This document shows, piece after piece, positions 1-64,000 of a stretch of DNA of 64,000 nucleotides. The stretch is taken from the IMG/VR virus record IMGVR_UViG_2721755758_000001, positions 1 through 64,000 of that record; one strand, 5' to 3'. Both the position numbers and the translations under genes were made by a program. The DNA comes from a virus (lineage: Duplodnaviria; Caudoviricetes). The stretch's first letter is position 1, and every line of letters starts with the position of its first letter. The notes beneath the pieces are model-generated. The model made no database searches. It was not told the origin of the DNA and saw only the letters and a program-made list of their open reading frames with translations.

Positions 1-1548
1 ATGGGTTCAACAAAATTCACGTTAACGCGAGAAGTAAGAAATGAAATTTCACAATATATAGACAATGAGTTTATGAATGAAATATTAAAAGAAGCCGTAA
101 AATATATACAGACCACAGGAAAAGTTGAAATAGATGATTCATCATTTAACCAATATGATGAAAATTCAAAAATTATCCTTAAAGATATAGGGACTTTTAA
201 TGTATATGACTATATGTATTTTAAAGATTTTCTTGATGAAGTATCATGGGAAGGTTCTTATGTTGAGAATGAAGAGGAAGTTCCTGGTTCTAATGATTAT
301 AGAAAGATTATCAAGTATGAGCCAAAGGATGTAGGTCATGTTATTTATGAAAAAGTAAAAAATAATATGGAACAGAAAAAAAGTCTTATTTATAAAGAAT
401 ATAAGAAAAAATATAATGAAGAATTTTTATTTGAAAGTGTACGTTTTTATAAAAGAACAAGAGATGGCAAAGAATATTATGAAATAAAAGCTGATGAATT
501 AAATCAAGATAAAAAAAGAAGCATTGTAGAAAGCATTAAAACTGAGTTTGCCAATGCATTTAAAAGTAGATGGGGAACTTCAATAATTTCAAAAATATCA
601 TTTGCTAATGATGAACTTATGCTTGATACATATGAGAAGGGATGTATTCTTCTAGGAATAGAAAATGAATACTTTACACAGTCAGTACATGAGAACTATA
701 GCAAAAGTGAAGAAGAACTTATAAGAATAATGACAAAGTCATGTAGAAATGTTATTTCTCATATGGATGGAATTCCGAAGCTTAAGATTAAAGTCATAAA
801 TGCTTTAGATAAAAGGATAGATAATCTTGTTAACATGAATATATATAAAACAGATAATCATATGAATTCATTTTTAGAAGATGCAAGAAAGCTTGTTTTT
901 GGATACTACAAAACAATGACAATAGGTAGAGGACGATATGGCTTAAAATCAAAAGAAAATAAAATTCTTGAAATAATAAAAAGAATGGCTGTTGTTGAAA
1001 ATGTGCTTTATTTAGATTATATAAGTGAAAATGAAAAAGCACCATCAATTGATGAAATGGAAGATTTTAAGGAATGTATTCCATGGATATGTTTTAAAGG
1101 GCCTTCATGGACAGCAGAAAATATATATATTAAAAAGAAAGCAAAAGATGAGCTTCAAGATATAATTCTTGATAATCCAATAAATGAATATGAAGATTCA
1201 AGATTGATGGAAAGACATTTTATTCTTCATGTTGGTGAAACAAATACAGGAAAAACATATTCAAGTATTTTAAGGCTTATGGAAGCTGAAAGTGGAGTTT
1301 ACCTTGCACCACTACGACTTCTTGCTCTTGAAATTCAGGATAAGCTAAATAGTGAAAATGTTTCATGTTCACTTCTTACAGGAGAAGAGGAAGATATTAT
1401 TCCTTATGGAACACATGTTTCTTCAACTATTGAAAAACTTCAAACAGGAACTTTTTATGATGTATGTGTAATAGATGAAGCTCAAATGATAAATGATAAT
1501 CAACGGGGCTGTGGTAGAGCTGCGAGAATACGAAGATTTACTATATAA
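1..1548 (+). pseudogene. Host SUV3-like SF2 helicase, 5' part, interrupted by the prophage
   Basis: Walker A HVGETNTGKT, YLAPLRLLALE, TGEE and motif II IDEAQM present. After QRG, where the family has WAW, it reads CGRAARIRRFTI* and the later helicase motifs are missing. The true start may lie upstream of the window. Confidence 0.85.
1490..1545. other. Probable attL junction, crossover at or just before 1511
   Basis: Helicase homology ends at caacggggctg (1501-1511), about 50 bp from the 3' end of the serine integrase gene. Confidence 0.7.
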
Positions 1549-1562
1549 TTCCATGTTAGTGG

Positions 1563-3188
1563 CTATTTTTTTTTACTTTCATTATTTTCTATATCTATAC
1601 TGTAAGATACTATCGCTTTAAAATTTTCTGAATCCCAAACAACTTTATCTATAATTTTGCTAAGGCATTCTCTTTTAAATTGAATAGAATCAATAATTTC
1701 TATATTTTTTGAAAAACTGCTTAAGTTATTAACAAAATATCGTATGTTTTCAATTATTGATTTATTTTCCTTTTCTTCATTCAGATTATCTTCAAGTTTT
1801 ATTTTTAGTTTTCTTATTTCTGTATCAGCATTATCTATTTGATCCATTAATATTCCAGTTACTCTTTCATTTGTAGAAACTGCTAATTTTTCAATCAGTG
1901 AATTCATGAATATTTCTTTTTCTTTTATCTGATCCTCAATGTTAGATTTGATATAATCATCTGAATTATTGTTAATATTATCTTTTATATAACTATCTAG
2001 TGATTTTGATAAAACTTCTTTTGAATATATTTTTATAGAATCAAGCACAGCATTGTCTACATAATCAACACGTATATTCTTACAAGTACATTTTTCTTCA
2101 CCACGTTTTTTCTTATTGGTACAAATATAATAAGTCTGCTTATATTGTCCTCCATTTGCTCGTGGTAACATATTTGCACCACATACTTTGCATTTTAATA
2201 GACCAGCAAGCAGAGATACATTATTTCCAGTTCCAAGTCGTTTGATTTTCTTATCTTTATTTTTATCTAGTAATTTTTGTACTTCTAACCATAATTGTGG
2301 CTCTATATATCCTTTATTTTTAGAGATAGCACATATCCACTCGGATTTATCTTTTTTCTTTCCATTTACATTGCTCTTATTGTATATCAGATATCCATTT
2401 CCATTAGGAGAACCACATACTTGCATTCCCATATCGCATAAGTAAGTATGCACTTTGTTATTAGACTTCACATAGACTGGATTCCTTAGTATATCTACTA
2501 AAACTGAAGTTTTATAATAAGAGTTATTTCTATTTTTTATTCCATTATCAAATAATATTTTTTCTAATCCAGTAACAGAACCACATTCTAAATATGTTTT
2601 ATATATTGTACTAACCAATTCTAATTCTTTTAAATTAGGTACAAGTACACTAGCTTCTTTTTCTCTCATTTCTTCATTCATATATTTAATTCTTTTTACA
2701 TTAAATCCTAAAGATGGCTTACCTCCAAGGAACATTCCACGTTTAGCCATTTGCATCATACTATCTTTAACTCTTTCCGCTATGCTTTCTCTTTCGAGTT
2801 GAGCAAATATAGAAGCTATATATATCATGGCTCTTCCTATAGGACTGCTAGTATCAAATTGTTCGGAAATAGATATAAAATCACAATTGTTTTTTTGTAA
2901 TAAATCAAGGACAGTGGAGAAATCTGCCACAGACCTTGAAATTCTATCTAGCTTATAGCAGATTAGTTTATCTATTTCTCCATTTTCTATTTTTTTAATC
3001 ATTCTTTTAAATTCGGGCCTATTTGTATTTTTTGCAGAAAATCCATCATCTTCGAATATTTCTATTTTTATTTCTTCATTATTAAAAAAATTTCTTTTTA
3101 TATACATATCACATAGTTCAATTTGATTTTGTACAGAATCTCCGGCTTCTTTAAAAACTGATTTTCTGCTGTATATAGCAATGTTCAT
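1563..3188 (-). CDS. Large serine recombinase (integrase)
   Basis: AIYSRKS catalytic motif, DDGFSAKNTNRPEF, YKLDRISRS, recombinase domain, zinc ribbon CKVCG...YYIC, coiled coil. Confidence 0.97.
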   Translation of the reverse strand: MNIAIYSRKSVFKEAGDSVQNQIELCDMYIKRNFFNNEEIKIEIFEDDGFSAKNTNRPEFKRMIKKIENGEIDKLICYKLDRISRSVADFSTVLDLLQKNNCDFISISEQFDTSSPIGRAMIYIASIFAQLERESIAERVKDSMMQMAKRGMFLGGKPSLGFNVKRIKYMNEEMREKEASVLVPNLKELELVSTIYKTYLECGSVTGLEKILFDNGIKNRNNSYYKTSVLVDILRNPVYVKSNNKVHTYLCDMGMQVCGSPNGNGYLIYNKSNVNGKKKDKSEWICAISKNKGYIEPQLWLEVQKLLDKNKDKKIKRLGTGNNVSLLAGLLKCKVCGANMLPRANGGQYKQTYYICTNKKKRGEEKCTCKNIRVDYVDNAVLDSIKIYSKEVLSKSLDSYIKDNINNNSDDYIKSNIEDQIKEKEIFMNSLIEKLAVSTNERVTGILMDQIDNADTEIRKLKIKLEDNLNEEKENKSIIENIRYFVNNLSSFSKNIEIIDSIQFKRECLSKIIDKVVWDSENFKAIVSYSIDIENNESKKK

Positions 3189-3197
3189 ATCTTCCTC

Positions 3198-3428
3198 CTA
3201 ATAATTACATTTTTCTAAATTTCTTTCTTTACATTCTTTTGTGCATTCTATAAGACATTTTGGACATACATCTAGTGCGCAAGCTATATTCATAATCATA
3301 AATGAATTTGGATACTTTGTCCCATGTTCTAACTCGCTTAAATATGAAGCACTTATGCCTATTTTTTCAGCCAAATCATGTTGAGTAATCTTTTTTTCTG
3401 TCCTTATTTCTTTAATTCGTAATTTCAA
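3198..3428 (-). CDS. XRE-family HTH protein with Cys-rich tail, upstream of and co-oriented with the integrase
   Basis: IKEIR..KKITQHDLAEKIGISASYLSELEHG; C-terminal VCPKCLIEC. Confidence 0.85.
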   Translation of the reverse strand: MKLRIKEIRTEKKITQHDLAEKIGISASYLSELEHGTKYPNSFMIMNIACALDVCPKCLIECTKECKERNLEKCNY

Positions 3429-3502
3429 TCATTTTTCCTCCTGTGTTTTATTTTCATTTTTCAATATAACATTACAATATACATAAAATATATACATTTT
3501 CT

Positions 3503-3518
3503 ATGGTAATTTTACCAT
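3503..3518. promoter_or_regulatory. Palindrome ATGGTAA-TT-TTACCAT, candidate operator
   Basis: Perfect 7-bp arms in the intergenic control region. Confidence 0.45.
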
Positions 3519-3552
3519 GAATTTCTCATATTTTTTAGTAAAATGTCGTAAA

Positions 3553-3569
3553 CTTCGCAAATAGCGAAG
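3553..3569. promoter_or_regulatory. Palindrome CTTCGC-N5-GCGAAG, candidate XRE operator
   Basis: GC-rich perfect arms in an AT-rich spacer; Spo0A-box-like TGTCGTA at 3544-3550 alongside. Confidence 0.55.
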
Positions 3570-3570
3570 G

Positions 3571-3608
3571 GAACAAATGTTTTATATTAGTAAGAAAAAT
3601 GTTATAAT
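3571..3608 (+). promoter_or_regulatory. LexA/DinR-type box overlapping the -35 region of an extended -10 promoter
   Basis: GAACAAATGTTT (GAAC-N4-GTTY) at 3571-3582; TGnTATAAT at 3600-3608. Confidence 0.7.
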
Positions 3609-3638
3609 TAACATATATTGTAAACGAAGGGGCGATTA

Positions 3639-3758
3639 ATGATGAAAACCAAAGTAAAACAAGCACTCGATTTAAGAAAATTAGTAGAATTAATAGGAAA
3701 ATACGATATAAAAAAAGAGGATATTAGTAAAATAATAGCGCTATATCTAGATATATAA
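3639..3758 (+). CDS. 39-aa peptide resembling the repressor C-terminus; putative antirepressor (not in ORF track)
   Basis: RBS AAGGGG; MMKTKVKQALDLRKLVELIGKYDIKKEDISKIIALYLDI; own promoter and terminator. Confidence 0.75.
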   Translation: MMKTKVKQALDLRKLVELIGKYDIKKEDISKIIALYLDI

Positions 3759-3761
3759 AAA

Positions 3762-3794
3762 AAGAAGAGTGAGAATACTTTTCTCGCTCTTCTT
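3762..3794. terminator. Terminator hairpin between the convergent peptide and repressor genes
   Basis: aagaagagtgagaa-tactt-ttctcgctcttctt, A-tract on the left. Confidence 0.8.
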
Positions 3795-4116
3795 ACTCCA
3801 TTATTTTATACATCTGTATAACTTTTTCTAATTTTTCTATACTAATATCTTCTTTCTTAATTCCATTTTTCTCAAATGCATCTATTAATTCTGTTACAAC
3901 TAAATTAGAATCTTCTCCATTAATAAGATAGTCTGTTGAACAATTTAAAGCGGATGCTATTTTTGTTATTCCATCTAAAGACGGCTTACATCTTCCACTT
4001 TCTATTTGACTCATAGTAGTTTTTTTAAGTCCTATCAACTCTGCTAATTTTTGCTGCTCTATACCAAGAGATAACCTTTTCTTTTTAATTCTTTCCCCTA
4101 TGTTCATTTCATTCAC
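3793..4116 (-). CDS. Prophage repressor (XRE HTH, no S24 peptidase domain)
   Basis: IGERIKKKR...QQKLAELIGLKKTTMSQIESG; 107 aa; divergent from a cro-like gene. Confidence 0.88.
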   Translation of the reverse strand: MNEMNIGERIKKKRLSLGIEQQKLAELIGLKKTTMSQIESGRCKPSLDGITKIASALNCSTDYLINGEDSNLVVTELIDAFEKNGIKKEDISIEKLEKVIQMYKIME

Positions 4117-4272
4117 TCCTATATATTAATATTATTATAATACTATTTTAGATTCAATGTTACTAATTAGTAACTTTAGTATCTTTTACTTTATTATATA
4201 TTAATTCATAATTTTTGTTACAGTTTTAAGAAAAATTTTTATAATTTTTATAAAAAATTTTATAAAAAAGCA

Positions 4273-4301
4273 TTGACAGTTTTGTGTTACAAAACTATAA
4301 T
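4273..4301 (+). promoter_or_regulatory. Early lytic promoter whose 17-bp spacer is the operator
   Basis: TTGACA-GTTTTGTGTTACAAAAC-TATAAT. Confidence 0.92.
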
Positions 4302-4347
4302 TATATTTGTAAACAGGAGATAAGAAAATAAATAGGGAGGTTTTAAG

Positions 4348-4548
4348 GTGGGAAGTAGATTAAGAGCGTTAAGAACTTTAAAAAATGTTCCAGCTAAAGA
4401 AATAGCTGAAACTTTAAACATAACAATAGATAGTTACTATCTAAAGGAACGAGGAAAAAATAGATTTGCATTAGATGAAGCTAAGAAAATAGCTGATATA
4501 TTAGAAATGAGTATAGAAGAAGTGTTTTATAGCACTTCTAATATTTAA
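4348..4548 (+). CDS. Cro-like XRE regulator
   Basis: 66-aa HTH, first gene after the early promoter; RBS GGAGG. Confidence 0.88.
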   Translation: MGSRLRALRTLKNVPAKEIAETLNITIDSYYLKERGKNRFALDEAKKIADILEMSIEEVFYSTSNI

Positions 4549-4555
4549 CATTTTG

Positions 4556-4572
4556 GTTTTGTAATACAAAAC
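4556..4572. promoter_or_regulatory. Operator copy
   Basis: GTTTTGTAATACAAAAC directly before an AGGAGG RBS. Confidence 0.85.
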
Positions 4573-4585
4573 TAGGAGGTAAATA

Positions 4586-4729
4586 ATGAAAAAAAGGATT
4601 ACAGTTGAGGTTGTTGGAACAGTTCCTAAAAGCATTATATGTAATTTTTATAACACGCTTTTCAGGACTATTGATGAAAAATACGGAAGAGAATTTTTAT
4701 TGCAATTAAAAGAAGAACTAAGCAAGTGA
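4586..4729 (+). CDS. Hypothetical protein, 47 aa (not in ORF track)
   Basis: RBS AGGAGG; MKKRITVEVVGTVPKS... Confidence 0.65.
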   Translation: MKKRITVEVVGTVPKSIICNFYNTLFRTIDEKYGREFLLQLKEELSK

Positions 4730-4787
4730 TGTAAAAGTGATTTTCAAAAGCTAATAATTTAATAGGTTTTTGAAAGGAAGTTTTTAA

Positions 4788-4970
4788 ATGACAATAAAAT
4801 GTTGCAGGTGCAAATTAGAGTGGAATGTTTCTCAAATAGCTTATAAAAGTAATTCAAAACGTTATGTTTGTCCAGATTGTGAAAGAAAGTTATTAAAGAT
4901 TAGCAATAAAGAGACATTTAGATCAGTTCTATTAAGCAATAAGAAAAGGTGGGGAAATAGAATTGGCTAA
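4788..4970 (+). CDS. Small zinc-finger protein
   Basis: CCRC...WNVS...YVCPDC. Confidence 0.65.
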   Translation: MTIKCCRCKLEWNVSQIAYKSNSKRYVCPDCERKLLKISNKETFRSVLLSNKKRWGNRIG

Positions 4971-5148
4971 TATATATGATTTTAAGAATTATAAAAGAGA
5001 AAAATGCAGTATTTGTGGAGAAAAGCATATATGTATTGACATTTTTAATAATAGTGTATGCAATTACTGTTATAAGGAACTAGGAAAGTATAGGAACATG
5101 GTTAATAACATTTATAGACAAGAATATAGAAAAGTAAAAGGAGAATAA
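4963..5148 (+). CDS. Small zinc-finger protein
   Basis: CSICG...VCNYC; TTG start. Confidence 0.6.
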   Translation: MANIYDFKNYKREKCSICGEKHICIDIFNNSVCNYCYKELGKYRNMVNNIYRQEYRKVKGE

Positions 5149-5150
5149 GT

Positions 5151-5318
5151 ATGGCTATAAAAATAAGTGATATAGATCAAGAGTTAATTGATTTAAAAAC
5201 TGAATTAGAAAACGGAAATATATCTGCTGCTTTAAGCTTTTTAAATAGTTTTCAAGAAGATTGGAATTCATTAAAAGATATTTTAGATGCTTTTTGCAGA
5301 TGTGATATTAAATTTTAA
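5151..5318 (+). CDS. Hypothetical protein, 55 aa (not in ORF track)
   Basis: RBS AGGAG; fills the gap in the operon. Confidence 0.6.
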   Translation: MAIKISDIDQELIDLKTELENGNISAALSFLNSFQEDWNSLKDILDAFCRCDIKF

Positions 5319-5330
5319 GGGGGAAAATTT

Positions 5331-7610
5331 ATGATTAAATTAAAAAAACTTATCTTAGAGAATTTTAAAGGTATAAAGGAATTAAAAATTGGTTTTAGTA
5401 ATGTAACAAATATATTCGGAGATAACGGAGCAGGTAAAACTACAATATTTGATGCTTTTACATGGCTTATGTTTGGTAAAGATAGCACAGATAAAAAAGA
5501 CTTTAGTGTTCAGACACTAGATGAAAGCAGTAATATTTTGCATCATTTAGAGCACCGAGTAACTGGAATATTAGAAATAAATGGTGTAGAAAAAACTTTT
5601 TCAAGAATGTTAAAAGAAAAGTGGCAAAAAACTAAAGGGGAAGCAGAACAAACTCTTAGAGGAACAACTACTGCCTATGAAATAGATGGAGTACCAGTTA
5701 AACAAAAAGAATATCAATCAACTATTTCAGAAGCAATTGATGAAGATCTATTTAAAATGATAAGTAATCCTTTTTATTTCAATCAATTGCATTGGGAGAA
5801 GCAAAGAGAAATATTGATGCAGATAATAGGAGATGTTGATGCTGATACAGTAATTAATTATAATTCCAAACTAGGAAAATTAAAATCTTTACTTAAAAAT
5901 GATGATATTGATACTTTCAATAAAAAGACCAAAGCGAGTATTTCTAAATTAAAAGAGAAGGTTAAAGACATTCCAGCACGTATAGATGAATGCAACAACT
6001 CAATCTTACAAGTTGATTTCAACGCCTTAGAAGTAGAAAAACACTGTTTAAAAGATAAGATATCTGATATTGATGAAAATATAACAGATTTAAGTAATGT
6101 TAATAAAGAAAAAATTAAAATGCAAGATAAATTGTTCAGTTTTAAAAATGAATTTAACAAAAAGCAGAATGAAGCTTTTAAAAATTCTAATAAACCTATA
6201 GAAGAATTACAATCTAAAATAAATGAATCTAAAAGAAATCTTTCTTCTTTAGAGTGGGATATTAAAAAGAAAAAAGATAGTGTCGAAAGAATATTTCAAA
6301 TTATAGAACATTTCAAAAAAGATATTGAAACTAAAAAAGCTTTTAAAGATGAATTACTAGAAAAATATCAAAAAGTTATACATGAAGAATTTACTTTCGA
6401 TGAAACTGAATCTGTATGTCCTTGTTGTGGAAGAGAATATCCAAAAGATAAAATCGAAGAAATCAAAGCTGATGCCGAAAAAAGATTTATAAAAAATCAA
6501 AAAACAAAAGTGAATTGTCTTTTAGATCCAGGTAAAAAAGCTAAAAGTGAGATAGAAGAAATGCAATCAACACTTGAAAAAAGAGAATCTGAATTTGATG
6601 ATTTAAATACAGAAATATTATCTTTAGAAGAAAGCTATAAACTTTCAATCGAGAAGGTAAAAGAATTAGAATGCGAATTACAAAAAGTAGATTGCAAAGA
6701 GCCTGTATTTGAAGGGCAGAATGAATTAGAAGCACAAATAGAAAACTTAGAAAATAAAATATATAACTTTAAATCTGCTGATAATTCAGAACTAAAATCG
6801 CAAAAGAAAGAATTGCAAGAACAATATGAAGAAGTTATAAGAAAATTAAGCAAACAGGATAACAATAATGAATTAAAAGCTAGAATAAAGGAATTAGAGC
6901 AAGAGGAAAAAGATTTAAATATTAAGATTGCAGAGTTAGAAGGGTATCAATTTTTAGCAGAAGAGTTTATAAGAACTAAAGTAGAGTTATTAGAAGCTAA
7001 AATTAATGATAAATTTAATGGTAAAGTATCGTTCAAATTGTTCAAAAATCAAGTAAATGGGGGATTAGAGCAATGTTGCACTGCATTAATAAACGGTGTT
7101 CCTTTCAACGATGCAAATAATGCAGCTAAAATAAATGCAGGATTATCTATAATAAATGTTTTATGTGAGCACTATGGAACATCAGCAGTTATTTTCATTG
7201 ATAATGCTGAAAGCGTAAATGAACTTGAAAATACTGATAGTCAGATTGTTAGATTAGTTGTTAGTAAAGATGATCAACTTGTAATAAGTTCTAGTAATGT
7301 TCAAAATAATCCTAGTAAAGAAGACGAAGAATACTTAGAATCTAAACTAGCTGAAATAAGAGGAGAAGCTGGAGACTATGCAAGTGGATATATTGTTGAG
7401 GACTTATTCCCAGAAGCGGAAAAGATAGATAAAGAAATAAAAGAAGCTAACAGATGGAGCATTCCAACTACATTAATTTATAAATACAAAAGCTTATATT
7501 TTGCAGTTGATTGGGATGAACCTGCTACAGAAATGCAGGACGGGCAAGACACTAATTTAGAAATTAGAAGAGTTTATCCAAAAGAAATTAGAAGAACTAT
7601 ATATAGATAA
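5331..7610 (+). CDS. SbcC/Rad50-like ATPase with C-terminal extension
   Basis: ENFKG, GDNGAGKTT, coiled coil with CPCC hook, IFIDNAES. Confidence 0.9.
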   Translation: MIKLKKLILENFKGIKELKIGFSNVTNIFGDNGAGKTTIFDAFTWLMFGKDSTDKKDFSVQTLDESSNILHHLEHRVTGILEINGVEKTFSRMLKEKWQKTKGEAEQTLRGTTTAYEIDGVPVKQKEYQSTISEAIDEDLFKMISNPFYFNQLHWEKQREILMQIIGDVDADTVINYNSKLGKLKSLLKNDDIDTFNKKTKASISKLKEKVKDIPARIDECNNSILQVDFNALEVEKHCLKDKISDIDENITDLSNVNKEKIKMQDKLFSFKNEFNKKQNEAFKNSNKPIEELQSKINESKRNLSSLEWDIKKKKDSVERIFQIIEHFKKDIETKKAFKDELLEKYQKVIHEEFTFDETESVCPCCGREYPKDKIEEIKADAEKRFIKNQKTKVNCLLDPGKKAKSEIEEMQSTLEKRESEFDDLNTEILSLEESYKLSIEKVKELECELQKVDCKEPVFEGQNELEAQIENLENKIYNFKSADNSELKSQKKELQEQYEEVIRKLSKQDNNNELKARIKELEQEEKDLNIKIAELEGYQFLAEEFIRTKVELLEAKINDKFNGKVSFKLFKNQVNGGLEQCCTALINGVPFNDANNAAKINAGLSIINVLCEHYGTSAVIFIDNAESVNELENTDSQIVRLVVSKDDQLVISSSNVQNNPSKEDEEYLESKLAEIRGEAGDYASGYIVEDLFPEAEKIDKEIKEANRWSIPTTLIYKYKSLYFAVDWDEPATEMQDGQDTNLEIRRVYPKEIRRTIYR

Positions 7611-7639
7611 TAATTTAAAAATATTGAGGAGGATTAATC

Positions 7640-8371
7640 ATGGAAAATAAAAATGAAATAATTAATAAAGAGCAAGGAACAGATATAACTAACAATCTAG
7701 ATACATTTGGTAGTATACAAGGATTTGAAAACACTTGCAGAATGGCGAAAGCACTTTCTTCAAGCACAATAGTTCCAAAGGAATATCAAGGTAATATAGG
7801 AAATTGTTTAATAGCTTTAGACGTGGCACATAGAGTAGATTTAAGTCCTATAATGGTTATGCAAAACTTATATGTAGTCAACGGTAGACCTGCATGGGGA
7901 AGTCAGAGTATAGCAGCACTAATAAATACAAGTAAGAAATATGCTAAACCACTTCAATACAAAATGGAGGGCAGTGGAGATAATCTATCATGTTATGCTT
8001 ATACTTTCGACCAAGAGGGAAACGAAATAATAGGTCCTACTATTACAATGAAAATGGCTAAAGATGAAGGTTGGACTAATAAGAGTGGTTCTAAGTGGAA
8101 TACTATGCCAGAAATAATGATAAGATATAGAGCAACAGCATTTTTTGGAAGATTACATTGTTCTGAATTGCTATTAGGAATATATTCAGCTGATGAAACA
8201 CTAGATATGGAACCAGCAACAGTAATAGAAATTACTCACGAAGAAGTCAAGAAAGAAATCAATCAAAATGCAAATCAAGAAATTTTAGATATTCCAGTTG
8301 AGGAAATCCAAGCTGAAGAAGTAAAAAACGGTGCTTCAAAGCAAACTACTTTTGAGGAACAACCATTTTGA
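7640..8371 (+). CDS. RecT-like single-strand annealing protein
   Basis: IVPKEYQG..GNCLIA, QNLYVVNGRP, KWNTMPEIMIRYRA; acidic PF tail. Confidence 0.8.
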   Translation: MENKNEIINKEQGTDITNNLDTFGSIQGFENTCRMAKALSSSTIVPKEYQGNIGNCLIALDVAHRVDLSPIMVMQNLYVVNGRPAWGSQSIAALINTSKKYAKPLQYKMEGSGDNLSCYAYTFDQEGNEIIGPTITMKMAKDEGWTNKSGSKWNTMPEIMIRYRATAFFGRLHCSELLLGIYSADETLDMEPATVIEITHEEVKKEINQNANQEILDIPVEEIQAEEVKNGASKQTTFEEQPF

Positions 8372-9060
8372 TAAAAGTATTAGCAACAGGAAGTTCGGGT
8401 AATTCATATATAGTATCAGCAAGAGGAGAAAATCTTCTTGTTGAACTAGGTATTAATTTCAAAGAAATAAAAAAAGACTTGGATTTCAACTTATCTAATG
8501 TTGTAGGCGCTTTGGTTACTCATGAACACAAAGATCATTGTAAGGGTGTAAAAGAAGCATTGAACAATGGAATTGATGTGTATATGTCAGCTGGAACAAA
8601 AGAGGGAATAGGTATTGAACATCATAGGATTCATATAGTTAAATCAAAAGAAACATTTAAAATAGGTAATTTTACAATATTAGCTTTTAATTCTCAGCAT
8701 GATGTAAATGAGCCTTTAGGATTTCTTATATATCATCCATCAATAGGTAAAATATTATTTGCTACAGATACTTATTATTTAGAATATAAATTTAATGATT
8801 GTGACTATATAATGATTGAATGTAATTATGATGAAGATATTTTGCATCAGCTTCCTTCCTGGAGGGCACGAACAATTAAAAGCCATATGAGTATGCAAAC
8901 TTGTATTGAAACTCTTAAAACATGGAATTTAAGCAAATGCAAAAATATATTATTAATACATTTAAGCAATGATAATGGTGATCCGGTTAAATTTCAGAAA
9001 GAAATTCAAGAACATACTGGCATAGAAACCACTATAGCAAAGAAGGGTGTTGTTATATGA
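8368..9060 (+). CDS. Metallo-beta-lactamase-fold hydrolase/nuclease
   Basis: TGSSGN, THEHKDH, ATDT, HLS. Confidence 0.9.
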   Translation: MIKVLATGSSGNSYIVSARGENLLVELGINFKEIKKDLDFNLSNVVGALVTHEHKDHCKGVKEALNNGIDVYMSAGTKEGIGIEHHRIHIVKSKETFKIGNFTILAFNSQHDVNEPLGFLIYHPSIGKILFATDTYYLEYKFNDCDYIMIECNYDEDILHQLPSWRARTIKSHMSMQTCIETLKTWNLSKCKNILLIHLSNDNGDPVKFQKEIQEHTGIETTIAKKGVVI

Positions 9061-9224
9061 AATATATTGATAAAGAAAAGTCTAACTATATTGAAAATAA
9101 TGGAGACATATTAGCTTGCAAATATTATCATAGTTTTGCTTATCCTAATGGAATTGAATCAATTGGTGATTGTGGTTCTGAAAAAGTAAATAATAAAAAT
9201 TGGGATGTGGAATGTATACCATAA
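9057..9224 (+). CDS. Hypothetical protein, possibly a frameshifted remnant
   Basis: ATGA overlap with the upstream stop; short overlapping frame follows. Confidence 0.4.
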   Translation: MKYIDKEKSNYIENNGDILACKYYHSFAYPNGIESIGDCGSEKVNNKNWDVECIP

Positions 9225-9367
9225 CTAAAGTAATTACAAATATAAAAGCTAAAAGAATAGAAATAGATGGTCAATGCAGTATGTTCTAATTAATAATAAT
9301 ATTGGTATCACTATTATGTTCTATATGCTTTCATAAAATAAATAAAAAGGTTAAATAATATTTTTGA

Positions 9368-9415
9368 GTTTTGTCTTGCAAAACTATTGACTTTTTAGTT
9401 TTGTAGGACTAAACT
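9368..9415 (+). promoter_or_regulatory. Double-operator promoter
   Basis: Operators at 9368-9384 and 9398-9414 around TTGACT-N17-TAAACT. Confidence 0.85.
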
Positions 9416-9465
9416 ATAAACATAAGGTCGATATTAAAATAAATCGTAGCATAGAGGTGAACAAT

Positions 9466-9630
9466 ATGATAAGAACAGTAACATCTGCTGGAGGATCTCC
9501 GGCCCTAATAATACCACAAGGTTTTAGAGAAACATTAAATATTAAGTTGGGAGATAAAGTTGACGTTTCTTTAAGTTTAGATGGTAAAATTGAAATTAAA
9601 CCAATTAATAACGAGTATGGAAACAAATAA
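9466..9630 (+). CDS. AbrB/MazE/SpoVT-family DNA-binding protein, 54 aa (not in ORF track)
   Basis: RBS GAGGTG; MIRTVTSAGGSPALIIPQGFRETLNIKLGDKVDVSLSLDGKIEIKP. Confidence 0.85.
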   Translation: MIRTVTSAGGSPALIIPQGFRETLNIKLGDKVDVSLSLDGKIEIKPINNEYGNK

Positions 9631-9711
9631 ATAACACTAATAGTTAAAAGTTCAAAGGAAATTATTGGAATATATATGGATGGAGATATTAAATAAAGAA
9701 AGGGACTGCTA

Positions 9712-10485
9712 ATGAAATATACTATACAAGGATTTAATCACGAAGAAATAATCAATTTACGATTAACAAGTGATGAAATAACTTTATTAAGATGGTTTGT
9801 AGATTTTAGAAATACCGAATCTATGACTGAACATTTTGATAAAGAAGAAAATAGAACTTACTATTGGATACTATATGATAAAGCGATTGAAGATTTGAAA
9901 TATATGTTTACAAGCGACAAAGAGGACTCTAATAAGAAAAAATTACAAAGACTTTTAAATGGAAATTTATCTAAAATACTTGATAAAAAAATAATTAAAA
10001 ATAAAAAGGGAACTTACACATATTTCGCATTAAATAAAAAAGTTTATTCAGAATTATTATCTAAGAGCACCGGACAAAAATGTCTTGTGCAAGAAGAACC
10101 CACTGGACAAAAATGTCCACCCATAAGCACTGGACAAAAATGTCCGATGCCCACTGGACAAAAATGTCCACCCAAAGATACTTCTATTAATATATATTCT
10201 ATTAATAATAATTCTATTAGTAAGTCAAAAATCATTTTTAATTATTTAGAACAAAAAAATATAAGATTATCAAGTATAGATATAGCAAACGTAAATGAAG
10301 ATTTGAATATATACGATAAAGATATTTTTATTAAAGCTATAGATGAAACTATAAGTAAAGATATATTTTCTTATAATTATACTAGAAAAATATTGCAGAG
10401 TTTACATTCTAAAAAACAAAAGAAAGATGAAAATTTAAATAATTTTAATGAGGCAATGCAAAATTTAATACAAAAGGAAGGATAA
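9712..10485 (+). CDS. Phage replication initiator
   Basis: MKYTIQGF N-terminus, internal TGQKC repeats encoded by iterons, upstream of loader and helicase. Confidence 0.85.
   Translation: MKYTIQGFNHEEIINLRLTSDEITLLRWFVDFRNTESMTEHFDKEENRTYYWILYDKAIEDLKYMFTSDKEDSNKKKLQRLLNGNLSKILDKKIIKNKKGTYTYFALNKKVYSELLSKSTGQKCLVQEEPTGQKCPPISTGQKCPMPTGQKCPPKDTSINIYSINNNSISKSKIIFNYLEQKNIRLSSIDIANVNEDLNIYDKDIFIKAIDETISKDIFSYNYTRKILQSLHSKKQKKDENLNNFNEAMQNLIQKEG
10068..10222. repeat. Replication origin: four iterons plus AT-rich region
   Basis: CACYGGACAAAAATGTC at 10068, 10101, 10128, 10152, followed by repeated TTCTATTA. Confidence 0.88.
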
Positions 10486-10488
10486 TTT

Positions 10489-10746
10489 ATGAAAATTAAT
10501 GAATTTGCAGAATTTATGGTATATATAAAGAAATTATTTCCTAGCGTAATATTACCTGATGATGAAGAAGTGATATTAGTATGGTATAAATCATTTGAAG
10601 ATATTTCATTGAAAATAGCAAAAGAAATGGCAAATAATTATTTTTCAAATGAATCAAAAGAATTTAATTATGCAAGATTACTTAAATGTAAGCCTGAGCA
10701 GAGAATTAATGCATCAGCATATGAACCTTTTAAATATGACAACTAG
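10489..10746 (+). CDS. Helicase loader/inhibitor (G39P-like)
   Basis: Size, position between initiator and DnaB, WYKSFEDIS. Confidence 0.65.
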   Translation: MKINEFAEFMVYIKKLFPSVILPDDEEVILVWYKSFEDISLKIAKEMANNYFSNESKEFNYARLLKCKPEQRINASAYEPFKYDN

Positions 10747-10758
10747 GATGTGATTTAA

Positions 10759-12066
10759 ATGGAAATGAAAACTCTACCAAATGATTTAAGATGTGAGCAA
10801 GAGATATTAGAAGCTATGTTTAATAATAAAAATTCTTTAATGAAAGTTATAGATGAAGTTGAAGCTGAAGATTTTTATAAAACTGCACATCAATTACTAT
10901 TTTCTACTATATGCAAAATGTATGGTGAAGGAAAAGAATTAGAATTGACTTTGATAATTGATGAATTAGGGAAAGAGAATATTGAAAAAATAGGTGGAAT
11001 AACATATTTAACAGAAATAATAAGTAATGGGATAACATCTAATATAGAACAATATATAAAGATACTTAAAGATAAATCATATAGAAGGAAATCTATAAAA
11101 GCATTAACTAGAGCACTTGAAGATATGTATGATGAAAGAAACAATCCATATGAGATTTCAGAATTAACAACTAATAAACTTACAGAAAAAGTTGAGAATA
11201 AATCATCAGTAAAAACAGATAGAGAACTGATGGAAGAAACTCTTGTAAAAATAGAAAAAAGAGTAAATCAAGGTGGAGATACTCCAGGGATGCAAACAGG
11301 TATAAAAGATTTAGATAAAGCTACAGGTGGATTTGAAAAAGGGGAATTAAATATAATAGCAGCTAGACCATCAATGGGAAAAACAGTAACAGTATTAAAC
11401 TTATTAGATGGACTTTCCCAAAATGGATATAAAGTATTTTTAGCTGAATTAGAAATGACAGAAGAAGCACTTGGAATAAGAAGACTAGCTAATAATGCTA
11501 CTGTAGAAGCAAATAGAATGAAATTTGGAAATATGCAACAAGAAGATTTTAATAAAATATTACAAGCAGCTAGTATACTTGGACATAGAAATAATATATT
11601 TACTGATTGTACATCTAATCAAAGTTTATTAAATATAAAAAGCAAAGCTAAAGCGATAAAACAATCTCATGGATTAGATGTTGTTATAATAGATCATTTA
11701 ACAATAATGAATATACCTAATAGACAAACAAGAGATGTTGCTATAGGAGAAATAACAAAAGGACTTAAATCATTAGCAAAAGATTTAGAAATATCAGTAA
11801 TACTATTATGCCAACTTTCTCGTGCTCCTGAACAGAGGGCAGATCACAGACCAATGTTATCAGACCTTAGAGAGTCCGGAAATATAGAGCAAGATGCAGA
11901 TACTGTTATTATGCTATATAGAGATGAATATTACAATAAAGAAACAGAAGATAAGAATATAATGGAGTGTATAATAACTAAACAGAGAAATGGGGCGACA
12001 GGGACAGTGAAACTATTCTACAGTTCAGATTATCAAAGGATATGTGACTTAGATATAGTCCACTAA
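10759..12066 (+). CDS. dnaB: Replicative DNA helicase
   Basis: AARPSMGKT, IIDHL, QLSRAPEQRADHRPMLSDLRESGNIEQDAD, KQRNG. Confidence 0.97.
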   Translation: MEMKTLPNDLRCEQEILEAMFNNKNSLMKVIDEVEAEDFYKTAHQLLFSTICKMYGEGKELELTLIIDELGKENIEKIGGITYLTEIISNGITSNIEQYIKILKDKSYRRKSIKALTRALEDMYDERNNPYEISELTTNKLTEKVENKSSVKTDRELMEETLVKIEKRVNQGGDTPGMQTGIKDLDKATGGFEKGELNIIAARPSMGKTVTVLNLLDGLSQNGYKVFLAELEMTEEALGIRRLANNATVEANRMKFGNMQQEDFNKILQAASILGHRNNIFTDCTSNQSLLNIKSKAKAIKQSHGLDVVIIDHLTIMNIPNRQTRDVAIGEITKGLKSLAKDLEISVILLCQLSRAPEQRADHRPMLSDLRESGNIEQDADTVIMLYRDEYYNKETEDKNIMECIITKQRNGATGTVKLFYSSDYQRICDLDIVH

Positions 12067-12272
12067 TAATTATGGATATAAAAGATAGAATTATGAGAAT
12101 TAAAAAAATATATAATAAAGCATCTAAAGAAACAAAGATAGAAATTGGTAATATTATCGGAGGTTACTATGATAATAGGGTACCTAAAACAAATGAAACA
12201 CCAGATAAATGAATTAAAGCATAAGAAGAATGCAAGCTAATAAATAATTAGCCTATTTAAACACGCACATCG

Positions 12273-12289
12273 GTTTTGTGATACAAAAC
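12273..12289. promoter_or_regulatory. Operator copy
   Basis: GTTTTGTGATACAAAAC. Confidence 0.85.
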
Positions 12290-12360
12290 TAGAAACACTA
12301 ATGATAAATCTATCAAGAGAAAAAATAAAAGCCTTAGAATGGCAAATAAAGGGGTTTATC

Positions 12361-12501
12361 ATGAGTAAAGAAATTGCAAAAGTTATAAAAGAAAATAATG
12401 TTAATGAAAAAGATATTAAGAAAATAGTTGATATTTATATGAGCATAAAAGAAAGTGTAGTTACATTAGAGAATTTTATGGAAGCCTACAAAAAATTATG
12501 A
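12361..12501 (+). CDS. 46-aa protein resembling the 3639 peptide
   Basis: RBS GGGG before ATG 12361; IAKVIKENNVNEKDIKKIVDIY. Confidence 0.6.
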   Translation: MSKEIAKVIKENNVNEKDIKKIVDIYMSIKESVVTLENFMEAYKKL

Positions 12502-12788
12502 ATGAAGAAGATATAAAGCTATATGAAGATATAGTAATCAGACATAGAAATCTTAGAAGTAATGATCCGGACTACGCTTTCAAATTGTCAATAGACTCAC
12601 TGCAGATATATAACTATTTTTCTGAGATAAAAATGAACATAAAGAAAAGTCTTAAAAGAGGAGAACAGCCTTATCTAAAAGATAGGTTAGAAGAATGTTG
12701 CAAAATACTTTTTGAAATATATAACTTCTCTAAAATTATTTGGAGACAGGCAAAAGAAGATTATAGAAACAATAAGGAAGATCTATGA
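12498..12788 (+). CDS. Hypothetical protein
   Basis: Overlapping start/stop codons on both sides. Confidence 0.65.
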   Translation: MNEEDIKLYEDIVIRHRNLRSNDPDYAFKLSIDSLQIYNYFSEIKMNIKKSLKRGEQPYLKDRLEECCKILFEIYNFSKIIWRQAKEDYRNNKEDL

Positions 12789-13354
12789 AAGTCTTAATCA
12801 TAAAGGGAGAAAAGATAGAATTAACAGAAGATGAATGCATAAAACAATTTGAAAAATTAGCATGTAAGTATGCAAATAAGTTTATCGATTATGATTTTGA
12901 TGAAATGAAACAACTATCATATATAGCTATATGGAAAGCTTATAAGAAATATGATGCTGATAAAGGTAATGAATTTATTACACTAGCAACAAAATGTATC
13001 TATAATGATTTATTAAGCTATACCAGTAAAAGAAGCATAGCAGCTATGTATAGTTTAGATAAGAATGTACTAGGACAAAAAGGTTTTGATAGAAGTTATG
13101 ACTTTTATGAAATTGTAGATAATGAAATGTATTATATACAACAAGTGATTGACAAAGTTTTTATAGAAGAAATAGAAAAATTTGTGAAGCAGAGCAGAAG
13201 TGAAAATAGATATAGAGTATTTGAACTTTTAAAACAAGAAAAAACAAATGATGAAATAGCAGCAAAACTTGGATTCACGCATCAAAATGCTACAAGAATA
13301 AGAAAAGAATTAATTAAATCAGTCAGAAAGGAATTTGATGGAATAAATGGGTAA
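12785..13354 (+). CDS. Sigma-70-family factor 1 (regions 2 and 4)
   Basis: FDEMKQLSYIAIWKAYKKYD..KGNEFITLA; C-terminal HTH. Confidence 0.8.
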   Translation: MKVLIIKGEKIELTEDECIKQFEKLACKYANKFIDYDFDEMKQLSYIAIWKAYKKYDADKGNEFITLATKCIYNDLLSYTSKRSIAAMYSLDKNVLGQKGFDRSYDFYEIVDNEMYYIQQVIDKVFIEEIEKFVKQSRSENRYRVFELLKQEKTNDEIAAKLGFTHQNATRIRKELIKSVRKEFDGING

Positions 13355-13916
13355 GGAAATTTTAATAGGTGGAAAGATAGAGCTCCTTACAGAAGATGAA
13401 GTTTGTATTAAATTTAAACCTATGATAATTAAGGAGGTTAAATCTTGGAGCAAATATTATGACTATGATGATATGTTTCAGATTTCGTATATAGGATTAT
13501 TAAAAGCTTATAGGAAATATGATATTAAATTTGGATATAGTTTTTCTACAGTAGCAATTTCTTATATAAGGTATGAAATGTTAAGAGAAACAAGAACTGA
13601 AAGAAGAAGAAAGAAAAAAGGAAAAGTTATATTCTTAAGTTTAAATAAAGTAATAGGGTTTAGCAATAATATTCCAGTTGAAATTGTAGATATTTCAAAA
13701 GATAAAGAAAACATCATAGATAAAGTAGAAAATAAAATATTTTTAACAAAAATAATTAATTCATTGCCAAAAGAAGAAAAGAGAATTATTAAATTAATTT
13801 ATATGGAAGATAAAACTCAAGTTCAAGTAGCAAAAGAATTGGATATTACTCAAGTTCAAGTTTCTAGAAAACTAAAAAGAATATTTAAAAATATAAGAGA
13901 GCAATTAGGAGCATGA
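13347..13916 (+). CDS. Sigma-70-family factor 2, SigF/SigG-like
   Basis: DDMFQISYIGLLKAYRKYD...FSTVA; DKTQVQVAKELDITQVQVSR. Confidence 0.88.
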   Translation: MGKEILIGGKIELLTEDEVCIKFKPMIIKEVKSWSKYYDYDDMFQISYIGLLKAYRKYDIKFGYSFSTVAISYIRYEMLRETRTERRRKKKGKVIFLSLNKVIGFSNNIPVEIVDISKDKENIIDKVENKIFLTKIINSLPKEEKRIIKLIYMEDKTQVQVAKELDITQVQVSRKLKRIFKNIREQLGA

Positions 13917-14482
13917 AGAGGTTACTTATAGATGGGAAAATAGTTGAAGCAACAGAAGAAGAAATAGTTAGTAATAAAATTATTAAAAAAATAGCTTATA
14001 AATATATTCATCAGTGGGATAGAAAGTATGAATTTGATGATTTAGTTCAAATAGCAAATATAGGAATTATAAAAGCTTTTAGAACAGTAGAAAATGAAAA
14101 CCGAGAATTTACATGCTATGTAGATTTAATAATTAAAAGAGAAATAATACGATACAGCAGAGATTTATGTAGGAAAAAGAGAAGTACAGAAAATTTAATG
14201 AGTTTAAATTATTCTCCTTGTCAAGAAGGAACTATAGAAGAAATCACATCAGATTCAAAAAATATGGAAGAAGAAATAATAAATAAACTTTTAATAGAAA
14301 AAGTAATTAACACCATCGAAAAAAGTCTTAAAGAAAAAGAGAAAATAGTGTATAGAGAATATTTTTTAAAGGGAAGAGACATCTATGATATATCAACAGA
14401 GTTAGGATGTAGCCATCAGTATGGATATAGGCTTAAAAATCAAATCAATAATAAAATTAAAAAAATAGTAGGAGAGTGTTAA
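13913..14482 (+). CDS. Sigma-70-family factor 3
   Basis: FDDLVQIANIGIIKAF; C-terminal HTH. Confidence 0.82.
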   Translation: MKRLLIDGKIVEATEEEIVSNKIIKKIAYKYIHQWDRKYEFDDLVQIANIGIIKAFRTVENENREFTCYVDLIIKREIIRYSRDLCRKKRSTENLMSLNYSPCQEGTIEEITSDSKNMEEEIINKLLIEKVINTIEKSLKEKEKIVYREYFLKGRDIYDISTELGCSHQYGYRLKNQINNKIKKIVGEC

Positions 14483-14787
14483 TTATGAAATTACAACCAA
14501 AAGAAATTGAAAGAGAAATAATAGAAGAAATGACAATTACAAAAGAAAAAAGAATCCATGTATACAATGTTGAAGGAGAATATTGGGTAAGTCCATGGAC
14601 AAAAGAAGTGACTAATAACTGGATAGAAGAAGAAACTGGAGAATATGATCGCGACATTAAGGAAATGGAAAATGATGAATGTGTATATACAAATTGTACT
14701 CATATAAGAATGGGGATAGATGAAATCAAAGAAGAATTTGCTGGAATAGAAAAACCATATTTATTATGCTGGGGAAACAATAGATAG
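14476..14787 (+). CDS. Hypothetical protein
   Basis: ORF within operon, RBS. Confidence 0.6.
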   Translation: MLIMKLQPKEIEREIIEEMTITKEKRIHVYNVEGEYWVSPWTKEVTNNWIEEETGEYDRDIKEMENDECVYTNCTHIRMGIDEIKEEFAGIEKPYLLCWGNNR

Positions 14788-14798
14788 GGGGAAGCAGT

Positions 14799-14942
14799 AT
14801 GAAGTGGGGAATTTTTCTTAAGACAGTAAAAGGAGAAAAACTTTTAGAATCATCTAGCAATTTATATGCAAGTATAGATAGACAAATATATTTTAGTAAG
14901 ATACATGGAGCGGAAAATATAATCAGGAGAAAAATAAGTTAG
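14799..14942 (+). CDS. Hypothetical protein, 47 aa (not in ORF track)
   Basis: RBS AGGGGG; MKWGIFLKTVKGEKLLE. Confidence 0.55.
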   Translation: MKWGIFLKTVKGEKLLESSSNLYASIDRQIYFSKIHGAENIIRRKIS

Positions 14943-14970
14943 TAATATTGGTCAGAAAGGGTGTAGGAAG

Positions 14971-15519
14971 ATGAAAGAGTATACATGTAAAAAATCAACA
15001 TGTGAAAAATATGATATTAGATTTAATCGTGGTGAGTGGGCCTTTATAACAATAGATGAATCAACAGGATTATTTCAGGCTCATAGTAGTTTTGGAGATT
15101 ATAACTATTCATGGCCATGTCATGGTAGAGAAAGTTTTAAACATTTCGTTTTAGAACTTGCAGAGGATTCTTATTATTTTCTAGGTAAAGTGTCAAAAGA
15201 AGATTATTTTTATGCAGATAAAACTGAAGAGTTATGGAAAAAACAAATCATAAACGATAGACGTGAAGGGGACTTAAATCAAGAACAGGCTAGAGAATTA
15301 TGGGATATTGTTAATAAAATAGAATTCTATTCGGCTGAAGGATGCCAAAGAGAATTATATGATAATAAAATTGTATGGGAATTATATAGTGAACCTTGGT
15401 GCTATTTTGAAGCAGTAGTTGATTATTCTCCTAGCGCAAAGTATTTTGCTAAAAATATTATGCCAATGCTTGCAGAAACAATTAAAAAAGAACTAGAACA
15501 AAGTGAGGTAGAACAGTAA
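14971..15519 (+). CDS. Hypothetical phage protein
   Basis: 182-aa ORF, RBS. Confidence 0.7.
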   Translation: MKEYTCKKSTCEKYDIRFNRGEWAFITIDESTGLFQAHSSFGDYNYSWPCHGRESFKHFVLELAEDSYYFLGKVSKEDYFYADKTEELWKKQIINDRREGDLNQEQARELWDIVNKIEFYSAEGCQRELYDNKIVWELYSEPWCYFEAVVDYSPSAKYFAKNIMPMLAETIKKELEQSEVEQ

Positions 15520-16040
15520 TGGTAAAAGTAGAAATAGAAAAAGGAAATATAAAAGAATGTGAATACAAGGGTATGGCAGGAGAAGTACTCGGAGAATTAG
15601 CAGTAGTTATAGATTCGGTTATATCTGATATAGGATCTAAATCAAATAAAAGTAAGGAATATATATTAGATGCTACAGTGGAGGAATTAAAAAAGATATG
15701 GAGACATCTTGACCTAGAAAAAAGAGTTGATTTTTATGAATTTAACAATTATGAGTATTATGCATTAATTGCAGTTGATAAAAATTGTAGGGATCCTAAA
15801 GGGATTGCAATAGAAGAGTATTCTAAGCAAGTTGCAGATATAGAGGAAGAAGAAAAAGAAAATACACCGGATGTAGTGACAGGAGAGCATGCACTTGAAA
15901 GATATAAAAAGAGTGAGCACATTGAAGGATGTAACACTGAAGAAGATAAAATAGAAGATTTTTATTATCAAATAAGTTTAATAGATACTATTAAATATAA
16001 TCCATACTGCATTTTATTGGTGGATGGAAGTTTACTTTAA
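15519..16040 (+). CDS. Hypothetical phage protein
   Basis: TAATG coupling to upstream gene. Confidence 0.7.
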   Translation: MVKVEIEKGNIKECEYKGMAGEVLGELAVVIDSVISDIGSKSNKSKEYILDATVEELKKIWRHLDLEKRVDFYEFNNYEYYALIAVDKNCRDPKGIAIEEYSKQVADIEEEEKENTPDVVTGEHALERYKKSEHIEGCNTEEDKIEDFYYQISLIDTIKYNPYCILLVDGSLL

Positions 16041-16073
16041 TTCAGAATATGTGCATAGAAAGGAGTGAATATA

Positions 16074-16232
16074 ATGTTATTTGATAGAACTTTAGATCTT
16101 ATGAATAAATATGGAAAATGTCCTGAATGCGGAAATGGTGAAGGTAAGTTATTAATAGATGAGGATGTATTTACAAGAGAATGTAAGTGTGGTTGGAGTA
16201 TTAAGATTGATGATAGTAATAAATCAAAGTAA
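16074..16232 (+). CDS. Small zinc-ribbon protein, DUF3797-like (not in ORF track)
   Basis: RBS AGGAG; CPECGNGEG...FTRECKCGW. Confidence 0.7.
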   Translation: MLFDRTLDLMNKYGKCPECGNGEGKLLIDEDVFTRECKCGWSIKIDDSNKSK

Positions 16233-16261
16233 TTCGGAATGTACGGAAAGGACGAAGCAAT

Positions 16262-16642
16262 ATGAAAGCTTATACAATATATGAGTATAGCGATTGGGGA
16301 TTCACAGAACATGAAGAATATGCTCTTAAATATGATAAAGCTATACAAATATTAAATTCAAAAGTAAAAGACGCTATAAGAAAAAACAAAGAGGATTTAG
16401 CAACAGGGAATGACTTTGGAGAATTTGTACAAGATACAAGGAAATATATTAATGATTCAAAATCTTTTAGGGAGGATGATAGAGTTATAGTGTGTAGGCA
16501 CGAACCTTATGTAATGACCTATAGTGAAGATGAAAAAGAAATTGCAGTTGTGATTCCAGTATGGGAAAAGACATCATATGAATATGAAGAATATGACGTA
16601 AGAGTAATAAAATTTATTCTTAAAGAAATAGAAATTCAATAG
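16262..16642 (+). CDS. Hypothetical protein
   Basis: 126-aa ORF, RBS. Confidence 0.65.
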   Translation: MKAYTIYEYSDWGFTEHEEYALKYDKAIQILNSKVKDAIRKNKEDLATGNDFGEFVQDTRKYINDSKSFREDDRVIVCRHEPYVMTYSEDEKEIAVVIPVWEKTSYEYEEYDVRVIKFILKEIEIQ

Positions 16643-16670
16643 TTCGAAATACTTTAAAAATGAGAAAAAA

Positions 16671-16895
16671 ATGAACAGAAAACAATTAGAACAATATTTT
16701 AAAAAATATGTAAAAATAAAACTGTTTGATGGAGAAGAAATTGAAGGTTATTTAAGAAAAAGTGGGGAAGATGACTTTAAAAATAATCCTGATTTATTCA
16801 TTCCTAAAAATTATTATTTTTTAGTAGATAAAGGGTTAAATTATACATCTTGTTTATTCAAAGTATCTCATATACGAAAAATAGAAATTATGTAG
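16671..16895 (+). CDS. Hypothetical protein, possibly Sm/SH3-like fold
   Basis: KYVKIKLFDGEEIEGYL...FKVSHIRKIE. Confidence 0.6.
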   Translation: MNRKQLEQYFKKYVKIKLFDGEEIEGYLRKSGEDDFKNNPDLFIPKNYYFLVDKGLNYTSCLFKVSHIRKIEIM

Positions 16896-16910
16896 AAAGG
16901 GTAAAGAAAA

Positions 16911-17735
16911 ATGTATAAAGCAAATAAAATTTATAGAAGAAACTTAGAGAATCTAATAAATTCAGAATATACAACAAAAGGACATAAAGTAAGGCCTAAA
17001 TATAGTGATGGAGTTGCTGCTCATACAAAGTTTATAAATAATGTTTCAGATACGTATGATATATCAAAAGGAGAATTTCCAATAGATAATTTTAGACCAG
17101 TAGCTTGGAAATCTGCAATAAATGAAGTATTAGTAATATATCAAAGTCAGTCTAATAAACTAGAAGATTTTCATGACAAGAATATAAAATTTTGGGATGA
17201 ATGGGATATAGGTGATGGAACCATAGGGCAAAGATACGGTGCAACTGTTAAAAAATATGACTTAATGAATAAATTGATAACTGGATTAAAAGAAGAACCA
17301 TATAGTCGTAGACATATAATCAATATGTATCAATATTCAGATTTTAAAGAAACAAAAGGTTTAAATCCATGCGTTTATGAAACTGTATGGAATGTCAGAG
17401 GACCATATTTAGATGTATTTATAAATCAACGATCAAGTGATTATGTGACATCTGAATGTATTAATAGATTACAATACTGTGCTCTGTTAATGATGGTTGC
17501 TAAGTCGGTTGGATTAAAGCCGGGATTATTTACTTATAATGTGTGTAATATGCATCTATATGACAGGCATGAAAATAATGCTAAGGAACTATTATCGAGA
17601 AATCCAGCTAATAAGCAGCCTAAATTAATACTTGATACTAATAAAACAGATTTCTATTCATTTACGATTGATGATTTTAAATTAATAGATTTTGAATGTT
17701 ATTATCCTCAACTTAAATTTGAGTTAGCAATATAA
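16911..17735 (+). CDS. thyA: Thymidylate synthase
   Basis: IGQRYG, PYSRRHI, catalytic PC, QRSSD, HLYDRH. Confidence 0.93.
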   Translation: MYKANKIYRRNLENLINSEYTTKGHKVRPKYSDGVAAHTKFINNVSDTYDISKGEFPIDNFRPVAWKSAINEVLVIYQSQSNKLEDFHDKNIKFWDEWDIGDGTIGQRYGATVKKYDLMNKLITGLKEEPYSRRHIINMYQYSDFKETKGLNPCVYETVWNVRGPYLDVFINQRSSDYVTSECINRLQYCALLMMVAKSVGLKPGLFTYNVCNMHLYDRHENNAKELLSRNPANKQPKLILDTNKTDFYSFTIDDFKLIDFECYYPQLKFELAI

Positions 17736-17750
17736 AAAGTGGGTGATGGA

Positions 17751-18248
17751 ATGATATTAGCAATAGATCCAGGCGATATGGAAAGCGGAGTTGTAATTCT
17801 AGAAGAGCAGACATTAAAACCTATTTTTGCAGAAAAAATGGACAATGAGGAACTTTTAAAATATATTTATGAAAAATTAGAGCCATTTAATCTATATTTC
17901 CATGTAGCAATAGAAATGATCGCAAGTTATGGAATGCCTGTTGGAGTAGAAGTATTTGAAACATGTGTATGGATAGGAAGATTCAAAGAAGCAATACTTA
18001 ATGTTTATCCTGGCGTCGAAATTGAGTATATATACAGAAAAGATGAAAAAATGAATTTATGTCAAAGCATGAAAGCTAATGATGCAACAATAAAACAAGC
18101 ATTAGTTGATAGATTTGCACCAGGACAAAAGAACTATGGAAAAGGTACAAAGAAAAATCCTGGATTCTTTTATGGATTCAAAGTTGATATATGGGCTGCA
18201 ATGGCAGTAGGAGTTACTTATTATGATATGTATTTGAAGAATAACTAA
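17751..18248 (+). CDS. RuvC-like (RNase H fold) resolvase
   Basis: ILAIDPG, VAIEMIASYG, DIWAAMAVG. Confidence 0.75.
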   Translation: MILAIDPGDMESGVVILEEQTLKPIFAEKMDNEELLKYIYEKLEPFNLYFHVAIEMIASYGMPVGVEVFETCVWIGRFKEAILNVYPGVEIEYIYRKDEKMNLCQSMKANDATIKQALVDRFAPGQKNYGKGTKKNPGFFYGFKVDIWAAMAVGVTYYDMYLKNN

Positions 18249-18333
18249 ATTTATAAATGAACTTAAAAAGAGGTGTACAAAAGATAAAAAATGAGATTAT
18301 TAATAAGTTTAGTTGAGGTGTTAGAATTATAAT

Positions 18334-18957
18334 ATGGGTAAAATAGAAGATCTTAAAGGAATGCGATATGGAAAATTAACTGTAATTAAATTCGTGGAAA
18401 TAAATAAAAATCATAGAGCTTCATAGCTATGCAAGTGTGATTGTGGTAAGGAAAAGCTGGTAGCGTCACATGATTTAAAGCATGGAATAAAAAGTTGTGG
18501 ATGCTTAAAAAAAGAAAATAAAGTTTTAAATAAAAGAATACACAATATATGGAACAATATGATAAATAGATGCTGCAATCCCAATAATAAAAGATATTAT
18601 GATTACGGAGGAAGAGGAATAAAACTTTGCAGTGAATGGAGAAACAAATACAAGAATTTTGAAAAATGGGCATTAAACAATGGATATTCAGATGATTTAA
18701 CTATAGATAGGAAAGATAACAACAAAGGATATTATCCAAAAAACTGTAGATGGATTACACGTAAAGAAAACTCAAGAAATATGAGAAATAACCGTTTCAT
18801 AACAATAGACGGATGTAAAAAAACATTACAAGAATGGTCTGAAATATATAGTATAAGGTCTTGTACTGTAGCAACAAGGATAAGAAGAGGATGGAATGAA
18901 ATAGAAGCTGTAACAACACCAGTAAAAAATAAAAAAGGAAAAGTTTTAAATGGATAA
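18334..18957 (+). pseudogene. HNH-type endonuclease with in-frame TAG at 18424-18426
   Basis: YGKLTVI...S*LCKCDCG...KSCGC...LTIDRKDNNKGYYPKNCRW, all in one frame. Confidence 0.85.
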
Positions 18958-19327
18958 TTGCGTATGTTTTATATGTGGATGTATGGCATTATCCTTGCAT
19001 CACATAATAAAGAGATCAAAACTAAAAGGTCTTACTAATTGTAAACATAATATGGTTCCATTGTGTGAATATCATCATTACCAGCTTCATCATGGAAGTG
19101 GACAGGAATTAGAAGAAAGATTAAGAAGAGAATTTTTAAATTATTTGCAGATAAGTTTTTTAAAAGATTATATAGACTATAAAGATATAAAAGAGGTACT
19201 TAATATAAGTGATAAGCAATTAAGAGGTATATTAAAGATAGTTAAGCAAAAGAATGGAGAGTATGAAAGAAGAAGTTTAATTTTCGAATTAATGGGTGGA
19301 TATCTATTAAATAGCGAAGAAATATGA
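18950..19327 (+). CDS. HNH endonuclease
   Basis: CFICG...HHII...NMVPLCEYHH. Confidence 0.8.
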   Translation: MDNCVCFICGCMALSLHHIIKRSKLKGLTNCKHNMVPLCEYHHYQLHHGSGQELEERLRREFLNYLQISFLKDYIDYKDIKEVLNISDKQLRGILKIVKQKNGEYERRSLIFELMGGYLLNSEEI

Positions 19328-19683
19328 AGAGGAGTGTGTTGAAAATGCTTGGTATATTTGGCAGAACAGTATTTATGGCTGAAGCTGAAATTAAAAAAGA
19401 AGAAGATTATATAAAATCAATAGTTGATAAGAGAATTGAAGAAAAAATTGGAGAGATAATCAACAAGATACGTGAAAATCAAAGCAATGCAAATTCAGAA
19501 GAAAGAGAAATCTCATTTAAAGAAGCTATTACTCAAAGCAGAAAGATAAAGGTTAAGAGTACTACATGGGAATGGGCAAATGAATTTATATCAGTATCAG
19601 ATATGTTATATCATTTAAGCATGTGTGATAATCAATATAGAAATACATTAATCAATAAATGCAGATGGTATGTAGAAATATAA
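19324..19683 (+). CDS. Hypothetical protein
   Basis: ORF within operon; C-terminus resembles that of 30945-31370. Confidence 0.6.
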   Translation: MKRSVLKMLGIFGRTVFMAEAEIKKEEDYIKSIVDKRIEEKIGEIINKIRENQSNANSEEREISFKEAITQSRKIKVKSTTWEWANEFISVSDMLYHLSMCDNQYRNTLINKCRWYVEI

Positions 19684-19750
19684 ATAAGAGAACGTAGAAT
19701 GAAAGTATTTAAAACAAAAAAATAAAATACTAAAATTTTTGAGGTGACAC

Positions 19751-20530
19751 ATGAGCAAAAGGTTAAAAAAGATAGTACGTAATACAGTTTTGATATTAGT
19801 TTTGACTGTAGTAGGATTCACTGGATTAAAAGTAGGTAATACTACAAGAACATCAAAAGCTGAAAGTACAACAAAAATCGAACAAGTTATAGCAGCTAAA
19901 GAAATAGAAAATATACAAGAAAAGCAAGAATTGTTAGATAAAACGTTCAAAGAATCGTGTAAATTACAAATAGCATCAGGAACAATAGATATGCAATATA
20001 ATTTTTCAAACTCAGTTCAGGAGATAAAGGATTCTGCGCAGAGTAGTCCTTTTAGAATACTTAAGAATACATTAGCTCATAGAGATTTTACTTATAGTAG
20101 TCAATATCAATATAATTTCAAATATGATTTAAGTAAAATAAATACTTCTATAGAAAATGATACGCTTAATATAAATATAGAGAGCACATTTTTATTATTG
20201 GAAGATGTAAAAGAAAATAAAGATTATACTCAAATTACACAGGATACAGGATTACTTGCAAGTAATTTAAATGCAAATGAAACATGGGCAATGAGTAAAC
20301 TCTGTGAAACTAAAGCCTATAATTATTTGATAACAGATACAGATCTACAAGAAAATGCTATAAATAGTTTAGAAAAAGGCATAGAAACTATATGCAACAA
20401 TCTTAATATAAAAAATTATAAGGTTAATATTTCTAAAAATAATACTTTAACTAATAAAGATTCGTATACTAGCATATATAATATATGCCAGAGTTCAAAC
20501 ATGCCTACTGGTTTTGTGAAACAAAACTAA
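19751..20530 (+). CDS. N-terminally membrane-anchored protein, DUF4230-like
   Basis: Basic then hydrophobic N-terminus; FKYDLSKI motif. Confidence 0.6.
   Translation: MSKRLKKIVRNTVLILVLTVVGFTGLKVGNTTRTSKAESTTKIEQVIAAKEIENIQEKQELLDKTFKESCKLQIASGTIDMQYNFSNSVQEIKDSAQSSPFRILKNTLAHRDFTYSSQYQYNFKYDLSKINTSIENDTLNINIESTFLLLEDVKENKDYTQITQDTGLLASNLNANETWAMSKLCETKAYNYLITDTDLQENAINSLEKGIETICNNLNIKNYKVNISKNNTLTNKDSYTSIYNICQSSNMPTGFVKQN
20511..20527. promoter_or_regulatory. Operator copy inside the 3' end of a gene
   Basis: GTTTTGTGAAACAAAAC. Confidence 0.85.
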
Positions 20531-20560
20531 TTTACATTAATAATTAAGAAGGAGAAGAAA

Positions 20561-20761
20561 ATGAATAAAAATATAAAACAATGGATTATAGATGTTTTAA
20601 TATGGACAGGAATATTTAGCTGGATATCAAGCGTGTGGCAATTACTAGAAGAAACTTTCGATGGTGGGATTCAACAAAGTATATCGGATTCAATAATAGC
20701 AGTTATTTTAGTTACTTTTATATGGATTCAGATAAGAAAATTAATAACAATAAAAGAATAA
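20561..20761 (+). CDS. Small two-TM membrane protein
   Basis: Two hydrophobic segments; RBS AGGAG. Confidence 0.7.
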   Translation: MNKNIKQWIIDVLIWTGIFSWISSVWQLLEETFDGGIQQSISDSIIAVILVTFIWIQIRKLITIKE

Positions 20762-20798
20762 AATTGTGAAAAATATTTTAAAACAATAGGAGGAAAAA

Positions 20799-21740
20799 AT
20801 GTTACAGATTTTAGAATTATTCGGAGGTATAGGGAGTCCTAGAGTTGCACTAAGGAATTTAGGAGTAGATGTTAAAGCTATAGATTACGTAGAGATTGAT
20901 GAAAAGGCAGTAAGGAGTTATAATGCTATGTTTGAAAAAGAACTTGCTTATAGAACTCAATCTGTAGTTAATTATAATTTAAAACCGGACATTCTTATTC
21001 ATGGATCACCTTGCCAAAGCTTTTCTATAGCGGGAAAACAAGAAGGTGCAGATGAAGGAAGCGGAACAGAGAGTAGTTTAATGTGGGAAACAATAAATAT
21101 AATTAAGCAAATGGAAGCATGGAAGCCTAAAGTTGTAATATGGGAGAATGTAAAGAACGTTCTTTCAAAGCATATGAAACACAATTTTAATAAATACTTA
21201 GATGAAATGCAAAAACTAGGATACACAAATAATTATGAAGTATTAAATGCTATGGACTTTGGATTACCACAGAATCGTAACAGAGTATTTACAATAAGCT
21301 GCTTAGATGGTACATTATTTAACTTTAAAACTTTAGAAAAATACCCCATGAGAAATATAAAAGAGTTTCTTCAGAATGATGTATCTGAAGAATATGAAGT
21401 TACACAACCAAGCATATTAAAAGGAATAGGAACTAAAGGAGTAAATAGAGCGACAATAATTAAAGATTATGCTTATACGATAACAGAAAGGCAAGATAGA
21501 TGCCCTGTACAGGTTATTGATTTAGGTAATGGAAAATATAGATTTTTAACCGATTTAGAATGTTGGAGATTACAAGGATATAAAGATGATGATTATTATA
21601 GTGCAGCAAAAGTAAATACTAAAAGAGCATTATACAAACAAGCTGGTAATAGTATTCCAGTAACGATATTTGAAAGTATATTTAAGCAATTATTATTTTG
21701 TAATATGAAAGGAGTACAATATGAAACCAATACTTTTTAA
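20799..21740 (+). CDS. DNA cytosine-5 methyltransferase (orphan)
   Basis: ELFGGIG, GSPCQ, WENV, PQNRNR, QAGNSI. Confidence 0.95.
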   Translation: MLQILELFGGIGSPRVALRNLGVDVKAIDYVEIDEKAVRSYNAMFEKELAYRTQSVVNYNLKPDILIHGSPCQSFSIAGKQEGADEGSGTESSLMWETINIIKQMEAWKPKVVIWENVKNVLSKHMKHNFNKYLDEMQKLGYTNNYEVLNAMDFGLPQNRNRVFTISCLDGTLFNFKTLEKYPMRNIKEFLQNDVSEEYEVTQPSILKGIGTKGVNRATIIKDYAYTITERQDRCPVQVIDLGNGKYRFLTDLECWRLQGYKDDDYYSAAKVNTKRALYKQAGNSIPVTIFESIFKQLLFCNMKGVQYETNTF

Positions 21741-22326
21741 CACAGCGATGGTCAATGCGATATTAGATGGCAGAAAGACAACTACAAGAAGAATAGCTAA
21801 AAGATTAAAGGATGCTACAAAAGAAACTCATGGAGATTTTAAATGGGATTATAAACAAGCTTGTATGAATGACTTAGGACTTGAAATAGTAGCACCATTT
21901 CATATAGGAGAAATACTTTATATTAGAGAAACATGGTTTGAGGGAGATATATTAGATTCTAATGAGGATATAGCTGAAAGAAATATAGTTTTATATAGAA
22001 CTGATGATTTGGAAAAGCATGATATTGAAGAAATTAAGTGGAGACCATCAATTCATATGCCTAAGAGATTAGCAAGAATATTTCTTAAGATTACTGGTAT
22101 AAGAGTTGAAAGATTAAAAAGAATTGAAGCTGGCCAATGCAAAGCAGAAGGAATTGATTTAGGGTATAAAATTGAAAATTCATTTGATGCAGGGGAATAT
22201 TGCAAAGCATTTGGAGAACTATGGGATAGTACAGTAAATAAAAAAGATATAGATAAGTATAGCTGGAATGCTAATCCATATGTTTGGGTAATTGAGTTTG
22301 AAAGGTGTGAAAAACCGAATGATTAA
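21721..22326 (+). CDS. ASCH/PUA-like phage protein
   Basis: MKPILFNTAMVNAILDGRKTTTRR, LYIRETW, WRPSIHMPK, NPYVWVIEF. Confidence 0.75.
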   Translation: MKPILFNTAMVNAILDGRKTTTRRIAKRLKDATKETHGDFKWDYKQACMNDLGLEIVAPFHIGEILYIRETWFEGDILDSNEDIAERNIVLYRTDDLEKHDIEEIKWRPSIHMPKRLARIFLKITGIRVERLKRIEAGQCKAEGIDLGYKIENSFDAGEYCKAFGELWDSTVNKKDIDKYSWNANPYVWVIEFERCEKPND

Positions 22327-22525
22327 ATATTTAGTTATCAGACCAAAAGATAAAGTTATTGTTGGAATTATGAAACATAAAGAAGAAAATAAGTATTCAT
22401 TCATAAATTTAACTAAAAATTATATATGCCCATGTAAATTTGGTAGTCCTGTTGAAGCTTTGGAGGATATGAATAAATTAAAAAGCCAAGGCAAGATAAT
22501 AAGTTATGAGAGAATATGGTTTTAG
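22319..22525 (+). CDS. Hypothetical protein
   Basis: RBS AAGGTG; FINLTKNYICPC. Confidence 0.6.
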   Translation: MIKYLVIRPKDKVIVGIMKHKEENKYSFINLTKNYICPCKFGSPVEALEDMNKLKSQGKIISYERIWF

Positions 22526-22544
22526 AAAGTGAGGAAAAGCAGTA

Positions 22545-22772
22545 ATGAAAAAAGGGTGTATCTATTGTAAAGAACCTTATGGGAAAATTATAAAAGTCAA
22601 TCAAAGTTGTGATAATAAAAATTGTATAACCGATACTATGATATCTCATACAAAAGATGATAATAAAGCAGGCTTTGTATTATTTGAACACGGGATGGCA
22701 AAAGGATGGTTTGATATTAACTATTGTCCGTTTTGTGGGAGAAAACTCCCCGAAAATCTAAAGGAGATCTAG
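22545..22772 (+). CDS. Small zinc-binding protein
   Basis: GCIYC...INYCPFCGRKL. Confidence 0.7.
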   Translation: MKKGCIYCKEPYGKIIKVNQSCDNKNCITDTMISHTKDDNKAGFVLFEHGMAKGWFDINYCPFCGRKLPENLKEI

Positions 22773-22779
22773 AATTAAT

Positions 22780-23031
22780 ATGAAAACATACTATATTCCA
22801 GTAGGTAGTACATTAGGAGTTATTTGTAAAAGATGTAAACAAACACTAGAGAAAAAAGATCTAGAGAAACAAGTGGAAATATTATCTGATTATAATATGC
22901 ATGTGCCTAAATGTTCGCTACCTATAGATTATACGATTAATAATGAAAAAGTTAATTTTAGATGTAATATATGTCATAATGAAGATAATTTTGAAATTGT
23001 AACATTACAAAATATAAAAAGTTTCTATTGA
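22780..23031 (+). CDS. Small zinc-binding protein
   Basis: CKRC...CNIC. Confidence 0.65.
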   Translation: MKTYYIPVGSTLGVICKRCKQTLEKKDLEKQVEILSDYNMHVPKCSLPIDYTINNEKVNFRCNICHNEDNFEIVTLQNIKSFY

Positions 23032-23054
23032 TTTACAATAAATTATATTTTTGG

Positions 23055-23102
23055 GTTTTGTACCACAAAACTATTGACAATATAGTTTTGTGGTACTAAA
23101 CT
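23055..23102 (+). promoter_or_regulatory. Double-operator promoter, same layout as 9368
   Basis: Operators at 23055-23071 and 23085-23101 around TTGACA-N17-TAAACT. Confidence 0.88.
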
Positions 23103-23139
23103 AGATATATAGTAAAGAAATGGAAAAGGGGTGTAAGCA

Positions 23140-23310
23140 ATGGCATATAATCCAAAGAAAATGATAAGAAAAGTACGAGACAATAACAAAAGTAGCTTTT
23201 TATCTATTCCTACTTATATAAGAATTAAGATGGACATAAGTAAAGGGGATTGGATAGAGTTCAAGGAATCAAAGGATAGAAAAATTTATATAGAGAAAGC
23301 GAATAAATAA
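23140..23310 (+). CDS. AbrB/MazE/SpoVT-family protein, 56 aa (not in ORF track)
   Basis: RBS AGGGGTG; MIRKVRDNNKSSFLSIPTYIRIKMDISKGDWIEF...KIYIEK. Confidence 0.8.
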   Translation: MAYNPKKMIRKVRDNNKSSFLSIPTYIRIKMDISKGDWIEFKESKDRKIYIEKANK

Positions 23311-23958
23311 TTGGAAAATGAATTAATTATTAAAACATATGAAAATTCAGAAATACAATTTAAAACAATAAATGATGAAAGCTATGTAAAAATAGATGAA
23401 GTAGCAAAGTTTTGTGGATGGACTTATACAAAAGAAGATAGACCAGGAAAAGTGTTTATAAGATGGAACACAGTAAACAAATTTATAAAAGAATTAGGTT
23501 TGTCGCAAGAAGTTGCGACAGGAGAATTTATACCTGAATATATAATGTATCCATTAATAGGAAAGGCAAACAACAATAAAGCTACAAGTTTCATGCTATG
23601 GGTAGGAAAGGTATTAACAGAAATAAGAAAAACTGGAGAATATAAAACAAGTATTAAAAAGTATGAAATGATGATAGAACAAAATAATGAACAAATTTAC
23701 AGACTTGAAATGTGCATAGGAATACATGATAGACATACAAAAATGTATATCAGATACATTAAAAATAAACTTGGCATAACAAGAATAAATAAAGATTATC
23801 TAATGATAAAAAATAATGTATTTAGAAAATTTGGAGCGGATAAGTGGGAAGATTTAGCACTTATAAAACAAGACGAAATATTTTCTAATATAGATAGTTG
23901 TATACAGCTTATAGAAGGATATAAGCAACTAGAAATGAATATGAAGGGAGAAAAATAA
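23311..23958 (+). CDS. BRO/antirepressor-like DNA-binding protein
   Basis: FIPEY..YPLIGKANN..A..F..WV..VLTEIRKTGEY; C-terminal KWEDL. Confidence 0.75.
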   Translation: MENELIIKTYENSEIQFKTINDESYVKIDEVAKFCGWTYTKEDRPGKVFIRWNTVNKFIKELGLSQEVATGEFIPEYIMYPLIGKANNNKATSFMLWVGKVLTEIRKTGEYKTSIKKYEMMIEQNNEQIYRLEMCIGIHDRHTKMYIRYIKNKLGITRINKDYLMIKNNVFRKFGADKWEDLALIKQDEIFSNIDSCIQLIEGYKQLEMNMKGEK

Positions 23959-24359
23959 TGGAAAAATTTATTAACCTTGAAAGCTTTGCAGATGGAGCAT
24001 TAGCTGAAAAAGTAAATATGGCTTTAAGGCAAGTATTAGATAATATGATAGATCCAAATACAGATTGGAAGATAAAAAGAAAGTTAACTATAGATATGAC
24101 TTTAGTGACAGGTGAAGATAGAGAATTAACAGAGGTCAATATTATTGCTAAAACCAAATTAGCCCCAAGCAAAGCCCTACAAGCTAAAATTGTAATAGGA
24201 ACAGATGGAAAAGGTGGGGTGCTTGCAAGCGAATACAAAAAACAAGTACCAGGACAAAGCGTAATGAGAGTAGATGAAAATACAGGAGAACTATTAACGA
24301 CAGCAGAAGAAAAAGAAAATAGTGTTGTAGATTTAAAAGGAATTAAATTGGTTAAATAA
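23958..24359 (+). CDS. Conserved phage protein
   Basis: INLESFADGALAEKVN...NMIDPNTD..KRKLTI. Confidence 0.75.
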   Translation: MEKFINLESFADGALAEKVNMALRQVLDNMIDPNTDWKIKRKLTIDMTLVTGEDRELTEVNIIAKTKLAPSKALQAKIVIGTDGKGGVLASEYKKQVPGQSVMRVDENTGELLTTAEEKENSVVDLKGIKLVK

Positions 24360-24374
24360 GAGAGGAAGATGTAA

Positions 24375-25088
24375 ATGTTAGAAAAAGATGCTATAGAATA
24401 TTTAATTAATGAAGGAGAAATGAAAGATCCAATAGTAAATTTAAGTCAAGGAACTTTTTCAAAAGAAAGCTTAAAGAGAATTACATTTCCAACAGCAGAT
24501 ACCTTAAAAGTATCTACATTAACAGCAATAGTTGACTATATTAAAAAGAATGTAGATAAGTTAGATGATAATTTAATAATTCATATTAAATCAGAAAAAG
24601 AAGTCAATTTGTATGGTCCGTTAACAGTTGATTCTGAAAGAAATTGTTATTTACAAGCATTAGCTATATTGCCAAGTAATATTTATTACAAGGAATACAT
24701 GGATACAGAAACTTTTAATATTATGCTTCAAAGTTCATTTGCAGATAAGGGAGATAAGGAAACACTATTAAAATATACAGGACTTATAAGAGACGAAGCA
24801 GTAAAAACAACTGGAGATGATGGAATAAGTCAGCAAGTAACAATTAAAACAGGAGTTGCAAGTGTAGCACAAGCCGTTGTACCAAATCCAGCGACTCTTG
24901 CACCATACAGGACATTCCAAGAAATAGATCAAGTAGAAAGTAAATTTATATTTAGAATGAAAGATGGACCACGTGCAGCAATATTTGAAGCTGATGGGGG
25001 ACAATGGAGAAATGAAACTATTATAAGAATTAAAACATATTTAAATGAACAACTAAAGGATATAGATAATGTTGAAATTTTAGCTTAA
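24375..25088 (+). CDS. Conserved phage protein
   Basis: DDGISQQVTIKTG, PNPATLAPYRTF, AAIFEADGGQW. Confidence 0.75.
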   Translation: MLEKDAIEYLINEGEMKDPIVNLSQGTFSKESLKRITFPTADTLKVSTLTAIVDYIKKNVDKLDDNLIIHIKSEKEVNLYGPLTVDSERNCYLQALAILPSNIYYKEYMDTETFNIMLQSSFADKGDKETLLKYTGLIRDEAVKTTGDDGISQQVTIKTGVASVAQAVVPNPATLAPYRTFQEIDQVESKFIFRMKDGPRAAIFEADGGQWRNETIIRIKTYLNEQLKDIDNVEILA

Positions 25089-25128
25089 TTAGGGGAGATA
25101 TACTCTCCCTAGAAAGAAGGGGATTAAA

Positions 25129-25563
25129 ATTAATAAAGTAGTTCTTATTGGAAGATTAACTAAAGATCCAGAACTTAGATTTACTCCAGGAAGTGGAGCA
25201 ACAGTATGTCAATTAACATTAGCGATTAATAGATATAATTCAAAAACTGGTCAAAATGAAGCTGACTTTATACAGGTAGTAGTTTGGGGAAAGCAAGCAG
25301 AAAACACTGCAAATTATGTAAGCAAAGGTAGTCAAGTTGCCATAAGTGGGAAAATTCAAACTAGAAGCTATGATGCTAAAGATGGTACTAAAAGATATGT
25401 AACAGAAGTTGTGGCAGATATGTTTGGAGGAGTTCAATTCTTAGGAAGTAAAAATCAAGGGCATGAACCAGATATAAATGCAATGAACGATGCATTTGGA
25501 GGTGCTAATTTTGAAGTTGATGAAGAAATTACACCTGTGGATGACGACTCTATGCCATTTTAA
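25129..25563 (+). CDS. ssb: Single-stranded DNA-binding protein, ATT start (not in ORF track)
   Basis: NKVVLIGRLTKDPELRFT...WGKQAE...GKIQTRSY...DDDSMPF. Confidence 0.93.
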   Translation: MNKVVLIGRLTKDPELRFTPGSGATVCQLTLAINRYNSKTGQNEADFIQVVVWGKQAENTANYVSKGSQVAISGKIQTRSYDAKDGTKRYVTEVVADMFGGVQFLGSKNQGHEPDINAMNDAFGGANFEVDEEITPVDDDSMPF

Positions 25564-25569
25564 TAGGAG

Positions 25570-25836
25570 ATGATTAGAATTTTTAAAAATATAGATTTAA
25601 GCAAAATTACATTTATAAATCAAATTAAAAAAACACAAGAAGAGGATAAAGAATTTATAGAAGCTATAATGCAATATAAGTTAGGAATTGGAAGTAGAGA
25701 ACATGTAAAAGAAGAGATATGCGATAAATTTCAAGCAGCATTAGGACTAGCTAAAAAGCAGGGTATACCAGCCGAAGAGATTGAAGAATACTTTAATACT
25801 ACTCATGCAGAAAAAATAAAAAATAGACCAAGATAG
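25570..25836 (+). CDS. MazG-like nucleotide pyrophosphohydrolase
   Basis: EEDKEF...EEICD pattern. Confidence 0.55.
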   Translation: MIRIFKNIDLSKITFINQIKKTQEEDKEFIEAIMQYKLGIGSREHVKEEICDKFQAALGLAKKQGIPAEEIEEYFNTTHAEKIKNRPR

Positions 25837-25845
25837 GAGGACTAT

Positions 25846-26133
25846 ATGAAACAGATAATGTTAATTTTGTATTTTAACATAGTAATAGCTATTCTAAATA
25901 CTATTATTCTTCCTACATTTAAGAAAAAACAAGAAGTATCAATAGAAAATCAAATAGAACAGATAAACGAAGGATTAAAAAATGAGAATCTATTTACTAG
26001 AAAATTTATAGTGTGCTTTTATAATACAGTATTTGATATACCAATATTAGCATATTTGATGGTTTTTGTAATAAATTGCATTCCAGGTTTTAATCTTTTT
26101 GTTTTATATAAAGAGATCAAAGAAAGATTTTAA
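25846..26133 (+). CDS. Small membrane protein
   Basis: Hydrophobic termini; IPGFNL. Confidence 0.65.
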   Translation: MKQIMLILYFNIVIAILNTIILPTFKKKQEVSIENQIEQINEGLKNENLFTRKFIVCFYNTVFDIPILAYLMVFVINCIPGFNLFVLYKEIKERF

Positions 26134-26145
26134 TTTTATCAACTG

Positions 26146-26162
26146 GTTTTGTGATACAAAAC
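26146..26162. promoter_or_regulatory. Operator copy
   Basis: GTTTTGTGATACAAAAC. Confidence 0.85.
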
Positions 26163-26175
26163 TAAAGATTAAAAA

Positions 26176-27087
26176 GTGGGACTTATTAAAGAATATAGGA
26201 GTGAAAAGCTTATGAGAATACTACATTTATATCAATGGAAATTAAAAGATATAGAAATTGAATTAGGCTCAATAAAATCAGCTAAGTGGGATGCAGTTTT
26301 AGTAGGCCCTATACAAGAATCAAAAGAAGAAGATAGTGGACTATGGTGTATGCCTTATCAAGTAATAGGAATGAATATAGGAAATAGATATGGAAGCAAA
26401 GAAGATTTAATAAGTCTGTGCAATAAAGCACATGAAAAAGGAATTAATATTTTTGTAGATACAGTAATAACTCACTATGCGAATGCAGGTGATGGAGAGT
26501 TACGCTTTACACCTCACAATAAGGTAGACAAGGTTTTGGTAAATAACAAGCATATTTGGAGAGAAAAAAAGCCAATAGATTATAACTCTAGGTGGTCGGT
26601 AACACATCACTGCAATAACTTAGCGGCTATTAGAACAGATAACTATGACTATCAAGATTTAGTAATAAAATTTTATAATAATTTGATTGAATGTGGAATA
26701 GATGGTGTTAGAATCGATTCAGCTAAAATTATTTCTCTACCAGAAGAAGATGGAAATAACTTTTTTCCGAGAGTTTTAGGTTCACTCCAAAAACAAATAA
26801 CTGTTTTTGGAGAAGTTATATTCGAATCAGAAATGCTACTAAGAATGTATCAAAAATATATATATCCACTTACAAATCTAAGTAATCAAGCTTATAACAT
26901 AGATAGAAAAAAAGAAATAACTTATTTTGAAAGCCATGATTTTTATTTAGATGAAGTTTTAAAATGTACTGAAAGAATGAGCGAAGAAGAAATAAAAAGA
27001 GAATATAAATACCTTTTAAATGATTTTCCAAATGTACTTTATTATTCAAGACCTTTTTCAGAATACTGGAGAAAAGCTAATGATTGA
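26176..27087 (+). CDS. GH13 alpha-amylase-family protein (start possibly 26212)
   Basis: YQ, RYGSKEDL, VDTVITH, GIDGVRIDSAK, FGEV, FESHD. Confidence 0.88.
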   Translation: MGLIKEYRSEKLMRILHLYQWKLKDIEIELGSIKSAKWDAVLVGPIQESKEEDSGLWCMPYQVIGMNIGNRYGSKEDLISLCNKAHEKGINIFVDTVITHYANAGDGELRFTPHNKVDKVLVNNKHIWREKKPIDYNSRWSVTHHCNNLAAIRTDNYDYQDLVIKFYNNLIECGIDGVRIDSAKIISLPEEDGNNFFPRVLGSLQKQITVFGEVIFESEMLLRMYQKYIYPLTNLSNQAYNIDRKKEITYFESHDFYLDEVLKCTERMSEEEIKREYKYLLNDFPNVLYYSRPFSEYWRKAND

Positions 27088-27841
27088 AATATAGAAGAGC
27101 ATAGAAGGATATGAAGGAATATATGAAATAAGTAGCTTGGGTAGAGTTAAAAGCTTAAGCAGAGAAAAAATAATGCCAAATGGGACAATATGTTTTACAA
27201 AAGAAAAAATATTAAAACAAAATAGAAATATAAATGGTTATATCAGTATTAGTTTATATAAAAATAATAAATGTCATGCTTTTAGGATTCATAGATTAGT
27301 AGCCAAAGCCTTTATAGAAAATCCAAATAAATTTTCAGAGGTAAATCACAAAGATGAGAATAAAGAAAATAATAAATATATAAATTTAGAATGGTGTGAT
27401 AAAACTTATAATAATAACTATGGGACTAAAAAACAAAGACAAATAGATACAAGAAGTAAAACTATATACCAATATGATATAAATGGATATTTAATAAGAG
27501 AATGGAATAATATATCTGAAGCATCTAATAAAGGATATTCTCGTGAATGCATATATAAATGTGCAATAGGTTCAAATATTATTCATAAAGATAGTTTTTG
27601 GAGTTATGAAAAACATAATAAAGAATATTTTATAGAGAAGCTTAATAAAAAGCTAAATAAAAGAAAGATAATACAATATGATTTAGATGGAAATATTATA
27701 AAAATATGGGAATCTGTTAATCAGATACACAATGAACTAGGATATGATAAAAGTTGTATCAGCGAATGCTTAAATAATAAAAGAAAATATACACACAATA
27801 GTATATTCAAAAAATTCAATGATATAAATAAATTTAAATAG
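27080..27841 (+). pseudogene. NUMOD4-HNH-NUMOD1 endonuclease with in-frame TAG at 27092-27094
   Basis: MIEI*KSIEGYEGIYEISSLGRVKS; IHRLVA.AF...VNHKDENKENN..NLEW; two IxQYD repeats. Confidence 0.85.
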
Positions 27842-27856
27842 GTAGGAGGAATTAAA

Positions 27857-28084
27857 ATGAGAAATAAATTATCAGATTTACAGAATTATTTATTTGCTCA
27901 ATTAGAAAGATTAGATGAAGAGCAAATTTCACAAGAGGAATTAGAAAAAGAGATTAATAGAACCAAAGCAATAACTTCACTAGCAAATACGATTATAGCA
28001 AATGGAAGCTTAGCGTTACAAGCTCAAAAATTTATAGATGACAGAAATAATTCTGATATAAAACTTCCTGAAATGCTAGAATGA
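27857..28084 (+). CDS. Conserved phage protein
   Basis: MRNKLSDLQNYLFAQLERL. Confidence 0.75.
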   Translation: MRNKLSDLQNYLFAQLERLDEEQISQEELEKEINRTKAITSLANTIIANGSLALQAQKFIDDRNNSDIKLPEMLE

Positions 28085-28725
28085 AAAAAGGAAGACCAAA
28101 GGGGATAAAAAACAAGAAGCAACACATTTGGACAGAAGAAGAAAAGGAATACTTAAGAGAAATAGTAAGCAAAAGAAGTCATAAACAAATACAAATAATG
28201 ATGAACAAAAAATTTGAATATCAATTTGATCTAACACAGATAAGTGGAGCAATAAAAAGATATAAATTAAAAACAGGATTAACTGGATGTTTTACTAAAG
28301 GAAACACACCTTTTAATAAAGGCAAAAAGCAAGAAGAATATATGTCAAAAGAATCAATAGAAAGAACTAAATTTACAAGATTTAAATTAGGACAATCTCC
28401 AGTAAATTGGAGACCAATAGGAAGTGAACGAGTTACTGTAGATGGGTATACAGAAATTAAAATAAAAGAACCAAATATATGGAAACTAAAGCAAAGATTA
28501 ATTTATGAAAAAGCATATGGAGAAATACCTTATGGGTATACAGTTGTATTTGCAGATAGAAATAAGAAAAATTTCAATATTGAAAATTTGATTTTAGTAT
28601 CTAGAAATGAACTTTTAAAAATGAATAGTAATGATTTAATAAAAGAAGATGCTGAACTTACTAAAACAGGAAAGATTGTGGCAGATCTTTATATAAAACT
28701 GGAGGAAATTAAACATGGAAAATAA
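28081..28725 (+). CDS. HNH-like protein with degenerate His positions
   Basis: PIGSER...DGY; VVFADRNKKNFNIENLILVSR. Confidence 0.75.
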   Translation: MKKGRPKGIKNKKQHIWTEEEKEYLREIVSKRSHKQIQIMMNKKFEYQFDLTQISGAIKRYKLKTGLTGCFTKGNTPFNKGKKQEEYMSKESIERTKFTRFKLGQSPVNWRPIGSERVTVDGYTEIKIKEPNIWKLKQRLIYEKAYGEIPYGYTVVFADRNKKNFNIENLILVSRNELLKMNSNDLIKEDAELTKTGKIVADLYIKLEEIKHGK

Positions 28726-29377
28726 AATTATGATTAATATGTTTAAAAAACTTTCATACAAGCATCAAATATGGGAAGTATATTCAGATTTTATTGAATT
28801 AGCAACTTTATCAATAAGTAATGCATGCGATCGTAGTTCAAAATGGGATATCAGAGAAGAAAGATATAAAAATATAATAAATAAGTATGATGATAAAGAA
28901 AAGATACTATTTCCTAAATTATTAGGAGAACTAATAATTCAGCTGAATGAACAGCCTTCAGATATTATGGGGCAGATATTTATGGAATTAGAATTGGGAA
29001 ATAAGTATAAAGGACAATTTTTTACTCCATATAACATATGTGAATTAATGGCAGAAATAATAATTGATGATAATATAAGAAATCAAATAAAGAAAAAGGG
29101 ATTTGTAACATTAAATGAGCCTTGTAGTGGTGGTGGCGCAATGATAATAGCATTTGCAGAAGCAATGAAGAAAAGAAAATTAAATCCTCAAAAATATTTA
29201 AAAGTTATATGCCAAGATTTAGATTTTAAATCAGTGTGTATGACATATTTACAACTAAGTTTTTTGGGAATACCAGCTATAGTTATGCACATGAATACTT
29301 TATCATTAGAAATATTCGATAAATTTTATACTCCAGTATGGATATATGATGGATGGGATTTTAAAAAAGAAAAATAA
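28715..29377 (+). CDS. Short N6-adenine methyltransferase-like protein
   Basis: GQFFTP, EPCSGGG; no NPPY/F motif. Confidence 0.8.
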   Translation: MENKIMINMFKKLSYKHQIWEVYSDFIELATLSISNACDRSSKWDIREERYKNIINKYDDKEKILFPKLLGELIIQLNEQPSDIMGQIFMELELGNKYKGQFFTPYNICELMAEIIIDDNIRNQIKKKGFVTLNEPCSGGGAMIIAFAEAMKKRKLNPQKYLKVICQDLDFKSVCMTYLQLSFLGIPAIVMHMNTLSLEIFDKFYTPVWIYDGWDFKKEK

Positions 29378-29466
29378 GCCTAAAATCAAAGAAAATAGGG
29401 TTATTCAACTCAAAAGAAAATTTAAAATAAGAAAATTTTTATTATATATGATTGTAGGTGATAGTA

Positions 29467-30012
29467 ATGAGAGATAATACAATAGATGATAAAACATTTA
29501 AAAAAGTTGAGGGAATACTTTATAGATACTATAAGAAGAAAAAAGAATTAGAAAACATTCGCTATAGAATAAAGATTTTAAATGAAGAAATAGAAAATAT
29601 AGATAAAAGATTAAGAGATACAGATGTAACGGTTATAGATTATTATAAATCATCAGAAATAAGCGAAAGAGTTCAGACAAGCACATCTAATTGCGGATAT
29701 GGAGAACAACAATTAATAAAAGAAATAGAGAAGCTAGAAAATATAAAAATAGAAATGAGGAGAAAAATAGCAAAACTTATTGGCAAAGAAGTAGAAATAA
29801 ATATTTTTATAAGACCAATTGAACGAAATATTGAAGACTTAGGGGATAAAGAAAAGAAATTTCTTGAACTCAAATATGGAAAGTGTTTGCCAATACTAGA
29901 AATATATAGACAAACATGTGATCAATTTAATTTAGAACAGGCTTCTTATTATAATTCATTAAGAAATAAGATTGTTGAAAATATTGCACATTGGATGAAT
30001 TTAATAAAATAG
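29467..30012 (+). CDS. ArpU/RinA-type late transcriptional activator
   Basis: FKKVEGILYRY, ERVQTS, FLELKY, RNKIVENIA. Confidence 0.72.
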   Translation: MRDNTIDDKTFKKVEGILYRYYKKKKELENIRYRIKILNEEIENIDKRLRDTDVTVIDYYKSSEISERVQTSTSNCGYGEQQLIKEIEKLENIKIEMRRKIAKLIGKEVEINIFIRPIERNIEDLGDKEKKFLELKYGKCLPILEIYRQTCDQFNLEQASYYNSLRNKIVENIAHWMNLIK

Positions 30013-30031
30013 CATTTTATTTTATCTGCTA

Positions 30032-30048
30032 GTTGTGTGTGACAAAAC
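30032..30048. promoter_or_regulatory. Operator copy, one mismatch
   Basis: GTTGTGTGTGACAAAAC. Confidence 0.7.
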
Positions 30049-30070
30049 TAAGCGTTAAAGAATATAAGAA

Positions 30071-30107
30071 TTTGAGTTGTTGCACAAAACGCAACAACTC
30101 AAAAAAA
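30071..30107 (-). terminator. 13-bp hairpin with a U-tract on the minus strand
   Basis: TTTGAGTTGTTGC-ACAAAAC-GCAACAACTCAAA. Confidence 0.6.
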
Positions 30108-30122
30108 GGGGAGGAGAAAAAT

Positions 30123-30380
30123 ATGAATAAATTTATGGAGCAAAGAATTTACGACACAGCCGAATATATATTAAAAACTAAATGTACTGTAAGAGAAGCA
30201 GCCAAAGGGGTAAATAGTAGTAAATCTACAGTTTACAAAGATATGTCGGAGAGATTAGTTCAACTAGATCCAAAACTTGCAGGCGAAATAAGAGATATTA
30301 TTTTAGAAAATAAAGTAATGAGAGCAGAACGTGGAGGAGAAGCAACTAAAAAGAAATGGGAGGACTGTAGAAATGATTAA
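30123..30380 (+). CDS. spoIIID: SpoIIID-family sporulation regulator homologue
   Basis: AEYI...TVREAAK...SKSTVYKDMSERL...ENK..RAERGGEATKKK; RBS GGAGG. Confidence 0.9.
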   Translation: MNKFMEQRIYDTAEYILKTKCTVREAAKGVNSSKSTVYKDMSERLVQLDPKLAGEIRDIILENKVMRAERGGEATKKKWEDCRND

Positions 30381-30723
30381 ATTTTATATTATTACATGCA
30401 TAGTTAATTCTATATTAACCACAATACTTGGAATAATTAAGTCTATAAAACAAATTATAAATCCTAAAACAGAGGAAGAATTAAGTAAAGAGAAAGCTAA
30501 TTTTATAAAGAAAATAGATACACCAATAAATAATATGTACATTCCTGAACTTGTAACTTTTGCTAAAAAAATTGCAGACATAAAATATAGAAGTCCACTA
30601 TTAGAAATAGCAATAAAGTATTTGATAGACATAATTCCAATAATTCATTTAGTTGGATTTGTAACTCATATAGAGGTTATTTTTGAGTTAATTACAGGGA
30701 GGTATAAAGATGACATCAGATAG
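30373..30723 (+). CDS. Small membrane protein
   Basis: RBS GGAGG; hydrophobic segments; layout like 25846-26133. Confidence 0.6.
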   Translation: MIKFYIITCIVNSILTTILGIIKSIKQIINPKTEEELSKEKANFIKKIDTPINNMYIPELVTFAKKIADIKYRSPLLEIAIKYLIDIIPIIHLVGFVTHIEVIFELITGRYKDDIR

Positions 30724-33264
30724 ATATTTTTGCCCTATAAAAAATAAAGAATGTGACCAACCTTGGATTTGTAAATATACAGTTCATAGATTTAAGCATG
30801 TAGCATGTGAACGTAATAAAATACAAGATAAGGCAGTTCATATCAAAGAATTAAAGAAGAGGAAAGAAGTATCAATAGATTATGACTATAAAGATCCGGA
30901 ACAGATAAAAAATTACTATAATTCATTAAGAGAGGGGAATAGAAATGAATAAAGTGAAAGAATTAAATATTATTGAAGCTATAGAAATGCCGATTGGTAC
31001 AGAATTTGAAGTTTATAGATATAAAAGGGATAGAGGTTTTGATAAATGCAAGATGATTACAAATGTTTATCTAAATGAAAATAAAGATATTTGTTGGTGT
31101 GGAACTAATGAGGAAATGCCTTTTATGGTCAATAGTACGATTAAAGCCAAATTCATACCAATTCAAAAACCTATAAGTTTTCAAGAAGCTTATTACCAAA
31201 ATAAATTATTAATTTTAGAGTTAGATGAAGAAATAAAAGAATACTTGGCTGAAAGCCTTGATGATAAATATAGAACTATGGAAGATATAGTGGGCATATT
31301 AAGAAAAACTCTTAGTAATAGAACACTAATAAAAGTATTATTTGAAGGTAAATTCTATGCAGAAGCTTAAGAAGGTGAAGAGCAAATGAAAGAAAATGAT
31401 TATGGAATGTGTAGGTGTGGAAAAAGGATTTATGAAGGCGATAAAGTGTTTTGGGCAAGCAGATATAAAAGCCAAACCTGTTTCCCAACCTGTAGCAAGG
31501 AATGTTTTGAAAAGGCTAAGGAAAATCAAATAAAAATTTTAAAAGAGAAGCTTAAAGAGATAGAAAATCAGACTTGTGAAGAAGATATTTATTAATTCAC
31601 AATACTTATATGCAGAAAATGTGTAGCAATAGAGGTGATTAAAATAGGACTAGAAAAACTAAATGGAATTCAAATAACAAATGATGTTAAAGACAATAGA
31701 TATATAGTTTTGTCCCAAGCAGATGATTATATGAGAAATTGTGTTGTTTTAAAAGTATTTGATATTAAAGAACAAGTTTATAAAACTATTGATATGCCTT
31801 TGAAATACTTAAAATAAATTAATCACGCAATACTTAAATTTCAGAAAGGGTGAAGAAAAATGAATTTATTAAAAATAGGTAAAAAAATAGGAGAATTAGA
31901 AGGGATAATTTCTAAAATAGATTGTGGTACATTAGTTACTAAGAAAAATCAAACTAATGAAAATGTAAAATATAGAGCATTAAAATTATTAAAAGAATTG
32001 CAAAAAGAGTTTGAGAGTTAATTCGCAATACTTATAAAGCGAGAAGAAAGGTTAATGAAAATGAGAAGGAAACACATATGTAATCTAACGTGCAATATTT
32101 GTGGAAAAGAATTAACCACTGGATGGCGTAGAACAAAAATAGGCAGATGGTTTGAGAAAAAGATTATTATTAGAGAACATTATCATACTAAAGCAGAAGT
32201 TTCAGTATTTAATATGTTTGGTATTTATATGCCTACTACTAAAAGAAATACAAAAAACGGATAGCAGAAGAAAAGAAGATATTAAGATGTAGAAGGGATA
32301 AGCAGATATGAAAAAATCATGTAATTGTCCTTACAAAAAGAGTTGCCATTCAATAAGGCAAGAATTACAGGTTGAATTAAGAGAAAAGAATAAATATACC
32401 ATTGAAGAATGTGTTTTTTACAAAGAGTTGAAGGAGATTTATAAAAATATGAATAAAAAAAGAACAGTAGAATCACCGGCTATATACAAACATTTTAAGC
32501 ATACAGAAGACGGAATATTAAATAATTATATGTATTGCACTATAGGAATAAGTAAATCAATAACTGAAGAAGAAATATTAAATAATGAATGTGTATTTCT
32601 ATATGACATATATCATACAGAAATGAAAGAGAATATTCATTTATTTTTAGCAGATGGTGTATTAAGACATGAATCAGAAGAGTATGAGGAACTAGTTATA
32701 TATAAAAGTCTTTATGATAATCATATAGCTTATGCAAGACCTTTAGAAATGTTCTTATCAGAGGTAGATCATGAAAAATATCCTGATATAAAACAAAAAT
32801 ATAGATTTGAGATTGTGAGGTATTAACTATGAGACTATTTAAAGTTGATTTATGGGTGAAAGATACTACATTTAAGACATATTTAGTAGTAGCAGAATCT
32901 GAAAAAATAGCAATGAGAAAAGCAATTTCAAGATGTGCAGAAGAATATTTAATAGGTGCCACAGTAAAGCCTATAGACGAAATAGAGGGATATAAAATAA
33001 AGGTGGAATAGATAAATGAGTAAATTAGATATAAGAATCAGTTATAAAGATGCATGTATATTAAAGCATGCGCTTAGAGATATAATAAGAATTAAAGAAA
33101 ATATGGATAAGTTTAAGATAGAAATATCAGAAAAAGAACTTGAAGAAGAAAAAAGAACACTAGAAAGATTTACAGAGCAGATAGAGGAGTGTGGATTTAA
33201 GCATAATAGAAATATGTTTAAGAGAGGATTAGAAACGAAATATATAAGTGAGAGAATTAAATAA
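30710..33264 (+). other. Run of small hypothetical genes: 30710-30952, 30945-31370, 31386-31595, 31635-31817, 31860-32021, 32055-32264, 32308-32826, 32829-33011, 33016-33264
   Basis: Co-oriented short ORFs with RBSs, several Cys-rich. Confidence 0.65.
32308..32826 (+). CDS. DUF1653-family protein
   Basis: YKHFK...LVIYKSLY...[25 protein letters not shown]. Confidence 0.8.
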
Positions 33265-33265
33265 T

Positions 33266-33316
33266 AAAAATCTTATAAAAACCTTGTAAAATAAACATAT
33301 ACAAAAGAGGTATAAT
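33266..33316 (+). promoter_or_regulatory. Candidate activator-dependent late promoter
   Basis: Tandem AAAAnCTTRTA repeats, then TATAAT 22 bp downstream; no good -35 at 17 bp. Confidence 0.55.
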
Positions 33317-33449
33317 TAACTTGTTCATAGATTAATTTTAATAGATATTCAAGAAAAAATATACAATAAAGGAAGGTGAAAACCTCCATGGCACGACATA
33401 TGTATATTAATATACTATTGGAATTAATAACCTCCATTTAATAATTGCT

Positions 33450-33481
33450 AAGGACTTAGAATAATTTCTCTAAGTCCTTTT
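33450..33481 (+). terminator. Intrinsic terminator
   Basis: aaggacttaga-N8-tctaagtcctt followed by T-tract. Confidence 0.75.
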
Positions 33482-33673
33482 ATAAAGGATGTGTTTAGAT
33501 GTATTTTAAAGATTTAATAAGTAAAATCAGTATAGATTCAACTAATCAAAAAAATAGGAAAATTCAAGAAAGATTTATTCAGAGAATGAGAGAAAACAAA
33601 AAGGAAACAAAGTAAGTAAAGAGTTTGTAAAAGAACTCTTTTTTTTAATGCCAAAATAAAGGAGTGATGACTT

Positions 33674-33868
33674 ATGAATGGATTCTATACAATATATAAA
33701 TGCAAATCATGTAAAAGAGAAATGATCATTGAAACAGAGGAAGTAGATAAGTTAGTAAAGAATGGACATTATCTATCATGCCCTTTTTGCAAGAATAAAA
33801 ATTTAAAGCAGATAGATAAGTATGACAGTATGGTAGAATGCTATATAAATTCAGATAAAAGGAGATAG
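33674..33868 (+). CDS. Small zinc-ribbon protein
   Basis: CKSC...CPFC; RBS AGGAG. Confidence 0.7.
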   Translation: MNGFYTIYKCKSCKREMIIETEEVDKLVKNGHYLSCPFCKNKNLKQIDKYDSMVECYINSDKRR

Positions 33869-34005
33869 AGCATGAATTACAAAAAAGTATTAGAACATAT
33901 AATTAGAACTTATTCTAAGGAAAATAGAGAATTAACAAAAGATATAGTAACAAGATATATAGGATATAGAAATTATTAAACAATCACAGGAAGGAGAGTG
34001 ATTGA

Positions 34006-34992
34006 ATGGCACGTGAGAGAAGTCCATTGAGAGATAAAGCTAAGGAATTATATATTAATTCTAAAGGAACTATGAAATTAGTGGATATAGCAGAACAATT
34101 AAATTTAAAAGATAATCAGATAAGAAAGTGGAAATCACAGGATAAATGGGATAGTGAATTAAAGGGAACGCCAAAAGGAACGTTACCAAAGAAAAAGGTA
34201 CAAAGTAAAAGTAACGTTACTAATCAAAAGGTAACTAAAAAAGATAATAAAGGAATTAATAAAGAGCCTATTGCAGATGAAGTTAAAAGTCTGATGAAAG
34301 ATGAGGAACTTAGCGAAAAACATAGGCTTTTTTGTGTTATATATTCTAAGTGTATGAATGCAACTAAAGCATATCAAAGAGTATATCATTGTGCATATTG
34401 GACAGCAGCAGTAAATGGAAATGCACTACTTAAAAATACTAAAATAAAAAATGCAATCAACATGATGGTAGAATCAGATTTAAATAAGGAATTCTTAAAG
34501 CCAGGGTTGATACAGAGGTATAAAGATATTGCATTCTCTGATATAGGGGATTACTTAGAATTTGGAATTAAGCAAGTACCACAGTGGGAAAAGAAAGATG
34601 GAATGGATGTTGCAGTAGTTGACCCTAACACTGGGGAACAAAAGATTAATGAATATAGCTATGTTAAATTAAAAAATAGTGTAGGGCTAGACACAAGCAT
34701 AATATCAGAAGTTTCGGAAGGTAAGGATGGTATTAAATTTAAACTAGCAGATAAGATGAAAGCGATGGATGTATTGGCTAAGCTAAGTAATCTATTATCT
34801 GATGAAGAAAAAACTAAGCTGGATATTGAATATAAGAAGATTCAGGCATTAAAACTTCAAGCCGATATTATTAAGACTAAAGCCGAAACAACAAGAATAA
34901 CAGGGGATAGAAATAAAGATGATATTGAAGATGATGGATTCTTAGAAGCATTAAATGGAAGTGCAGCAGAGGATTGGAACAATGAAGATTAA
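34006..34992 (+). CDS. terS: Terminase small subunit
   Basis: N-terminal HTH (IRKWKSQDKW), LFC..Y..NATKAY, KLADKMKA. Confidence 0.9.
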   Translation: MARERSPLRDKAKELYINSKGTMKLVDIAEQLNLKDNQIRKWKSQDKWDSELKGTPKGTLPKKKVQSKSNVTNQKVTKKDNKGINKEPIADEVKSLMKDEELSEKHRLFCVIYSKCMNATKAYQRVYHCAYWTAAVNGNALLKNTKIKNAINMMVESDLNKEFLKPGLIQRYKDIAFSDIGDYLEFGIKQVPQWEKKDGMDVAVVDPNTGEQKINEYSYVKLKNSVGLDTSIISEVSEGKDGIKFKLADKMKAMDVLAKLSNLLSDEEKTKLDIEYKKIQALKLQADIIKTKAETTRITGDRNKDDIEDDGFLEALNGSAAEDWNNED

Positions 34993-36256
34993 AGGATTTA
35001 AATTTAAACCTTTTTCTAAAAAACAAAGAATGGTACTTAATTGGTGGTGTGATAGTAGTCCTGTTAAAGAAAGCAATGGAATTATAGCAGATGGAGCAAT
35101 AAGAAGTGGAAAGACAGTATGTATGAGCCTATCTTTTATTATGTGGGCCATGTATAAATTTGACGGACAAAACTTTGCCATGTGTGGGAAAACAGTACAA
35201 AGTTTTAGACGTAATGTATGGTTTTGGCTTAAATTAATGCTTATAAGTAGAGGATATAAATATAAAGAGCATAAAATAGAAAATTATATAGAAATATCAA
35301 AAGGAAATAAAATTAATTATTTCTATATATTTGGAGGAAAAGATGAAGCATCTCAAGACCTTATACAAGGTATAACTTTAGCTGGATTATTTTGTGATGA
35401 AGTTGCATTAATGCCAGAAAGCTTCGTTAATCAAGCAACAGGTAGATGCTCTGTCGATGGAAGTACATGGTGGTTTAATTGTAATCCGGATGGACCTATG
35501 CATTGGTTTAATCAGAACTGGGTATTGAAGTCTAAAGAAAAGGGCCTATTATATCTACATTTCACTATGGATGATAATTTAAGTCTAGCAGAAAAAATAA
35601 AGCAACGTTACAGAAATAGTTATGTAGGAGTGTTTTTTAAAAGATACATTCTTGGACTTTGGAGTGTAGCACAAGGTGCTATATTTGATATGTGGACAGA
35701 AGAAAATGAAATATCAGAAGAAGAATTGCCGGAGAATATAAGGCAATATGGAAGAAGATATATATCTATTGACTATGGTACTACTAATCCTACGGTTTTT
35801 ATTGATATATATGATGATTTAGATACTATATGGATAGCGAATGAATATTACTGGAACTCTAAAGAAAAAATGAAACAAAAAACAGACAAAGAATATGCAG
35901 ATGATTTAGAAAAATTTATTTCTGATGGCAAAAAGCCTATATTTGTAATTTTAGATCCTAGCGCAGCTAGTTTTAAAGCTGAATTAAGGAGTAGAGGAAT
36001 AAGAGTAAAGGATGCAGACAATGAAGTTAATGATGGAATAAGAATGACATCTACAATGATAGGACAGAAAAAAATAAAAATGGTTATAGCAAACTGTAAA
36101 AGAGGTTTAAGTGATATCTTATCATATGTATGGGATGAAAAAGCTGCTGAAAGAGGAGAAGAAAAACCTATAAAAGAAAATGACCATTTTTGTGATGCTC
36201 TACGTTATTTTATAAAAACCACAATCAATCCTAGAAGGTTAGGTAGATATAAATAA
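34982..36256 (+). CDS. terL: Terminase large subunit, PBSX family
   Basis: DGAIRSGKT, DEVALMP, NCNP, IDYGTTNP, DHFCDALRY. Confidence 0.95.
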   Translation: MKIKGFKFKPFSKKQRMVLNWWCDSSPVKESNGIIADGAIRSGKTVCMSLSFIMWAMYKFDGQNFAMCGKTVQSFRRNVWFWLKLMLISRGYKYKEHKIENYIEISKGNKINYFYIFGGKDEASQDLIQGITLAGLFCDEVALMPESFVNQATGRCSVDGSTWWFNCNPDGPMHWFNQNWVLKSKEKGLLYLHFTMDDNLSLAEKIKQRYRNSYVGVFFKRYILGLWSVAQGAIFDMWTEENEISEEELPENIRQYGRRYISIDYGTTNPTVFIDIYDDLDTIWIANEYYWNSKEKMKQKTDKEYADDLEKFISDGKKPIFVILDPSAASFKAELRSRGIRVKDADNEVNDGIRMTSTMIGQKKIKMVIANCKRGLSDILSYVWDEKAAERGEEKPIKENDHFCDALRYFIKTTINPRRLGRYK

Positions 36257-36354
36257 TTGTTTATAAATACTAAATATTTAAGCTATTAATTTTAAAAAAT
36301 TACGAGTCTATATTATATAATACTAAACACTAAATAAAAAAGGAGGATAAAAAG

Positions 36355-37977
36355 GTGGGAAGAAAAAAGAAAAAAAGAAGATATATATCAAAGGATAATC
36401 AATCAAATAATAAAAGTAATTACGCTAAACGTGAATTTAGCGAAAAGAGACATAATGAACCATATAAAATGACTGTTATGGACACATTTCAAAATCTTCT
36501 TGCAAGGCTTGGAGACAGTGCTCCCAACTTATTAAATGGAACTGACTATACAATGGATAGGTTAACTCAAAATTATCAGCTAATGAATAATCTATATAGA
36601 AATCATTGGATAGTAAGAAAAGTTATAGATTCTATTCCTGAAGATATGATGAAAAATTGGATAGATATTCAATCTTCATTGACACCGGAACAGATGAAGC
36701 AACTTGATGAACTTGAAAGAAAAACTAAACTAAAAGAAAAAATTAAAGAAGCTTTAAAGTGGGGAAGACTTTATGGTGGAGCAGCGGCAGTAATGGTAAT
36801 TCAAGGACATGAAAATATATTAGATGAACCTCTAGATTATAATACAATTATGCCAGGTGCTTTCAAAGGATTAATTGTATGCGATAGATGGATGGGAATA
36901 CAATCTTCTACAGAGATAATAGAAGATGTAAGTTCTCCTGATTTTGGAATGCCTTTGTACTATGAATGGGATTGCGGTAATAATGGTGCAACTGTAAAAG
37001 TACATCATTCAAGAGTTTTAAGATTTGCCGGCAGAGACCTTCCTTTCATAGAAAAACAAGTAGAAATGGGATGGGGAGAATCAGAAGTAGAAGTAATCTA
37101 TGAAGAACTTAAAAAAAGAGACAATGCTAGTTATAATATAGCAAACTTATTATTTATGGCAAATTTAAAAGTTCTTAAGATGCAAGGAATGGAAGAAATA
37201 CTTTCTACTGGAGATACAGACTTACAACAAGACTTATATAATACAGTAGAAGGACAGAATAGGTTAATGAATTCTAACTCTATGATGGTATTAGGAAAAG
37301 ATGATGACTTTGCTACACATCAATACACATTTAGTGGAATAAATGAGGTGTATCAATCTTTTATGTTAGATGTAGCAGGAGCAGCAGAAACACCCGTAAC
37401 TAAATTGTTCGGAAGAAGTCCAGCCGGATTAAGTGCAACAGGGGAATCAGACCTGCAAAATTATTATGACATGATTGGACAAAAACAAGTATCACAACTT
37501 CAGCCAGTAATAGATAAATTATTGCCTGTTATGGTTATGAGTGAGTTTGCATACATACCAAATGATTTAAGTTACGAGTTTAATCCAATTGCAGAACAGA
37601 CAGAAGAGGAATTGGCTTCAATAGTAGATAAGAAAGTAAATGCTATTAATACTGTATATCAAGGGGGATTGATTACTCAAAAAGTAGCGATAAAAGAACT
37701 TAAAGAAATGGCAGATACAACAGGAATGTTTACTAATATATCAGATGAAGATATTGCTAATGCAAGTACAGAATATGACCAAGGAGAATTTGGAGATTCC
37801 CCAAATGAAGATTCATTATTTAATGGTGGAGGATTAGACAATGTGGATGCTGAACAGACTGATAGAGAAAAGATACCAAAGGGCAATAATGAAAGCAGTG
37901 AAAAAGCTACACAACAACCTACAGCACTTGAACTCTTTAACAGATATTTTAAGCGCAATAAGAAAGTTTGCGCATAG
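36355..37977 (+). CDS. Portal protein, DUF1073-type
   Basis: LYRNHWIVRKVID, RLYGG, TKLFGRSPAGLSATGESDLQNYYD. Confidence 0.92.
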   Translation: MGRKKKKRRYISKDNQSNNKSNYAKREFSEKRHNEPYKMTVMDTFQNLLARLGDSAPNLLNGTDYTMDRLTQNYQLMNNLYRNHWIVRKVIDSIPEDMMKNWIDIQSSLTPEQMKQLDELERKTKLKEKIKEALKWGRLYGGAAAVMVIQGHENILDEPLDYNTIMPGAFKGLIVCDRWMGIQSSTEIIEDVSSPDFGMPLYYEWDCGNNGATVKVHHSRVLRFAGRDLPFIEKQVEMGWGESEVEVIYEELKKRDNASYNIANLLFMANLKVLKMQGMEEILSTGDTDLQQDLYNTVEGQNRLMNSNSMMVLGKDDDFATHQYTFSGINEVYQSFMLDVAGAAETPVTKLFGRSPAGLSATGESDLQNYYDMIGQKQVSQLQPVIDKLLPVMVMSEFAYIPNDLSYEFNPIAEQTEEELASIVDKKVNAINTVYQGGLITQKVAIKELKEMADTTGMFTNISDEDIANASTEYDQGEFGDSPNEDSLFNGGGLDNVDAEQTDREKIPKGNNESSEKATQQPTALELFNRYFKRNKKVCA

Positions 37978-38662
37978 TAAAGAATTTAATGATTATGCTA
38001 ATAATACTGCAATAAATATGGTGAAACAAGTCTACTCTGATAACAATAAAACATGGAGAGAAGCTGCTGCTAAAAGTGGAAGAGGAAAAGAAATAAGAGA
38101 AGTATTAAAAAGAGATATGTCCGGGAATATAGGAATGACAGTACAACAACAGATATATAACAATGCGGAATTAATAAAATCTATTCCGCAGGATATAGCA
38201 GTAAAAGTAAATGAGAAGATATTAAAAGAAACTATGGACGGAACTAGAAGCGCAGATATAGTAGATTATATTAAAAGCATGGTTCCTAATATATCTGAAA
38301 ATAAAGCTAAATTAATTGCACGTACCGAAACATCTAAAACTTCATCTGCTATTACTGAAGCTAAAGCTAAAGAGGTAGGAAGTAAAGCATATATATGGCA
38401 AGGCTCGGAAGATGAAAGAGAAAGACCTGAGCATAAGAAAATGAACAATGTAATTGTATTTTATAACAATCCTCCAAGACCTGAATTATTAGTTGGAAAG
38501 AAAAGTCCTCAACCATATCATGCAGGTTGCATTTGGAATTGTAGGTGCTATGAAGAACCAATATTGGATGCTGATGATATAACATTCCCTCATAAAGCAT
38601 ATGTAGGAGATAAAATAGTAATGATATCCAAAAAGAGATTCATTGAATTAAGTAATATGTAA
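37841..38662 (+). CDS. Minor head protein (MuF-like)
   Basis: AKLIARTETSK, YIW...DERERPEH, NCRC. Confidence 0.9.
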   Translation: MWMLNRLIEKRYQRAIMKAVKKLHNNLQHLNSLTDILSAIRKFAHSKEFNDYANNTAINMVKQVYSDNNKTWREAAAKSGRGKEIREVLKRDMSGNIGMTVQQQIYNNAELIKSIPQDIAVKVNEKILKETMDGTRSADIVDYIKSMVPNISENKAKLIARTETSKTSSAITEAKAKEVGSKAYIWQGSEDERERPEHKKMNNVIVFYNNPPRPELLVGKKSPQPYHAGCIWNCRCYEEPILDADDITFPHKAYVGDKIVMISKKRFIELSNM

Positions 38663-38688
38663 CTTTTCGAGAAATAATGATTGATTAA

Positions 38689-38717
38689 TTTACACATATA
38701 AGTATTGATGCTATACT
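38689..38717 (+). promoter_or_regulatory. SigA-type promoter of the HEPN gene
   Basis: TTTACA-N17-TATACT with TG extension. Confidence 0.7.
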
Positions 38718-38758
38718 TAATGTATTATAGAAATATTTTGTAAAAGTGGGAGGGTAAT

Positions 38759-39526
38759 ATGGATAAACAATTAAATGAAGAAATTACTTATTTAACCAAT
38801 AAATACAATGAAATAAATTACTATCCAGATCGTTTTAAAATATTTTTAGGTAGCGATAAATATTTATGTGGGGTATTATCTCCGAAAGATAAAAAATGTC
38901 CATTAAGCCAATTTACAGATTATAGCACACTATACAACACTATAGTAGATTTAGATTGGAAAATAAAATTATCATTTAACGAATCTATTAAGTATGCATA
39001 TTCAGATTTATTAAAAAATGAATTTAATCCTCTTCAATCTACTAAGGAAGAAAGCATGGCTTATTATTATATAGAGAATTCTCTATATAGAACATCTACT
39101 TTATGGGATATATTAGCACAAATATATTGCTTATTTTATAAAATTAATATTACAAGACATAAAATTTACTATAGTAAGTTATTTAATGCAAAACGTGATG
39201 AGTATTATTCAGAGTACAAGATAAAAAAAATCAAAAATTACGAAGATTTTAAAAATAAAGCAGATAATATAAATAAATATTTATGTGAAAAAAATAATAC
39301 TTCCGTTGAAGGAACATGGTTAGGAAATCATGCATATGTAAATAAATGCAGGAACCAAATGACACATAGAAATTCTCCTAATATAACATCTATAAGCGAT
39401 TATAATCTTAATTTCAAAGATCCACCTAGTTATATGTTAAAAAGAATTATAGAAGACTATGTTAAAGTGTCTAATTATATAAGTGAAATACTAAATAATA
39501 TCGAAGAAAAGTTAGATAATAACTAA
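38759..39526 (+). CDS. HEPN-domain protein (Cthe_2314-like), moron
   Basis: R-X4-H motif RNQMTH; YYIENSLYR...WDILAQ. Confidence 0.75.
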   Translation: MDKQLNEEITYLTNKYNEINYYPDRFKIFLGSDKYLCGVLSPKDKKCPLSQFTDYSTLYNTIVDLDWKIKLSFNESIKYAYSDLLKNEFNPLQSTKEESMAYYYIENSLYRTSTLWDILAQIYCLFYKINITRHKIYYSKLFNAKRDEYYSEYKIKKIKNYEDFKNKADNINKYLCEKNNTSVEGTWLGNHAYVNKCRNQMTHRNSPNITSISDYNLNFKDPPSYMLKRIIEDYVKVSNYISEILNNIEEKLDNN

Positions 39527-39647
39527 TATTTCTTTAGGATAGTATTTGTAAGAAATGTGGAACTTATATAAATAAAACTATAAAAACATTGTAAAAAGTA
39601 AATAAAAAAACAAAGAAATATACTCTATAATATAAATAGTGATTATT

Positions 39648-39677
39648 GCATCTGCTTCGGCAGGTGCTTTTATTTTT
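39648..39677 (+). terminator. Intrinsic terminator with UUCG loop
   Basis: gcatctgc-ttcg-gcaggtgc-tttt. Confidence 0.85.
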
Positions 39678-39754
39678 GCAATGAAAAGAAAATACAGGAC
39701 TAGATACCATATTTTCGACAGTTCATTTTAATTTATTATTAGAGGTGAATTAGA

Positions 39755-40426
39755 ATGGAAAATAAATTAACACCATTAGAATACAAAGGACAAAGAATAT
39801 TAACAACAAAACAGTTAGCTGAAGTTTATGAAACAGATGTCAACAATATACAAAAGAATTTTAGCAATAACAAGGAAAGATTTATAGAAGGGAAACATTA
39901 TTATAAACTTACAGGCAATGAATTAGCGGAATTTAAAAAGGTACTGAATGATATTCATGACCCTTCGATAAAGTTTACAAGTGTTCTTATACTTTGGACT
40001 GAACGTGGAGCAGATAGACATTGCAAAATTCTTGATACTGATAAAGCATGGGAACAATTTGATAACTTAGAGGATACCTATTTTAAAGTCAAAGAATATA
40101 GAGATCTATTTTTAGAAAATGAACAATTAAAAGAAATTGTATATGAGCAAAAAGATTTACTGAATGAATTTAGTAAGGTAACAGAAGAAGCTAAGCAACT
40201 CTATAAGCCTAGTCACAAAAGAAAATTACAATATGATAGACTTATTAAGTCTGTAACTAGTGGCAAAGAAGAATATGATATGGTTAAAGAATGGATATTC
40301 GCAGTTCTTGAAGCTGAAAAATGGGAAGACATATCTATAGATGATAATAAAAAAGTTCTTGAAATAATAAATACAGTTTCTAGAATGATAAATATAAAGA
40401 GATTTGAACAATTAAGCCTATTATAG
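39755..40426 (+). CDS. ORF6N-domain antirepressor-like protein
   Basis: YKGQRILTTKQLAEVY, NKERFIEGKHYY, LWTERGADRHCKILDTDKAW. Confidence 0.88.
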   Translation: MENKLTPLEYKGQRILTTKQLAEVYETDVNNIQKNFSNNKERFIEGKHYYKLTGNELAEFKKVLNDIHDPSIKFTSVLILWTERGADRHCKILDTDKAWEQFDNLEDTYFKVKEYRDLFLENEQLKEIVYEQKDLLNEFSKVTEEAKQLYKPSHKRKLQYDRLIKSVTSGKEEYDMVKEWIFAVLEAEKWEDISIDDNKKVLEIINTVSRMINIKRFEQLSLL

Positions 40427-40475
40427 GAATTAACTATGATAAGGCTTTTTATTTTATATAAATGGAGGAGCAGAC

Positions 40476-40919
40476 ATGAAATTAACTGTTAATTATACTG
40501 ATGCATCAGAAAACAAATATATTTATACAACTTACTGTAAAGAAAAAGAATATGATATAAACACAAATTTAGGAATGGCAACATTTAGAAATGGAAATGA
40601 AGAATTTTCAGTAAGACTATCTAATCTTGTTAGTTTCCAGTATGAAGAAACAGAAGGAAAAAGCAAAAATAAGGATGGCAATTCTAAGATAAAGGTTAAA
40701 GCATTAAAAGTTACAATAGATATGTATGGGAAAACTGTCGATTCTATATTTTATGATGCATTTAGAGAAAGAATAATCAGACCTGGACTTCTAAATAGTT
40801 ATGTTTTTTTTATATTAGGTTGCAATAAAACTGCATGTATAGGAGATTACATTATATATAAAGATGGAAAATTCGATGTATGCGATAAAGAATATTTTGA
40901 TAAACATTATACTTGTTAA
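40476..40919 (+). CDS. Hypothetical protein
   Basis: RBS GGAGG; IGDYII...F..C.KEYF..HY. Confidence 0.7.
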   Translation: MKLTVNYTDASENKYIYTTYCKEKEYDINTNLGMATFRNGNEEFSVRLSNLVSFQYEETEGKSKNKDGNSKIKVKALKVTIDMYGKTVDSIFYDAFRERIIRPGLLNSYVFFILGCNKTACIGDYIIYKDGKFDVCDKEYFDKHYTC

Positions 40920-40973
40920 AAAGTCTTACAAATAAGGCTTTTTTATTTTGCCTTTGAGAGGAGGTGAGAAACA

Positions 40974-42317
40974 TTGAAAGCGTATTACGGAAGTAAGATA
41001 AGTCCTAACATGACAGAAACACCTGATGGATTTCTTATATGTCACAATGTCCCTATAGCACGTTGTGGTTGGTATAAATACTTAGGCAAAGAACTTATAG
41101 ACAAAAGTATCTCTGAAGATAAAAGAGTTATTAAAGATAATCAAGAAAACGAAATTTTAAATATCTATAGAAGTCCGGAAGATGTATTTTCTATTAAATC
41201 AATAGCTTCATTTCAAGGAAAGATTGTTACAGATAATCATCCACCAGAACTATTAAATCCTGAAAATGCTCAGAGGTATTGTAAAGGTTCAGTTGATAAT
41301 GTAAGGCAATCTAGCGAAGAAAAAGATTTGCTACTTGCAGATTTAATAGTCTATGACAAGAGATTAATAAAAGAAATACTTGAAAAAGAAAAAAGAGAAG
41401 TGTCATGTGGATATGAATTTAAACTTCAAAAAAATAAAGATGGTACATATTCTCAAATTAATATAATAGGGAATCATGTTGCAATAGTTGAAAATGGCAG
41501 AGCCGGAGACCGTTGCAGAGTTTTAGATTCAATAAATAATGAAGGAGGAAGAAAAATGGAAGATAAAATAAAAATTCCTAGAAAAACTAATAACTTTAAA
41601 GATTGGTTAGCAGGATTAGGAGCACATATGGTTGCTAAAGATTCAACACCAGAAGAATTCAACGATGTACTGGATGGACTAGTAGAGGAAAAATTAAAGT
41701 CTATGGATGAAGAGGTGCAATTACCACAGCAACAGACACAAACTTCTCCTCAAGAACCAGCAAAGGATGCATGTGATGAAGAGCCACAAGTATCCGGAGT
41801 AGAAGCAAAACTTGATAAATTAGTAGAAGTAGTTGGAACTTTAGTTCAATCTTTAAGCCAAGCACAACAACCAAAAGCGCCTGAGCAAGCAATAGATGAA
41901 GATATCCAAAAGCTTGAAAATGGATGCGATGAAGAACCAGAAGAAATAATTGAAGCTGATGACGAAGGTGATTTAACAGAACCTGAAAATGGAGATGTTA
42001 GTGATCCTGAAGATAGACCTAAAAATCCTATTGTAGGAGCAGATACTTTGGCAGCTATTAAAGCAAAAAGAGAGATGATTAGTTATATTACTGATCCAGT
42101 TCAAAAAAGCAAAGCATTAGATTCACTTTCAAAAGAAGTGGCAAAGGCTTTAAGTTCTAAGAACAAACCTTCTGATAATGGATATGCTAAAATAATCAAA
42201 TCTCAGAAGCAATCAGCTTTAGACAAAGCAGCAGAAGTTTATGACGAAGACAAAGTGGCTGGAGAAGTAGCAAATATATATGCCAATATGAATCCACACA
42301 GAAAGGAGAATAAATAA
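40974..42317 (+). CDS. DUF2213-type prohead protease/scaffold
   Basis: ETPDGFLICHNVPIARCG, VTDNHP, EVSCGY, NHVAIVENGRAG. Confidence 0.88.
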   Translation: MKAYYGSKISPNMTETPDGFLICHNVPIARCGWYKYLGKELIDKSISEDKRVIKDNQENEILNIYRSPEDVFSIKSIASFQGKIVTDNHPPELLNPENAQRYCKGSVDNVRQSSEEKDLLLADLIVYDKRLIKEILEKEKREVSCGYEFKLQKNKDGTYSQINIIGNHVAIVENGRAGDRCRVLDSINNEGGRKMEDKIKIPRKTNNFKDWLAGLGAHMVAKDSTPEEFNDVLDGLVEEKLKSMDEEVQLPQQQTQTSPQEPAKDACDEEPQVSGVEAKLDKLVEVVGTLVQSLSQAQQPKAPEQAIDEDIQKLENGCDEEPEEIIEADDEGDLTEPENGDVSDPEDRPKNPIVGADTLAAIKAKREMISYITDPVQKSKALDSLSKEVAKALSSKNKPSDNGYAKIIKSQKQSALDKAAEVYDEDKVAGEVANIYANMNPHRKENK

Positions 42318-42814
42318 TGTCAGGAGTAGCAATCGGTAAAAGATTAAATCATGGATATATAGGTCAACCATCAAGAACAGATGATACTATTATAGAAAGT
42401 AGAACAGCAGATGGTGCTATTAGCTTTGGAGCTCCAGTTAAAATTACAAGTGATAATAAGGTAAAAGCAATAGGAGCAGGAGATGCTGCAACAGCTTTTT
42501 TTGGATTTGCAATGAGAGAAGTTATGCAGAGTTCAGATTATTCAACTGGAGCATCAGCTTATCAAGATAAAGATCCAGTTGATGTTATGGTAAGAGGAAC
42601 TATGCTTGTAAAAGTAAACAATGGCACACCAACACCTCATGGAAAAGTTTATATTAGAGTAGCAAATGGAGCAAGTGATAAACCAATTGGAGGAATTGAA
42701 GCAGTCGCAGATAGTACATCTGGTAACACAATAGAATTAACAGGAGTCGTATTTAATACAGGGAAATTAGATGCAAATAAAGTAGCTGAAGTTCTTGTAC
42801 AATACAGACACTAA
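42317..42814 (+). CDS. Head decoration/cement protein
   Basis: Position before capsid gene; VDVMVRGT...VYIRV. Confidence 0.8.
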   Translation: MSGVAIGKRLNHGYIGQPSRTDDTIIESRTADGAISFGAPVKITSDNKVKAIGAGDAATAFFGFAMREVMQSSDYSTGASAYQDKDPVDVMVRGTMLVKVNNGTPTPHGKVYIRVANGASDKPIGGIEAVADSTSGNTIELTGVVFNTGKLDANKVAEVLVQYRH

Positions 42815-42830
42815 AAGGAGGGATAAAAGA

Positions 42831-43832
42831 ATGAGTAAAATATATGGTGCAGATGCAAAATCTAAAGCACTAGGATTTGATGAAGCAGCAATTGGTGCTG
42901 GAATGGCTTTTCTTAATGGTGAACTTGAAAAAAGAAATGTTAAATTAAACGAACCTTTAACTAGTTTTACATATGCTAGAGATATTTCAATTGAAACAGG
43001 TGGAGGATTATTTACAGAAAATGTTTCTAATATCTTTGTTGATTATGCAAGTGTTGGAGGTAATGAAGAAGATATAGTAAGAAATACAACTTCTGATATT
43101 GCCACTATACAAACAGATGTAAATAAAGAAAAGGTTCCAAGCTTTATCTGGATGAGAAATATGACAATTGGATTCATAGATCAAAAAAAGATGGCAGAGA
43201 CAGGAAGAGGATTAGATGAACTTTTGAACAAAGGAATTAAGATGGCTTATAATAAAGCACTTGATTTAAGAGTTTATGAAGGTATGAATAACGGAAAGTA
43301 TTATGGATTAGTTAATAATCCAAAGATTCCAGCAGTAACTGCATCTGCAAGTGCCGGTGACGGAAATAGTACCAAATGGAAAGATAAATTACCTGATGAA
43401 ATTTTAGATGATATAAATCAAGCAATGCAGAAGACTTGGGAAAATTCTGAATATGATTTAAAGGGTATGTGTAATCAAATTTTAGTTGATCCATCTAATT
43501 ATACTTATCTAGTGAGCAGGAAAGTATCTGATGCTGGTAATATATCAATCCTTAGTTATTTACTTGAAAACAATATAGGTAAAAATCAAGGTATTGATTT
43601 AGTTATTGCTCCTTGCAGATGGTGTACAGGTGCAGGAACTGGTTCAACTAACAGAATGGTTTGCTATGCCAACGATCCTGATATGGTTAATATAGCAATA
43701 CCACAGCCTTTAACTAAAACAATGACTACACCAGAAGCAAGTAAGGTTAGATATGTAATAAACTTTGCTGCTAATTTCTCTGTAGTAAATTTCAAATATC
43801 TACAACATGCAATGTATGTAGATGGAATATAA
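42831..43832 (+). CDS. Major capsid protein, DUF2184-type
   Basis: FLNGELEK...EPLTSFTYARDI, GLVN, YVDGI; followed by terminator. Confidence 0.9.
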   Translation: MSKIYGADAKSKALGFDEAAIGAGMAFLNGELEKRNVKLNEPLTSFTYARDISIETGGGLFTENVSNIFVDYASVGGNEEDIVRNTTSDIATIQTDVNKEKVPSFIWMRNMTIGFIDQKKMAETGRGLDELLNKGIKMAYNKALDLRVYEGMNNGKYYGLVNNPKIPAVTASASAGDGNSTKWKDKLPDEILDDINQAMQKTWENSEYDLKGMCNQILVDPSNYTYLVSRKVSDAGNISILSYLLENNIGKNQGIDLVIAPCRWCTGAGTGSTNRMVCYANDPDMVNIAIPQPLTKTMTTPEASKVRYVINFAANFSVVNFKYLQHAMYVDGI

Positions 43833-43848
43833 GAAAATTTAGATTTCG

Positions 43849-43888
43849 AAAAGCATATAGATTAATTTCTATATGCTTTTATTTTTTT
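43849..43888 (+). terminator. Terminator after the capsid gene
   Basis: aaaagcatataga-N6-tctatatgctttt. Confidence 0.85.
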
Positions 43889-43916
43889 ATAAATTTAAAA
43901 AAGTGAGGTAATTAAA

Positions 43917-44228
43917 ATGAGAATATATTCAAAAAAGGTTTTTGGATTCAATGTAGATGGAGAAACTATACTAACTCCATATGAAGGCTTTTTCGATATA
44001 AAAGATGAATTAGCAAATGATAATTTCTTTAAATTAGCTGTAAAAGAGGGATCTATTTTAATATTAAATTCCGAAAATAAGAAAAGTATTGAAAATGGAG
44101 ATTTCCCAACAGATTTAGAAGTTCTTAGCTTAGAAGAATTATTAAAATATGCAGAAGAAAATGGAATAGATATCGGAAAAGCTACAACTCAATCTGGAGT
44201 ATTGGCAAAAATTAAAGAACAAAAATAG
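43917..44228 (+). CDS. Small virion-associated protein with HeH/Rho-N-like tail
   Basis: SLEELLKYAEENGIDIG. Confidence 0.65.
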   Translation: MRIYSKKVFGFNVDGETILTPYEGFFDIKDELANDNFFKLAVKEGSILILNSENKKSIENGDFPTDLEVLSLEELLKYAEENGIDIGKATTQSGVLAKIKEQK

Positions 44229-44236
44229 GTGATATT

Positions 44237-44716
44237 ATGTATTTAGATGGAATAACAGAGGGGATATCTAACATTAAAAAAGGAGATAATCCTCTCTTTA
44301 CTGTTGAAAATTTTCTTGAAGTATATCCTCAATTTGGGATTAATACTACAACAAATACTTATAATGTACCGGAAATGGTTATACAAATGTATTTAGAAAT
44401 GGCAGATAGCAGAATAAAGGAAAGTAGATGGCATAAATCATGGAAAATAGGAATGTGTTTATTTATAGCGCATTACTGTACTCTTTATTTACAAACTGTA
44501 TCTACGCCTGAAGATGGTCAACAGGTTATTGCAAGCGCAGGTCAAATTCAAGGACTACAAACAAGCATGAGCGCAGATGGAGTAAGTGTTGGAAAAGATT
44601 ATTCAACTATAGTTAAAAGTGAAGAAAATGCAAATGATTTTAATTTAACTACATTTGGAATACAGTTTCTTTCATTAGCAAAATTGTTTGGCAGAGGAGG
44701 ATTCACAGTTTTATAG
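44237..44716 (+). CDS. Head-tail adaptor, DUF4054-type
   Basis: FLEVYPQF, LFIAHY, TTFGIQF. Confidence 0.85.
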   Translation: MYLDGITEGISNIKKGDNPLFTVENFLEVYPQFGINTTTNTYNVPEMVIQMYLEMADSRIKESRWHKSWKIGMCLFIAHYCTLYLQTVSTPEDGQQVIASAGQIQGLQTSMSADGVSVGKDYSTIVKSEENANDFNLTTFGIQFLSLAKLFGRGGFTVL

Positions 44717-44729
44717 AAAGGAGAGCTTT

Positions 44730-45338
44730 ATGTTTGAAAATTTATTTGATGTTAATGTAACAAAGGATTTAACAGATAAGATAAAAAAGGATTTAGAAGA
44801 GTTAGCACATAAGCAGATACTTTGTGGAATACCTGATAGTACAGAGCATAAAGGTTCTCATGTTTCTAATGCACAATTACTATTTATTCACACGGAAGGT
44901 GTAAGGGATTCTTCTATGAAACAAGAAATGCAACACAATATAAAGGATGGAAAAACATATTCGCAGGCACATGAGATGTTTATACATGAACATGGTTCTG
45001 CATTGCATAGAATACCTCCTCGCCCTGTTTTAGTTCCTGCTATGACTAAGTATGGAGATGAAGTAGCAAAGAAAATGAAAAATTGTTTAGATTCAGTATT
45101 AGATAGTAGACAATGGGAAATTGAATTAAATAAAACTGCGTTATTTGTTCAGAACAAAGTAAGAAAATTCTTTACAGATAGTGATAATGGATGGGCACCA
45201 AATGCAGAAAGTACAATAAAAGGATGGCAATCTCCATGGGGAACATTTTATGAAGGTAAAGGAAGTTCTCAACCATTGATTGATACTGGGGAATTAAGAC
45301 GTAGTATAGTTGGAATTGTAGGTGATAAGCGTGATTAA
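44730..45338 (+). CDS. Neck/tail-completion protein
   Basis: IHEHGS...IPPRP, PNAESTI, PLIDTGELRRSI. Confidence 0.8.
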   Translation: MFENLFDVNVTKDLTDKIKKDLEELAHKQILCGIPDSTEHKGSHVSNAQLLFIHTEGVRDSSMKQEMQHNIKDGKTYSQAHEMFIHEHGSALHRIPPRPVLVPAMTKYGDEVAKKMKNCLDSVLDSRQWEIELNKTALFVQNKVRKFFTDSDNGWAPNAESTIKGWQSPWGTFYEGKGSSQPLIDTGELRRSIVGIVGDKRD

Positions 45339-45693
45339 TCTAAGCCAAGTAATTACAAATCCTGCCTTTTGTACAACGTTTATAGTTTATAGAAAAACAG
45401 GTAAGTTTGTAAAAGGAAGATTTCAAGAAACAGAAGTAGCTATACCGTTTAAAGGCATAATAACTACTTGTAAAGGGAGAGATTTAGAGCAAATACCTGA
45501 AGGAGACAGAGTAGGCGGAGAGAGGAATGTATTAACGCTCCAACCTATATATGTAACACGTGATTTGGATAATAACACAGGTACTTCCGATGAAATTTTA
45601 TGGCATGGAGAAAGATATAAATTAAGAATAGTAAATGATGATAGTGATTATGGATTTTATAAAGGAATAGCTCAAAAAATAAGTGGAAAGTAG
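45331..45693 (+). CDS. Head closure protein
   Basis: LEQIPEGDR, SDEILWHGERY, DYGFYK. Confidence 0.75.
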   Translation: MINLSQVITNPAFCTTFIVYRKTGKFVKGRFQETEVAIPFKGIITTCKGRDLEQIPEGDRVGGERNVLTLQPIYVTRDLDNNTGTSDEILWHGERYKLRIVNDDSDYGFYKGIAQKISGK

Positions 45694-46257
45694 GTGATTT
45701 TATTGGAAAAAATAAATAAGTTAAGTGACATAGAAGATAAAATTGCTGAACTCACTCTTATGATGCTTGATTTAGATCCGGATGCAGAGGAAAATCAAGA
45801 CAAAGTTAGAATTGCATGGCCTACAAGTGGTGCTCCGGGATGGAGTATTGATGAAGATATATGTTTTTTACGAATTACTCCTGTAGATTCGCCTTCTGCA
45901 AGACAACAGGATGTTATTTATACTGCTAAAGAAAATTCGGACGAGTTATTAACTAAAGAAATAGCATATACAAGAGTACATAATGTAGATTGGTGCTTTT
46001 ACGGACCTAATGCATATGATTTAGCAGATGTAATAAGATTCAAAATACTTTCAGACACAACTATAAAAAAAGAATTTAACAATATTAATTTACATCTAGT
46101 TACTGATGTTACAATGCCAATAAGAGTTCCAGAACTCTTTCAAGGCAGATGGTGGAATAGAGTTGATTTCCAAGCAAAATACAATGAATTAGTAGTAAGA
46201 AGTGTGGAAGAGAAAGCAATAGTAATAGGAAATTTACATTATATTATAGATAGATAG
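45694..46257 (+). CDS. Tail terminator/neck protein
   Basis: FYGPNA, VPELFQGRWWNRVD. Confidence 0.75.
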   Translation: MILLEKINKLSDIEDKIAELTLMMLDLDPDAEENQDKVRIAWPTSGAPGWSIDEDICFLRITPVDSPSARQQDVIYTAKENSDELLTKEIAYTRVHNVDWCFYGPNAYDLADVIRFKILSDTTIKKEFNNINLHLVTDVTMPIRVPELFQGRWWNRVDFQAKYNELVVRSVEEKAIVIGNLHYIIDR

Positions 46258-46267
46258 GAGAGTATAG

Positions 46268-49099
46268 ATGCCAGATATATATGATATTCAAAGAGAAAAA
46301 ATAACTAAAAAATGTTTTGATGCAATATTAAAAGAAGATATATCATTTTTACCTCAAAAATTTAATTCAGATTATTATAAATGTTTATCAGATGTTTCCG
46401 AGAAAATAATTAATATATTTAATAATTCAAGTAATGCGGTTCAAACAAACACAATAAATTTAAATAATGGATGGGATTTTAAGAAATACGGTGATACTTC
46501 TACAGTAAAAATTAATTTACCCCATCAATACGATAATCCTAGAGATAGATCATCAGTATTAAAAGGTAAAACTATTTATAGTAAGAATTTATTTATAAGT
46601 GATATAAATAAAGATAGTTTTAAATATTACTTACAGATAAATTCTGCATCGTTTAAATCAGAAATCTTTGTAAATGATATAAGTATTTTAACTCACAACG
46701 GAAGTTATGAAAATTTTTTTGCTGATGTGACAAGTAATATTACAAGTGGTACTAATACAATTAGAATAGAGATTGATAATAGTAATACAGGTAAAAACAT
46801 TATTCCGTTAGAAGCTGATTTTAGTTTTGTAAATGGAATATTTAGAGATGTAAATTTAATTAAATTAAGTGATGTTTATTATAGTTTTGATGTATATGGC
46901 TCAACAAGAACAATGATTGAAACAAGTAATATTACAGTAGATTCAGCTGATTTAAAAGTAAAAACAGTAATTAAAAATATCAGCGGAAAGAATAAGAATT
47001 TAAAAGTAGTATATAGTATTTTTTGCAATAAGAAAAGGATTGACACTCATTCTGATAGTTTTGAAATGATTGATTCCGAGATACAAGTTGAGCAGAAGTT
47101 TACAATATTGAATCCAGAAATATGGGATGGATTAAAAAAAGGAAATTTATATAATATTCAGATATGTTTATACGACAGTGAAAAACACGTTGATACAATT
47201 AATACTAGTACTGGATTTAGGACGGTATCTTCAAATAAAGATGGATTTATATTAAATGGAAAGACATATCCGTTAAGAGGTATAAATAGACATGCAGAAA
47301 ATGAATTAAACGGATTTGCAATTACAAAAGCAGATCATGATACAGATTTTGAAATGATAAAAGAACTTGGTGTAAACGCTATAAGGTTGGCTCATTATCC
47401 TCAAGATAGATATTTTATAGATAAATGCAATGAATACGGAATAGTAATTTATATTGAAATTCCTTGGGTTAATTTATATCCTTCTACTGATATAAATGAT
47501 GATTTAAGTAATAATATTAGATTTCAATTTAAAGAGATGATAAAAGAATACTATAATTATCCATGCATCTGTTTTTGGGGAATGCACAATGAACTTACAA
47601 ATGATAATAATAGTAGTGGAACTAAATTGATAAATTATACATTGTGTAAACAATTGAATAATGAGTTATATACATATGCAAAAAATAATGGAGGAAATAG
47701 ATTAGTTGGATATGCAACAATAGATAAAACTACTCATGAAAAAGAAGCAGGATTAAATGGAGATTATTATGGAACTAATGTTTATTTTGGATGGTATAAC
47801 ACTGATAAAATAAAAAATATAAGTGAATATTTAGATTTAAAGCATGCAACAACTAATGATTTAATAATATTTACAGAATATGGAGCGGGTTCTAATGCAA
47901 TGCAATTCAATTTGGACATAGAAACATTAAATTGGGGAGGAATATCTAAAGATTCTAATTTTTCCGCCAATGGTAATTATCATCCCCAAGAGTATCAATG
48001 CCTTATTCATGAAGGATATTTAAAATCATTCTTAGATAGAAATTATATAAATACTTTTGCTTGGGTTTTTTCAGACTTTGCAGTAAGTTTTAGAAACGAA
48101 GGTTCTCAAAAGGCTTTAAATGATAAGGGATTTGTTACTAGGGATAGAAAAATAAAAAAAGATGTATTTTATTTATATAAAGCATTCTTAAATAAAAATG
48201 ATAAATTTGTTCATATAAATCAAAAAGACTTCAATATAAGAGAAAATAAAAATAATACAACTAATTTAACCGTTTATAGTAACTGCGATTTTGTGACTCT
48301 TATTAAAGACAATAAAATAATAGATAAACAAATTGCAGATATTAATTTAGGAATAAAATTTACATTTAAAGATGTTTATCTAGAAATTGGGAATAACGAT
48401 TTTACTGTTTGTGGATATATTAATGGAATAAAAGAAGCAGAAGATAAAATAGAAGTAAAAAGAAAAAGCTGTATAGTAAACAAAACTGTTGAAATAGGTA
48501 TGGGTAATACAACTAATGGAAACATAACATACATAAAAAACAAAGTAGATAATACTATTATAGGAATGGGAAATAAATTAGATTTTGAGACTCCATATAT
48601 TAAAATAAATTCTAATAGTAAAACAGAAGGATATATATTATTAAATAATTTAAATTTAATATCTACAGGTTGGTCAATGTATATAAATGGGGCATTTTAT
48701 CCGGATCCAAACTCAAATACTAAAAGAATTTTTTCTGACTCTAATAATGAAATTTTAGAATTTTATAGAATAAACAATGATGTTAATACTTCTACTAATG
48801 AATATAAAATAAGTTATCATGGTGTAGATTTACGGTTAACATCTGAAGCAACAACAATTATCGAAAAAAGAGAGCTGTTGAAATTGGTAATAACTTTTGA
48901 TGGAAAATCATTAAAGGTGTATATAAATGGAGTTTTGAATGCGTCAAAAGAAGTTATATTAATATCTGGAGAATATTTCAAAATAAACAATTTAATGTTT
49001 GGCAATAGATATGACTTATCAAGATCATATAATTTAAAGTTTAGCACACTTCAGTTTTATGATGGAGCCTTAACACAAGAAGAGATAAATAATTTATAA
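46268..49099 (+). CDS. GH2 glycoside hydrolase with C-terminal LamG-like domain
   Basis: GIFRDV, GFR, LNGK..LRGINRH, GVNAIRLAHYP, WGMHNE, TEYG, NDKG; TFDG..LKVYING. Confidence 0.92.
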   Translation: MPDIYDIQREKITKKCFDAILKEDISFLPQKFNSDYYKCLSDVSEKIINIFNNSSNAVQTNTINLNNGWDFKKYGDTSTVKINLPHQYDNPRDRSSVLKGKTIYSKNLFISDINKDSFKYYLQINSASFKSEIFVNDISILTHNGSYENFFADVTSNITSGTNTIRIEIDNSNTGKNIIPLEADFSFVNGIFRDVNLIKLSDVYYSFDVYGSTRTMIETSNITVDSADLKVKTVIKNISGKNKNLKVVYSIFCNKKRIDTHSDSFEMIDSEIQVEQKFTILNPEIWDGLKKGNLYNIQICLYDSEKHVDTINTSTGFRTVSSNKDGFILNGKTYPLRGINRHAENELNGFAITKADHDTDFEMIKELGVNAIRLAHYPQDRYFIDKCNEYGIVIYIEIPWVNLYPSTDINDDLSNNIRFQFKEMIKEYYNYPCICFWGMHNELTNDNNSSGTKLINYTLCKQLNNELYTYAKNNGGNRLVGYATIDKTTHEKEAGLNGDYYGTNVYFGWYNTDKIKNISEYLDLKHATTNDLIIFTEYGAGSNAMQFNLDIETLNWGGISKDSNFSANGNYHPQEYQCLIHEGYLKSFLDRNYINTFAWVFSDFAVSFRNEGSQKALNDKGFVTRDRKIKKDVFYLYKAFLNKNDKFVHINQKDFNIRENKNNTTNLTVYSNCDFVTLIKDNKIIDKQIADINLGIKFTFKDVYLEIGNNDFTVCGYINGIKEAEDKIEVKRKSCIVNKTVEIGMGNTTNGNITYIKNKVDNTIIGMGNKLDFETPYIKINSNSKTEGYILLNNLNLISTGWSMYINGAFYPDPNSNTKRIFSDSNNEILEFYRINNDVNTSTNEYKISYHGVDLRLTSEATTIIEKRELLKLVITFDGKSLKVYINGVLNASKEVILISGEYFKINNLMFGNRYDLSRSYNLKFSTLQFYDGALTQEEINNL

Positions 49100-49115
49100 A
49101 AATAATGAATATTAC

Positions 49116-49160
49116 TCCTCCTAAAATACTATTTATAAAATAAATAGTATTTTAGGAGGA
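49116..49160. repeat. Perfect 20-bp inverted repeat containing the acyltransferase RBS
   Basis: tcctcctaaaatactattta-taaaa-taaatagtattttaggagga. Confidence 0.92.
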
Positions 49161-49167
49161 AATTATT

Positions 49168-50169
49168 GTGGATAAAAGAGTGGATTGGATTGATATAAGC
49201 AAAGGAATAGGAATAATAGTTATGATTTGTGGTCATATCGGAATGCCAAGTATTCTGGATTTATATATCCATGCTTGGCATATGCCTATATTTTTTATAT
49301 TATCTGGATATTTATTTAAAGAATATGATGTAATTTCTTTAATAAAGAAAAAATCAAAATCATTATTAATTCCCTATTTAAGTTTTGGATTCATATTATA
49401 TTTTTTTAGTATAGTTAAAAATTGTTTTAAACATAATATAGATTTATTTCAACAACTAATTGATTTATTTACTTATAATACTGTTGGGAATTTACCTTTT
49501 GGCAATGTATTATGGTTTCTAACTAGTTTGTTTTTTGTTGAGATTATATTTGGGATACTTAAAAAATATATAAAAAAAGATTTAGAATTATTTATAGTAA
49601 TAATGTTTATTTGTATTATAGGCTGGTTATTTAGTTTATTTAATATAAGATTTATGTGGGGATTAGACTCAGCATTAACATCCATTGGGTTTTACTATTT
49701 TGGTTATATCATAAAGAAAAATGATAAATTTATAAGAACTAATAAAATATTTATAAGAGTTCCCACATTATTTATATTAACATCATTAAGTATATTCATA
49801 AATGGAGAAGTTAATGTTAGAACAACTATATACAATAATTTGTTATTATTTTATATAAATGCAATATTAACAAGTATTATGATATTTACGATAGTAAAAT
49901 ACATTGAAAAGAAAGGAATATTTGAAAAAATAAAAAAAGGTATAATATACATTGGGAAAAATTCATTGATATTTATGTGTTTAAATCAATTAATTATATA
50001 TATATCCGGATTAGGACTAAATATTGTATTTTCTAATCAAATATTTATCAGAATAATAACTTTAATAATTTCAATATTAATTCTAAGTATATTATCAAAT
50101 ATTATAAATTTAAAATTTAAATTTATAATAGGTAAATCTAATTTAAATATATCCGTTTTTCAAAATTAA
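49168..50169 (+). CDS. Acyltransferase-3 family membrane O-acyltransferase
   Basis: RVDWIDISKGIGI..GH, HMPIFFILSG, LLIPY, LWFL; many TM segments. Confidence 0.9.
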   Translation: MDKRVDWIDISKGIGIIVMICGHIGMPSILDLYIHAWHMPIFFILSGYLFKEYDVISLIKKKSKSLLIPYLSFGFILYFFSIVKNCFKHNIDLFQQLIDLFTYNTVGNLPFGNVLWFLTSLFFVEIIFGILKKYIKKDLELFIVIMFICIIGWLFSLFNIRFMWGLDSALTSIGFYYFGYIIKKNDKFIRTNKIFIRVPTLFILTSLSIFINGEVNVRTTIYNNLLLFYINAILTSIMIFTIVKYIEKKGIFEKIKKGIIYIGKNSLIFMCLNQLIIYISGLGLNIVFSNQIFIRIITLIISILILSILSNIINLKFKFIIGKSNLNISVFQN

Positions 50170-50236
50170 TATATTAATAAAAAATGTATAAATATCAAAT
50201 AAAAATAAAAGAAATTAAATAGTAAAATTATATTAT

Positions 50237-50266
50237 AAGCAAGTGCAATTATGTGCTTGCTTTTTT
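50237..50266 (+). terminator. Terminator after the acyltransferase
   Basis: aagcaagtgca-atta-tgtgcttgctt plus T-tract. Confidence 0.75.
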
Positions 50267-50288
50267 ATTTAAAAAAGGAGGAAATTAC

Positions 50289-51380
50289 ATGGCAAATTTA
50301 CCTTTAGACGGAATAGTAGATGTAAAAATTTCTATAGGTCCAGTTAATAAAGTGCGTTCTAACTTTAATTTAGGACTTGTTATAGGGAAAAGCACACACA
50401 TATCTACAGAAGATAGAATTAAAATATATAGTTCACTAGAAAGTATGAAAATAGATGGGTTTTTAGAAACAGAACCTGAATATATAGCTGCTAATATATA
50501 TTTTTCACAATCTCCATCTCCAAGCAGAGTTGCAATAGGCAGAAGAGGAACAGATGAAACTGCAACTGAAGCTGTATCTCAATGTAGAAATAAGAATACC
50601 GAATGGTATGGGGCTACATTATGTGATGCTACAGATGCTGAAATAGAAGAAGTCGCAAAATATATTGAAAGTTGCAAATTAAAATCTTTATTTTTCTATA
50701 CAACTAACAGTGCTGATGTTTTAGCAGGAACAAAAGGAAACATAGCAGAGAAATTAAAAACTGCTGGTTATGGAAGAACACATGGAATATATTCGACTAC
50801 ATTATATGCAGTTGCAAGTCCTATGGCGTATGTAATGGCTCACAGTGAAAAAGCCTTTGATATAGCATATAAATCTATGCCAGGAATAACAGTTGAGGAT
50901 ATCCAAGAACAACAGACAACATTATTTGAAAATAATTACATCAACTACTTTGTTAATCGTGGTAATTCTTACAATCTTTATGAAATGGGTACAATGTCTA
51001 ACGGAACTTTCGTTGATGAAGTAGTTCAATTAGATATGTTACAAGAACAAATACAGTCGGCGATTCTTAATGTAATGACTTCTGATGATAAAATTTCGCA
51101 AACAGATGATGGAGTTGAAGTATATAATACAGCTATAACTGGAGTACTAGACAAATTTGTAGAAAGTAAATTTATTTCACCTGGAATTTGGACCGGAAAT
51201 ACTATTTTAGGGATAAAAACAGGAACTATGTTAGCAAAAGGATACTTGATCTTAAATAGTTCTATTAGTGACCAAACACAATCGGATAGAGAACAAAGAA
51301 AAGCACCTGATACTTATGTGTTGTTGAAGCTTGCTGGCTCAATTCAACATTTATCTGTTGGTGTTTATGTTAATAGATAG
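50289..51380 (+). CDS. Tail sheath protein, DUF3383-type
   Basis: PEYIAANIYFSQSPSP, KISQTDDG, DREQRKAP..LAGSI. Confidence 0.9.
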   Translation: MANLPLDGIVDVKISIGPVNKVRSNFNLGLVIGKSTHISTEDRIKIYSSLESMKIDGFLETEPEYIAANIYFSQSPSPSRVAIGRRGTDETATEAVSQCRNKNTEWYGATLCDATDAEIEEVAKYIESCKLKSLFFYTTNSADVLAGTKGNIAEKLKTAGYGRTHGIYSTTLYAVASPMAYVMAHSEKAFDIAYKSMPGITVEDIQEQQTTLFENNYINYFVNRGNSYNLYEMGTMSNGTFVDEVVQLDMLQEQIQSAILNVMTSDDKISQTDDGVEVYNTAITGVLDKFVESKFISPGIWTGNTILGIKTGTMLAKGYLILNSSISDQTQSDREQRKAPDTYVLLKLAGSIQHLSVGVYVNR

Positions 51381-51391
51381 GAGGTAGAAAT

Positions 51392-51823
51392 ATGTCAACA
51401 ACAACTTATAGTTTTGAAGATGTAATATGCACGCTCAATCACTCTTCAATTGGAAGCAAAAGTACAAAAGGAGAAGGGCTTGGAAGTATAACTATAGCAA
51501 TGGCTAATGATAGAACTGTACATGATACAGCAAGTGATGGTTCAATAATGATTACAAAGAAAATAAGTAAAAATGGTACTATTGTAATTGATATGCAACA
51601 GACATCTCAACTTCATAAATGGTTACTAAAAGCTTACAATTATCTAGATAATGCAGCTACCTCCGAGTGGGCTTTGATGACTGTAACTGTAGTATCTAAA
51701 GAATTAGAAGAAAATACTACTTGCACAAATGTTGCTTTTCAAAAGATAGCTGAGAAACCATATCAAGCAGAAGGTCAACACGTTTCATGGACATTGATGG
51801 CTGCTAAGATAGTTCAAGAATAG
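51392..51823 (+). CDS. Tail tube protein
   Basis: TYSFEDV, SDGS, QQTS; follows sheath. Confidence 0.85.
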   Translation: MSTTTYSFEDVICTLNHSSIGSKSTKGEGLGSITIAMANDRTVHDTASDGSIMITKKISKNGTIVIDMQQTSQLHKWLLKAYNYLDNAATSEWALMTVTVVSKELEENTTCTNVAFQKIAEKPYQAEGQHVSWTLMAAKIVQE

Positions 51824-51833
51824 GGAGGGTTTT

Positions 51834-52271
51834 ATGGATATACCAGTTTTTTTCAAGGATATAAAAATTGAGGACAGAATTTTTAGAGTAAAAAAATTTA
51901 ATGCTATAACAGGATGCTATATAGCATTTAAAATAGCTGGATTATTAGCAAATTCATTTAAGAATATGAATAAAGATTTTAAGATGGAAGATTTAGATTA
52001 TACACAATTATTTTCTTCTATCTTTTCTTTGTCTAAAGAAGATTTTGAATATATTCAAAAGTCGTGTTTACATATAACATATGAAGTCCTTCCAGCTGGA
52101 GAAGCACAAGTTTTAGCTGAAAACGGAGAATTTGGAACATCTAAAGCAGAAGAGGATAAATGTAACACTGCATTAATAATGAATTTAACTATACAGTCGC
52201 TTTGGTTTAATTTAGAGAGTTTTTTCGCAGGAAGCAACTTGAGTTCGCTCCTAGAAGGTGTCCTTTCATAG
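51834..52271 (+). CDS. Tail assembly chaperone (G-like)
   Basis: Between tube and tape measure; ends NLESFF at a slippery site. Confidence 0.85.
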   Translation: MDIPVFFKDIKIEDRIFRVKKFNAITGCYIAFKIAGLLANSFKNMNKDFKMEDLDYTQLFSSIFSLSKEDFEYIQKSCLHITYEVLPAGEAQVLAENGEFGTSKAEEDKCNTALIMNLTIQSLWFNLESFFAGSNLSSLLEGVLS

Positions 52272-52459
52272 TTGCAAAATTAAAGAATATAGATGCTTTT
52301 CTTTATGCACCAGTTATGGCTGGAATGTGGAAGCAACATGAAGTGTGGGATGGAACATATTCTTTTGACGATTTATTAAATGCACATGAAATGATTGATG
52401 TAAGAAATGAAAATGAAGCTAGATCAATAGATAACTCTAGAATGGAAGGAGGAGTATAA
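52220..52459 (+). other. -1 frameshift site and GT-type extension
   Basis: T TTT TTC at 52220-52226; -1 frame open to TAA 52459 (WKQHEVWDGTYSFDDLLNAHE). Confidence 0.8.
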
Positions 52460-54193
52460 ATGGCTGGATTTGATATAATTAAACAATATTTAATTAGCAT
52501 AGGATTTAATCTTGATGAAAACAGTATGAGTAATGCTGAAAATAAAATGAATCTTGCTGATAAAAAAATAAGAGATTCCCAAAAGCAAAACCAACAAGAA
52601 TTCAATAATAGTTCGAATGTGCTAAAAGGATTATTTGAATTAATTTCTGCATCTCCTCAAATGAGAAATTTTATTCCTTCTAGCATAAGAGGAGATCTTA
52701 CTGATATATTAAAAAAAATAAATCAAATAAATAATTTAGATTTGAATAACGTATTATCTAAATTATTTCCTCCTAAATCAGATACAGAGCCAAATGAAAC
52801 GTTAGAACGTATAAAGAATGGTATAAGTAAATTTACGGATCAAGGCAGTAAAGATATGCTGAAATTTAGTGGCACATCTATAATGGCATTTACCAGTATA
52901 GCAATAGCTTTAAAAGGATATGTATCTTTAATCGAGTGGACTATATCTCTTCTTAAGGATTTATCTGAAAAGGATATTGGATACGAAAAACTTAGTAGGC
53001 AGTTATGGATAACTAAAGAAAATGCAAGAGAAGTTAATAAAGCATTAGATACAATGGGAGTAAGCTTAGAAGATTTATGGCTTTCTCCTACTCTTCTTAA
53101 GCAATTTAATCAATTAAGGCAAGATTCTAAGGATTTAAAACTTCCAGATGATTATAATAAAAATCTTAAAATTGTTCAGCAAATAAGTACAGAGTTTGCA
53201 AGAACTAAGCAAATGGGATCTATAGCTTTCGAGTGGGTTGGAAATTCTATAATGAAAAATTGTAGAGGTCCACTTGAAGAGATAATGGGAATGATGCATC
53301 AAGGAAACACGTGGTTAAAGGATAAATTGCCCGGATTAGCTGATTCAGCAGGTAACTATATAGGAAATGTAATAAAGCCATTAGCTGATGGAATATATGT
53401 TGCCTTTAAGTTAGGGGAAAAAGCAAAAAATTTATATAATGAAATCAAAAATAAAATTGGTGGTAATGATACAGCTAAAAAAGTATTTGATGATATTAAT
53501 AAAGGCATAAAAACTATAAAAAATAATTTTATAAATCTTACTATGCCTTTTGTTAAGCCATTTAAACTTGCAATTCTAACAGTAGAAGATTTAGCATCGT
53601 ATTTTAGAACAGGAAAGTCTCCTATGATGGATTTCTTTAGTGGTATAGGTGATAAGTTATCGGATTGTAAAGAACGGATTAACAATATAAAAGAGGACGT
53701 ATCCAATTGGTATGATGATTCTTCTTTTAAAAAATCAATAGATAATATAGAAGAATGGATAAATAGTGGATTAGATAAAATAAATGAATACATAGATAAA
53801 ATAAAAGAAAAGTTATCTATAAAGCTTCCTAGTTTGAAATTAAATAGTAACTCAAAAGAAAATGATAGCAATAGTGATAATAATTCAAATGGATGGAGTT
53901 TGAATTTAGGAGAAATAGGAAGTCAGATTAAGAAAGCCTTTTCTGATTCTATGCTTTTAGTATCTTCTCCAGGATTATATACTGCGAAAAAGAGTTATGA
54001 TGCATACCAATCATATCAAGGTTATAGTAATAGTAGCACTACCAATAACACAAAGCAAGATAATAGTAAGACTAATAGTGAAAATACTGTGACTAATTAT
54101 AATAGTTTTACTGTTAGTGGTAGCGATGCAGGAAGTAATGCTAGAGCAATCGGAACAACTATGAATAGCATTCTTACTCGTAGTTTGGGGTAG
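52460..54193 (+). CDS. Tape measure protein
   Basis: IKQYLISIGF start, helical composition, position. Confidence 0.85.
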   Translation: MAGFDIIKQYLISIGFNLDENSMSNAENKMNLADKKIRDSQKQNQQEFNNSSNVLKGLFELISASPQMRNFIPSSIRGDLTDILKKINQINNLDLNNVLSKLFPPKSDTEPNETLERIKNGISKFTDQGSKDMLKFSGTSIMAFTSIAIALKGYVSLIEWTISLLKDLSEKDIGYEKLSRQLWITKENAREVNKALDTMGVSLEDLWLSPTLLKQFNQLRQDSKDLKLPDDYNKNLKIVQQISTEFARTKQMGSIAFEWVGNSIMKNCRGPLEEIMGMMHQGNTWLKDKLPGLADSAGNYIGNVIKPLADGIYVAFKLGEKAKNLYNEIKNKIGGNDTAKKVFDDINKGIKTIKNNFINLTMPFVKPFKLAILTVEDLASYFRTGKSPMMDFFSGIGDKLSDCKERINNIKEDVSNWYDDSSFKKSIDNIEEWINSGLDKINEYIDKIKEKLSIKLPSLKLNSNSKENDSNSDNNSNGWSLNLGEIGSQIKKAFSDSMLLVSSPGLYTAKKSYDAYQSYQGYSNSSTTNNTKQDNSKTNSENTVTNYNSFTVSGSDAGSNARAIGTTMNSILTRSLG

Positions 54194-54204
54194 GTGAGCT
54201 TATT

Positions 54205-54750
54205 ATGAAAGAAGAAATAGTAAAAACTTATTTTAGTTCAGTACGTGGAAATTATTATTTTGATGCGATATTTTCAACGCAAATATCATCGACAAATACA
54301 ATAACAAGTCATCCGATTCAAACAGGAGCAAATATATCAGATCACGCTATAGAAAATGGAGATGAACTAACATTTCAAATTGGTATGAGTGATGTTATGG
54401 AAAAAATTAATACTAGTGTAGCATACACAGGAGATAGTACACGTAGTATAAATGCTTATAATGCTATAAAACAATTAAAGAAGGATAGATTACCTATTAC
54501 AGTTATAAATAAATTCGGAACGTTTAATAACTTAATAATTCAATCTTTAGTTGTAGAGGATAATGATAATACTGTTACTTCACTCCGAGCCACTGTTGTA
54601 TTGAAAGAAATTTTTGTTGTCAATGTTGAAGCCGTAAAAGTATCTGCTAGGCCAGAAATAACAGATAGTACAAATGAAGGAAGTCAGAATTCTCAAAAAT
54701 CAGAATATGATGATTTACAAAGCAAATGGAAAGAAATTTTAGGACTATAA
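54205..54750 (+). CDS. Baseplate/tube initiator protein
   Basis: ITSHPIQTGANISDHA. Confidence 0.8.
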   Translation: MKEEIVKTYFSSVRGNYYFDAIFSTQISSTNTITSHPIQTGANISDHAIENGDELTFQIGMSDVMEKINTSVAYTGDSTRSINAYNAIKQLKKDRLPITVINKFGTFNNLIIQSLVVEDNDNTVTSLRATVVLKEIFVVNVEAVKVSARPEITDSTNEGSQNSQKSEYDDLQSKWKEILGL

Positions 54751-54763
54751 AGGGGATGAATAA

Positions 54764-55093
54764 ATGAAATTTTATGAAATACCGTTAAGTACAAGTTTTA
54801 ATCAAGAATTTTATTCTATAATCCCTATAAATGGTGAAAATAAAAAGTTATTTTTCTTTTTGAGATATAATACAATAGCTGATTGTTGGATTATGGACAT
54901 AAAAGATGAAAATAAAAAAGAATTAGTATGTAATATTAGTCTTGTGTGTGGAGTTGATTTACTTGAACAATATCAATACAAACATATAGGTCATGCATTT
55001 ATATATGCACAGGGAGAAAATTTAGATAGACCAAATAAAAATAATTTAGGGAAAAGCTACAAATTAATTTGGTATTCAGAAGAGGACTCGTAA
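54764..55093 (+). CDS. Small baseplate protein
   Basis: LRYNTIADCWIMDI, LVCGVDLLEQY. Confidence 0.8.
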   Translation: MKFYEIPLSTSFNQEFYSIIPINGENKKLFFFLRYNTIADCWIMDIKDENKKELVCNISLVCGVDLLEQYQYKHIGHAFIYAQGENLDRPNKNNLGKSYKLIWYSEEDS

Positions 55094-55108
55094 GAGTCTT
55101 CTTTTTTT
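55079..55108 (+). terminator. Terminator-like hairpin with GTAA loop
   Basis: agaggactc-gtaa-gagtcttct plus T-tract. Confidence 0.7.
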
Positions 55109-55122
55109 ATATGGAGGTAATT

Positions 55123-55770
55123 ATGAGCATAGAAGAAGAAGTATGGAAATTTTTTAGAGGAAAAGGATTAGCAGAAAAAAGTGTAGCTGCAATTATGGGC
55201 AATATCTATCAAGAATCAAAATTTGATCCTAATTTACAAGAAGTAGGTGGCCCAGCATGGGGATTGTTTCAATGGCAGAGCGATAGATTAAGCAAGTTAA
55301 AATCTTATGGAACAGATTTAACTCACCAATTGGAATTTGCATGGTCAGAAATAGCAGGTCAGAATTTATCTGAAACTGGTGCGACATTTAACTGGATACA
55401 AAAATCTGGATATTTAATGCATAGTGATTTTATGGCTGGTAATGGCAGCATTGCTGATTTAACAGAAACATTTTGTGTTTGTTGGGAAAGAGCAGGAACT
55501 CCAATGATGGAAGTAAGGAAACAACATGCGCAAGAATATTTCAATCAATTTACTGGAACTTCTGGAGGATATACAGATTCATCTTCAGATAAAAATACTG
55601 CATCAGAAGATGAGGTCTATAATAACGAATTATATAGGCAATTAGATAAAGAGGGTATATATAGAATATATAAGTTAGAATTTTCAGGAGATACAAGAGG
55701 TAATGATTGGTACGTTACAGCTAATGCAGTATCTCAATCCGGTGGAGTTCTTCCATTAATTAATAAATAG
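55123..55770 (+). CDS. Phage tail lysozyme domain fused to a hub-like C-terminal segment
   Basis: AAIMGNIYQES, GLFQW, QLEF, WERAG; tail GIYRIYKLEFSGDTRGNDWY. Confidence 0.82.
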   Translation: MSIEEEVWKFFRGKGLAEKSVAAIMGNIYQESKFDPNLQEVGGPAWGLFQWQSDRLSKLKSYGTDLTHQLEFAWSEIAGQNLSETGATFNWIQKSGYLMHSDFMAGNGSIADLTETFCVCWERAGTPMMEVRKQHAQEYFNQFTGTSGGYTDSSSDKNTASEDEVYNNELYRQLDKEGIYRIYKLEFSGDTRGNDWYVTANAVSQSGGVLPLINK

Positions 55771-55782
55771 AGGAGCGATATT

Positions 55783-57144
55783 ATGGCTATTCCAACAGCA
55801 TTAAGTAATAACAATGAAATACCATTAGATGAAACAAATTATGAAGTTGTGGCTGGAAGTAACACTTCCGGAGAAATAATGTACGGAAGAAGATGCCGAG
55901 TTATATTGGCAGATAAAGATAATAATGCCCTTGATGTATCTGAACTAAGAGTTGTTTTTAATTGTACAAAAAGCATGGCTATGGAACCTAATTTGAGTAT
56001 AATTAAAATCTATAATCTTAATGTGCCTACAGAAAATAAAATCATGAATGATATGGTCAGAGTAACAATTGAAGCTGGATATGAAGGTAATATATTTGGT
56101 CAAATATTTGATGGAGATATAATACAAACAATAAGTTATAAAGAAGATGCAACAACATTTGTATTGGAAATACTTGCAGTTGATTGTGATAGGGCTATAA
56201 ATTTTAATTTTGTTAATTTTACTTTAACCAAAGGACTTACGCAAAGAAAACAATTAGAAGAAATTTCAAATAGAGCAGGCAATCCAGTCAGTTTAGGGAG
56301 TATTTCTTCAAAGTTAAATACAAAAGCATTAACAAGAGGAAAAACCTTTTTTGGTAAGCAAAGTGATTACGTTAGGCAACTTGCAAGAAGCAATGAACTT
56401 CAAGGATATTACGAGAATGGTGAAATAAATATAATAGATTTTGAAGAATTACCAGAAGGAGAAATACTCGAAATTGGACCTCAAAGTGGACTAGTAGGAT
56501 TCCCTGAACAAACTGATTTTGGAATTGAAATAAAATGTTTAATAAATCCACTTTTAAAAATAAACACACTATTCCATATAGATAATACGTTAATAAAGGC
56601 TAAGAGAGTTCAGGTAAGTTCAAGTAATACTGTTCCTGCTAGTTCAAATGGAACATCAATGAATTCAACAGGGGTTCGTAATAAGATAATTGAAGAAGCA
56701 AAAAGAATATGTGATGATCCTAATGTTCAATATAGCATGGATTATAGAGGTCAAACTATAAATGGTATAACTTATTGGGATTGTAGTTTATTTGCTAAAC
56801 ATTGCTATGAATATGCAGGACTTAGCATAGTTGATATAACAGGACCACAATATAATCAAGTTCAAAATGAGGGTGGTAAGTTTATAAGTCAAAATGAAGC
56901 AAAACCAGGAGATTTAGTTTTTTGGGGAAAAGGAGATGCTTGCCATCATGTAGCAATATATGCAGGAGATAATCATTGCTATGCTGCAAGAGGAAAAGAT
57001 GGAAGAGCACCTGCTGACCAAGTTCAATATCATGAAGTTTATACATCTAATGATGGACCAATATTTGCAATACCTAAATGTTTGATAGATGTAGATGGTG
57101 CAGATGTACCAACAGTAGCAAAAGTAAAAGGAGGAAGTAGATAG
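55783..57144 (+). CDS. Baseplate hub (N-terminal part) fused to NlpC/P60
   Basis: IYNLN, EAGY, IFDGDI, SGLVGFP, CLINP; WDCS...PGDLVFW...HHVAIY. Confidence 0.88.
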   Translation: MAIPTALSNNNEIPLDETNYEVVAGSNTSGEIMYGRRCRVILADKDNNALDVSELRVVFNCTKSMAMEPNLSIIKIYNLNVPTENKIMNDMVRVTIEAGYEGNIFGQIFDGDIIQTISYKEDATTFVLEILAVDCDRAINFNFVNFTLTKGLTQRKQLEEISNRAGNPVSLGSISSKLNTKALTRGKTFFGKQSDYVRQLARSNELQGYYENGEINIIDFEELPEGEILEIGPQSGLVGFPEQTDFGIEIKCLINPLLKINTLFHIDNTLIKAKRVQVSSSNTVPASSNGTSMNSTGVRNKIIEEAKRICDDPNVQYSMDYRGQTINGITYWDCSLFAKHCYEYAGLSIVDITGPQYNQVQNEGGKFISQNEAKPGDLVFWGKGDACHHVAIYAGDNHCYAARGKDGRAPADQVQYHEVYTSNDGPIFAIPKCLIDVDGADVPTVAKVKGGSR

Positions 57145-57737
57145 TGCATAACAATATTAACTTATCGCAAATGTTTGATAGTAAAGATGAATTTTATAGA
57201 AATCTTAAAGATAATATCAAAAAAGAAATAAGAGTATGTATGCCAGGAGAAATAGTTTCTTTTGATTGTAAAAATCAAACTGCAACTGTTATGCCTTTAC
57301 TTCTTCAGAAAGTATCTGAAGATGCTCAAAATTTTGAATATCAACAGATATCTCCATTGTTAGACGTGCAAGTAATTTTGCCTAGATGTAATAACTTCGT
57401 ATTAACATTTCCTTTAAGTAAGGGAGACGAAGGAATACTTATTTTTATGGATAATTGCTATAATTTAGTATGGGATAAGGGAGGAGTTCAGGCTCCGGAA
57501 GAAGAAAGATGCCATGATTTATCCGATGCTATATTTATTCCAACTATATTTTCTAATCCAAAGAATATAAAAAATTATTCTTCTGATTCAACTCAATTAA
57601 GAAATATAGAAGGAAACTCATATATAGAATTTAAAGGAAATGAAATAAACTTAGTTGGTGATGTTAAAATAAATGGAAATGCTTATAGTTCACATGTACA
57701 TACTGTAGGAGATTCAATAACTGGTACTCCTAAATGA
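57144..57737 (+). CDS. Baseplate spike, Gp138-like
   Basis: CMPGEIVSFD, GDEG, RCHDLSDA, C-terminal HVH. Confidence 0.88.
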   Translation: MHNNINLSQMFDSKDEFYRNLKDNIKKEIRVCMPGEIVSFDCKNQTATVMPLLLQKVSEDAQNFEYQQISPLLDVQVILPRCNNFVLTFPLSKGDEGILIFMDNCYNLVWDKGGVQAPEEERCHDLSDAIFIPTIFSNPKNIKNYSSDSTQLRNIEGNSYIEFKGNEINLVGDVKINGNAYSSHVHTVGDSITGTPK

Positions 57738-57852
57738 TAAAAAGCTAATAAAAAGCTAATAAAAATATTATAAAAAAAGAGATAAAATAAAAATAGTAAG
57801 GTACTCAGAGAGTGCCTTTTTTATTTTTACCTTTTTGAAAGAAGGTGATTTT

Positions 57853-58215
57853 TTGATTTATAGAATTTTAGATGTTAATGGAGATTATCAATTTGGAAAG
57901 GGCCTACAACAATTTACATATGGATCCTATGCAGTAGCGCAAGCAATAAAAACAAGATTAAAGTTCTTGAAAGGCGAATGGTTTGAAAATATAAAAAGTG
58001 GGCTTCCGCTTTTTCAACAAATAATTGGTCAAAGCGGTACTAATATAGCTTTAGAATTAATTGATGCAATTATTAAAGAAAGAATAATTAACACTTTAAA
58101 TGTTACAAATATAGAAAGCTATACACATGAATATGATAGTATATCAAGAAAATATAGTTTTAACTGTGTAGTTAATACACCTTTTGGACCTATAACAGTT
58201 TCTGATATTTATTAG
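57853..58215 (+). CDS. Baseplate wedge protein, gp25-like
   Basis: YRILDVNGDYQFG, AVAQAIKTRL..GEWF. Confidence 0.85.
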   Translation: MIYRILDVNGDYQFGKGLQQFTYGSYAVAQAIKTRLKFLKGEWFENIKSGLPLFQQIIGQSGTNIALELIDAIIKERIINTLNVTNIESYTHEYDSISRKYSFNCVVNTPFGPITVSDIY

Positions 58216-58229
58216 TAAGGAGGAAACTT

Positions 58230-59396
58230 ATGTATTTTAAACCGTACATAGATGAAACAGGATACCATTATCCTACATATGAAGATATTAAGAAATATCA
58301 TGTTGATGCCGCAAAAAAAATATTTGGCGATGATATATATCTAGAAGAGGACAGTATGGACTATCAATTTTTAGCTATATTGTCAGAAAGTGAGTATGAT
58401 ACATATCAGTCTGTAGAACATGCAATTATATGTAGAAGTCCATCTACAGCAGTAGGGACTGGATTAGATAGTATTATAAAATTAAATGGTATAAAAAGAA
58501 AAGATGAAAAGTATAGCACTGTCAACGCTATCTTGAATGGAACAAAAGGAACTTTAGTGAAAAACGGAAAAGTTATTGATAAAAGTAATATTATATGGAA
58601 TTTACCATCAGAAGTGAACTTTGATAATGAAGAAATAACGATTAAAATTACTTGCAGCATACCAGGGCCAATTGTATGCAATCCAGGTGATATTATAACA
58701 ATAGCAACTACACAATATGGATGGAATTCCGTAAGAATAGAAGAATCAGCTACATTGGGTAGATTAATTGAAAGTCCTGAAAAGCTTCGTATAAGACAGA
58801 CTAAGAACGTTTCATTACCATCTAAAAGTATATTGGATGGTACTTATGCTGCATTATCGAATTTAGAAGGAACAGATAGAGTTGAAATATATGAGAATTA
58901 TACTGATAAAACTGATGAATTAGGAATACCTGCTCATTCGATTGCTTGTGTCGTAGAAAATGGTGATAATGAAGAAATAGCAAAATCTATATTGATTCAT
59001 AAAGGCCCTGGATGTGGAACATACGGAACTACATCTGCTATAGTTCAAGATTCACGTGGGAAAGATAACACTATTAATTATTTTAGGCCAACTTTTAGAG
59101 ATATAGATGTTAATATTTCAATCAAAAAACTAAAGAAATTTACGACAGCTGATACAGATACTATTAAAAAAAATATAGAGGAATATCTAAATAGTTTAAA
59201 TATAGGAACAGATATTGATATATCGATGTTGTGGGCGGTTTCTCTTAAATCGATTAATTTAACAAATCCTACCTTTTCTATTTTAGGAATAACTATCTGC
59301 ATTCACGGAGGAACATTATCTCCTAATAATATAGATATAGCTTTTAATGAATGCGCTCGTGGAAATAAAGACTATATAACTATAAGTGGGGTGTAA
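58230..59396 (+). CDS. Baseplate J-like protein
   Basis: AVGTGLD..KLNGIKR, PAHSIACVVENG. Confidence 0.9.
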   Translation: MYFKPYIDETGYHYPTYEDIKKYHVDAAKKIFGDDIYLEEDSMDYQFLAILSESEYDTYQSVEHAIICRSPSTAVGTGLDSIIKLNGIKRKDEKYSTVNAILNGTKGTLVKNGKVIDKSNIIWNLPSEVNFDNEEITIKITCSIPGPIVCNPGDIITIATTQYGWNSVRIEESATLGRLIESPEKLRIRQTKNVSLPSKSILDGTYAALSNLEGTDRVEIYENYTDKTDELGIPAHSIACVVENGDNEEIAKSILIHKGPGCGTYGTTSAIVQDSRGKDNTINYFRPTFRDIDVNISIKKLKKFTTADTDTIKKNIEEYLNSLNIGTDIDISMLWAVSLKSINLTNPTFSILGITICIHGGTLSPNNIDIAFNECARGNKDYITISGV

Positions 59397-59402
59397 CAAC
59401 TT

Positions 59403-60128
59403 ATGGGATATATGTCTATTGATGATTATTTAAGACAAGTAACATCTCAATATCAATCAAGTCCTAAATTTATGGCTTGGATGAAACATCATATTGATAC
59501 ATTAGATGGAACCAAAGAAATTTTAAAAAATTTCAATTTTTATTATGATATCGATGAAGCTATTGGAACTCAATTAGATGCGTTAGGAGAAACAGTAGGA
59601 AGGAACAGACAACTCGATTTTCAACCTTTAAATGGTTACAATCCAATTATGACTGATGAAGTATATAGATTAGTAATAAAAGCAAAAATAGCTATGAATA
59701 TGTGGGACGGACTTTTAGATGGTATTTATGATATATGGGATAATATATTCGAAGATATAAGCCTTGAGATAAAAGATAATCAAGATATGACTATTGATGC
59801 TTACGTTGTAGGCTTTGTTAATCAGATAAGACAATATTTAGTGCAAGAAGGAATGATAGTTCCAAGACCAGAAGGCGTTAAGATAAATTATTACACTAAA
59901 TCATATATAAAAGATGATTTATATGTTGGTATGACAGTTTGTGAAGGCGTAAGACAAACTATAGATATGAAATATACTCCTGAGCCTTCAAAGTTTGATA
60001 CAAATGTTGGAATAGTTGTTAGTAATGTTATAAAATCTACTATTAATATGAAGTCTTTCAAAAGAATCATAAACATAAAGGAAGGTAATTATCTATCGAC
60101 TTTAGATAGGAAAATTATAAAATTTTAA
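59403..60128 (+). CDS. Baseplate protein, DUF2612-type
   Basis: AIGTQLDALGETVG, YRLVIKAKI, DNQDMT, PRPEGV. Confidence 0.88.
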   Translation: MGYMSIDDYLRQVTSQYQSSPKFMAWMKHHIDTLDGTKEILKNFNFYYDIDEAIGTQLDALGETVGRNRQLDFQPLNGYNPIMTDEVYRLVIKAKIAMNMWDGLLDGIYDIWDNIFEDISLEIKDNQDMTIDAYVVGFVNQIRQYLVQEGMIVPRPEGVKINYYTKSYIKDDLYVGMTVCEGVRQTIDMKYTPEPSKFDTNVGIVVSNVIKSTINMKSFKRIINIKEGNYLSTLDRKIIKF

Positions 60129-60141
60129 AAGAGGTGATTGT

Positions 60142-61263
60142 ATGCTTTTTGTAGGGAACGATATCTTAGATACAATTTCAATCAACGAAATGGATAGTTC
60201 TAGCAAAATAAAAAATAATGATTTTTTAATGTTTATTGATTCTGACAATAATACTTTTAAAATTTCTAAAGAAAATTTATTAGAAGAAGTTTATCAAAAT
60301 ATATTTTCATTATATAGCAACATAAAAGATCTGAATATAAAAAAACGATTTTTCAATCCCCAATTAGGCATATTTATGGACTTAAATCCAAATGGTGGTA
60401 TTGAAATTTCTCAAGAAAAGATGATTAACAATTTAGAATTGATAAAAAAATATAAAATAGAAAAACTAGTTATTCAACCATGGGTTATTTGGGATGAATC
60501 TACAAAAAAATTAACTTTAAAAAATTCTATAGAAAATTTAAAGTTTTTAATAAATGAAGCTACTAAAAGAGAAATTAAAATAGCTTGCTTGAAAATACAC
60601 TTTTACAATATTAATTATTCTAATTTAATAAGTAGTGGAAATATTGATTCTTTTATATCTCAATACAAAGCCCTTATTAGTGATTTTCTCTCTTATTTTA
60701 AAGAAATAAATATTCCTTATGTTATTCCTTTTAATGAATGTTCTGTTTTTTATAAAAAAAATTCTTTGTATATAGATTTTGTAAATACAGTCTTATATGC
60801 TGTTAAAGATTTAGGATTCAAGGTTGGGATAAGTACAATGGGTGCTAAAGAAACACTTGAAATGGATGATACTATAAAGAAAAATGTTGATGATTTTTTT
60901 GTAAATTGCTATCCAAAAATATCATATAAATTCGAAGAAACCACATATAGAGATTGTATAAATTCATGGGATAACTCATATGAGCACAAATGTGTTCAAC
61001 AGATAAAATCAGATTTTCCTAATAAAAAAATTATAATGTCAGAAACTGGATGTAATGATTATTGGGTTAGTCTTTGCAATCCAGGGAACTGGAAGCTAAC
61101 TGGAAATGCTAAAACTGGAGGATTAGCTCCAATGTATATGCTAGAAGGTTTATTTAGATCTGATATGCAAGATTATATAGAAGAAGTTTGGTGGTGCTAT
61201 TGGGATAGTATTTTAAATGATAATTGCAAAAATATTATAGAAAGATATATAGGAGGAATATAG
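60142..61263 (+). CDS. Putative GH-A clan TIM-barrel glycoside hydrolase with fibre-like N-terminus
   Basis: PFNE, VNCYP, IIMSETG motifs. Confidence 0.65.
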   Translation: MLFVGNDILDTISINEMDSSSKIKNNDFLMFIDSDNNTFKISKENLLEEVYQNIFSLYSNIKDLNIKKRFFNPQLGIFMDLNPNGGIEISQEKMINNLELIKKYKIEKLVIQPWVIWDESTKKLTLKNSIENLKFLINEATKREIKIACLKIHFYNINYSNLISSGNIDSFISQYKALISDFLSYFKEINIPYVIPFNECSVFYKKNSLYIDFVNTVLYAVKDLGFKVGISTMGAKETLEMDDTIKKNVDDFFVNCYPKISYKFEETTYRDCINSWDNSYEHKCVQQIKSDFPNKKIIMSETGCNDYWVSLCNPGNWKLTGNAKTGGLAPMYMLEGLFRSDMQDYIEEVWWCYWDSILNDNCKNIIERYIGGI

Positions 61264-61264
61264 T

Positions 61265-62014
61265 GTGGAGAAGTTTACTACAGACATAGAAACTGATGAT
61301 TTTGCGCTAACAAATGAAACTAAATATTATGCAAAATTATTCACAACATATACTAATATAAACGAAAGCAATCATTATAATGATTGCCAAATTATTTTCA
61401 GAGTATATCATTTATCATCTACTAGCGGGATGTGTAAACCCAAAGAATTTATAATGACTTTTGTAAGAAATGGTTCAGATATAATTGAATTTAGAGATTT
61501 AAACCCAGAAGAAACATTTTTAAAAATAGGTTATACTGTAAACTCTGATGGTATAGTTACCGTATATGGAAAAGGAAATAAAGTAGGAGCAAAAATTAAA
61601 CTACAGGTATTATATGCAACTACAATAGGTATGTTTAAATTTTATAATAACAGTGAATTTATAAATAATCCCGAAGGATTAATTTTCCCTTCTGTTTTTT
61701 ATGAAAAAACAGAAGAATTAGCTTTAGAAAATGGATGGACTAAAGATACATATATTAACTCATATTATTCTAGAAAAGAAAGAATAGTATTCGTAAATAC
61801 CATAATATATGATGGAATATATAGTGAAGGAACTCTTATAACAACTATACCTTATACACCACAATATAGTATATATATTCCTTGTTCCTGCTATGATAAT
61901 AATAATATTTGCGTATCTGGAATATTAAAAATGAGTAAAGATGGAAAACTTACTGTTATAAATTTACCCAACAACAAAAGAGTTGTATGTAGTTTTTCAT
62001 ATTTTACAATATAA
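61265..62014 (+). CDS. Tail/receptor-binding-like protein
   Basis: Beta-rich; C-terminal LENGW...PYTP...SFSY. Confidence 0.55.
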   Translation: MEKFTTDIETDDFALTNETKYYAKLFTTYTNINESNHYNDCQIIFRVYHLSSTSGMCKPKEFIMTFVRNGSDIIEFRDLNPEETFLKIGYTVNSDGIVTVYGKGNKVGAKIKLQVLYATTIGMFKFYNNSEFINNPEGLIFPSVFYEKTEELALENGWTKDTYINSYYSRKERIVFVNTIIYDGIYSEGTLITTIPYTPQYSIYIPCSCYDNNNICVSGILKMSKDGKLTVINLPNNKRVVCSFSYFTI

Positions 62015-62028
62015 GGAGTGACAATAAA

Positions 62029-62757
62029 ATGGCAGTCATACAAAATATGCAGATTACTAACCGAGGAAAAGTTCTATATTCGAAAGTTCAAGCTGGAAAT
62101 CCATTGAAATTTACTAAATTTAAAATAGGCTCAGGAAAGATAACAAGTGAAAATATAGAAGAACTAGAAGATCTGATTGATTATAAATTTGATGCTTCAT
62201 TGATAAGCATTGTTCCTTTATCATCTGCTAGACAGGCAAAAATAACAACTACATTCAATAATAATGATTTAGAGGAAAGCTACTATATTTGTGAATTTGG
62301 ATTATATGCAGAAGATCCACAAGAAGGAGAAATACTTTACGGATATGCAACTGCAGGAGAATATGGAGATTATTTGGCGCCTATATCGCAAGGTGCTTAT
62401 ACTTGGATATGGGAAGTAAATGCAGCTGTTGGAAATGCCAGTAACATAACGGTTGATGTAAATACGCTTAGTTTTGATATAGGATTATTAAATACAAATG
62501 AAAATTTAACTATTATATCTGGTTCAAATCAATATGAAATAAATCAAAAGGCGGATACATTATTAGAAAAACATGAAGAATTAGTAACATCTAATACAAG
62601 TGACTTAAATCTATTAAAATTAAAATTCGCAATATTATCTGCAACATTAAGCTATGGAATGCAAAATAACGCATTTCTTCTTAATTTTGATGATATAGAT
62701 GATATTTCTCTATCTCGTGGTATATGGGATAAAGAGAATAAGAAAATTTACGTATAG
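62029..62757 (+). CDS. Tail-collar/fibre protein
   Basis: ITNRGK, FTKFKIGSG, EFGLYAEDP.EGEILYGY. Confidence 0.8.
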   Translation: MAVIQNMQITNRGKVLYSKVQAGNPLKFTKFKIGSGKITSENIEELEDLIDYKFDASLISIVPLSSARQAKITTTFNNNDLEESYYICEFGLYAEDPQEGEILYGYATAGEYGDYLAPISQGAYTWIWEVNAAVGNASNITVDVNTLSFDIGLLNTNENLTIISGSNQYEINQKADTLLEKHEELVTSNTSDLNLLKLKFAILSATLSYGMQNNAFLLNFDDIDDISLSRGIWDKENKKIYV

Positions 62758-62769
62758 GAGGAGTATTGA

Positions 62770-64000
62770 ATGGCTTACAATAATATATTATCCATATATA
62801 AACTTAATGATAGTAGTGACTATAATATAGTTAATGTTTCTCAAAAATTTGAAGATAATAAAATTAAATTTTACGCAGAGTTTGTGCCAAGAAGTTATCA
62901 TTACATTTACGATTTGAATTTGAGTGGAAATTTAAAATATACTTTAAATAATGTTGATTGTTATACTCAAAATACTAAAATAGTATTTAGCAAAAATTGT
63001 TCTTTGGCCTCTTGCTATTTTGAAATACCTTTAAGTATAAATGACATTGGGAAAAAAATATGTATGAGTAATGATTACATTATTGGTATTACATGGGGAA
63101 CTAGTCTTGCTCATTATAATTTTAGAATTAGTATTAATGGTTCAACAGGTTCAACAACAATTCCCGCTGACTGGTTTAGTCAACCTCCTACTATAAACGG
63201 TAGCACAGGCGGAACTATAGATTTAGGAAATAAAAATTCTGGATTTAGCATTAATTATACCGTTGATAGTCTTATCAGTAGTGATTCATTGACTGTTATA
63301 GAATATCTAAATGGAAATCAAATTAGAAATATTTCTAACGCTCCTAAAGGACAGACTTTAACTATTAATATTTCTAAAGACCAACTTTATTCTTTACCTT
63401 TAAATACAAAAAATACAATAACTATAAGCGTAAATAACAATCAAGGACAAATAGTATATCAATATTATACTTTTGTTAGAACAAATACTCCTCCGACTAT
63501 ATCAAGTTCAACAACTAATCTGGGAACTTTATCTAACATTCCACCTGCTCTATCGTTTAATATAAATGATGTGGAAAATGATACAAATATGAATTTGAGT
63601 GTATTTTTAGATGATATATTAATAGATTCTAAAACTAATGTTAGTAATAATACAAATTCATATTCAGTGTCTTTATCCAAATGGTTAACTATTAAAAATG
63701 GATCTCATAAGATAAGACTTACAATTCAAGATAGCATAGGTGCTGCAAATAGTCTTGAATTTACATTTATAAAAAATGAAACCACTATGCAATCAGATTC
63801 GTTGACTAATATAATAAAAACTGATATCTTAGCGACAAAAATAGTTTTATTAGCATTGTGGAATGGGTATGAAAATATAGACCAATCAAATTCTTATATA
63901 AAAGTATGTAATAATGCTTATGACACCGCTCCAGTATGGGAAGATGTGTTAAGTGAAGTTATTAGCGGTAATCCTCATACATTTTTAAATAAAACTAAAA
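62770..64000 (+). CDS. Tail fibre/adhesin with Ig-like repeats, truncated by the window end
   Basis: RBS AGGAGG; frame open to 64000; PPTI repeats; VCNNAYDTAPVWED. Confidence 0.75.
   Translation, partial: MAYNNILSIYKLNDSSDYNIVNVSQKFEDNKIKFYAEFVPRSYHYIYDLNLSGNLKYTLNNVDCYTQNTKIVFSKNCSLASCYFEIPLSINDIGKKICMSNDYIIGITWGTSLAHYNFRISINGSTGSTTIPADWFSQPPTINGSTGGTIDLGNKNSGFSINYTVDSLISSDSLTVIEYLNGNQIRNISNAPKGQTLTINISKDQLYSLPLNTKNTITISVNNNQGQIVYQYYTFVRTNTPPTISSSTTNLGTLSNIPPALSFNINDVENDTNMNLSVFLDDILIDSKTNVSNNTNSYSVSLSKWLTIKNGSHKIRLTIQDSIGAANSLEFTFIKNETTMQSDSLTNIIKTDILATKIVLLALWNGYENIDQSNSYIKVCNNAYDTAPVWEDVLSEVISGNPHTFLNKTK

Follow-up and report, generated by a model that had tools for sequence, protein, structure and literature searches.

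A small gene convergent with the prophage repressor gene

The window analysed here, 64,000 nucleotides of a 72.7-kb viral record, carries a gene for a peptide of 38 amino acids (3642–3758, + strand), a candidate antirepressor, which faces tail to tail the gene of an XRE-type prophage repressor (3793–4116, − strand; 107 aa as listed) that contains no autocleavage domain; 34 nt separate the peptide gene from the repressor stop codon. The original prediction had described an unannotated ORF of 39 aa (3639–3758, +) with its own ribosome-binding site (RBS), a TGnTATAAT promoter and a terminator common to both genes, and all of these elements were found in the sequence. The ORF turned out to be called already as a protein, albeit a nameless one, in several public collections. 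The 39-aa frame is also present, but the conserved start is the second ATG, at 3642; the first one, at 3639, reads ATT in locus L004 and in sequencing run X2, one of the environmental metagenomes and metatranscriptomes matched to the locus. The promoter (3581–3608, +) reads TTTATA-16-TATAAT, matches 10 of the 12 positions and bears a TG extension (TGTTATAAT at 3600–3608), and an RBS, GAAGGGG (3626–3632, +), lies 9 nt before ATG 3642.

Between the two genes, fold calculations reveal a two-way intrinsic terminator with a 14-bp stem (3762–3794). Its hairpin reaches −20.6 kcal/mol on the + strand (z −8.4) and −19.1 kcal/mol on the − strand (z −5.4), and a U-run follows it on the repressor (−) side only. 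RNA-library contigs from two studies both stop at 3796, a weak hint of termination given that the assemblies may have broken at the inverted repeat. Contigs of runs X19 and X20 leave 3455–3772, the peptide gene and its promoter, uncovered, which says nothing on expression or silence because these assemblies are small environmental metatranscriptomes.

On the other side of the peptide promoter, a large serine recombinase of 541 aa (1563–3188, −), the prophage integrase, contains Resolvase (E 2.2e-37), Recombinase and Zn_ribbon_recom domains, and the prophage interrupts a helicase-like host gene near residue 507 of 916; judging by sequence, the host is Clostridium-like. Directly upstream of the integrase gene, a 76-aa XRE helix-turn-helix (HTH) protein with a Cys-rich tail is encoded (3198–3428, −; HTH_3, E 1.3e-13); its gene is covered by contigs of two RNA libraries and is shortened by a stop codon in L004. 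A perfect 16-bp palindrome, ATGGTAATTTTACCAT (3503–3518), which has no other exact copy in the window, lies toward the leftward promoter of this HTH-integrase operon and is a candidate operator.

On the other flank, the repressor gene diverges from a cro-like gene encoding a 66-aa HTH protein (4348–4548, +; HTH_3, E 9.7e-6), which is preceded by a rightward early promoter, TTGACA-17-TATAAT (4273–4301, +), that matches all 12 consensus positions and holds a palindrome, GTTTTGTGTTACAAAAC (4279–4295), between its hexamers. A second copy of this palindrome (4556–4572, +) immediately precedes the RBS of the gene that follows. Counted over 26 kb, the palindrome recurs at 11 positions, all but one intergenic and three between promoter hexamers, with the sites at 9368 and 9398 forming a pair, and the repressor described here is its presumed reader.

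The listed repressor ORF is present, but translation probably starts at ATG 4107, giving 104 aa as in the protein P0001, because the GTG at 4116 lies within the RBS GGAGTG. In Pfam the protein matches HTH families only (HTH_3, E 4.9e-13, residues 10–64). Peptidase_S24 is absent from the repressor as from the whole 72.7-kb record, and Peptidase_M78/ImmA has no match anywhere in that record, which bears out the prediction that the repressor lacks an autoprotease domain and that no ImmA-type metallopeptidase accompanies it. With neither domain encoded, the repressor is predicted to be unable to sense RecA itself.

A LexA-type box and the conservation of the peptide gene

A LexA box of the Cheo type, GAACAAATGTTT (3571–3582, +), recognized by the pattern GAAC-N4-GTTY, marks the peptide promoter. 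It had been predicted to cover the −35 region; the box is there, just upstream of the −35 hexamer, which it overlaps by 2 nt. The pattern matches seven times (six sites) in the window against 1.86 expected, a count that none of 100 shuffles reached, and GAACAAATGTTT is the sole intergenic site among the six. Its distance to the extended −10 is 17 nt; in G001 and G002, two related genomes of Clostridium-like type, the same box stands 18 nt from that of the lexA promoter, and recA (2/2) and uvrB (2/2, one mismatch each) have a box of this kind as well; this comparison rests on the regulons of relatives with a flank gene 66–71% identical, not on that of the host itself. Furthermore, GAACnnnnGTTT is the LexA box listed for lexA, recA, and ruvC of C. 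difficile (PMC4234289). The clostridial form of the box, its status as the only intergenic copy of six and its lexA-like spacing make it likely that the peptide gene is under LexA control, as had been proposed, with LexA itself as the putative ligand of the box.

The idea that the LexA-like box is instead a phage operator was rejected, since its half-site order and spacing differ. A search for the GTTTTGT-N3-ACAAAAC operator over the peptide promoter found no copy. Abutting the box is a G+C-rich 6-bp inverted repeat, CTTCGC-N5-GCGAAG (3553–3569), with a fold energy of −8.6 to −10.6 kcal/mol (z −2.8 on the + strand and −4.3 on the − strand).

The 90%-identity cluster of the peptide comprises eight variants on altogether 37 contigs. 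An exhaustive HMMER scan of 1.84 billion representatives returned a single homolog, P0005 (66% identity, E 9.9e-6), likewise of 38 aa, with 23 invariant columns in the alignment. The near-identical copies of the locus, L004 and runs X2 and X7, show at most two changes in 3190–3800 among the 40 of 56 differences listed, and so they say little on selection at the ORF or the box. No family could be assigned to the peptide, with no Pfam match above the cut-off and zero PHROG families, and a protein-atlas language-model search gave scores of at most 0.84, all with unnamed clusters. Its own signals and its conservation establish the peptide ORF as a real gene.

We consider it very improbable that the locus is a nonfunctional ORF accompanied by a chance box in AT-rich DNA. 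At 28% G+C, promoter-like hexamers are indeed common in the window (14 found versus 11 expected), and the close relatives are too alike to reveal selection. Yet a 38-codon open frame, only about 4% likely on an estimate from base composition, has kept the same length at 66% identity, and it comes with an RBS, an extended −10, a terminator, and the one LexA box that is intergenic, all in one place.

The arrangement of the two genes raises another possibility, namely that LexA-controlled convergent transcription hinders expression of the repressor by collision or as antisense RNA, with the ORF being secondary. The genes converge across a gap of 34 nt, and termination of the + transcript may leak because the U-run follows the hairpin on the repressor side only; besides, an antisense role was formerly proposed for aimX transcripts of Bacillus phages. 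However, the hairpin is also stable on the + strand (−20.6 kcal/mol), the ORF has an RBS of its own, and an element acting as RNA only would have no need of an ORF whose length and 23 alignment columns stay the same when identity falls to 66%. In phage phi106, recoding and start-to-stop mutants demonstrated that the protein acts and not an antisense RNA (bioRxiv 10.1101/2025.11.23.689978). We judge an action mainly through RNA distinctly improbable.

Relation of the peptide to the repressor tail

The repressor ends in a two-helix tail (residues 71–107; 3796–3906, −), a presumed oligomerization module and the presumed target of the peptide. In the AF2 model, C-terminal helices span residues 70–83 and 93–106, with a pLDDT of only 56–71 in the tail. 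Foldseek aligned the model with SinR in the SinR-SinI complex (1b0n_A) over 106 columns (TM 0.61, E 7.1e-5), and the modelled layout of the repressor is SinR-like, an HTH followed by two C-terminal helices. The AF2 model of the peptide is a helix-loop-helix as well (helices 2–21 and 26–36, pLDDT 87.8); it found no match in the PDB with Foldseek.

The original prediction that the peptide copies the repressor C-terminus survives at the level of an alignment: BLASTP gives 12 identities over 28 positions with one 5-residue gap (E 7e-4), hhalign a probability of 79.6% (E 1.5e-5), and two shuffle tests p values of 0.0008 and 0.0009 (20,000 shuffles each). The likeness covers the whole tail domain, with hydrophobic positions aligned. 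In a ranking with 773 other ORF segments from the window, the tail nevertheless comes second at the protein level to an unrelated ORF at 12244–12498 (score 48 versus 52), and the protein-level likeness is modest. At the DNA level, the peptide segment and the tail form a 57-nt inverted repeat with 40 of 57 positions matching. Among 127,888 positions, the segment itself aside, the tail is the only one to match the peptide segment at 36/57 or more, and one in 1000 codon shuffles reached 40/57. By these comparisons, the likeness exceeds chance only if the adjacency of the two genes and the DNA-level match are counted.

The peptide, used as a profile query against the record, found nothing but itself at E ≤ 10. 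P0005, when aligned to the tail of P0002, falls into a different register. The motif NGIKKEDI occurs in nine unrelated proteins of AT-rich viral contigs (all nine scan matches were unrelated), and candidates from back-translated peptide and tail patterns in viral contigs (0, 9, and 3 loci) were discarded, since all 12 encode unrelated proteins.

These observations bear on the alternative that the small protein is genuinely induced by SOS but has another target, such as the adjacent 76-aa HTH/integrase control, a host protein, or a phage protein like the 66-aa product of 12301–12501, the tail likeness being a by-product of a helical composition rich in K, E, I, and D. The reality of the gene and the LexA box would hold equally in that case, the promoter region is common to the divergent HTH-integrase operon, an unrelated ORF outscores the tail at the protein level, and AT-rich phage proteins often contain NGIKKEDI-like motifs. 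However, a composition effect fits poorly with the fact that nothing else in the window matches the peptide DNA as well as the tail does and with a likeness that runs over the whole tail domain with its hydrophobic positions in line, and the genes are arranged in the same way as in the proven AimX-AimC-AimL layout discussed below. We consider another target unlikely and the repressor tail the better candidate.

The tail itself is a portable module. It recurs in other repressors behind an unrelated HTH, as a 31-residue stretch (ELIDAF...KIM) in P0003 and P0004. One contig of run X2 matches 3797–3891 only. Among short proteins, none sharing words with the tail was found. In 50,697 phage records, the repressor had no blastn match and only tblastn matches below 60% identity, the best of which cover mainly the HTH. 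A single-protein search of viral contigs found no relative, and an alignment-based search of the same contigs, with at least 581 pattern matches, had the HTH-only L002 and L003 among the matches listed. Genome contigs yielded 210 pattern matches and no relative, and metagenome contigs one near-identical 1.5-kb contig, L004. The repressors of phiCD211, GBSV1, and A006, of similar length, stand in another gene order and have no convergent mini-gene annotated.

Proposed induction mechanism and comparison with known systems

The conserved gene, the LexA site and the tail-like sequence suggest that the peptide probably acts as a decoy through which DNA damage induces the prophage. In our working model, host LexA bound to GAACAAATGTTT would keep the promoter of the 38-aa gene shut in the lysogen, while the 104/107-aa XRE repressor would hold the early promoters off through the GTTTTGT-N3-ACAAAAC palindromes, which it would bind as an oligomer built through its C-terminal two-helix tail. 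Upon DNA damage, LexA would be cleaved and the peptide translated; as a putative helix-loop-helix paralog of the repressor tail, it would bind that tail and replace the second repressor subunit in pairing. The resulting heterodimers would be unable to bind the operators, and the prophage would be induced. Such antirepressor action by tail mimicry is plausible in view of the SinR-like layout, the predicted helix-loop-helix, the best DNA match, and the AimX-AimC precedent, and we give about an even chance to the overall reading that the locus is the DNA-damage input of the prophage immunity switch, in the form of a LexA-gated decoy that mimics the repressor tail.

The premise that the prophage has no other route to induction is weakened by an ANT-domain protein, a 231-aa ORF at 68808–69503 (−) of the record, 65 kb away (E 1.7e-26), so the peptide is not the sole conceivable antirepressor, and the ANT protein could act as inducer in its place or in addition. 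On this view, the classical ANT-domain antirepressor, or a factor from beyond the record, would drive induction, and the peptide would be an accessory or a relic. The ANT ORF lies within the same inserted DNA as the peptide gene, since the record ends before the second half of the interrupted host gene. Against this route, GAAC-N4-GTTY has no match in the 64–72.7-kb part of the record, leaving the ANT gene without visible SOS input; the gene also lies beyond the lysis genes and a TnpB-like element, beside a small HTH switch of its own and a ParM-like gene, and it may belong to another element. Given, in addition, that the peptide is conserved, induction by way of the ANT protein seems quite unlikely to us.

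A more far-reaching version may be put forward tentatively, as a conjecture that we think less probable than the model itself: the peptide would have arisen by inverted duplication of the repressor tail and would form with it a portable SOS-induction cassette, graftable onto unrelated DNA-binding domains as in the P0003 and P0004 chimeras, and releasing here, in Clostridia and without arbitrium signalling, a repressor that would police 11 operator sites over 26 kb. With such a cassette, one LexA-gated decoy could wake several heteroimmune prophages together. For the communities of anaerobic digesters, sludge, and fermentations, the modular tail predicts cross-induction of this kind among heteroimmune phages.

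In many Firmicute prophages the XRE repressor is short and non-cleavable and ImmA is absent; a gene of 38 residues that gene callers leave without a name could be the missing link in how they sense damage. If the model is true, the small-decoy antirepressor strategy extends beyond arbitrium systems and beyond Bacillus, with LexA as its sole input, and one origin of decoys would be the duplication of the repressor's own pairing domain. The module would also offer a simple handle for triggering or blocking induction in Clostridium-type hosts.

Several known systems share parts of this design. In the SinI-SinR and SlrA-SlrR pairs of Bacillus subtilis, the repressor is an XRE HTH protein of some 110 aa that ends in two helices, and it is countered by a small helical antagonist resembling the repressor's own oligomerization helices. 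Antagonists of the SinI type are under Spo0A control and serve a chromosomal biofilm circuit, whereas the peptide is putatively LexA-gated and belongs to a phage immunity switch. Moreover, the SinI domain (PF08671) matches neither the peptide nor the repressor and its tail at E ≤ 1, the sole match in the record being elsewhere (25750–25797, E 0.006). The scatter of the operator palindrome recalls the dispersed repressor sites, or "stoperators," of mycobacteriophage L5 and the many C1 operators of phage P1, which also has a small inactivator, Coi; the sites described here differ in being palindromic and in lying, for three of them, between promoter hexamers, and their binding protein is a presumed one.

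Several precedents exist for an SOS signal that arrives by way of a LexA site at a small antirepressor's promoter, in place of repressor cleavage. Tum of coliphage 186 is a LexA-repressed antirepressor of a non-cleavable repressor. The same holds for GfoA and GfhA of the Gifsy prophages, which act on heteroimmune repressors (PMC3121763), and Sar of SPbeta-like phages is a LexA-repressed antirepressor that mimics DNA (bioRxiv 10.1101/2025.11.27.690993). The peptide has no sequence relation to any of these and no Pfam or PHROG family, and it resembles the repressor tail where Sar mimics DNA. With a tail common to unrelated HTH domains (P0003 and P0004), cross-talk of the Gifsy type would be permitted.

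The closest parallel is the AimX-AimC-AimL or "extended arbitrium" switch of the Bacillus phages phi106, phiW23, Wbeta, BMBtp14, and Waukesha92, described in a November 2025 preprint (bioRxiv 10.1101/2025.11.23.689978). AimX, of 29–80 aa and encoded convergently with aimC, binds the short HTH repressor AimC at its C-terminal oligomerization domain and was demonstrated experimentally to block its dimerization and DNA binding; the aimX gene of phi106 has a LexA site upstream of it (bioRxiv 10.1101/2025.11.23.689978). Our locus has the corresponding parts: a short HTH repressor with no cleavage domain (80–140 aa for AimC, 104/107 aa here), its predicted helical C-terminal oligomerization domain, the divergent cro-like gene at 4348–4548 (+), a tiny ORF of 38 aa convergent on the repressor gene, and, as in the phi106 family, a LexA site ahead of that ORF. 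Occupation of the partner position on the repressor C-terminal domain is the proposed counterpart of AimX action, and the likeness described here is one of layout and proposed action. No aimR or aimP lies upstream (no + ORF of at least 25 aa in 3429–3638, an absence that concerns the locus only), the neighbors being the 76-aa HTH and serine integrase genes on the opposite strand, which leaves LexA as apparently the sole input. The host is Clostridium-like instead of Bacillus, and the peptide ORF does not overlap the repressor gene, from which a strong terminator separates it. Finally, the peptide resembles the tail of its own repressor in sequence and in DNA, which is not reported for AimX in the accessible part of the preprint. 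We suggest, with confidence that is about evenly balanced, that the locus is a LexA-only and self-derived form of the small-decoy antirepressor strategy.

A small gene with a LexA-type box

The small ORF at 3642-3758 (+), 38 codons long or 39 if read from 3639, has a high probability of being a gene. As originally predicted, it is preceded by a GAAGGGG ribosome-binding site and a TTTATA-16-TATAAT promoter with TG ahead of the -10 hexamer, and it shares with the repressor gene a two-way hairpin terminator (14 bp, -20.6 kcal/mol, z -8.4). It had also been called unannotated, but public protein collections already contain the exact peptide, with 8 variants on 37 contigs in total in its 90% cluster, some from NCBI assemblies. 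Exhaustive HMMER scanning of 1.84 billion representatives added exactly one homolog, P0005, which has 66% identity and the same length, 38 aa. Since the first ATG (3639) is missing in L004, a near-identical 1.5-kb metagenome contig, and in sequencing run X2, 3642 is the conserved start. The AF2 model of the peptide is a helix-loop-helix (helices 2-21 and 26-36, pLDDT 87.8), and the 23 invariant columns of the family alignment are distributed across both predicted helices. No family was assigned to the peptide in Pfam, PHROG, PDB folds or the atlas. That the ORF is without function is very unlikely.

The expected LexA-type box, GAACAAATGTTT, is present at 3571-3582, 17 nt before TGTTATAAT. GAAC-N4-GTTY has seven matches in the window (six sites) against 1.86 expected, a count reached in none of 100 shuffles; five of the six sites lie within long ORFs, and the sole intergenic one is that at 3571. 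For the LexA regulon we used two relatives of the host rather than its own genome, a Bacillota MAG and an uncultured Clostridium, whose copies of the gene interrupted by the prophage are 66-71% identical. In both, GAACATA[GA]GTTT stands upstream of lexA, 18 nt before TGATATAAT, the recA box is GAACATTAGTTC, and uvrB has a box with one mismatch. In C. difficile, lexA, recA and ruvC are listed with a box of the form GAACnnnnGTTT (PMC4234289). On these sequence grounds, LexA control of the small gene is likely, and LexA would bind at the box.

The repressor tail and its putative copy

The repressor (3793-4116, -) matches HTH families only, with likeness to the 434 and P22 C2 repressors, and the whole record is free of S24 and of M78/ImmA domains, in agreement with the claims that the repressor lacks an autoprotease and has no ImmA-type metallopeptidase near it. 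In its AF2 model, the HTH is accompanied by two helices at the C terminus (70-83 and 93-106), whose low pLDDT is as expected of a pairing domain. The proposed SinI/SinR likeness holds in part: Foldseek aligned SinR of the SinR-SinI complex with the repressor model across 106 columns (TM 0.61, rank 4), but the SinI Pfam model matches neither peptide nor repressor.

The peptide aligns with the repressor tail as claimed (12/28 identities, BLASTP E 7e-4). The alignment covers the entire tail, residues 71-107, with a single 5-residue gap; profile-profile comparison gives a probability of 79.6% (E 1.5e-5) and a shuffle test p ~8e-4. In the DNA, the coding stretches of peptide and tail make up an inverted repeat of 57 nt (70%), the longest in the locus, and over 127,888 window positions, the peptide segment itself excepted, the tail is the sole match of at least 36/57 to it, with a score of 40 that 1 of 1000 codon shuffles reached. 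That the locus acts instead through an RNA-level effect is improbable. On the other side, an unrelated ORF (12244-12498) outscores the tail at the protein level (52 vs 48; 773 other ORF segments of the window), the peptide, run as a profile against the record, retrieved nothing but itself at E <= 10, and NGIKKEDI also occurs in 9 unrelated viral proteins. The evidence that the peptide copies the tail is mixed and on balance positive; that the peptide acts on another target is unlikely, though the least so of the alternatives. A 66-aa early-operon protein (12301-12501, +), with an operator palindrome right before its gene, aligns through its middle (…NVNEKDIKKIVDIYMSI…) ungapped with the second half of the peptide (Smith-Waterman 52, tail 48); its gene has no match to the peptide segment at the DNA level, and it may be a chance hit or may belong to the hairpin motif as a third member.

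A word-index search of 5.8 billion proteins found only four relatives of the repressor. P0003 and P0004 (129 aa) carry a 31-residue stretch of its tail (ELIDAF...KIM) on an unrelated HTH domain with a longer linker, and one contig of run X2 matches 3797-3891 alone (9 differences in 95 nt), with a dissimilar flank that would read as the NKE-stop extension of P0003/P0004. Because of these chimeras and the tail-only contig, we take the tail to be a portable module under constraint at the protein level. The chimeric repressors predict heteroimmune phages with one common antirepressor target.

Relative to the window, 34 letters are changed in the contigs of run X2 and 46 in those of X7. Among 40 listed of 56 differences, at most 2 fall within 3190-3800, 13 in the repressor gene (11 synonymous) and 14 in cro (10 synonymous). 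Over 3190-4760 a sharp divergence step lies inside the repressor gene: the integrase-side block through the tail is almost identical, and the HTH part, operators and cro are ~4% divergent, with most of the changes synonymous, which suggests a recombination joint between HTH and tail. It follows that the tail, peptide gene, box and left arm move as one near-identical block, and this near-identity is uninformative on selection. Two RNA libraries, each from a different study, contain contigs on the repressor gene and on the 76-aa HTH gene next to the integrase gene, in one library also on cro; the repressor contigs of both stop at 3796, adjoining the hairpin, a weak hint of a transcript 3' end, or else an assembly break.

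Prophage setting and operators

The window (G+C 28%) is the leading 64 kb of a provirus record of 72.7 kb. The prophage interrupts a helicase-like host gene with Suv3-type motifs (1-1548, +) after about residue 507 of 916; since the second half of this gene is still absent at the end of the record, the insertion exceeds the record in length. The gene for a large serine recombinase (1563-3188, -) has directly upstream the 76-aa HTH gene (3198-3428, -), whose Cys-rich C terminus (C-x4-C-x2-C-x3-C-x3-C) is removed by a premature stop in L004. Next come 210 bp of intergenic DNA, the small ORF, the hairpin, the convergent repressor gene and the divergent cro-like gene (4348-4548, +). Within the intergenic region, a perfect 16-bp palindrome, ATGGTAATTTTACCAT, at 3503-3518 on the HTH-gene promoter side mirrors the LexA box opposite, and a G+C-rich inverted repeat in AT-rich surroundings, CTTCGC-N5-GCGAAG (3553-3569), abuts that box upstream and may be an operator or a read-through barrier.

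The palindrome GTTTTGT-N3-ACAAAAC, found between the hexamers of a perfect rightward early promoter (4279-4295), has 11 copies against 0.32 expected, 17 nt each, starting at 4279, 4556, 9368, 9398, 12273, 20511, 22730, 23055, 23085, 26146 and 30032. The set spans 26 kb, 10 of the 11 are intergenic, and CTA follows every copy; in three cases the copy sits between -35 and -10 hexamers, and the rest adjoin the RBS of the gene that follows. Two pairs are spaced 30 bp, which would suit cooperative oligomer binding. The peptide promoter has no copy. The set looks like candidate genome-wide operators, "stoperator"-like, or an RNA hairpin signal. Three tandem 189-aa paralogs (12785-14482, +), 3' of the replication genes, look by eye like small sigma-factor or region-4-type regulators.

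A different inducer might be encoded beyond the window, at record 68808-69503 (-), by an ORF of 231 aa that matches the ANT antirepressor domain (E 1.7e-26). This ORF (6809-7504 of locus L005) is located past the lysis genes and adjoins its own small divergent HTH gene (L005 7951-8157) and a ParM-like gene; no LexA-type box is near it (64-72.7 kb). It may represent another element or another route of induction; that it encodes the real inducer is improbable, though slightly less so than an RNA effect. Between it and the lysis genes, a 374-aa ORF (record 65904-67028, +) looks by eye like a TnpB/IS200-605-type element. The best reading, to which we give about an even chance, is that DNA damage would trigger the peptide through the SOS response and that the peptide would then act as a decoy antirepressor on the repressor tail. 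Of the original SOS-induction proposal, a real, conserved and very probably LexA-controlled gene stands; translation, LexA occupancy and peptide-tail binding are what we infer.

Relation to known antirepressor systems

LexA-gated antirepressors are described in Gifsy prophages (PMC3121763) and in SPbeta-like phages, where Sar is a DNA mimic (bioRxiv 10.1101/2025.11.27.690993). The mechanism proposed for the peptide is already known from AimX-AimC of the module named "extended arbitrium" in a preprint of November 2025 (bioRxiv 10.1101/2025.11.23.689978). According to that preprint, AimX (29-80 aa), encoded convergent with aimC or overlapping it, binds the domain at the C terminus through which AimC, a short HTH repressor, oligomerizes; heterodimers form and operator binding is abolished (two-hybrid, SEC-MALS, EMSA and AF3 models). 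A LexA site lies upstream of aimX in the phi106 family, the authors liken the pair to SinI-SinR, and they report few close aimC/aimL homologs without arbitrium. Our literature search found no arbitrium-free or clostridial form, though the preprint's supplementary tables might include some. The gene order of our locus is the same as in the module described there, but it has no adjacent aimR/aimP, its host is clostridial, its peptide and repressor genes do not overlap, and its putative decoy visibly resembles the tail of its own repressor.
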